DNA from: Thermosphaera chiliense
GTDB taxonomy: Archaea > Thermoproteota > Thermoprotei_A > Sulfolobales > Desulfurococcaceae
NCBI RefSeq assembly: GCF_014962245.1
Contig: NZ_CP063144.1
Coordinates: forward strand, 28,582-52,581
Length of the DNA stretch: 24,000 nt
Reading direction: 5' to 3'
Positions within the stretch are counted from its first letter, which is position 1, and each line of letters opens with the position of its first letter. Positions 1 through 24,000 of the stretch are shown here, in pieces. The notes beneath the pieces are model-generated. The model had not been told where the DNA came from, made no database searches, and saw only the letters and a list, made by a program, of their open reading frames with translations. Position numbers and translations under genes: made by a program.

Positions 1-2
1 GG

Positions 3-1001
3 ATTAGCGATGAATGGCTGGATTCCCTTGCGGAAGCGGTTTACGAGAAGCTGAGAGAAGCCTCCGTGACACGGTTCGTGATAGGGGTTAGGCTGAGCAG
101 GAAGTTGCGTGAAAAGGAGCTGTCGCTGATTGCTGAAGCAGGTTTCACCAGGGCTGAGTCCTTGAAGAACGAGGTTAAGAGAGAAGTAGGGAAGAGGGTG
201 ATGATTAAATACGGGCTGATGCCGGATTTCGAGAAGCCTGAAGCAACTGCGATAGTAAAGCTTGATGAAGACCTCAACCACAAGGTTGAGCTAGTGATAA
301 CCCCGGTCCTGCTGAAAGGCGTGTACAATAAGAGAGGGCGCAACATCTCACACGTTCCATGGTTTACGAAGCAGGGTGGGAGGAAATACCCCTTGAGCAT
401 TCAAGAATACTTGGAGTCCCGGTTAACGATTCCGTTCAAGGCTAAAAAAGTGAAGATTCATGCCGCCGGGAGAGAAGATGTTGATGCTAGAACGCTTGGC
501 CCAGGCAGGCCGTTGGTGATAGAGATTGTTGAACCACTCGTCAGAAGCTACGATATTGGAAACATTAACGAGCTGATCCGTAGCGATCTCGTTGAGGTAA
601 GAGTTAGTGAGCCAGCTAGTAGGAGGGATATTGAGCTTCTAAAGCAAACCTCCAGGGAGAGGAGGAAAGTCTACAGGCTACTCGTAATCTCGCCCACCCC
701 TGTCAGCGAGACACAGCTGAATGAGCTGGAAGCGTTCTTTAGAAACGTTAGCATCCAGCAGAGAACCCCTATAAGAATCCTAGCCCGTAAGAAGGATGTC
801 CTCAGGGTGAGAAAAGTCTACGAGGTTAGAACAAGGCTGGTCACTTCCACAAGCTTTGAAGCACTGGTATACTGTGATGGAGGCTTATACGTTAAGGAGC
901 TGGTCCACTGTGACCAGGGCAGGACCAACCCCTGCTTCGCAAGCATCCTCAACACCGAGCTGAAGCCTGTTGAGCTGGACGTCCTCTACATCGAGCACTG
1001 A
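3..1001 (+). CDS. pus10: tRNA pseudouridine synthase Pus10 (C-terminal catalytic part; 5' end lies outside the window)
   Basis: The reading frame is open from nt 3 to the window edge (ISDEWLDSLAEAVYEKLREAS precedes the listed M). It has the Pus10-type catalytic motif AGREDVDARTLGPGRPLVIEI and sits in the conserved archaeal neighbourhood upstream of rpl21e-rpoF. Confidence 0.8.
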   Translation: MSDEWLDSLAEAVYEKLREASVTRFVIGVRLSRKLREKELSLIAEAGFTRAESLKNEVKREVGKRVMIKYGLMPDFEKPEATAIVKLDEDLNHKVELVITPVLLKGVYNKRGRNISHVPWFTKQGGRKYPLSIQEYLESRLTIPFKAKKVKIHAAGREDVDARTLGPGRPLVIEIVEPLVRSYDIGNINELIRSDLVEVRVSEPASRRDIELLKQTSRERRKVYRLLVISPTPVSETQLNELEAFFRNVSIQQRTPIRILARKKDVLRVRKVYEVRTRLVTSTSFEALVYCDGGLYVKELVHCDQGRTNPCFASILNTELKPVELDVLYIEH

Positions 1002-1069
1002 AGTTTAAGATAAAGTTAAAAACGGGAGTTTTCAATTCTGTATTAAGAAATGCTGAGAGGAGTTAACAA

Positions 1070-1387
1070 ATGGTTAGAGCTCCAAGAGGCTTACGCCATA
1101 GGACCAGGAAGTTGTTGAAGAAGAATGTGAGAGAAAAGGGGAGCGTGCCTCCTCTAAGCCTGCTACTAGTAGAGTATAAGGAGGGAGACGTAGTCCACAT
1201 TAAGATTAACCCTTCCGTGCACGAGGGGATGCCGCACAGGCGATACCATGGCAGGACAGGTGTCGTGATAGGGAGGAGAGGATTATCCTACATAGTGAAG
1301 GTTATGGCTGGGGATAAGGAAAAGATTTTGTTCGTCAGGCCGGAGCATTTAAGGCTGGCCTCGAGCAGCCAGGTCAAACCAATTTAA
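1070..1387 (+). CDS. rpl21e: 50S ribosomal protein L21e (eL21)
   Basis: The N-terminus MVRAPRGLRHRTRKLLKK and the length of 105 aa are typical of eL21. A GAGGAG Shine-Dalgarno-like box lies about 8 nt upstream of the ATG. Confidence 0.9.
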   Translation: MVRAPRGLRHRTRKLLKKNVREKGSVPPLSLLLVEYKEGDVVHIKINPSVHEGMPHRRYHGRTGVVIGRRGLSYIVKVMAGDKEKILFVRPEHLRLASSSQVKPI

Positions 1388-1425
1388 ACTCCTCCACTCA
1401 TATATAAGTTAGGTGGTGTGATTAT

Positions 1426-1791
1426 TTGAGCGAGATACCTTTGCTCGAGGAGAAGCCCTTAACAAACCCTGAAGCGCTTAATGAGTTGAAGAAAGTAATT
1501 GATAGGCTGCAGGCGCAGGGCGTGCCCATACCCCTGTTGCTTACTCGAACCTACGAGTATTTGAAACGCTTTTCCAAAATACCGTATGAGAAGGTGGGCG
1601 AGGTCAAGGAGTTTTTAAGGTCGAAAGGTCTCAGGGAAGAATCCATAGTAATGATTGTAAACATATGCCCTAAAACCGTGGATGAGTTGAGGCCTCTTCT
1701 AGAGCTCGAGGAGAAAGTCTTGGAAACAGCTGTGGCTGAGGAAATAGTAAACTTTGTAAGCCAATACTGTGTCGAGAACACCGGTAAGTAA
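1426..1791 (+). CDS. rpoF: DNA-directed RNA polymerase subunit F (Rpo4, Rpb4-like)
   Basis: 121 aa with a TTG start. It is acidic and helical, with LTRTYEYLKRFSK typical of Rpo4/RpoF, and holds the conserved position after rpl21e. Confidence 0.75.
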   Translation: MSEIPLLEEKPLTNPEALNELKKVIDRLQAQGVPIPLLLTRTYEYLKRFSKIPYEKVGEVKEFLRSKGLREESIVMIVNICPKTVDELRPLLELEEKVLETAVAEEIVNFVSQYCVENTGK

Positions 1792-1812
1792 GCATCACAA
1801 ATCATGTTCTAA

Positions 1813-2457
1813 ATGGTGGTTTACATGTCTCTTTTCAGGCCAGATAATCCTAGGCGGCAGGAGCATCCTTGGGAAAACTCGATGATAGTGTTGGATTACA
1901 TGGAGCTTGGAAACCCTTCAGACCGCCATTACGAGCACAGAAACCAGCCGCTGGTTCAGGGCGTGGGCACCAAGTACTTCACCCTCCTGGAGGCAAACCC
2001 CCTGCCAGCTGTCAGGATCGATATCCTGGAGAAGGTGGAGCTGGGATATCCCAGTAAGGTGAAGAGGATTATTCAGATCCACTACGACGATCTCACAAGC
2101 ATGGCGAAAGCAAACCTGCCCGAGGCCTTGAAGATGATTATAAACGAGAATGAAAAGGTCTTCGTAGAATTCTTCAACATCGCAGACCCTGTTAACATCA
2201 GGCTCCACGCTTTAGAACTACTGCCCGGTATTGGTAAGAAAACGATGAGGCTCATACTTGACGAGCGGGCTACTAGGAGGTTTGAAAGCTTCGAAGATAT
2301 AAGGCAGAGGGTTAAGATTGAGCCGGTCAAGATAATCATTGAGAGATTGTTGAAGGAGTTCATGGGCGGGGAGAAATATTACTTGTTCCTGAAGCCGAGG
2401 GAGAGGGACGCGATATATCTAAGATACTTAGAGAGGCTTTACGGTGAAATATTATAG
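1813..2457 (+). CDS. DUF655-family protein (predicted OB-fold plus helix-hairpin-helix RNA/DNA-binding protein of unknown function)
   Basis: The motif VLDYMELGNPSDRHYEHRNQPLVQGVGTKYFTLLEA and a C-terminal HhH-like LELLPGIGKKTMRLIL match DUF655. It sits in the conserved position between rpoF and ksgA. The start could instead be the internal Met at codon 5. Confidence 0.75.
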   Translation: MVVYMSLFRPDNPRRQEHPWENSMIVLDYMELGNPSDRHYEHRNQPLVQGVGTKYFTLLEANPLPAVRIDILEKVELGYPSKVKRIIQIHYDDLTSMAKANLPEALKMIINENEKVFVEFFNIADPVNIRLHALELLPGIGKKTMRLILDERATRRFESFEDIRQRVKIEPVKIIIERLLKEFMGGEKYYLFLKPRERDAIYLRYLERLYGEIL

Positions 2458-2507
2458 AGCTCCCGGAGCTTGACAGGGCATCGCTTGTCTCATGGACTAT
2501 TAACACT

Positions 2508-3257
2508 TTGAAAAGACATGGGATAAGGCCTTCGAAAAAGTTAAGCCAGAACTTCGTGGTAAACCCTAGGCTAATATCCGATATTTTATCGTTAACAAGT
2601 AGCGAGGACACTGTAGAGATTGGGTGCGGGATAGGAACCCTCACAATATTCCTGATCAACAGGGTCAGGTCCCTGGCCTGCGTCGAGTATGATGAAAGAA
2701 TGATCAGAGTCGTCGCCAGCATTGTTAGAAACCCCCGGTTCATACCTGTTAGAGGGGATGCTTTAGCAACAGGGGTTGGAAGACCCCAAGTAGTATCCAA
2801 CCTGCCCTACCATGTAACATCCGACATGCTCATAATGATTGCAAGGGATAATTCTGTTTCAAAGGCTGTTCTCACCCTTCAAAAAGAGGTTGGGGATAGG
2901 CTGGTCGCCAAGCCCGGTTCAGAATCCTACGGAAGGCTCAGCGTGATAGTGCAACTACTCTTCAATTTAAGAGTTGCAGGAGTCTACCATCCCGGGTCGT
3001 TTATCCCGCGGCCTAAGGTAGCGTCAAGCCTGCTCCTGCTTGAACGCAGGAGAACCTATGATAGGGTGGTTGAAAAGGTTGAGCATGTGACAAGGGCTTT
3101 GTTCAGCCAACGGAGAAGAAATGCTAGGAGGGTTGCAGAGTCCCGCCTAAGCCTTAGCGCCGAGGTTTTAAACAGGATTATCCCATCTGATAAAAGGGTT
3201 TTCGAGCTAGAGCCCGAGGTGTTCCTCGCATTAGCGGAAGAATTAGCGAGTACATAG
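2508..3257 (+). CDS. rsmA: 16S rRNA (adenine1518/1519-N6)-dimethyltransferase KsgA/Dim1
   Basis: KKLSQNFV (the GQNFL-type motif), the SAM loop VEIGCGIGTLT and the catalytic SNLPYHVTS are present. The TTG at 2508 is the first start-type codon in the open frame. Confidence 0.9.
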   Translation: MKRHGIRPSKKLSQNFVVNPRLISDILSLTSSEDTVEIGCGIGTLTIFLINRVRSLACVEYDERMIRVVASIVRNPRFIPVRGDALATGVGRPQVVSNLPYHVTSDMLIMIARDNSVSKAVLTLQKEVGDRLVAKPGSESYGRLSVIVQLLFNLRVAGVYHPGSFIPRPKVASSLLLLERRRTYDRVVEKVEHVTRALFSQRRRNARRVAESRLSLSAEVLNRIIPSDKRVFELEPEVFLALAEELAST

Positions 3258-3850
3258 TTGGAGAACTGAGAATCATCGCTCACGGAAACGTTTATAAGCC
3301 GAGCGATGACACCTGGCTACTTATCAACCTGGTAGATGAGGTAAAGCCAAGTGGAAGAGTCTGCGTCGACCTGGGCTCAGGGACAGGTGTGGTGGGTTCT
3401 CACCTGGTTTCACAAGGTTATTGCCAGCTAGCCGTGCTCGTGGACGTGGTGGAGGATGCGCTGATATCTAGCAGGGACACTGTAGAGGCTAACAACCTGT
3501 CCAGCAGAGGCATTGTGATCACCAGTGTTGAAGCCCTTAACGACGGCTCCGTGGACATGGTAGTGAGCAATCCTCCCTATCTCCCAGCATACGATCCCGG
3601 CAAGATAGATATCGCTACTGAGGGAGGTGTGAAAGGCTATGAGACGGTGGCCTACTTCATCAGGGAGTCCTCCAGGATTTTAAAACAAGGTGGTTTCCTA
3701 TTCCTGGTCTACTCCTCGCTAACCGGGGAGGAGGCTGTTGAGTCCCTGCTTGCGGAGAACGGTTTCGAAAAGATCAAAACGACTGTTTCAAAATTCTTTT
3801 ATGAAGAAATAAAGGTTGTTTACTGTAGGAGAAAGGGGCAGGCTAAATGA
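3254..3850 (+). CDS. Mtq2/HemK-like (N5-glutamine / small-domain) SAM-dependent methyltransferase; start codon unresolved
   Basis: The NPPY motif (VVSNPPYLP) lies in the listed ORF 3389-3850. The family N-terminal motif NVYKPSDDTWLL and the SAM loop VDLGSGTG are encoded in the same frame upstream (3257-3388), where no ATG, GTG or TTG exists. The 3254 (ATA) start is a guess. The stop overlaps the next gene's ATG (ATGA). Confidence 0.7.
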   Translation: MVGELRIIAHGNVYKPSDDTWLLINLVDEVKPSGRVCVDLGSGTGVVGSHLVSQGYCQLAVLVDVVEDALISSRDTVEANNLSSRGIVITSVEALNDGSVDMVVSNPPYLPAYDPGKIDIATEGGVKGYETVAYFIRESSRILKQGGFLFLVYSSLTGEEAVESLLAENGFEKIKTTVSKFFYEEIKVVYCRRKGQAK

Positions 3851-4545
3851 TTAGGGTTGTGCTCGTAGGCATAGAGGGTGCTTACAACCTCGGCGTGATC
3901 TCAAGGACGTGTGTTAACTTTAAAGTGAATGAGCTCTACCTTGTCAACCCGTCAGCATCGGTAGAGGAGGCATTACTGTACTCTGCGAAGGGAAGGGAAT
4001 TCCTGGAGAAAGCCGTCGTTGTCAGCTCGCTTGACGAAGCTCTTAAAGGAGTTGACGCATCCGTGGCGACAAGCGCTAAAGGGTATTCACCGGGCGACGT
4101 GCTCAGGCAAGCCATTGATATCGAGACCTTCACCTCCCAAATAGCCCCCAGGATAGGGAGAATGGCTCTTGTCTTCGGCAGGGAGAGCACAGGGTTGACT
4201 AGAGAGGAGCTTGCTAAGACGGATTTCATTGTTTCAATACCGGGCAACCCGGAATACCCTGTTTTAAACGTTAGCCAAGCAGTAGCAATCTTCCTGTGGG
4301 AGCTGTGGAAGATTCGCAGGGAGCAATCCCTAAACATAGCCCCTTCCGCCCCTCGCGAGGAGGTTGAGGCCCTTATATCCCTGGTTGACAATATTTCGTC
4401 GGCAATTATTTCCACGCCGGAGAAGGCTAGGAGAGCGGGGCTTGTGTGGAGGAGGATTCTGCACAGGGCGAGGCCCACGGCTTACGAGGCGCGTGTTTTA
4501 AAATACTGGCTTTACAGGGTCAGGAGCAAGCTTGGCGGGGGCTAA
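3847..4545 (+). CDS. SpoU/TrmH-family RNA 2'-O-methyltransferase, TrmJ-like
   Basis: The SPOUT motifs LVFGRESTGLTREEL and IPGNPEYPVLNVSQAVAIFLWEL are present. A 4-nt ATGA overlap with the upstream methyltransferase suggests translational coupling. Confidence 0.8.
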   Translation: MIRVVLVGIEGAYNLGVISRTCVNFKVNELYLVNPSASVEEALLYSAKGREFLEKAVVVSSLDEALKGVDASVATSAKGYSPGDVLRQAIDIETFTSQIAPRIGRMALVFGRESTGLTREELAKTDFIVSIPGNPEYPVLNVSQAVAIFLWELWKIRREQSLNIAPSAPREEVEALISLVDNISSAIISTPEKARRAGLVWRRILHRARPTAYEARVLKYWLYRVRSKLGGG

Positions 4546-4566
4546 CGGGGAAGGATGTGCGGGAAA

Positions 4567-5256
4567 CTACTTAGGTAGAATCCTGGTGCCAGGGTTTAAA
4601 CCGTTAAGCGATTCAAATATTTTCTCAGGGTTTTTGAAGAATATCAAGCGTATCTCAATCCCGCTCCTAACCGCCATGTCGAGAGCCTTATCATCGATCA
4701 AAGCGTACTCTCCAGGCAGTTGCTTCTGCGCAAGGATTTCCTTGAGACGGGTTGCTGTTATTTCTTTAAAAGGCTGGGCATCACTATGCTTCGCCGGATC
4801 CTTGTCGTAGACGTAATCTATTGCTGAGAAGTAGTAGAGGACGCGTGCGCCCACAGCTTCTGCTGATTGAACAGCCACAGAGGCTGTGGACTGCCCGGGT
4901 ATGAGCCCGCCTGCCACCAGGACATTGCTGTAGGGTAGTGCTGAGAGAAGCTCGTTGAGCGATTCATAAGGCTTAGGGTAGGCCCTCCCCTCCATGCCCG
5001 CGATGAGTAAGAGAGCGTTGAGCCTGGATACGTCTATCCCGATCAGGTCCAGCCAGTAGTTCGAGGTCACTCCAATGTTCTTAGCCATATCAATATAGTG
5101 TCTTGCTAAACGTCCCCCGCCTGTTATAACGATGAGCTTGTACTTCTCCGACAGCGTCTTCAAAATGCTAACATACTTCTCGATCAACCCTGATCCTTCG
5201 TCGAAAGCCTTCCCAGTTATCTTCAACACCAGTGTGTTCAAAACAATCATCTCCAA
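4567..5256 (-). CDS. pyrH: Uridylate (UMP) kinase, archaeal type
   Basis: The amino-acid-kinase fold motifs LKITGKAF, VITGGGRLARHYI and VAGGLIPGQSTASVA are present. The length of 229 aa fits. Confidence 0.85.
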   Translation of the reverse strand: MEMIVLNTLVLKITGKAFDEGSGLIEKYVSILKTLSEKYKLIVITGGGRLARHYIDMAKNIGVTSNYWLDLIGIDVSRLNALLLIAGMEGRAYPKPYESLNELLSALPYSNVLVAGGLIPGQSTASVAVQSAEAVGARVLYYFSAIDYVYDKDPAKHSDAQPFKEITATRLKEILAQKQLPGEYALIDDKALDMAVRSGIEIRLIFFKNPEKIFESLNGLNPGTRILPK

Positions 5257-5275
5257 ATCCTCATATAGTACGGAC

Positions 5276-5288
5276 TTTATTTTATAAG
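5276..5288. promoter_or_regulatory. AT-rich TATA-like box in the divergent pyrH/glmS intergenic region
   Basis: TTTATTTTATAAG is the only strongly AT-rich block in the 75-bp divergent gap. It lies about 45 nt upstream of the proposed glmS TTG start, and a GGTGG Shine-Dalgarno-like box lies 7 nt before that TTG. Confidence 0.3.
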
Positions 5289-5331
5289 TAATTCCTTAAC
5301 TATGATTATCACTAGTGCATGGTGGAACTGT

Positions 5332-7173
5332 TTGTGCGGAATTATAGGAGCCAGCCTGAGCAACCGGGTCTGCAGGGAGCTCGTAATTGGTGAAATAGTT
5401 TTCAACGGCCTGCTCAGGCTGGAGTACAGGGGTTATGACTCGGCAGGAGTAGCGGTTATAGGGGATCAACTCCTGGTTAGGAAAGGCAAGGGGAAGCTGA
5501 GAGAGCTGGATGCGAAGCTGGGTTTCAAAGGGCTACACGGCTGCGTGGGCATAGGGCATACTAGGTGGGCTACTCACGGAGTCCCCGACGATGTTAACGC
5601 GCACCCTCATGTTGACTGTAAAGGCGTGTTCGCAGTAGTGCACAATGGGGTTTTAGAAAACTTCGTGGAGCTTAAGAGAATGCTACAGAACAAGGGGCAC
5701 GTGTTTGTAAGCGATACTGATACCGAGGTTATCCCGCACCTTGTAGAAGAATACTACCGTGAGACAGGGGATGTTTTCGAATCCTTCAAGCAAGCAGTGA
5801 AAGCTTTGAAGGGAACCTACGCTATCCTGCTGATAACGCCTCTCGAACCATTCAAAATTTTCTTCGCCAAGAAGGATAGTCCCTTGATAATTGGCCTCGG
5901 TGTAGGATTCAACCTCCTGGCCAGCGACATACCTGCAGTCCTCCCCCACACCCGCAAGGTGGTGGCGTTAAGGGATAACTGGGCGGGTTTCATCACCCCT
6001 AGCGAAGCTTACGTGGAGGACCTTGCAACCGGTAAGCCAGTCGAGCTCGCGGAGTATGTTAGGATTGTCGAGTGGAGTCTTAGTGAAGCCGAGAAATCCG
6101 GGTACCCCCACTTCATGCTCAAGGAGATTCACGAGCAGCCGAGAGCTGTTATGGAAACCCTCCACGGGGCCCTGCACGACCAACTAATCCCTGAAGCCGT
6201 TGAACTGCTGGCGAATGCTGAGAAAGTCTATGTTACAGGGGCTGGCACTAGTTTCCACGCTGCTGAACACTTCTCGATAACCGGGACAAGGCTCGCCGGC
6301 AAACCCATCATAAGCTTTATTTCAAGCGAGTACGACACCTACCTTCCCGCGGCGGGAGAGGGAGATGTCTTAATCGTGGTAAGCCAGAGCGGGGAGACAA
6401 TGGACTCGTTAAAGGCTTTAAGAGCTTTCAAGAGAAAAGGCGTTAGAGTAATCTCCGTAAGCAACGTGATCGATTCAGCAATCCCCCGGGAAAGCCATGT
6501 AACGCTTTACACGCGCGCAGGCCCCGAGATAGGCGTGGCCGCGACTAAGACTTTCACAACCCAGACAACCCTCTTAACCTATCTCGCTGTGCGGCTTGGG
6601 GAAGCCACGGGTCAACTAGACGCTGGCGAGAGGGAGGGGATACTTAGAAGCATTAGCTCGGCAGGCGAACTGGTTAAGAAGGCTCTGGAGGACACTGGGG
6701 AGCGAGCTAAGAAGCTGGCCAGCGCAATCTCCCGCTCCAGCAGCGCATACTACCTGAGCAGGGGGGTTGGGGTCCCGGTTGCCAAGGAGGGTGCTTTGAA
6801 GATCAAGGAGATAGCATATATTCATGCAGAATCCTATCCAGCGGGCGAGTCGAAACATGGCCCTATAGCCCTGGTTGAGAAATCCTTCCCCGTAGTCTTC
6901 GTAATACCGAACGACACCTACCTTGAAACCCTGCTGTTAGGGAATATTGAGGAGATGAAGGCTCGTGGAGCATTCACTGTTGGCGTGGGACCTGAAGGCT
7001 CAAGGGCTGTGGAGCTTCTAAACGACTACATACCCGTGCCGCGGACACACTGGGCTTTAACCCCTCTCACCCACACAATACCCCTCCAGCTTCTAGCATA
7101 CTACGCTGCTGTTGAGAAAGGGTTTGACCCTGATAAGCCTAGGAATCTTGCTAAAACCGTTACGGTGGAGTAG
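5332..7173 (+). CDS. glmS: Glutamine--fructose-6-phosphate aminotransferase (isomerising)
   Basis: The start is moved to the TTG at 5332, which gives MCGIIG. Class-II amidotransferases need Cys as the first residue after Met removal. Two SIS domains are present (VSQSGETMDSL), and the C-terminal NLAKTVTVE is the classic GlmS ending. Confidence 0.92.
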   Translation: MCGIIGASLSNRVCRELVIGEIVFNGLLRLEYRGYDSAGVAVIGDQLLVRKGKGKLRELDAKLGFKGLHGCVGIGHTRWATHGVPDDVNAHPHVDCKGVFAVVHNGVLENFVELKRMLQNKGHVFVSDTDTEVIPHLVEEYYRETGDVFESFKQAVKALKGTYAILLITPLEPFKIFFAKKDSPLIIGLGVGFNLLASDIPAVLPHTRKVVALRDNWAGFITPSEAYVEDLATGKPVELAEYVRIVEWSLSEAEKSGYPHFMLKEIHEQPRAVMETLHGALHDQLIPEAVELLANAEKVYVTGAGTSFHAAEHFSITGTRLAGKPIISFISSEYDTYLPAAGEGDVLIVVSQSGETMDSLKALRAFKRKGVRVISVSNVIDSAIPRESHVTLYTRAGPEIGVAATKTFTTQTTLLTYLAVRLGEATGQLDAGEREGILRSISSAGELVKKALEDTGERAKKLASAISRSSSAYYLSRGVGVPVAKEGALKIKEIAYIHAESYPAGESKHGPIALVEKSFPVVFVIPNDTYLETLLLGNIEEMKARGAFTVGVGPEGSRAVELLNDYIPVPRTHWALTPLTHTIPLQLLAYYAAVEKGFDPDKPRNLAKTVTVE

Positions 7174-7175
7174 TT

Positions 7176-7934
7176 TCAAGCCAGTGTGTCCAGGAAGAGC
7201 ATCGTCACAAACCCTGTTACAAACCCCATTGTCGCAACGTCTTCATGACCATACTTATGCGTCTCAGGGATCACCTCGTCGCTCACAACATAGACCATTG
7301 CCCCAGCGGCCAGCGCGAGTATGAACGGTATTAACCCCTGGCTTACCTCTATGAGCAACCCGGTTAGGATGCTTGCAAGTGTTTCACTGAACCCGGATAA
7401 AACCGCTATCGAGAAGGCTTTAAACCTGCTCCCTGTTAAACTTATCAGCGGGTATGATACTGCGAACCCCTCTGGCACATCCTGAATGGCTATGGCTATT
7501 GACAAGGCCAATCCTTTCTCGAAGACGAGGGCGGAGCCGGCTCCGACAGCCATTCCTTCAGGTATGTTGTGAATGAGCAGGGCGAAAACCATTAGGTAGA
7601 GTGCTTTAACCCTTCCCTTGTACCTGGCAGGGCCCTCAAACCTCTCCTGCAAGTGCTCGTGCGGGGTTAGCTTATCAACGATGAATATCATTACCACCCC
7701 GGTTATCAAGCCGGCTAACGCTACGTAGATGCTGGATAACTCTATGGATGGTATTAGCAGGCTTGTGAAAGAAGCTACCAGCATCAATCCTGCCGCGAAG
7801 CCTAGGCCGAAATCCATGTACAAGTCTCTTGAGTGGGGTGTTAAAACCCCTATTAACCCTCCAATGCTGGTTCCCAGGGCCGGGATCAACCCGAAAATTA
7901 TGCTCCTTCCAAGAGCGTCTGCTTCTAAAAACAT
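7176..7934 (-). CDS. ZIP-family divalent metal (zinc) transporter, ZupT/GufA-like
   Basis: This is a polytopic membrane protein carrying the ZIP signatures HNIPEGMAVG and QDVPEGFAVS. Confidence 0.8.
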   Translation of the reverse strand: MFLEADALGRSIIFGLIPALGTSIGGLIGVLTPHSRDLYMDFGLGFAAGLMLVASFTSLLIPSIELSSIYVALAGLITGVVMIFIVDKLTPHEHLQERFEGPARYKGRVKALYLMVFALLIHNIPEGMAVGAGSALVFEKGLALSIAIAIQDVPEGFAVSYPLISLTGSRFKAFSIAVLSGFSETLASILTGLLIEVSQGLIPFILALAAGAMVYVVSDEVIPETHKYGHEDVATMGFVTGFVTMLFLDTLA

Positions 7935-7942
7935 TACCCTCC

Positions 7943-9037
7943 CTACCAGCGCTTAATCCTTATCTTAACGTTTTTAGCTTCCAAGAACTCCTGGAATCCT
8001 TGCTTATGCTCGCTCATGTTCTCCAAGGGCTGTACGCCAGGCTTAACCAGCCGCTTCGCCGCCAGGTATGAAGCATACGCGTGAACCAGGGCTGTGAAGA
8101 AGGGTGTTGCCGGGTTCTCCACCGTCCCCTGTAAAACCGCTGTTTCAACATACCTTCCCCCGCCAATCCCTGTTGCCTCCACGTGGAGGATTGCTACATC
8201 GTTAACATCCGCCTTCAGCCTTGTCTCGAAGATTTTAGCGAGAACCCTCACCGGCTGCACCCTGGTGTTGTCGATTTCCAAGTAATCCTCGCTCATCAAA
8301 CCCAGGTCTCTCAGGAACTTCATATAGCCTACGTGCCCAGGCCATCTCAGAGTAACCTCTCTCATGTTCCGCGCCCTAATGTTTCTCAACAGGGTTCTCA
8401 AGCCGTCTGACACGAATCCTTCAAGCATTCCAACACCTTCAACATCTACCGTGATGGTCTCGGATAACGGGTCCACTGCTACGAGCTCTCCGTTGCGGAT
8501 AATTCTCGCAGGCCTCTTATACTCCTCGATGAGGTCAAAGGGGTTCCATGTTACAACGTAGCCTAGAGGGGGGATGGGGTAGCTGGGGATTCCTCCAACC
8601 ATTATGTCGATGCTTTCCAGCCCTCCCAGCTCCTTTTCCACGTATCCTGCGATCAAGTTGCTGTAGCCCGGGGCGAACCCGGCGTCAGGTATGAACACGG
8701 TTCCACACTTCTCCACTACAGGCTCGAGCAGGTAGGGGTCTTCCCTGGTGAATGAAACATCCACGATATCAACGCATTCCTCAGCCAGGGTTTTCAGGAT
8801 CGGGAAGGCTGTGGAGGAGGGGAGTGCTGTTACGAATAAGTCCGACTTTTTCGCAAGCTCTTTCAAAACGTCCTGCGAGTAGACATGGAACACTGTCCTG
8901 CCGAGGGCTTCAGCCAAGGGTTTAACCCCTGGGTTCGCGTCAACAGCGTTGAAGTTTGCGTCAGGGAGCAGTTCATGCAATAGTTTAAGCGTCCTATACC
9001 CGACTCTTCCAAGCCCGAGGACTGTTACCTCGCTCAT
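7943..9037 (-). CDS. Saccharopine dehydrogenase-family NAD(P)-dependent oxidoreductase
   Basis: The start is set at the internal ATG (9037), giving MSEVTVLGLGRVGYRT, a Rossmann GxGxxG at the N-terminus. The 82-codon upstream extension of the listed ORF would run across the divergent promoter and into the neighbouring gene. Confidence 0.7.
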   Translation of the reverse strand: MSEVTVLGLGRVGYRTLKLLHELLPDANFNAVDANPGVKPLAEALGRTVFHVYSQDVLKELAKKSDLFVTALPSSTAFPILKTLAEECVDIVDVSFTREDPYLLEPVVEKCGTVFIPDAGFAPGYSNLIAGYVEKELGGLESIDIMVGGIPSYPIPPLGYVVTWNPFDLIEEYKRPARIIRNGELVAVDPLSETITVDVEGVGMLEGFVSDGLRTLLRNIRARNMREVTLRWPGHVGYMKFLRDLGLMSEDYLEIDNTRVQPVRVLAKIFETRLKADVNDVAILHVEATGIGGGRYVETAVLQGTVENPATPFFTALVHAYASYLAAKRLVKPGVQPLENMSEHKQGFQEFLEAKNVKIRIKRW

Positions 9038-9103
9038 AAGCCTCTCCAAGCATATTAATTGTTGCTTGAAAATAATAACCTCTTGGGAACGGTGTCCTCC
9101 ACC

Positions 9104-9616
9104 ATGGCCGAGTTCAGAATAGAGGTCAAGCCTATTGGGGTAGTCCACGTTGAAGCAGGTGATGAGGAGGTTAAGAAGAGCGTTAACGGGGTTCCAGGGG
9201 TTGTTGAAATATTCCCCGAGTACGAGCAAGGCTTGAAAGGGCTGGAAGGCTTCTCGCACATAATCCTTGTAACATTCCTGCATAAGACTAGTGATCGAGA
9301 CAGGGAAACACTGCTGGTTAAGCCACGGAGGCTTGTCAAATATGGTTTCACACTGGAAGAACTACCGTTAATAGGGGTTTTCGCAACCGACTCCCCTCAC
9401 CGTCCAAACCCGATCGGGGTTTCAATAGTCGAGCTGGCTAGAGTTGAAGGCAGGTTTCTACATGTCAAGGGGTTGGACGTGTTCAACGGAACCCCTGTGC
9501 TGGATTTGAAGCCCTACACGCCCGGCAGGGTTGTGCGGGAGGTTAGGCTACCGGAATGGTATGCTAGCCTGCTGGAGAAGGCGAGGAGGGTTGAGCCCGG
9601 GCTGAGCGACCTGTAA
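9104..9616 (+). CDS. TrmO/TsaA (YaeB, UPF0066) family SAM-dependent tRNA methyltransferase
   Basis: VKPIGVVH, EIFPEYEQGLKGLEGFSHI, GVFATDSPHRPNPIGVS and GTPVLDLKPYTP are the family hallmark motifs. The start is set at the ATG at 9104 (MAEFRIEVKPIG). Confidence 0.85.
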   Translation: MAEFRIEVKPIGVVHVEAGDEEVKKSVNGVPGVVEIFPEYEQGLKGLEGFSHIILVTFLHKTSDRDRETLLVKPRRLVKYGFTLEELPLIGVFATDSPHRPNPIGVSIVELARVEGRFLHVKGLDVFNGTPVLDLKPYTPGRVVREVRLPEWYASLLEKARRVEPGLSDL

Positions 9617-9656
9617 CCTATTTAAGACCCCGGGATAAAGGTTAGCGTGGAGACAA

Positions 9657-9935
9657 ATGGGTATCATAGCATCCAAGCTTGCGGTTCCCGGTGGTGGAGG
9701 CTTGCAGATTAGAGTTGAGTATAAGAAGGGCGGGGCGAGGGTGGATGTTTTCGGCGCCTTCTTCGAATCGTACGTTACCATCCCGGACAGGGTTTTGATA
9801 GATGGGAAGACTATTATGCCGGAGCCGGACAGCGATGTTATATTTTTTATTGACGCTGTAACGTTGAAAATAACTAAGTCTAAGAATATGCCACCGTTAA
9901 TAGAGATTACTACAGCGTCTAAAACAAGAGCTTGA
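9657..9935 (+). CDS. Hypothetical small protein (orphan, 92 aa)
   Basis: This is ORF-only evidence. It has an ATG start 40 nt after the trmO-like stop, and I recognise no motif. GC content drops in its 3' third. An overlapping 140-aa antisense ORF looks less protein-like. Confidence 0.35.
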   Translation: MGIIASKLAVPGGGGLQIRVEYKKGGARVDVFGAFFESYVTIPDRVLIDGKTIMPEPDSDVIFFIDAVTLKITKSKNMPPLIEITTASKTRA

Positions 9936-10404
9936 AAACGAGTTTTGAACAACAGTGTTTGAAACAGCACTTAGTTATGAATTATTGTCTTAAAGAAGAA
10001 GTATTAAACAATGTTGGAAAAACCTGCAGTATTACCTGAAATTCTTGATCTAGGAGGTTTTCGGGTAAACCACCTATATACTTCACAAGCCCCGGGGAGG
10101 TTTGAGGAGGGAAAGTATTATCCCTATGTTTTCAAACACTTACTTTTGAAGCATAATTCTTTCATGATTGAGTTAACAGTAAACTGTTTCAGAAATAATT
10201 TATGGAGGCCAGAGCATTGTTAAAGAATCGTGCGTATTACCGCGCCAGCCCGATCTAGAAGGGTTTTACCGAAACCACCTAGCCCGTTTCACATTCAGAC
10301 TCATGGGTTAGTTTTGAAGGTATTAGCATGGTGCCTAGCCCCGGTGTCCTGGCGCCTGCGGGTGTTGTAGGGTTGCGGGCCCGATACGGGTTTCTTTGTA
10401 TTAA

Positions 10405-10508
10405 GGAGGATTCAGCGATCACTGATCAAGCTGTTCCCCCGTTGAAAAACAAGCGGAGGATTCAGCGAGGAGATCACTGGTTAACTTGACCCCGGTTAAG
10501 TTAATTAG
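10405..10508. repeat. Imperfect tandem duplication (period 50 nt) followed by an 11-bp stem-loop
   Basis: The exact 14-mer GGAGGATTCAGCGA occurs at 10405-10418 and 10455-10468, each followed by TCACTG and a related CCCC-GTT tail. The inverted repeat CTGGTTAACTT (10477-10487) / AAGTTAATTAG (10498-10508) has a 10-nt loop GACCCCGGTT. Confidence 0.7.
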
Positions 10509-10667
10509 CGATTAACTACCCTATTTGATCACGTTACAGGATCCAGAAACATAATCATGTTTGAAAAACATGCACACTGTTTAAAACTCGGGTCTAAACC
10601 GGGCCCCCTCCACGTGGGGAGCATGGGTTCTTGAAAATATTTTGTATAACATGTAGCCGGGGACAGG

Positions 10668-10676
10668 TATTTATAC
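10668..10676 (+). promoter_or_regulatory. TATA-like box for the 10702 gene (a leaderless or near-leaderless transcript is predicted)
   Basis: TATTTATAC is centred about 28 nt upstream of the GTG at 10702, which fits the archaeal TATA-to-TSS spacing. Confidence 0.3.
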
Positions 10677-10701
10677 AGGACCCTTAATTACAAAAGCCCT
10701 G

Positions 10702-11220
10702 GTGAACCCGATGATTACCGAGCAGGATGCGGTGAGAAACGCTGTGAAAACAGCTGCAGAATTAATGGTGGCCTCTGCGAAAACCGCTCCGAAAGCTAAG
10801 GGAGTGGACAACATAGTTACACTCATCCTCGAATCGAAAGAAGAGCTGGAGAAGCTTGCCTCTAAGATGGAGGAGCTGGCCCCGGAGTACGGGGATTTCT
10901 TCAAGAGGGATGCTCAGAACGTTAGGAACAGCTTAGCTGTTGTTCTGATCGGGTGTAGTATTTCAAGCCTTCAGTTGAACAAGCCTGGCAAATGGACCCT
11001 TGACCCTGATACTGTTAATTCACTAGTAAACCTTGGAATAGCAATAGGTTCTGCTGTTAAAACAGCAGGCTTGCTGAACATAGATAACAGGGTAATGTTC
11101 ACTATAGGGGTTGCAGCCCAGGAGCTCGGCCTGGTGAAAGCTGACATAGTGTACGGTATACCGTTGTCGGTAACGGGGAAGAACATATTCTTTGACAGGA
11201 AGTGGCCTCCTAAACTGTAA
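10702..11220 (+). CDS. DUF2148-like protein of unknown function
   Basis: The N-terminal AAELMVASAKTAPKAKGVDNIV and FFKRDAQNVRNSLAVVLIG resemble the DUF2148 pattern (TAPKxxGxD ... FkRD ... vvLIG) as I remember it. The start is GTG 10702 or ATG 10711. Confidence 0.45.
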   Translation: MNPMITEQDAVRNAVKTAAELMVASAKTAPKAKGVDNIVTLILESKEELEKLASKMEELAPEYGDFFKRDAQNVRNSLAVVLIGCSISSLQLNKPGKWTLDPDTVNSLVNLGIAIGSAVKTAGLLNIDNRVMFTIGVAAQELGLVKADIVYGIPLSVTGKNIFFDRKWPPKL

Positions 11221-11241
11221 AGCATGCTTAGCGAATAGGGA

Positions 11242-12750
11242 ATGGTGTTTTTTATGTGGAGGAAGATGGCCTTAACACTCATACTTTCCTTTACCATATC
11301 AACCCTCCTCTCCTACTTCATCGTAATCCCGGACACCCCTGTTGGTGCTGAAATAGTAGGCTACTGGAGAACGGTGACTGGGAACAAAGGAGGCATTAAT
11401 GATTTAACAAGTATTTTCAAGCAATCCGTTTCCCTGGGGCTTTTCCTAGCTGTAATAGGGTTGACTATACTTTCAATGGAGTACCGCTACTACGCTGCCT
11501 TCCTGGGAATATCATTGATAACAATCCTGGGCATAGTGCCTCCCCAAGACATGATCGCAGGTGTGGAGTGGAGCCTAATACTTTTCTTGATAGGTAGCAT
11601 GACGCTCGCATTCATCCTTAGATCCCTCGGGGTTTTCGAATACCTCGCGATCAGGATACTCGAGTTTTCCAACGGCTCGGTTAGCAAGCTATTCTTTATA
11701 ATACTGTTCTTCGCCTGGTTCCTAGCAATGATCGTTGACGAGGCAACCAGCATAGTCTACGTGATCCTCCTAGTGTTCGAGATTAAAAGAATGACCCGGC
11801 AGGATGTAAGCATTATGGCTGTCGCCGCTGTTTTAGCAACCAACACTGGCAGCATGGCCCTGCCTGTTGGAAACCCTATTGGAATATACCTTTCTTTCAC
11901 AGCCCAGTTGTCCGTTAAAGACTTCCTGTTTAAATCACTGCCTTTATCATTCATCCTTTTAATAGTTGTTTACACTACTATCTACTTGTTAAGTAAAAAC
12001 TACTTGAAAACACTGGCAAGCGAGCTTAGCGAGGAAAGGGTTAGGAAGAGGATAGAAGCCTACTACTCCAACATACGTAGGGAGGACCTTGGCAGGGTTA
12101 AAATGGGCACAATGCTCATACTAGTTTTCCTTGTAACAGTATCCACGGTGGATTTCACCGCTGAAATCCTCACACGCTTCTCCGGCACCCACATCCAGGC
12201 TCACTCCCTCCTCTCCTTCATACCTTATACGCTGATACTGGTCGCAGGGTTGATCTACAGCCCTGAAAAGCTGGAGTACGCTATAACAAGGGGTGTTGAA
12301 TGGCCGTCAATCCTGTTCTTCATAACGCTCTTCATGCTAGGCTTCTCCCTATTATACACGGGGATAGCCTCTAAGCTAGCCTACGTGTTCATCGAGACAG
12401 GCATGAGCCCTGGTGGCGAGGATCCAGGCATGCTGGCAGAGCTAATGCTGGTTTTCTCAGCGGTTCTAAGCAGCGTGCTGGACAATCTAAGCGTCATAGT
12501 GGCGGCAACACCCATGGTTGAAACCATAGTGGCATTGTTCTCGGCGAAGAAAATATACTGGAGCCTATTATACGGGAGTGTCCTAGGAGGGAACTTCACC
12601 CCGATAGGGTCGACCGCTAACATAGTAGCGGTTGGAATGCTTGAAAAGGAGAAGGTCAGGACAACCTGGGGTTCCTGGCTGAGAGTAGCAATTATACCAA
12701 CCATTATCCAGGTTTTAATAGCCTTGGGATGGAGTGTTTTAATGGTTTAA
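11242..12750 (+). CDS. ArsB/NhaD-superfamily (ion-transporter superfamily) permease, substrate unknown
   Basis: This is a 502-aa polytopic membrane protein of two halves separated by a charged loop (SEERVRKRIEAYYSNIRRED). Each half has a helical-hairpin-like segment (ATNTGSMALPVGNPIG; GGNFTPIGSTANIVAV), as in ArsB/NhaD/CitMHS permeases. Confidence 0.6.
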   Translation: MVFFMWRKMALTLILSFTISTLLSYFIVIPDTPVGAEIVGYWRTVTGNKGGINDLTSIFKQSVSLGLFLAVIGLTILSMEYRYYAAFLGISLITILGIVPPQDMIAGVEWSLILFLIGSMTLAFILRSLGVFEYLAIRILEFSNGSVSKLFFIILFFAWFLAMIVDEATSIVYVILLVFEIKRMTRQDVSIMAVAAVLATNTGSMALPVGNPIGIYLSFTAQLSVKDFLFKSLPLSFILLIVVYTTIYLLSKNYLKTLASELSEERVRKRIEAYYSNIRREDLGRVKMGTMLILVFLVTVSTVDFTAEILTRFSGTHIQAHSLLSFIPYTLILVAGLIYSPEKLEYAITRGVEWPSILFFITLFMLGFSLLYTGIASKLAYVFIETGMSPGGEDPGMLAELMLVFSAVLSSVLDNLSVIVAATPMVETIVALFSAKKIYWSLLYGSVLGGNFTPIGSTANIVAVGMLEKEKVRTTWGSWLRVAIIPTIIQVLIALGWSVLMV

Positions 12751-12852
12751 ACAATCCTACACCACCCTGTTAACAGTTGCTGAAGCTTATTGTTGAAATG
12801 TTTAAATTGTGGAAGATTCATTTATTAAACATGAAATAAAAGGGCGGATTTC

Positions 12853-13668
12853 TTGAATCCTAAGGAGAGATTGGAGTTAATAGCTAAGTCACCAATAACG
12901 TTCACCCATCTCAGGCGGATAAACATTGCCGCAGGCATATTACACTCCATCACCGGTGTTTTAATGCTGATTCTAGGAGTGCTGCTGGAATGGGAGCGGC
13001 CTATATATACTTTCTACCTGAAATTCGATGTAAGCCAGTTCCCGTTCAGGATCTATCCGAACCCGCAGGTACTCTTCACGCTGAGCAATCTCGGCGTACT
13101 GGTTGCATCATTCCCATTGATGTCTGCAATAGCCCACTTCACAATAGCATTCCTCAAGTTTGACAAGTATGTTGAAAACTTGAAGAAAGGGATGAACCCA
13201 TACCGCTGGTACGAGTACTTCTTCTCCAGCTCAGTGATGATCGTGCTAATAGCCTTGTTCATCGGCGTTCTCGATCTCTGGTCCCTTGTCATGATTTTCA
13301 CCTTAAACGCTATCACGATGATGTTCGGCTACTTAATGGAGCTGTTAAACCAGTACACCGAGAAGACCAACTGGACGCCTTTCATACTGGGATGCTTCAC
13401 CGGCGCAGTCCCATGGATAGTCCTGTTCGCATACTTCGCCGCAGCGATTTCATCAGCAGGCACTAACCCGCCAGCGTTCGTCTACGCAATATTCTTCATA
13501 TACTTCATCGTCTTCAACGTCTTCGCTCTGAACATGTTCCTACAGTACAAGAGCGTTGGCAAGTGGAGAGACTACCTTTACGGCGAGAGAATGTATATTA
13601 TACTGAGCCTGGTGGCTAAGACCATACTTGCATGGCTTGTGTTCATAGGAGTGTTCGCACCGTTTTAA
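12853..13668 (+). CDS. Heliorhodopsin (type-1-like, inverted-topology retinal protein)
   Basis: Seven predicted TM helices with long blocks nearly identical to heliorhodopsin 48C12 as I recall it. These are RWYEYFFSSSVMIVLIA (48C12 RWVEYSLSSSVMIVLIA), PFILGCFTGAVPWI (PFWFGCIAGIVPWI) and GERMYIILSLVAKTILAW (GERAYIVLSLVAKSALAW). The Schiff-base Lys (K256, codon 13618-13620), counterion Glu (E121, codon 13213-13215) and both conserved His (H31, H95) are present. The start is TTG. Confidence 0.88.
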   Translation: MNPKERLELIAKSPITFTHLRRINIAAGILHSITGVLMLILGVLLEWERPIYTFYLKFDVSQFPFRIYPNPQVLFTLSNLGVLVASFPLMSAIAHFTIAFLKFDKYVENLKKGMNPYRWYEYFFSSSVMIVLIALFIGVLDLWSLVMIFTLNAITMMFGYLMELLNQYTEKTNWTPFILGCFTGAVPWIVLFAYFAAAISSAGTNPPAFVYAIFFIYFIVFNVFALNMFLQYKSVGKWRDYLYGERMYIILSLVAKTILAWLVFIGVFAPF

Positions 13669-13672
13669 AAAG

Positions 13673-13701
13673 TTATTTTAAAATAATCATTTATTTCTTT
13701 T
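13673..13701 (+). terminator. Putative archaeal oligo-T terminator region after the heliorhodopsin gene
   Basis: A perfect 14-nt AT palindrome TTATTTTAAAATAA (13673-13686) is followed by T-tracts (TTATTTCTTTT) a few nt after the stop codon. Confidence 0.25.
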
Positions 13702-13780
13702 AAGTCAACCATCGCGTGTTTCAACATTTTAAGGCAAAATACTAATTCCTGAAACAGGAGGTAGGCAAGGGGTTCGCGAA

Positions 13781-13990
13781 TTGCTCTGCGTTAAAATACT
13801 TCCTGAAAGCGTTGAAAAATGCTTCAGCGTTGAGAAAGCGCTTCTGAAAAACATTGTAGAAGGGTTGAAGGAGGAGGTTGAAGGATACAACATCCTCGTC
13901 CTCGTTAACGATAAGCTCGTTGAAAACTACGACTTGGAAATCACTAGTGCCGATAGAATTATAGTAGTGAAGGAAAATATAGGGGGATAA
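13781..13990 (+). CDS. ThiS/SAMP-like beta-grasp ubiquitin-like protein with C-terminal Gly-Gly (Ubl-1)
   Basis: 69 aa with a TTG start. It has a ThiS-like layout (VLVNDKLVENYDLEITSADRIIVVKENIGG) and ends exactly in GG before the stop. Confidence 0.65.
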   Translation: MLCVKILPESVEKCFSVEKALLKNIVEGLKEEVEGYNILVLVNDKLVENYDLEITSADRIIVVKENIGG

Positions 13991-14020
13991 GCGTATTATA
14001 ACGGTAAGGGTGAGGCCTTT

Positions 14021-14284
14021 TTGAAGGTAACCGTGGTATTCCTGGGAAGAGCTAGCGAGCTATCCCAGAAGTCAATAATAACGGTTGAGCTACCTGAGAA
14101 CGCAACACTCTACGACTTGTTGAAAAAGCTTGGTGAGGCAGTTAACCCGCGGATTTTCACCAAATTCCTCGAGGGCCAATACGTGTTCGTGACATACGTG
14201 AACGACACCCCCACTATCTCGCTCACAACCCCGTTGAAAGATGGTGACAGGGTTTCGCTTATAACCCCGGAAATGGGTGGTTGA
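14021..14284 (+). CDS. MoaD/SAMP1-like beta-grasp ubiquitin-like protein with C-terminal Gly-Gly (Ubl-2)
   Basis: 87 aa with a MoaD pattern: MKVTVVFLGRASEL, VELPENATLYDLLKKL, LKDGDRVSLITPEMGG-stop. Confidence 0.8.
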   Translation: MKVTVVFLGRASELSQKSIITVELPENATLYDLLKKLGEAVNPRIFTKFLEGQYVFVTYVNDTPTISLTTPLKDGDRVSLITPEMGG

Positions 14285-14289
14285 GAAGC

Positions 14290-15036
14290 TTACTGCTCTA
14301 GGCACACCTGGCAGTCAAACTTCTTAATCTCTATTATTTCGAGACTGTTTGTTTTACCATTGAATAAGGCTATTTTATTAATCAATGGTTCCCCTATGCC
14401 TAAAACAATCTTAACAACTTCATTAACTTCCAGCAGTCCTATCAACCCGGGAATATGCCCCATCACTATTACAGGCTTCTTCTCCGCCTTCTCAACCCCT
14501 TTGAACAAACACCTTAAGCAGGGTGTTTTCCCTGGTATAATAGTTGTTAACTGCCCGTAGAACTCCCCAACGCCGGCGTGAACCAGGGGTTTTCCAAGCC
14601 TCCAGCAAGCCTTGTCCAGGACGAACCTTGTCTCCCAGTTATCCAGGGCGTCGACAACCACGTCGGCCTTGCTTACGTAATCATCTATTGTTTCCTCAGT
14701 GATTCTCGCGTGAACCGGTACTATGTCAACGTTAGGATTGAGTTTTCTCAGCTTATGGTATGCTGCAACTACTTTAGGCTTACCTAAGTCGTCAACAGTG
14801 TAGAGGATTTGCCTTTGAAGATTGCTCAACTCCACTAACCCTTCATCTATAACGATTACTCTGCCAACACCCATGGCAACCAGGTAGTAGAGAACAGAGG
14901 AGCCCAGTCCCCCGGCCCCGGCAACCAGGATGCTCGAGCCTTTAAGCCTAAGCTGCCCCTCAACCCCAATCAAAGGGATTTGCCTACTGTACCTTTCAAG
15001 CTCCTCAGCGCTAAGCACGCCTGCCCCCGCGCTCAA
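14290..15036 (-). CDS. MoeB/ThiF/UbaA-type E1-like Ubl-activating (adenylating) enzyme, minimal form without a rhodanese domain
   Basis: RYSRQIPLIG, the nucleotide loop VAGAGGLGS, IDEGLVELSNLQRQ and two CxxC zinc pairs (CLRC and CQVC) are present. It starts 2 nt after the stop of Ubl-3. Confidence 0.88.
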   Translation of the reverse strand: MSAGAGVLSAEELERYSRQIPLIGVEGQLRLKGSSILVAGAGGLGSSVLYYLVAMGVGRVIVIDEGLVELSNLQRQILYTVDDLGKPKVVAAYHKLRKLNPNVDIVPVHARITEETIDDYVSKADVVVDALDNWETRFVLDKACWRLGKPLVHAGVGEFYGQLTTIIPGKTPCLRCLFKGVEKAEKKPVIVMGHIPGLIGLLEVNEVVKIVLGIGEPLINKIALFNGKTNSLEIIEIKKFDCQVCLEQ

Positions 15037-15038
15037 CC

Positions 15039-15242
15039 CTACCCACCCGACTTAACCGTGAAGACTGTTACCGCATCCCCATCAACAACTTCGTCATCCT
15101 CGACGAGTATTTCACCATCTTTTAAAACAACGTACTCGGTAGGGTTCAGCCCTAGTTTTGCCAACAGGTCTTTAACCCTGATCCTGGATGCTTCAATAAT
15201 CCTCGGCTCTTTTTCACCCGTCACAGTGACTTTAACAGGCAT
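15039..15242 (-). CDS. ThiS/SAMP2-like beta-grasp ubiquitin-like protein with C-terminal Gly-Gly (Ubl-3)
   Basis: 67 aa, with VKDLLAKLGLNPTEYVVLKDGEILVEDDEVVDGDAVTVFTVKSGG-stop. It lies directly upstream of, and on the same strand as, the E1-like gene. Confidence 0.8.
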   Translation of the reverse strand: MPVKVTVTGEKEPRIIEASRIRVKDLLAKLGLNPTEYVVLKDGEILVEDDEVVDGDAVTVFTVKSGG

Positions 15243-15266
15243 GAGCCACCATCCTCGAGAACTTAG

Positions 15267-16109
15267 TTATCCAGGCTTCTCGTAAAAAGGTATTCTACCA
15301 TCGTGATAATCCCTTATGATAGCTCTCGCGGCCTCCTCTATCAAGGGCTCCCGCGTGGTCTTGTAAAACCATCCTCTTTTAACAGCATAGTGTTCAAGAA
15401 TCCCCAGAGGATCCTGTGCTTCGATACCGTAGGTTTTAACGAATGCTTCCTTATCGTAGCCTAGTATCTTCTTTATGAGCTCGATCGCAGGGTTCACTGG
15501 GTCCGGGAGCTTCTCCGGCGGATACCCTCTTAAAACCCTCTCTAGATCCCCGCCCTCCACCGGTATTACACCGGGGGTGTCGATCATGTAGATGTCCTCG
15601 TCAATCCTGTAGAGCTGGAAGGTCCTAGTGTATCCTGGGCTCCCAGGGTAGGGGCTCGTAGGGGCTGAGTGGCGTCCTTTAAGGGCGTTGATTATTGAGG
15701 ACTTCCCTACCTTGGGATAGCCTGCCACCGCGACCGTTGCCGGGAATTCTCTCGCCAAGTGCTTGATTGTTCGGCGAAGCCTTAGAGTACCCATGTGCCT
15801 GGCAGCGGCAATGTAGACTGCGTGGTAGCCCCTGGCTTTGAAAAACTCCTTCCACTCATCAGCAACATCCCTGGGAACCAGGTCGCTCTTGTTGAGAACG
15901 AGAAGCAGTTGCTTGCCGTGCCTAGCAGTCATTGCCTCAAGCCTTTTGCTGAAAGTCTCCAGCGGCGTCCTAGCATCCAGGACCATTAACACAATGTCTG
16001 CTTTAGAAACCATCCTCTCCAGCTCGCTCCACGAGGCTAGTTTAAAAACCGTCGCTATCACCCCCGTATTTCTCAAACCTTTCCAAGGCTTCCACAGGGA
16101 TCTGCTCAA
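15267..16109 (-). CDS. Circularly permuted YlqF/RbgA (YawG)-family ribosome-biogenesis GTPase
   Basis: The G-motif order is permuted: G4 LNKSD, then G1 GYPKVGKSS, then G3 DTPG. The start is uncertain. The listed ATG at 16109 overlaps the upstream gene by 68 nt, and an alternative ATG at 16013 avoids the overlap. Confidence 0.8.
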   Translation of the reverse strand: MSRSLWKPWKGLRNTGVIATVFKLASWSELERMVSKADIVLMVLDARTPLETFSKRLEAMTARHGKQLLLVLNKSDLVPRDVADEWKEFFKARGYHAVYIAAARHMGTLRLRRTIKHLAREFPATVAVAGYPKVGKSSIINALKGRHSAPTSPYPGSPGYTRTFQLYRIDEDIYMIDTPGVIPVEGGDLERVLRGYPPEKLPDPVNPAIELIKKILGYDKEAFVKTYGIEAQDPLGILEHYAVKRGWFYKTTREPLIEEAARAIIRDYHDGRIPFYEKPG

Positions 16110-16641
16110 GCCAGTTGATCCTTAAGCCCGGCTCAAACCCGGCCTCCCCTCTTACCACCGCAAGGGCTTCACCAAGCACTACATCAATACTCTTCCCGGA
16201 AACATCCAGCTCGTAAATCTTATTCTCCCCGAAGGCTTCCAAGGCATTCACCGAGACCGTTCCAAGTATCTCAGCCATAACATTCTCATTAACCTTCTCC
16301 CTCCCCCACCCTCTATCCAGTAGCCTCTTCTCGAGCTCGAGAGGATTGAGCCTTAGAACAACAACCTTGTCCACGATGCCGGGGTCGATGATCTCTGGGT
16401 AGTGGGTATCTATGATGACGTAGCCATCCCTGTTCTCAACAATTCTTTTAATCCTTGAGGCAACGGCTTCCTCATCGATCACGTATGTTTTCCTTGAAGC
16501 ATCATACTCCAGGATGAGCCCGTTATCGATGGCGAACCTTGACAGGTCAATAGCCTCCGTGCCTAAGACTCTTGCAAGCTCCCTGGCCAAGCTCGACTTG
16601 CCCGTTCCCGGCACGCCTGCTATAATAATGGCTTTCCCCAT
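16042..16641 (-). CDS. Fap7/AK6-like adenylate kinase / NTPase (small-subunit rRNA maturation factor)
   Basis: It has the P-loop IIIAGVPGTGKSS at the N-terminus, VIIDTHY, VVVLRLNPLELEKRLLDRGW and ENVMAEIL (the Fap7 pattern VLR..P..L..RL..RG ... EN..AE). Confidence 0.75.
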   Translation of the reverse strand: MGKAIIIAGVPGTGKSSLARELARVLGTEAIDLSRFAIDNGLILEYDASRKTYVIDEEAVASRIKRIVENRDGYVIIDTHYPEIIDPGIVDKVVVLRLNPLELEKRLLDRGWGREKVNENVMAEILGTVSVNALEAFGENKIYELDVSGKSIDVVLGEALAVVRGEAGFEPGLRINWLEQIPVEALERFEKYGGDSDGF

Positions 16642-16747
16642 GGTTTAACACTTGAATAAGGAATTTGTAAAACCCTTATTTATCCTCCAGGAGCATCCCG
16701 GATACGTTTTTAATTCCCCTGTGCTATAACATGTTTATAGACTGCTG

Positions 16748-18442
16748 GTGAATGGTTTGACCCAGACAACGTTGAAGAGGCCTGGTGAGATATCTTACTC
16801 CTTGCCTAAGGTTAGGCAGGGGGAAGAGGTCTTATCCCTCACGTTAAGCGTGTGCCCATACTGCTACAGGGAGCTGGCAAGCATTATTGTTGAGAGAGAG
16901 GGAAAGGTTTACATTAGGAGGGTTTGCCCGGAGCACGGGGAGATAGAGGAGCTCTACTACGGTGATGTAGCCTTCTATAAGAAGGTGACAAGCTGGTATG
17001 AAGAAGGCCGCGGGGCACGCCACGTGTACACTCCTGTATCAACCCTCTGCCCCTTTAACTGCGGACTCTGCCCAATGCATAAGAACCACACCGCGTTGAT
17101 AAACATGGTTATAACCAATAGGTGTAACCTAAGTTGCTGGTACTGCTTCTTCTACGCTGAAGCCGCCGGATACGTTTACGAGCCAAGCCTTGAACAGATA
17201 AGGGACATGGTGAGAAGCATTAAGAAGCAGGGGGTAACGGTTGCGATACAGCTAACGGGCGGAGAGCCCCTGCTAAGGGATGACCTAATAGACATTGTCA
17301 AGCTCCTGAGGGATGAAGGGGTTAAACACATCCAGTTGAACACCAACGGGATAAAATTCGCAGAGCTATATCTCGAGGATCCTGCTAAAGCAGTGGAGTA
17401 CGCTAGGGCTCTCAGAAGCAACGGTGTCAACACAGTCTACCTCAGCTTCGACGGCGTGTCACCAGTGGTCAACTGGAAAAACCACTGGGAGGTACCATAT
17501 ATTTTCGAGACTTTCAGGAAGGCCGGGATGACCAGCGTCGTCCTGGTGCCCACTGTTATAAAGGGCGTGAACACTCACGAGCTGGGAGCTATACTAAAGT
17601 TCGCGGGGAGAAACATGGATGTTGTCAGAGCAGTGAACTTCCAGCCGGTAAGCCTTACAGGCTACATGAAGAAGCATGAAAGAGAGAAATACCGTATCAC
17701 AATACCCGACGTTGTCAAGCTCGTGGAGGAGCAGACAAACGGGGAGATCCACTCCAACGCCTGGTTCCCGGTCAACGTTAGCGCAATATTCTCAAGGTTC
17801 GTGGAAGGCTTCAGCGGCGAGTTCAAGTTTGAGATGAGCAACCACCCGATATGTGGTGTTGGAACATACGTTTACGTTGAAAGAAGCAACGGCAACGTCA
17901 AGTTCACCCCTATAACGGACTTCGTCGATATTGAAGGACTCCTCGAGTACTTGAAGGATAAGTGGGAGGACCTGGTTACAGGCTCTAGCAGGTTGACAAC
18001 AGGCCTACGCCTCCTCTACAGTATAAGAAAGTTTATCAACCAGGAGAAAGCTCCCGAGGGCTTCGACCTCTACAAGCTACTGTTTAACATTATTGTTAAA
18101 AGAAGCTATGAAGCCCTGGGAGAGCTACACTATAAGCTGTTGTTCATAGGGCAGATGCACTTCATGGACCTGTACAACTACGATATTCAAAGAGTTCAGA
18201 GGTGCAACATACACTACTCAGTACCTGATGGCAGGCTGATACCGTTCTGCGCGTTCAACATCTTTGACGACATCTACAGGGATAAGATACAGAGGGAGTA
18301 CAGCATCCCGGCGGAGGAGTACTCGGCTAAGTACAGCCTGCCCAAGGGGTATTTGACGAGAAAGTATGTGAGAGATAGGAGAAGGCTTGAATCCTCAGAG
18401 CTCTACAAGATTACTTATGAAGGATTGCTGGAGAAAAAATAA
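16748..18442 (+). CDS. Radical SAM enzyme of the Tes / GDGT-MAS (MJ0619-like) family, probable tetraether lipid synthase
   Basis: It has the radical SAM motif CNLSCWYC, preceded by a second Cys cluster CPFNCGLCPMH and an N-terminal rubredoxin-like CPYC...CPEHG knuckle, with a long C-terminal domain (564 aa). The start is GTG. The family assignment comes from remembered architecture, not from a search. Confidence 0.6.
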   Translation: MNGLTQTTLKRPGEISYSLPKVRQGEEVLSLTLSVCPYCYRELASIIVEREGKVYIRRVCPEHGEIEELYYGDVAFYKKVTSWYEEGRGARHVYTPVSTLCPFNCGLCPMHKNHTALINMVITNRCNLSCWYCFFYAEAAGYVYEPSLEQIRDMVRSIKKQGVTVAIQLTGGEPLLRDDLIDIVKLLRDEGVKHIQLNTNGIKFAELYLEDPAKAVEYARALRSNGVNTVYLSFDGVSPVVNWKNHWEVPYIFETFRKAGMTSVVLVPTVIKGVNTHELGAILKFAGRNMDVVRAVNFQPVSLTGYMKKHEREKYRITIPDVVKLVEEQTNGEIHSNAWFPVNVSAIFSRFVEGFSGEFKFEMSNHPICGVGTYVYVERSNGNVKFTPITDFVDIEGLLEYLKDKWEDLVTGSSRLTTGLRLLYSIRKFINQEKAPEGFDLYKLLFNIIVKRSYEALGELHYKLLFIGQMHFMDLYNYDIQRVQRCNIHYSVPDGRLIPFCAFNIFDDIYRDKIQREYSIPAEEYSAKYSLPKGYLTRKYVRDRRRLESSELYKITYEGLLEKK

Positions 18443-18469
18443 TGCTATAGGGTTTTAGAAGAGAAAAAC

Positions 18470-19906
18470 CTACTTTTTAGCCTCCCCGGTCTCCACTGTA
18501 TGCCTTGAGTAGAAGTCCTTGATCAGTCTCAATGCTAGAGGCGTGAAGTATGCTACAGCTATTAGGTTGGGGATAGCCATCAAGCCGTTAGCCATGTCTG
18601 AGAAGGTCCAGAATGTTTCAAAGTATGCTCCGTACACGGCGGCAGGTATAATGGGTATTATCCAAATTATTCTCCAGATAAACCTCATCGGTTTCTCAGG
18701 AAGCCTCAGCGTCCTAACCCAGAAGTAGGTCCAGTTAATCTCTCCATACCACTCCCACGACAGCAGTGTTGTGTAGGCGAACAATGCAAGGGCTACTCCG
18801 AGAATGATGGGGGCGTATGTACCGTACGCCCTGTAGAAGGTCTCCATGGCGAGAGCCGCACCGCTCAGGTCGGGTCTGTCGATGTATGTTCTCGCAACAA
18901 TGTTTGCAATACCCGTGATCGAGCAGATAACAATCGTGTCCATAAACACCTCGAAGACGCCGTAGAAGGCGGCCCTGCCAGGATGGTCTACTGTCATGAA
19001 GGCGTAGGCGTTGGGAGCGCTTCCCATGCCTGCCTCGTTAGAGAACAACCCTCTCGCGAAACCGTACCTGATAGCGCTGTAGACAACCCATCCCGACAAG
19101 CCGCCTGCAGCGGCCTGTGGTGTGAAAGCGTATGTGAAGATCTCCGAGATGCCTGCGAGGAAGTTGCCGCCGAACTTTATCCAGACGCCGATTCCGAATA
19201 TTATGTACCATGCCGCCATGAACGGGATCATGTAGTTAGCTACTTCTGCAATCCTCTTCAGACCGCCGATGACGACGAGGGCTGTGAAGAACATTATCAG
19301 TATGCCAACTATCAGCCTTAACTGGAAGATCTGCTCCTCGGTTTCAGCCCCGAATAGTTTACCAATGTACTCAGCTCCGAGCGCGACATTGTTAGCCTGA
19401 ACCATGTTGCCAATGCCGAATGCCGCTATGAAAGTGAAGATTGAGAATAACACTGCGAGAGCCGGCCCAATCACCGGGACCAGCCTGATGTAGTATGGTG
19501 TGCCACCCTCAATCCTTCCCTCCGGGGTAACCCTCCTGGACCACACGCCCAGGGTTGCCTCAACACCCTTCAAACCCATTCCAAGTATTGCGCAGACCCA
19601 CATCCAGAATAGGGCTCCAGCACCTCCAAGGTGTAGAGCGGTTGACACACCTGCGATGTTTCCGACACCGACGGTAGCGCCCATGACTGTGGCCCAGATG
19701 GCGAAAGGCTTAACCTCACCCCTGCCTCCTGTACCCTTATACAGCATTGTTTTAACCGCCGTGCCAAACTTTCTTATCTGGTAGAATCCTCCTAGTATTC
19801 CAACGGCTAGTCCTGTTCCAGCCAGGATGATTATGGCAGGTAGACCCCACACGAGGCCATCGATATAATCTATTAATTCGACGATATCCAAATCCTTCAC
19901 CCACAA
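18470..19906 (-). CDS. Alanine/glycine:cation (sodium) symporter, AGCS family
   Basis: The signature ATVGVGNIAGVSTALHLGGAGALFWMW is present, with about 11 TM helices over 478 aa. Confidence 0.85.
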   Translation of the reverse strand: MWVKDLDIVELIDYIDGLVWGLPAIIILAGTGLAVGILGGFYQIRKFGTAVKTMLYKGTGGRGEVKPFAIWATVMGATVGVGNIAGVSTALHLGGAGALFWMWVCAILGMGLKGVEATLGVWSRRVTPEGRIEGGTPYYIRLVPVIGPALAVLFSIFTFIAAFGIGNMVQANNVALGAEYIGKLFGAETEEQIFQLRLIVGILIMFFTALVVIGGLKRIAEVANYMIPFMAAWYIIFGIGVWIKFGGNFLAGISEIFTYAFTPQAAAGGLSGWVVYSAIRYGFARGLFSNEAGMGSAPNAYAFMTVDHPGRAAFYGVFEVFMDTIVICSITGIANIVARTYIDRPDLSGAALAMETFYRAYGTYAPIILGVALALFAYTTLLSWEWYGEINWTYFWVRTLRLPEKPMRFIWRIIWIIPIIPAAVYGAYFETFWTFSDMANGLMAIPNLIAVAYFTPLALRLIKDFYSRHTVETGEAKK

Positions 19907-20029
19907 ATACTAGTATTTTATCGTATAAAGTATAAATACTTTTACTGTATGAGTTATAGTTTCCCACGCTAGAGGGTTCTGTTAAGGTTTAAATATGAGT
20001 GGGGATAAACATATTATTATGGTGGTCTA

Positions 20030-20290
20030 ATGGTTGAGTTTGAAGTAACTCCTCGGCAAAAGGACACGTCGATAATCGTGTGGATACTATCCCTTATAAT
20101 CCTAGGAGGATTGATGCTGTCGCTAGGCTTTTCCACAAACATCAAGGACGTCGTGGGAGAGGACCCATACTTAGGCTACAGGTATGTTGCCCACTTAATC
20201 GTGGTTGCAGTAGTATTGATCATCGGAATAGTAGGCTGGTTGTCTGGCAGACGAACTGTTGAGAAAACCGGGATTTTCAAATTCGAGTAA
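20030..20290 (+). CDS. Hypothetical small membrane protein (2 TM helices)
   Basis: An 86-aa ORF with two clear hydrophobic helices (IIVWILSLIILGGLMLSLGF; LIVVAVVLIIGIVGWL). A GGTGG box lies upstream of the ATG. I recognise no family. Confidence 0.45.
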   Translation: MVEFEVTPRQKDTSIIVWILSLIILGGLMLSLGFSTNIKDVVGEDPYLGYRYVAHLIVVAVVLIIGIVGWLSGRRTVEKTGIFKFE

Positions 20291-20401
20291 CCCTTTTCCT
20301 CAGCAGAGGAATTCTTTTTCCGGGTTCTCATAAAATCCCAAAGACGGTTTTGATCACAAGCAATATTAACCATTACACCCATAGTTATATTTTGTGATCT
20401 T

Positions 20402-21784
20402 ATGAGCATAAACCCGTCCATTCCTACCAGTAAGAAAATAGATAAGAGCCTCCCCATCGTGGAGAAGTATAAAAAGTATATGTCGCAGAGCCAAGCATTC
20501 AAGTACTTCCCAATCGTAATCGCTAAAGCCAAGAACGCCAGGATATGGGATCTTGACGGGAACGAGTACATAGATTTCCTCGCAAGCGCGGCATCATACA
20601 ACATCGGGCACTCCAACGATGCCGTGGTCAAAGCTGTTAAGCAACACTTGGACAAGTTCATCCATTACTGTCTCTACCTCTACCACGAGCCCGTGGCAGA
20701 GCTTTCAGAAATCCTTGTGAAGATTACACCAGGGGATTATGAGAAAAAGGTTGTAATAGGGTTGAGCGGCGGCGACGCCAACGACACAGCTTTGAAAGCT
20801 GCTCTCGCATACACTAGAAGGCCGAGGATAGCATCTTTCACATACTCATACCACGGAACCACTGCCCTAGACATTGCCGTCGGCGGCTCCTTCGACCCCG
20901 ATCTAAGGAGCACCATACCCTTCCACAACGTATTCTTCCTAGAGTTCCCAGATACCTACAGGTGCGTTAACAACATCGAGGACCCGGTTCAGTGCGGTGA
21001 GGAGTATTTAAGCATGATCGACACCTTCTTCAAGAAGAAGTATGCTGGGGAATCCTTCGCGGCAATGATAATAGAGCCGGTTCAGGGCGATGGCGGCGTG
21101 CTAGTGCCTCCTGAAAACTTCATGAGAGGGGTTAGGAAGATAACCCAGGAATACGGGATGGTTTTAATAGATGATGAAGTCCAAACCGGGATGGGAAGAA
21201 CTGGCAAACTCTTCGCAATAGAACACTTCAACATAACCCCCGATGTAATAGTGCTGGGTAAGGCGCTGGGCGGCGGGATGCCCGTGTCGGCAGTGGTTGG
21301 TAGAAGGGAGATAGTGGAGTCGGCTCCTCCGCAATCCTTTTTCGCAACATCAGCCGCGCATGCTTCATCCGTGGCTGGCGCGATAGCGGCTGTGAAGTAT
21401 GTGTTGGAGAACAAGCTGGATGAGGTAGCGGCTGAGAAGGGAAGATATCTTGCGAAAAGGCTTGGGGAGCTGAAGGAGAAGTATGAAGTAGTCGGCGATG
21501 TAAGAGGCCTAGGCCTAATGCTCGGAGTTGACATAGTAAGGGATAAGAAGTCGAAGCAGCCTGATAGAACACTAGCGTTGAAAATAATATGGAGAGCGTG
21601 GGAGAAAGGATTGATAATGATGACCTACGGCAAATACGGCAACGTGCTAAGGATTGCTCCCCCGTTGACAATACCTTACGAGGACATGGACCGGGCTGTT
21701 AACATTATAGATGAATCGATAAAAGACGCCGTAGAGGGCAGGGTGCCCGACAACGTTGTAGACTACATGGCTGCCTGGAAGTAA
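20402..21784 (+). CDS. Class-III pyridoxal-phosphate-dependent aminotransferase (GABA/ornithine/omega-amino acid type)
   Basis: GLSGGDANDTALK, IIEPVQGDGG, LIDDEVQTGMGRTGKLFA and the PLP-lysine context VLGKALGGGMP are present. Confidence 0.85.
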   Translation: MSINPSIPTSKKIDKSLPIVEKYKKYMSQSQAFKYFPIVIAKAKNARIWDLDGNEYIDFLASAASYNIGHSNDAVVKAVKQHLDKFIHYCLYLYHEPVAELSEILVKITPGDYEKKVVIGLSGGDANDTALKAALAYTRRPRIASFTYSYHGTTALDIAVGGSFDPDLRSTIPFHNVFFLEFPDTYRCVNNIEDPVQCGEEYLSMIDTFFKKKYAGESFAAMIIEPVQGDGGVLVPPENFMRGVRKITQEYGMVLIDDEVQTGMGRTGKLFAIEHFNITPDVIVLGKALGGGMPVSAVVGRREIVESAPPQSFFATSAAHASSVAGAIAAVKYVLENKLDEVAAEKGRYLAKRLGELKEKYEVVGDVRGLGLMLGVDIVRDKKSKQPDRTLALKIIWRAWEKGLIMMTYGKYGNVLRIAPPLTIPYEDMDRAVNIIDESIKDAVEGRVPDNVVDYMAAWK

Positions 21785-21803
21785 AGGCTTTTTTAAAAAA
21801 TAG

Positions 21804-21898
21804 TAGCCGGGCGGGGATTCGAACCCCGGTCACGGGGGCACTCCCCCTCGGCCCAAGGGACCAGAGCCCCGCATCCTTGGCCGCTAGACGACCCGGCT
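21804..21898 (-). tRNA. tRNA-Gln (anticodon CUG) with a 22-nt intron at the canonical 37/38 position
   Basis: On the minus strand the acceptor is AGCCGGG/CCCGGCU, the D-arm is GUCUAGCGGCCAAGGAU, the anticodon stem is CGGGG/CCCCG with loop CU-CUG-G, and the T-arm is CGGGG-UUCGAAU-CCCCG with discriminator A. The intron UCCCUUGGGCCGAGGGGGAGUG folds into a bulge-helix-bulge: a 4-bp helix CUCU:GGAG flanked by the 3-nt bulges GG|U and UG|C. No CCA is encoded. Confidence 0.85.
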
Positions 21899-22017
21899 GT
21901 CAATTATGAAATAATCCTGTAGAGCTTTTTAATCTTTAAGTTTCGGTCAACGCGGGGAACACTTGGTTAGAGCGGTATGTTTTAAAAGCCTATTCGGATT
22001 AATCAATAATAGCCTGG

Positions 22018-22091
22018 GGGCCCGTAGCTCAGCATGGTAGAGCGGCGGGCTTTTAACCCGTAGGTCCCGGGTTCAAATCCCGGCGGGCCCG
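22018..22091 (+). tRNA. tRNA-Lys (anticodon UUU)
   Basis: The acceptor is GGGCCCG/CGGGCCC, the D-arm is GCUC-AGCAUGGUA-GAGC, the anticodon stem is GCGGG/CCCGU with loop CU-UUU-AA, the variable loop is AGGUC and the T-arm is CCGGG-UUCAAAU-CCCGG. A TTTTAAAAG box lies about 30 nt upstream. No CCA is encoded. Confidence 0.92.
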
Positions 22092-22110
22092 CATAACCCT
22101 ATTTTTAAAA

Positions 22111-23973
22111 TCACGCACGGTCAAGCCTGAACGGGCTTATCAACTCTCCAAACCTGTCCCTTGCACTGGTAAGCCGCTGCTTCTCCTCTCTCAAAATGCT
22201 GAAGAATAGCGGGGGGGTATCAGGTATTTCAGCATAAATCATCCATATCCTCTCAATCTTATCCAAGAGCTGCTTCACCCTGATCGTGAACAGCTTCTCG
22301 TAAAGACTCTCAGGGAACTCCTTGCCCAGCTCCTCGTTGAACAAGACCACGAGATCACTGTATATCGGTATGTAGCCTGTCGGTGTCTCCACAGCCTCGA
22401 CCTCGCCGTGAACCCTTTTCTCCATCCACCGCAGCCAAACCCTCTTGTCAACCTTCTCAGTCAGGAACCTGCCATCCTCTCCTCTTAGGAAGTAGTTGAC
22501 CCCGTAAACCCTGGGTGTTGATGAAAGCTCTTCTGCAAACCGGAAGTGAAGGTCTACGAAAGCACCCGGGGAGATCGACAGGAAATCCAGGATTGCGAAC
22601 GGGTTAAACTCCCTCACCCCTGCTTGACCCAGCACTGCAGTAGTCCTCTCCGACTCCAGCGACGCTCCCTTAGTGACTATTCCATGGAACCAGTCAAGAG
22701 CTTCCTCAACCGGGACCCATGTGTCAGAATCCCTACCGCCGAAGATCATGCCTGAGACGGGAACGCCCATGGGGTCGTTAATCCTGGGGTCAACCCTGCT
22801 CAGGTAGAATATGCTTGTCGTAAACCTCGCGTTAGGGTGGGATGGCGGGATAAGGTTGCCGTTCTCATCCTTCTTGCCAGGCCACCACTTACCAGCGTAG
22901 TTCAACCCTGGCTTGGGATCGCCCTCCTTCCCGTTCCACCATATATCCCCGTCCTCGGTGAAGAGCACGTTAGCAAATATTACCTCACTATCCCCCGAGG
23001 TCAGTATCTTGTAAATCTCCGCATCGTCAACAGGGTTGACGCCGTCGATTATTCCAAACATTCCCACCTCAGGGTTGATAGCCTTTGCCACACCCTCAAC
23101 ATTCCTTATGATGGCTAGGTCATCGCCTACCACGAGATCGGCGATAAGCGCGGTTGAGGTTTTACCGCAACCAGCTGGAAAAGCCCCTGTGAAGTACGCT
23201 ACCCTGTCGCCGCTACCCTTCATACCAATTATGAACATGTGCTCGCAGAGCCATCCTTCCTTGAATCCTTTGTAAACGCAGAGCCTGAGGGAGAGCTTCT
23301 TCAACCCCACAGTGTTGCCAGCGTACTGTGTGTTAACACTGTAGGTTATCATCTCCTCGGGGTCGATGTAGATCCTTCTCTTAGAGATGTTCTTGCTCCA
23401 GCCATTCTCATCCCTCTCACCCGAGCTGTGAAGAAACCTCATGTACTCGATCCTATCGCTACGCGTGAACTCGTCGTAGCAAACCCTGTACAGAATGTTC
23501 TCGCTGTGAGCCACGTAGGCTGAGTCCGTTACCTGCACGCCATAGAGCGTGAAGGGTGAGCCTCTTGGACCGAAACAGTAGAAGCCTATGAACATTTCCT
23601 TGCCCTTCATTATGTCGCGGTAAATCTCCCATACCTCCCTCCTCAACTCCTCGCGCCATCCGCTGTTAACAAGGGGTATTTCAACCCCTTTCTCAGTCAT
23701 GATCTTCGTGTTACCCCTATCCCTTGCTAGATCCTTCACACCGTCGAAGTGGACGGTGTGGAGAGGGTTGTAGCTTGAAACATACTCCTCCCTGTTCTCA
23801 ACAGCTCTTCTACGAATATAGCTCAAATCCTCCTCTGAACCCGTGTTGATGAAGATTGATGATGGCTTCAAATGCTCGGCCACCTGCCTGATCCACTCGA
23901 TCAGGCCGCAATCCCTCACTCTCGCAAGCTTTTCAAGCTCCCGGCTACTCATGTATGGTTTCAAAGCATTCAA
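22111..23973 (-). CDS. pckG: Phosphoenolpyruvate carboxykinase (GTP)
   Basis: The kinase-1a P-loop FPAGCGKTSTAL is present (GTP-PEPCK FPSACGKTN type). The size of about 620 aa and motifs such as NPEVGMFGI and NARFT fit. The start is either ATG 23973 or the ATG 7 codons downstream. Confidence 0.88.
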   Translation of the reverse strand: MNALKPYMSSRELEKLARVRDCGLIEWIRQVAEHLKPSSIFINTGSEEDLSYIRRRAVENREEYVSSYNPLHTVHFDGVKDLARDRGNTKIMTEKGVEIPLVNSGWREELRREVWEIYRDIMKGKEMFIGFYCFGPRGSPFTLYGVQVTDSAYVAHSENILYRVCYDEFTRSDRIEYMRFLHSSGERDENGWSKNISKRRIYIDPEEMITYSVNTQYAGNTVGLKKLSLRLCVYKGFKEGWLCEHMFIIGMKGSGDRVAYFTGAFPAGCGKTSTALIADLVVGDDLAIIRNVEGVAKAINPEVGMFGIIDGVNPVDDAEIYKILTSGDSEVIFANVLFTEDGDIWWNGKEGDPKPGLNYAGKWWPGKKDENGNLIPPSHPNARFTTSIFYLSRVDPRINDPMGVPVSGMIFGGRDSDTWVPVEEALDWFHGIVTKGASLESERTTAVLGQAGVREFNPFAILDFLSISPGAFVDLHFRFAEELSSTPRVYGVNYFLRGEDGRFLTEKVDKRVWLRWMEKRVHGEVEAVETPTGYIPIYSDLVVLFNEELGKEFPESLYEKLFTIRVKQLLDKIERIWMIYAEIPDTPPLFFSILREEKQRLTSARDRFGELISPFRLDRA

Positions 23974-24000
23974 CGTCTCCGTGCAAGAACCCTGCGCCCC

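Follow-up and report, generated by a model that had tools for sequence, protein, structure and literature searches.

A gene for a heliorhodopsin (HeR), a retinal-binding membrane protein of the light-sensor type, lies between an anion transporter gene and a pair of small genes in the genome of Thermosphaera chiliense, and was analysed here with its surroundings over a stretch of 24,000 nucleotides, termed the window. The positions of the features are listed in Table 1. The HeR frame is the sole long open reading frame in its stretch, and the opposite strand is rich in stop codons. Its start codon is supported by the orthologues from other Thermosphaera, which begin with ATG at the codon matching the TTG. 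The TTG is used by T. chiliense and one environmental relative (contig L099), and ATG by all other Thermosphaera orthologues; a Shine-Dalgarno-like GGTGA precedes the ATG in the latter, the corresponding motif in T. chiliense being GGCGGA. To judge from these start regions, translation of HeR may be less efficient in the T. chiliense lineage. Upstream of the start, a TATA-like box represents a candidate promoter element, and the orthologues carry an A/T box (ATAATTAATA) at an equal distance. A scan with sigma-70 promoter and terminator models was set aside, being unsuited to archaea.

Table 1. Features of the window, with positions counted from its first letter
Feature	Position	Strand	Remarks
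Pus10 gene	1..1001		cut by the window start; 311 aa visible, 441 aa in T. aggregans DSM 11486
Saccharopine-dehydrogenase-like protein	7943..9283		mechanical ORF 446 aa, called gene 364 aa
CitMHS/ArsB-family anion transporter	11242..12750	+	conserved left flank; also in HeR-less DSM 11486
Deletion junction	12754..12850	.	~97 unrelated bp; ~3.7 kb (pdxS, pdxT, PALP, two small ORFs) there in other Thermosphaera genomes
A/T-rich TATA-like box TTTATTAAA	12821..12829	+	24-32 nt 5' of the start codon; candidate archaeal promoter element
Heliorhodopsin CDS	12853..13668	+	271 aa, TTG start, TAA stop; QOR94435.1 / WP_193436234.1
3' end of the HeR gene	13573..13668	+	survives as an in-frame 31-codon remnant (YLYGERMYIILSLTAKTILAWLVFIGVFAPF, then stop) in T. 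aggregans DSM 11486
T-rich stretch 3' of the stop codon	13669..13710	+	TTATTTT, TTTATTTCTTTT; candidate oligo-T archaeal terminator
69-aa protein and 87-aa MoaD/ThiS-like protein	13781..14284	+	conserved right flank; 87-aa protein with C-terminal GG
Small-protein cluster	13781..14284; 14290..15036	+; -	67-aa SAMP2 gene at 12187-12390 (-) of locus L081
Radical-SAM protein (Tes)	16748..18442	+
tRNA-Gln(CTG)	21803..21898	-	96 nt, intron-bearing; 73% G+C
tRNA-Gln(CTG) and tRNA-Lys(TTT)	21803..22092	-; +	tRNA-Lys 68% G+C

The surroundings are of the housekeeping type, as the preliminary description had proposed, with an archaeal cluster of Pus10, L21e, RpoF, DUF655, KsgA, GlmS and others. The radical-SAM protein is the tetraether lipid synthase Tes, maker of GDGT membrane lipids; a Pfam match to an "HMPTM zinc ribbon" as a sign of a methanopterin enzyme was rejected, NCBIfam model NF045702 (704 bits) identifying the protein as Tes. 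Three small ubiquitin-like proteins of the MoaD/ThiS type (69, 87 and 67 aa, the first two ending in GG) are grouped around a ThiF/MoeB E1-like enzyme, and their sequences resemble an archaeal protein-modification module of the SAMP type or a sulfur-carrier module. The 69-aa protein of the right flank has no family match. The true start of the saccharopine-dehydrogenase-like protein probably lies downstream, since the mechanical frame is longer than the called gene. The tRNA-Gln was reported by ARAGORN, its length implying an intron, and is absent at the Rfam gathering threshold; the Rfam scan of the window returned tRNA-Lys alone.

The source organism, Thermosphaera sp. strain 3507, is a Desulfurococcaceae crenarchaeon (Thermoprotei, Desulfurococcales) from a Chilean spring of 83 °C and pH 6.3, a strict anaerobe derived from a binary enrichment culture and cultivated at 85 °C, with no mention of light or retinal, and its complete genome is a single chromosome of 1,305,106 bp (PMC7729421). 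By exact look-ups, HeR and five other window proteins are T. chiliense proteins on one record of that length; moreover, the exact HeR protein occurs on a contig of run SRR12969965 (Logan), the isolate sequencing of strain 3507. The (hyper)thermophilic Thermoproteota host proposed from the DNA alone is thus the correct one. A Bathyarchaeia MAG as the source of the window, to which the nearest homologues at first pointed, was rejected on the strength of these exact matches and the isolate paper. The GC-only tRNA stems noted at that time were also observed, the acceptor and T stems of tRNA-Lys and tRNA-Gln being essentially all G+C, and the high G+C of both tRNAs (68-73%, versus 49% for the window) supports hyperthermophily. 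Furthermore, the IVYWREL fraction of 0.459 corresponds to approximately 95 °C by the Zeldovich relation, an estimate from about 7,000 residues, and the ratio (E+K)/(Q+H) is 4.0. Among 71 HeR-bearing loci, those of Thermosphaera rank top by IVYWREL. In nature, Thermosphaera inhabits streamer communities at 82-84 °C in spring outflows, where some Thermus is also found.

Family membership, functional residues and fold

Profile searches demonstrate that the gene encodes a complete heliorhodopsin, in agreement with the preliminary description. Pfam PF18761 was matched with E=1.8e-92 and 309.5 bits (cutoff 26.7 bits) over model positions 1-241 of 242, and the NCBIfam equivalog NF038020, "heliorhodopsin HeR", with 347.3 bits (cutoff 100) over positions 1-244 of 244. 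At E≤1, PF18761 was the only Pfam family returned and the bacteriorhodopsin family was unmatched, and the protein was not assigned to the type-1 rhodopsins, which include pumps, channels and sensory rhodopsins.

The key residues were compared in an alignment of 129 sequences. The Schiff-base lysine and the single counterion glutamate, pointed out earlier as K256 in SLVAK and E121 in RWYEY, align with K241 and E107 of 48C12, respectively, while the two histidines H31 and H95 correspond to H23 and H80. The SSSVMIVLIA block is likewise present at residues 125-134. Further kept residues are S91 (S76 in 48C12), N115, R118, W119, E163 (E149), Y241, E245, S252 (S237) and W261. None of these, nor K256, E121, H31 and H95, varies in any of the 127 relatives, and in all 20+ conserved functional residues are kept. 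The retinal pocket, with its Schiff-base lysine, counterion, histidine pair and polar-cavity residues, is intact.

An AlphaFold2 (AF2) model of the protein (pLDDT 76.8, pTM 0.76) contains seven transmembrane helices and exhibits the HeR-type fold, including the HeR-specific A-B beta-hairpin (strands 48-59 and 66-78) and a B-C loop helix at 103-111. HeR structures took all of the first ten places among the PDB matches to the model (TM 0.67-0.75), with TaHeR and 48C12 best; type-1 rhodopsins ranked after them at TM 0.5-0.6 and 8-16% identity, the best being SRII (E=8.6e-4, TM 0.58, 13% identity). With the helix limits of the model, about 12 lysines and arginines are located in the N-terminus and the B-C, D-E and F-G loops, and 3 in the A-B, C-D and E-F loops and the C-terminus. 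By the positive-inside rule, this distribution fits an inverted topology with a cytoplasmic N-terminus.

Among solved relatives, the closest is TaHeR of Thermoplasmatales archaeon SG8-52-1 (PDB 6is6, 7u55, 7clj), with E=2.9e-59 and 47% identity over 246 residues, which is also the best structural match (TM 0.69/0.74). Both proteins share the lysine, the glutamate and the two histidines, a methionine at the position of 48C12 Q213, the A-B beta-hairpin and the B-C helix, and the TaHeR host is also thought to be without retinal synthesis. That host is an uncultured euryarchaeon, unlike the cultured T. chiliense, whose HeR differs from TaHeR in having about 14 additional residues at the N-terminus, a longer E-F region, and clade-specific residues (T34 for Gln, L140 for Trp, and I154/T155/M156). 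The founding member 48C12, from a freshwater actinobacterial fosmid (PDB 6su3, 6uh3, 9ljj), is matched with E=1.3e-46 and 42% identity, and its residues K241, E107, H23, H80, S76, S237, N101, R104, E149, Y226, E230 and W246 all find their counterparts. It is bacterial and carries Gln at 148 and 213, whereas T. chiliense HeR has Met at both. TaHeR and 48C12 have long photocycles, and both are of unknown function and probably sensory. As here, the HeR of Thermococcus sp. 2319x1 comes from a cultured anaerobic hyperthermophilic archaeon; E. coli served for its expression, and the protein purified with retinal has its absorption at 530 nm (Kim et al. 2021, PMC7807009). Both proteins have Met at each of the two main tuning sites, but the Thermococcus HeR is euryarchaeal and has Ser before the Schiff-base lysine in place of Ala255.

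Outside the genus, the nearest relatives are HeRs of Bathyarchaeia and Methanobacteria (cluster C10, Bulzu et al. 2021; Pan et al. 2020), which number in the thousands at 62-78% identity. They agree with the T. chiliense protein in length and conserved residues and their hosts belong to GTDB Thermoproteota, but they derive mostly from sediment and soil metagenome-assembled genomes (MAGs) of mesophiles or moderate thermophiles. More than 5,700 homologues were found at E<1e-10, the named ones being called "heliorhodopsin HeR [Candidatus Bathyarchaeota archaeon]", and the best 80 GTDB genome loci, at 62-76% identity, are almost all from Bathyarchaeia MAGs. In a neighbour-joining tree, all 100 bootstrap replicates recovered the Thermosphaera HeRs as a monophyletic clade, whose divergence from every other sequence is 22% or more. 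The best candidate for a sister is the HeR of "Thermococcaceae archaeon UBA12520" (L009), which is 75% identical and has several derived residues in common with the Thermosphaera HeRs; this placement is weakly supported, at 35/100, and a sister group of all other sequences received 56/100. Contigs with this archaeal type of HeR were also seen binned as Thermococcaceae (L009), Sumerlaeota, a bacterial phylum (L041), Methanothermobacter (L043) and Methanomassiliicoccales (L035/L068), which points to horizontal transfer or mis-binning. The flanking proteins of L009, L043 and L069 are hyperthermophile-like in composition.

Locus history and selection in Thermosphaera

The window is collinear with the genome of T. 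aggregans DSM 11486, the type strain of a sister species, at approximately 82% nucleotide identity, except between the CitMHS gene and the 69-aa gene. In environmental Thermosphaera contigs, the order at this slot is CitMHS, pdxS, pdxT, PALP enzyme, two small ORFs, HeR, 69-aa gene, MoaD-like and ThiF, where pdxS-pdxT encode pyridoxal-phosphate synthase and PALP is a PLP enzyme. Intact HeR orthologues occupy the equivalent slot in at least six other Thermosphaera contigs, including Yellowstone metagenomes. The 3.7 kb with pdxS-pdxT-PALP directly upstream of HeR is missing from T. chiliense, and the identical junction recurs in the T. chiliense-like environmental contig L099 (97.8% identical). 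Break points of the junction were placed by blastn against L089 and L092, and the slots compared were L089 4264-7998 and L085 (reverse-complemented) 15578-18640. In DSM 11486 a deletion took the HeR promoter and codons 1-240, leaving the 3' remnant. Replacement of HeR by pdxS-pdxT-PALP in that strain was considered and rejected, as environmental Thermosphaera contigs carry both. Since these contigs retain pdxS-pdxT-PALP and HeR together, two independent deletions have occurred. The slot can be regarded as a deletion hotspot, with pdxS-pdxT-PALP lost in T. chiliense and most of HeR in DSM 11486.

The full arrangement in the environmental contigs and the remnant in DSM 11486 indicate that HeR is ancestral in Thermosphaera at its present slot and vertically inherited, being neither a contaminant nor a recent passenger. 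HeR is dispensable in culture, given its loss from the type strain T. aggregans DSM 11486. The right-flank genes are context only because they are also kept where HeR was deleted, and the CitMHS transporter is likewise context, with no sign of functional coupling to HeR.

Comparison of T. chiliense with other Thermosphaera lineages gave a dN/dS of 0.037-0.042 for HeR at dS≈1.1, demonstrating strong purifying selection and a gene kept working in nature. The earlier view that it is not a decayed remnant therefore agrees with both the intact frame and the low dN/dS (≈0.04). No excess of derived amino-acid changes was found on the T. chiliense branch (6-8 versus 4-7). Relaxed selection after the upstream deletion was also considered and was not seen, in a comparison with L099 of low power (3.5 non-synonymous versus 6.5 synonymous changes). 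As the native upstream region has been deleted and TTG replaces ATG, HeR expression in T. chiliense may be weak, or may rely on read-through from the transporter gene.

Gene neighbourhoods, retinal and likely role

In the 80 archaeal HeR loci (L001-L080), protein families encoded within 4 kb of HeR were clustered; their counts are raw, the loci being phylogenetically non-independent. The most frequent neighbours were SOUL haem-binding proteins (19 loci), Pyridox_ox_2 (15) and AhpC/TSA peroxiredoxin (11), followed by DUF1722/2-thiouracil-desulfurase-like proteins (7), UvdE, TspO, DUF6512 and DUF371 (6 each), Staygreen (5) and MsrA (4). UvdE and peroxiredoxin also flank the HeR of P0002, which is 78% identical. 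These neighbours suggest a theme of light, UV, oxidative stress and tetrapyrroles, and their recurrence supports the published hypothesis that HeRs switch on defences against light-induced (photo-oxidative) damage. SOUL, Pyridox_ox_2, peroxiredoxin, UvdE, TspO and MsrA often adjoin HeR in Bathyarchaeia, but none of them adjoins the Thermosphaera HeR. The window and the 80 loci have no neighbourhood in common, HeR alone being shared, and neither a partner protein nor an informative neighbour was identifiable beside the Thermosphaera gene. It can also be observed that HeR lies about 3 kb from a Pus10-L21e-RpoF-DUF655-KsgA-methyltransferase cluster in a Candidatus Methanosuratincola MAG (L075; 3234-6894 and 10001-10822) and about 9.5 kb from the same cluster in Thermosphaera; this proximity may be fortuitous or a trace of ancient synteny in Thermoproteota.

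As stated in the preliminary description, the 24 kb contain no carotenoid or retinal gene, to judge from the annotated ORFs. This absence is unremarkable because most HeR hosts are without the pathway: it is complete in 1 of 381 HeR-only genomes, and blh is rare near HeRs. The final known step of retinal synthesis is catalysed by an oxygenase, and a lateral fenestration of TaHeR has been proposed to capture exogenous retinal. The colour-tuning positions Q148, Q213 and A240 of 48C12 are M162, M228 and A255 in T. chiliense HeR, a pattern of HeRs absorbing below 540 nm, among them the Thermococcus sp. 2319x1 protein (PMC7807009). Since Met replaces Gln of 48C12 at the tuning sites, a blue shift to below about 545 nm is predicted.

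Taken together, the gene is best explained as a genuine, functional heliorhodopsin of the strictly anaerobic hyperthermophile T. chiliense 3507, a reading that we consider probable. Against it speak the lack of retinal and carotenoid genes in the window, the cultivation of a strict anaerobe with no stated light or retinal, the loss of the gene from the T. aggregans type strain, the deleted upstream region with its TTG start, and flanks that hold none of the stress genes seen beside HeR in Bathyarchaeia. The opposite view, that it is foreign to Thermosphaera through contamination, mis-assembly or very recent passage from Bathyarchaeia, would find some basis in the predominance of Bathyarchaeia MAGs among the named close matches outside the genus (nearly all of those at 62-76% identity), in flanks unlike those of the Bathyarchaeia loci, and in the origin of strain 3507 from a binary enrichment. 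It is refuted by the synteny and the 3' remnant: HeR is on the single 1.3-Mb chromosome between flanks collinear with T. aggregans, the type strain retains its 3' end at the matching spot, and orthologues stand at the equivalent slot in the other Thermosphaera contigs. Moreover, the divergent Thermosphaera clade received full bootstrap support and the GC3 of the gene (0.65) is inside the range of its neighbours, so that a foreign origin has next to no probability.

The remaining alternatives concern the manner in which the protein works. Light-gated or light-driven ion transport in place of sensing is suggested by a fold in common with type-1 pumps and channels, to which the similarity is low (TM 0.5-0.6), and some viral HeRs conduct protons. 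Against this, the nearest characterised relatives, TaHeR and 48C12, are both probably sensory with long photocycles, the bacteriorhodopsin model is unmatched at E≤1, and identity to type-1 rhodopsins is only 8-16%; transport is consequently regarded as very improbable. Somewhat less improbable, although still unlikely, is that HeR works without retinal, there being no supply of it at 83-85 °C, either as an apo-opsin whose role would be structural, related to lipids or regulatory for a partner, or with a different chromophore of anaerobic origin. The lack of a retinal gene in the 24 kb, the oxygenase needed for the last known step, the strictly anaerobic, hyperthermophilic host, and 27 clade-specific substitutions, including W140L and the change from MMI to ITM at 154-156 in helix D, all speak for this possibility. 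The invariance of the lysine, counterion, both histidines and polar residues in 127 of 127 relatives at a dN/dS≈0.04 is hard to explain without a chromophore, however, and HeRs bind added retinal even though most of their hosts are without the pathway.

For the functional heliorhodopsin preferred here, the most likely role, by analogy with characterised members of the family, is that of a non-transporting light sensor with scavenged retinal. All-trans-retinal would be bound at K256, and absorption would be in the green at about 530-545 nm, as predicted from M162/M228/A255. Ion transport would be absent, and a long-lived photointermediate would serve light sensing or the regulation of a partner protein, as in characterised prokaryotic HeRs. 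Since known biosynthesis requires O2 and no pathway gene lies nearby, the community is the probable source of the retinal, which would be scavenged, perhaps through a lateral fenestration as described for TaHeR. It is plausible that light is a cue for surface exposure in streamer communities: in shallow, sunlit outflows of 80-85 °C, it would signal the exposed surface, with its light, UV and O2, to an oxygen-sensitive cell. Only tentatively can it be proposed that a strict anaerobe without the O2-dependent route to retinal has an active photoreceptor at 80-85 °C, temperatures too high for phototrophy, the chromophore coming from the community or from a novel anaerobic route.

The preliminary description overstated the case in calling a retinal photoreceptor unexpected in this lineage. 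Papers since 2018 record HeRs even in hyperthermophiles, one of which has been expressed; Bathyarchaeial HeRs are already published, with thousands of close homologues, and the T. chiliense protein already bears the name "heliorhodopsin HeR" in RefSeq and UniProt. The finding is thus of a kind already known, namely a typical heliorhodopsin whose host is unusual. No literature was found that links heliorhodopsin with Thermosphaera or Desulfurococcales, or that uses the name "Thermosphaera chiliense", and as far as the literature found extends, this is the first documented crenarchaeal HeR (Desulfurococcales). What is new is the genus-level history of the locus, the evidence of selection, the natural knockout and the deletion hotspot. 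The role of heliorhodopsins is still unsettled, and here one is present in a cultured organism of 85 °C with a complete 1.3-Mb genome, offering a thermostable HeR for biophysics. In addition, T. chiliense 3507 and T. aggregans DSM 11486 provide a pair with and without HeR, in which responses to light, UV and oxygen can be compared with added retinal. If the protein is indeed an active photoreceptor, these two cultured species would allow a direct physiological test of the role of heliorhodopsin.

What the first reader, a model, noticed from the sequence alone, without database searches (positions are those of the whole stretch)
13781..15242. Three different Gly-Gly-ended ubiquitin-like proteins packed around a single E1-like enzyme
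Ubl-1 (69 aa, ...ENIGG), Ubl-2 (87 aa, MoaD-like, ...PEMGG) and Ubl-3 (67 aa, ...VKSGG) all end exactly in GG-stop. They flank one MoeB/ThiF/UbaA-type gene with almost no spacer. The Ubl-3 stop is 2 nt from the E1 start, and the Ubl-2 and E1 stops converge 5 nt apart. In the best-studied archaeal SAMP system, as I recall it, the three SAMPs are dispersed in the genome. A 1.5-kb cassette with three mutually dissimilar Ubls plus their activator is therefore an unusually compact SAMP/Urm1-type or sulfur-carrier module. No JAMM/MPN+ isopeptidase, E2, RING, MoaE, ThiG or NcsA partner is visible nearby, so the acceptor pathway is undefined.
Basis: partly seen in the sequence, partly recalled or inferred. 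Interest (0 to 1): 0.7.

Follow-up and report, generated by a model that had tools for sequence, protein, structure and literature searches.

The report
Three ubiquitin-like genes around one E1
A heat-loving archaeon (Thermosphaera) keeps three small ubiquitin-like sulfur-carrier genes next to the single enzyme that activates them; the cluster is real and conserved in its relatives, but it belongs to an already known archaeal system.

Summary
Four ORFs lie where reported: Ubl-1 (13781-13990, +), Ubl-2 (14021-14284, +), a ThiF/MoeB/UbaA-type E1 (14290-15036, -) and Ubl-3 (15039-15242, -). All three small proteins end in GG-stop. All three are genuine beta-grasp ThiS/MoaD-superfamily genes under purifying selection. 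Ubl-3 is SAMP2-like and Ubl-2 is MoaD-like. Ubl-1 has no Pfam hit of its own but belongs to a narrow Desulfurococcales family; it models as a beta-grasp and relates by profile to SAMP2.

The cassette is not peculiar to this genome. The same triple arrangement occurs in Desulfurococcus mucosus, D. amylolyticus/kamchatkensis and other Thermosphaera, inside a conserved kinase-GTPase-Ubl3-E1 operon. Staphylothermus and others carry subsets. The supplementary tables of Makarova & Koonin (2010) already list E1-Ubl linkage, including these loci, with the Ubl-1 ORF left unassigned.

It is probably an adenylation-only activator.

The best reading is one E1 charging three sulfur carriers, for tRNA thiolation and pterin cofactor. 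Protein tagging is possible but secondary. Verdict: new member of a known kind, modest interest.

The parts
13781..13990 (+). Ubl-1: 69-aa GG-ended beta-grasp protein, a divergent ThiS/SAMP2-like member of a family restricted to Desulfurococcales. It is annotated 'hypothetical protein IMZ38_00255' in Thermosphaera chiliense.
   Evidence: It has no Pfam or NCBIfam hit on its own. Its family comprises 36 clusters, all from Desulfurococcales-type archaea. Of 34 members, 18 hit PF02597 ThiS. The family profile hits P. furiosus SAMP2 (5LDA_B) at E=5.8e-4 over the full length. hhalign gives 96% probability against both the Ubl-3 and Ubl-2 families. The AF2 model has pLDDT 90.5, and its top Foldseek matches are MoaD, ThiS, TtuB, SAMP1 and ubiquitin. 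dN/dS is 0.19.
14021..14284 (+). Ubl-2: 87-aa MoaD-like GG-ended Ubl (...TPEMGG), in arCOG00536 by orthology.
   Evidence: It hits PF02597 ThiS at E=4.7e-8, above the gathering score. It scores below cut-off for TIGR01687 moaD_arch (26.7 against 49.5) and for SAMP1. Its profile hits the P. furiosus MoaD-family structure 1VJK at E=2.4e-7. dN/dS is 0.04. A GGTGAGG SD-like motif lies at 14009-14015.
14290..15036 (-). E1-like adenylyltransferase of the MoeB/ThiF/UbaA family, with no rhodanese domain and no crossover-loop catalytic cysteine. The real start may be the GTG at 15018.
   Evidence: It hits PF00899 at E=4.9e-71. Its best solved relatives are E. coli ThiF (3e-45) and MoeB (3e-38). Those alignments show the RxxRQ, GxGGLG, SNLQRQ and DxxDN motifs and both CxxC pairs conserved, with a gap or Lys at ThiF C184 / MoeB C187. 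The Cys is absent in all archaeal orthologues examined and present in the bacterial MoeB loci. The protein is below every NCBIfam equivalog cut-off, for example UbaA at 204 against 450.
15039..15242 (-). Ubl-3: 67-aa SAMP2/ThiS-type GG-ended Ubl (arCOG00535 by orthology), translated just upstream of the E1 in the same operon.
   Evidence: It hits PF21965 SAMP2 at E=2.1e-11 and PF02597 at 2.6e-7, both above gathering. Its profile hits P. furiosus SAMP2 (5LDA_B) at 8e-15 and T. thermophilus TtuB at 1e-7. dN/dS is 0.15. An SD-like GGTGG precedes the ATG.
15267..16109 (-). YlqF/RsgA-like circularly permuted GTPase. It is the conserved upstream operon neighbour of Ubl-3 and the E1, giving context rather than a proven functional part.
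   Evidence: It hits Pfam MMR_HSR1 and RsgA_GTPase, and TIGR03596 YlqF at 3.7e-31, below cut-off. It lies directly upstream of the E1/Ubl-3 in every related locus seen.
16042..16641 (-). AAA_18 / PRK03839-type putative nucleotide kinase (Fap7/adenylate-kinase-like). It is the first gene of the conserved kinase-GTPase-Ubl3-E1 gene string, again context only.
   Evidence: It hits PF13238 at 1.6e-21 and NF003012 at 3e-26. Synteny is conserved, and the published tables list it as arCOG01038-arCOG00350-arCOG01676.

Best explanation
This is a conserved Desulfurococcaceae gene cluster. It encodes one MoeB/ThiF/UbaA-type E1-like adenylyltransferase and three paralogous beta-grasp ThiS/MoaD-family proteins: two short SAMP2/ThiS-like ones (Ubl-1 and Ubl-3) and one MoaD-like one (Ubl-2).

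Proposed mechanism. The zinc-containing E1, probably a dimer, binds each Ubl in turn and uses ATP to adenylate its C-terminal glycine. This step is inferred from intact ATP, Mg and Arg-finger motifs. The E1 has neither the crossover-loop cysteine nor a rhodanese domain, so it cannot form an E1~Ubl thioester or acyl-persulfide. The acyl-adenylate is therefore resolved by an outside sulfur donor, either sulfide or a protein persulfide, to give Ubl-COSH. This step is also inferred.

The thiocarboxylates then feed sulfur to acceptor enzymes encoded elsewhere. Ubl-3 most likely serves an NcsA/TtuA-type tRNA 2-thiouridine synthetase. Ubl-2 most likely serves tungsto- or molybdopterin synthesis or a related reaction. 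Ubl-1 would be a lineage-specific extra carrier whose acceptor is unknown.

Covalent tagging of proteins may occur as a secondary outcome, through the adenylate or the thiocarboxylate, as in other archaea. It is not the primary design.

The confidence of 0.62 is for the sulfur-carrier-first mechanism. That the four genes are a genuine E1 plus three genuine Ubls is about 0.9.
For: The gene identities are well supported. The E1 hits PF00899 at 4.9e-71, Ubl-2 hits ThiS, and Ubl-3 hits SAMP2. Ubl-1 is a beta-grasp by family profile, AF2 model (pLDDT 90.5) and Foldseek. All three are under purifying selection.

The adenylation motifs and the Zn cysteines are conserved, while the position of MoeB C187 / ThiF C184 is a gap or Lys. 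The same holds in all archaeal orthologues and in the 120 nearest homologues.

The triple cassette is conserved in D. mucosus, D. amylolyticus and Thermosphaera MAGs and in D. kamchatkensis. Subsets occur in Staphylothermus and others.

In S. marinus the arCOG00535 ThiS, which is the Ubl-3 family, sits next to an arCOG00042 Ncs6/MesJ-type PP-loop ATPase. The Ubl-3 profile also matches the tRNA-thiolation carrier TtuB.

The related genomes D. kamchatkensis and S. marinus have one E1, several Ubls and no JAMM protease, and they have MoaA/B/C with or without MoaE.

There is precedent for one E1 serving three Ubls for the tungsten cofactor and tRNA thiouridine in T. kodakarensis (PMC11323500). According to PMC9574740, sulfur-carrier proteins typically do not form thioesters.
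Against: No acceptor enzyme (MoaE, NcsA/TtuA, ThiI) lies in the window, and I could not search the rest of the genome.

D. kamchatkensis has a separate MoaD inside a moaA-moaC-moaD-moaE operon, so Ubl-2 need not be the molybdopterin-synthase subunit. S. marinus keeps Ubl-1, Ubl-2 and the E1 although no MoaE was listed for it.

Some orthologues carry residues after the GG: SGGS and TGGL in L010, MGGST, and LGGHLGGHTLSK. This implies C-terminal processing, as in modifier precursors.

Ubls of T. kodakarensis and Sulfolobus do form protein conjugates.

No biochemical step was tested here.
Confidence: 0.62

Rival explanations
1. The cluster is primarily a protein-tagging (sampylation/urmylation-like) system. 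The E1 activates three different modifiers, which are attached to lysines of target proteins. Given the operon with a ribosome-biogenesis GTPase and a kinase, the targets could be translation or ribosome-biogenesis factors.
For: Ubl-3 belongs to the SAMP2 family. Several orthologues of Ubl-1 and Ubl-3 have extra residues after the GG, which suggests maturation by a protease. In S. acidocaldarius an E1-like enzyme plus Urm1 plus ATP is enough for conjugation without E2 or E3 (PMC4569737). All three T. kodakarensis Ubls form conjugates. [quoted passage not shown] The linkage to the GTPase and kinase genes is conserved.
Against: The E1 lacks the crossover-loop cysteine. In the Haloferax model this cysteine forms the UbaA~SAMP thioester intermediate, and from my own knowledge UbaA C188 is required for sampylation. 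No JAMM/MPN+ protease is present in the window, and none is listed for D. kamchatkensis or S. marinus. No E2 or RING was found.
Confidence: 0.22
2. This is an ordinary MoaD/MoeB pair, or a ThiS/ThiF pair for thiamine, and the other small ORFs are chance ORFs that happen to end in GG.
For: Ubl-1 alone has no Pfam or NCBIfam hit and starts with TTG. It is annotated 'hypothetical protein'. The E1 matches ThiF and MoeB best among solved structures.
Against: Ubl-1 is conserved as a GG-ended 68-72 aa ORF across Desulfurococcales, with dN/dS 0.19, a confident beta-grasp model and profile links to SAMP2/ThiS. Ubl-3 is a clear SAMP2-family member. According to PMC2948915, archaeal ThiS genes are not linked to thiamine genes and archaea make thiamine by a distinct pathway; Thi4 (arCOG00574) is listed in these genomes. 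Ubl-2 is below the moaD equivalog cut-offs.
Confidence: 0.03
3. Ubl-1 is a decaying or redundant duplicate of Ubl-3 with no separate function, retained only by linkage.
For: Presence of Ubl-1, Ubl-2 and Ubl-3 varies between lineages. L007 and L008 have only Ubl-3. Staphylothermus lacks Ubl-3 at this locus. The L082 Ubl-2 is a pseudogene. Functional redundancy of Ubls has been shown in T. kodakarensis.
Against: The Ubl-1 family is old. Its members are 25-40% identical yet keep their length, Pro8 and the GG terminus. It is under purifying selection, and it is kept even where the E1 is absent from the locus, as in L086.
Confidence: 0.1

Closest known systems
Thermococcus kodakarensis UblA/UblB/UblC with the single E1 TK2117 (Hidese et al. 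2024, PMC11323500)
   Same: Both are hyperthermophilic archaea with one MoeB/ThiF-type E1 and three GG-ended ThiS/MoaD-type Ubls. In both, one Ubl gene is in an operon with the E1 (tk2118-tk2117). The T. kodakarensis proteins have shown roles in tungsten-cofactor synthesis and tRNA thiouridine, plus some conjugation.
   Different: In T. kodakarensis the other two Ubl genes are dispersed. Here all three flank the E1. Ubl-1 belongs to a family found only in Desulfurococcales. Whether TK2117 has the crossover-loop Cys was not examined here.
Haloferax volcanii SAMP1/SAMP2/SAMP3 with UbaA and HvJAMM1
   Same: Both have one rhodanese-less E1 serving MoaD-like and ThiS-like GG-ended Ubls with dual sulfur-carrier and modifier potential. 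Ubl-3 matches the SAMP2 Pfam family.
   Different: From my own knowledge, the Haloferax genes are dispersed and UbaA has an active-site Cys (C188) needed for conjugation. The Haloferax model invokes a UbaA~SAMP thioester and JAMM cleavage. The E1 here has no such Cys, and no JAMM is seen in the window or listed for close relatives. It scores 204 against a cut-off of 450 for the UbaA equivalog model.
Bacterial MoaD-MoeB and ThiS-ThiF sulfur-carrier pairs (E. coli; PDB 1JW9, 1ZFN, 1ZUD)
   Same: They share the same E1 fold and motifs, at about 38-45% similarity-level matches. The Ubl-1 model superposes on MoaD and ThiS. The adenylation-then-thiocarboxylation chemistry is the model proposed here.
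   Different: MoeB and ThiF keep a crossover-loop Cys (C187 and C184) that is missing here. The bacterial genes sit with moaE or thiG/thiH partners, which are absent from this cluster. Here there are three carriers per E1.
Thermus thermophilus TtuB-TtuC-TtuA tRNA 2-thiolation system
   Same: The Ubl-3 profile matches TtuB (E=1.3e-7), and the Ubl-1 model matches TtuB structures. In both systems one E1 serves several carriers.
   Different: No TtuA/NcsA gene lies in this window. The link rests on S. marinus ThiS-arCOG00042 adjacency and on general archaeal context.
Sulfolobus Urm1 with the E1-like ELSA (Anjum et al. 2015, PMC4569737)
   Same: Both are crenarchaeal systems with a single rhodanese-less E1-like enzyme and no E2 or E3.
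   Different: Sulfolobus Urm1 is a distinct family (arCOG00540) and is not adjacent to the E1. Conjugation and proteasome targeting were shown there but not here.

Membership tests
ThiS/MoaD beta-grasp sulfur-carrier / Ubl superfamily (PF02597; SAMP2 PF21965) | C-terminal Gly-Gly immediately before the stop | tested here: met
   All three ORFs end in GG-stop. The GG is invariant or nearly so across 34 Ubl-1 family members and in the Ubl-2 and Ubl-3 orthologues.
ThiS/MoaD beta-grasp sulfur-carrier / Ubl superfamily (PF02597; SAMP2 PF21965) | Significant match to the family sequence model | tested here: met
   Ubl-2 scores 33.9 bits against a cut-off of 22.5. Ubl-3 scores 44.5 against 27 for SAMP2 and 31.5 against 22.5 for ThiS. 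Ubl-1 alone gives no hit. However, 18 of 34 family members hit PF02597, the profile hits SAMP2 5LDA_B at 5.8e-4, and hhalign gives 96% to Ubl-2 and Ubl-3.
ThiS/MoaD beta-grasp sulfur-carrier / Ubl superfamily (PF02597; SAMP2 PF21965) | Beta-grasp fold | tested here: met
   The Ubl-1 AF2 model has pLDDT 90.5 and pTM 0.74. Its Foldseek top hits are MoaD, ThiS, TtuB, SAMP1 and ubiquitin, with TM 0.6-0.74 and probability about 1.0. For Ubl-2 and Ubl-3 the fold follows from homology to the solved structures 1VJK and 5LDA_B. These are predictions, not experiments.
ThiS/MoaD beta-grasp sulfur-carrier / Ubl superfamily (PF02597; SAMP2 PF21965) | C-terminus adenylated by an E1 and converted to a thiocarboxylate | not testable with these tools
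   This needs biochemistry. Only gene adjacency to an E1 supports it.
MoeB/ThiF/UbaA E1-like adenylyltransferases (PF00899, arCOG01676) | ThiF-family Rossmann domain with the nucleotide-binding and Arg-finger / Asp motifs | tested here: met
   PF00899 at E=4.9e-71. RYSRQI, GAGGLG, SNLQRQ, GKPK and DALDN align with the MoeB and ThiF motifs.
MoeB/ThiF/UbaA E1-like adenylyltransferases (PF00899, arCOG01676) | Structural Zn site with two CxxC pairs | tested here: met
   CLRC and CQVC are present and aligned to ThiF and MoeB. Desulfurococcus orthologues have CLRY in place of the first pair.
MoeB/ThiF/UbaA E1-like adenylyltransferases (PF00899, arCOG01676) | Crossover-loop cysteine (MoeB C187, ThiF C184, UbaA C188, Uba4 C202) | tested here: not met
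   The position is a gap or Lys in the alignments to ThiF and MoeB. No Cys occurs in that loop in any archaeal orthologue or in the 120 nearest homologues, whereas the bacterial MoeB loci have it.
MoeB/ThiF/UbaA E1-like adenylyltransferases (PF00899, arCOG01676) | Reaches a curated equivalog cut-off (UbaA, MoeB or ThiF) | tested here: not met
   The scores are below cut-off for UbaA NF047750 (204 vs 450), MoeB TIGR02355 (168 vs 377), ThiF TIGR02356 (198 vs 275) and the best-scoring model, PRK08328 (239 vs 339). It belongs to the superfamily but to none of the named equivalogs.
Haloferax-type sampylation (protein conjugation) system | E1 active-site Cys able to form an E1~Ubl thioester | tested here: not met
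   The requirement itself comes from the Haloferax model and from my own knowledge of UbaA C188.
Haloferax-type sampylation (protein conjugation) system | JAMM/MPN+ desampylase or maturase | tested here: not met
   None is found in the 24-kb window. None is listed for D. kamchatkensis or S. marinus in PMC2948915 Table S1. The rest of this genome could not be searched.
Haloferax-type sampylation (protein conjugation) system | Isopeptide-linked Ubl-protein conjugates | not testable with these tools
   This needs mass spectrometry or immunoblots.
Molybdopterin synthase small subunit MoaD (for Ubl-2) | Reaches the moaD model cut-off and is paired with MoaE | tested here: not met
   TIGR01682 scores 15.6 against 66.2, and TIGR01687 moaD_arch scores 26.7 against 49.5. 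No MoaE is present in the window. D. kamchatkensis has a different MoaD inside its moaA-C-D-E operon. Failing membership does not exclude a role in pterin sulfuration.
TtuB/Urm1/SAMP2-type tRNA 2-thiolation carrier (for Ubl-3) | Similarity to TtuB/SAMP2 and linkage to an Ncs6/TtuA PP-loop ATPase | tested here: inconclusive
   Similarity is met: SAMP2 at 8e-15 and TtuB at 1.3e-7. No PP-loop ATPase lies in the window. The linkage is seen only for the S. marinus arCOG00535 member.

The most novel reading that the evidence does not exclude
Ubl-1 may define a third Ubl lineage, restricted to Desulfurococcales, with its own acceptor that is still unknown. Together with a cysteine-less E1 and a conserved operon with a ribosome-biogenesis GTPase and a Fap7-like kinase, it could mark a thioester-free tagging or sulfur-delivery route acting on the translation apparatus. 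That route would need no E2, E3 or JAMM and would differ from the Haloferax, Sulfolobus and Thermococcus systems.
Probability: 0.12. Interest if true: 0.55.

Novelty: new member of a known kind. Interest (0 to 1): 0.3.

Why it matters
The finding gives a tidy natural case for studying how one minimal E1 tells apart three divergent ubiquitin-like substrates, because all four genes lie within 1.5 kb and come from a hyperthermophile whose proteins should be stable. The absence of the E1 cysteine across the whole clade makes it a good test of whether archaeal Ubl activation, and any protein tagging, can proceed without a thioester. That question bears on how ubiquitin signalling evolved from sulfur carriers. 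The work also assigns the 'hypothetical protein' IMZ38_00255 and its unassigned counterparts in D. kamchatkensis and S. marinus to the ThiS/SAMP2 superfamily. None of this overturns current understanding.

Tried and rejected
- Pfam and NCBIfam scans of Ubl-1 alone found nothing. The word-indexed homologue search found only 4 near-identical proteins. The exhaustive phmmer search and then a profile search were needed to find the family.
- Several long proteins (600-2500 aa) match residues 16-56 repeatedly. I treated them as compositional (Glu/Lys/Leu-rich) matches and left them out.
- The sigma-70 promoter and terminator scan does not apply to an archaeon and was ignored.
- My first script flagged some Desulfurococcus E1s as having a loop Cys. 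This was an artefact: they have CLRY instead of CLRC, so the pattern failed. They have no crossover-loop Cys.
- I could not look for MoaE, NcsA, JAMM or rhodanese in the rest of the Thermosphaera genome. I used the phyletic tables of PMC2948915 for D. kamchatkensis and S. marinus as proxies.
- A literature search for 'Thermosphaera chiliense' returned nothing.
- I considered thiamine ThiS/ThiF and rejected it, on the published absence of ThiS-thiamine gene linkage and the distinct thiamine pathway in archaea.
- I considered Ubl-1 being a spurious ORF and rejected it.
Full report
**Observation.** The window comes from Thermosphaera. The Ubl-1 protein is identical to 'hypothetical protein IMZ38_00255 [Thermosphaera chiliense]' on a 1.3-Mb contig. 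The E1 is identical to an nr entry named for T. aggregans.

| Gene | Coordinates | Length | C-terminus |
|---|---|---|---|
| Ubl-1 | 13781-13990 (+) | 69 aa | ...ENIGG* |
| Ubl-2 | 14021-14284 (+) | 87 aa | ...PEMGG* |
| E1 | 14290-15036 (-) | 248 aa | n/a |
| Ubl-3 | 15039-15242 (-) | 67 aa | ...VKSGG* |

The Ubl-2 and E1 stops converge 5 nt apart. The Ubl-3 stop is 2 nt from the E1's longest-ORF TTG start. The E1 may really start at the GTG at 15018, because the close relative L001 has ATG there and the six preceding residues are not conserved. Only 4 of the 72 ORFs of 50-120 aa in the window end in GG, and three of them are these.

**Are the three small ORFs real Ubls?** Ubl-2 matches PF02597 ThiS above the gathering score. 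Ubl-3 matches PF21965 SAMP2 and PF02597.

Ubl-1 has no Pfam or NCBIfam hit, so it was the critical case. An exhaustive phmmer search of 1.84 billion representatives found about fifteen 63-78 aa relatives. A profile search of the 5.8-billion-protein set found 36 clusters. All of those that carry a name come from Desulfurococcaceae, Staphylothermus or Thermoprotei, and several are annotated 'MoaD/ThiS family' or 'ThiS'. The family keeps its length, an invariant Pro8 and the terminal GG. The further evidence is:
- 18 of 34 members hit PF02597 individually.
- The family profile matches Pyrococcus furiosus SAMP2 (PDB 5LDA_B / 1RWS) end to end at E=5.8e-4.
- hhalign links the Ubl-1 family to the Ubl-3 and Ubl-2 families at 96% probability, with about 18% identity.
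- An AlphaFold2 model built on the family alignment has mean pLDDT 90.5. Its best PDB matches are MoaD, ThiS, TtuB, SAMP1 and ubiquitin, with TM up to 0.74.

Against the 77-90% identical relative L001, dN/dS is 0.19 for Ubl-1, 0.04 for Ubl-2 and 0.15 for Ubl-3. The Ubl-3 profile matches PfSAMP2 at 8e-15 and TtuB at 1e-7. The Ubl-2 profile matches the P. furiosus MoaD-family structure 1VJK at 2.4e-7. All three are therefore genuine, mutually divergent beta-grasp ThiS/MoaD-superfamily genes.

**The E1.** It hits PF00899 at E=4.9e-71 and has no rhodanese domain. Its best solved relatives are E. coli ThiF and MoeB. The alignments show the Arg finger, GxGGLG, SNLQRQ, DxxDN and both CxxC zinc pairs conserved. 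The position of ThiF C184 / MoeB C187 is a gap or a lysine. The protein's only other cysteine, in DKACW, aligns with a conserved Cys in MoeB and ThiF that lies outside the crossover loop.

The loop cysteine is absent from every archaeal orthologue in the fetched loci, while the bacterial MoeB homologues fetched in the same scan have it (P-x-C-x-E-A-G-V). None of the 120 nearest database homologues (45-100% identity) has it either. The protein falls below the curated cut-offs of all the NCBIfam equivalogs, namely UbaA, MoeB, ThiF and the best-scoring model PRK08328. I read it as an adenylation-only activator.

**Context and conservation.** No JAMM, E2, RING, MoaE, ThiG or NcsA domain occurs in the window. 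The E1 and Ubl-3 are the last genes of a conserved string: AAA_18 putative kinase, then YlqF-like GTPase, then Ubl-3, then E1. A Tes/HMPTM-type radical-SAM gene lies divergent upstream.

The complete triple cassette (Ubl3 -> E1 -> <- Ubl2 <- Ubl1) is present in Desulfurococcus mucosus, D. amylolyticus, a Thermosphaera MAG and the metagenomic relative L001. All of the small proteins there end in GG. Other lineages carry subsets:
- Staphylothermus has Ubl1 and Ubl2 but no Ubl3 at the locus.
- L007 and L008 have only Ubl3.
- L010 and L084 have Ubl3 and Ubl1.
- L086 has Ubl3 followed by Ubl1 with no E1 between them.
- L082 has Ubl3, Ubl1 and a Ubl2 pseudogene.

**What was already known.** Makarova & Koonin (2010) reported 'many associations' of archaeal E1 genes with Ubl genes and linked ThiS-family Ubls to translation and tRNA modification. 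Their Table S2 lists these loci:
- D. kamchatkensis: arCOG01038, arCOG00350, ThiS (61 aa), E1, MoaD, then an unassigned 72-aa ORF.
- S. marinus: an unassigned 71-aa ORF, MoaD (89 aa), E1, arCOG00350, arCOG01038.

The cluster was therefore on record, but the Ubl-1 ORF had not been recognised as a Ubl. Their Table S1 gives D. kamchatkensis one ThiS, five MoaD-family proteins, one E1, one MoaE and no JAMM. It gives S. marinus one ThiS, three MoaD-family proteins, one E1, no MoaE and no JAMM. D. kamchatkensis has a separate MoaD in a moaA-moaC-moaD-moaE operon. The S. marinus arCOG00535 ThiS lies beside an Ncs6/MesJ-type PP-loop ATPase. T. kodakarensis offers an experimentally studied parallel: three Ubls and one E1, with roles in the tungsten cofactor and tRNA thiouridine, plus some conjugation.

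**Mechanism proposed.** The gene identities, the motif conservation and the missing cysteine are shown. The rest is inferred:
1. The E1 adenylates the C-terminal Gly of each Ubl.
2. With no E1 cysteine or rhodanese domain, the adenylate is resolved by sulfide or an external persulfide to a thiocarboxylate.
3. Ubl-3 supplies tRNA 2-thiolation.
4. Ubl-2 supplies pterin-cofactor or a related sulfuration.
5. Ubl-1 is a lineage-specific additional carrier.

[quoted passage not shown] Sulfolobus E1 plus Urm1 plus ATP conjugates without E2 or E3. Protein tagging is therefore not excluded, and the post-GG extensions in some orthologues hint at precursor processing. I put the sulfur-carrier reading at about 0.6-0.65 and tagging as the primary function at about 0.2.

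**Verdict.** This is a lineage-typical, previously tabulated arrangement of a known system. Two small additions come out of this work: Ubl-1 is assigned to the ThiS/SAMP2 superfamily, and the E1 cysteine is missing across the whole clade.

Noticed in passing
window 12853-13668 (+): A full-length heliorhodopsin lies directly upstream of Ubl-1 in a hyperthermophilic Desulfurococcales archaeon. It hits PF18761 at E=1.8e-92, and its best PDB match is Thermoplasmatales TaHeR 6IS6 at 2.9e-59, with the LVAK(T/S) lysine motif aligned and conserved. The gene is absent from the syntenic position in Desulfurococcus (L090, L091) and a Thermosphaera MAG (L092). L001 keeps only a 31-aa C-terminal remnant (1812-1904, 93% identical). 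This looks like a recent gain or loss and an unusual host for a light sensor.
   Followed up: partly
P0059, P0062, P0068, P0072, P0090, P0093, P0107 (E1 orthologues; L090 4001-4783, L091 4001-4768): The E1 orthologues of Desulfurococcus and some other species have C-L-R-Y (or C-L-R-Q) in place of the first CxxC zinc pair. The structural zinc site seems degenerate in part of the clade.
   Followed up: no
L010 3777-3995 and 4726-4944; P0014, P0027, P0028, P0041: Some orthologues of Ubl-3 and Ubl-1 carry residues after the GG (SGGS, TGGL, MGGST, TGGN, LGGHLGGHTLSK). This implies C-terminal processing in lineages where no JAMM protease is known.
   Followed up: no
L082 3015-3227 (+): The Ubl-2 homologue in Desulfurococcales archaeon ex4484_58 has two in-frame stops and ends in ...EMSG. 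It is a pseudogene or an assembly error, and it lies on the opposite strand relative to other genomes.
   Followed up: partly
L086 4522-4945: Ubl-3 is followed 4 nt later by Ubl-1, with no E1 gene between them. The E1 must be elsewhere in that genome or lost.
   Followed up: no
window 15267-16641 (-) and 16748-18442 (+): The gene string of Fap7-like AAA_18 kinase, YlqF-like GTPase and (Ubl3) E1 is strictly conserved and lies divergent from a Tes/HMPTM-type radical-SAM gene. The functional reason for coupling an E1/Ubl to ribosome-biogenesis-type factors is unexplained.
   Followed up: partly
window 13781-13990 and 14290-15036: The exact-match database names disagree on species. Ubl-1 is named for Thermosphaera chiliense and the E1 for Thermosphaera aggregans, probably through a shared identical-protein record.
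   Followed up: no
window 66-4545 (+): The left end of the window is a run of translation and RNA-modification genes: Pus10, ribosomal protein L21e, Rpb4/RpoF, DUF655, a KsgA/Dim1-type rRNA dimethylase, and MTS and SpoU methyltransferases. A TrmO-like ORF lies at 9059-9616.
   Followed up: no
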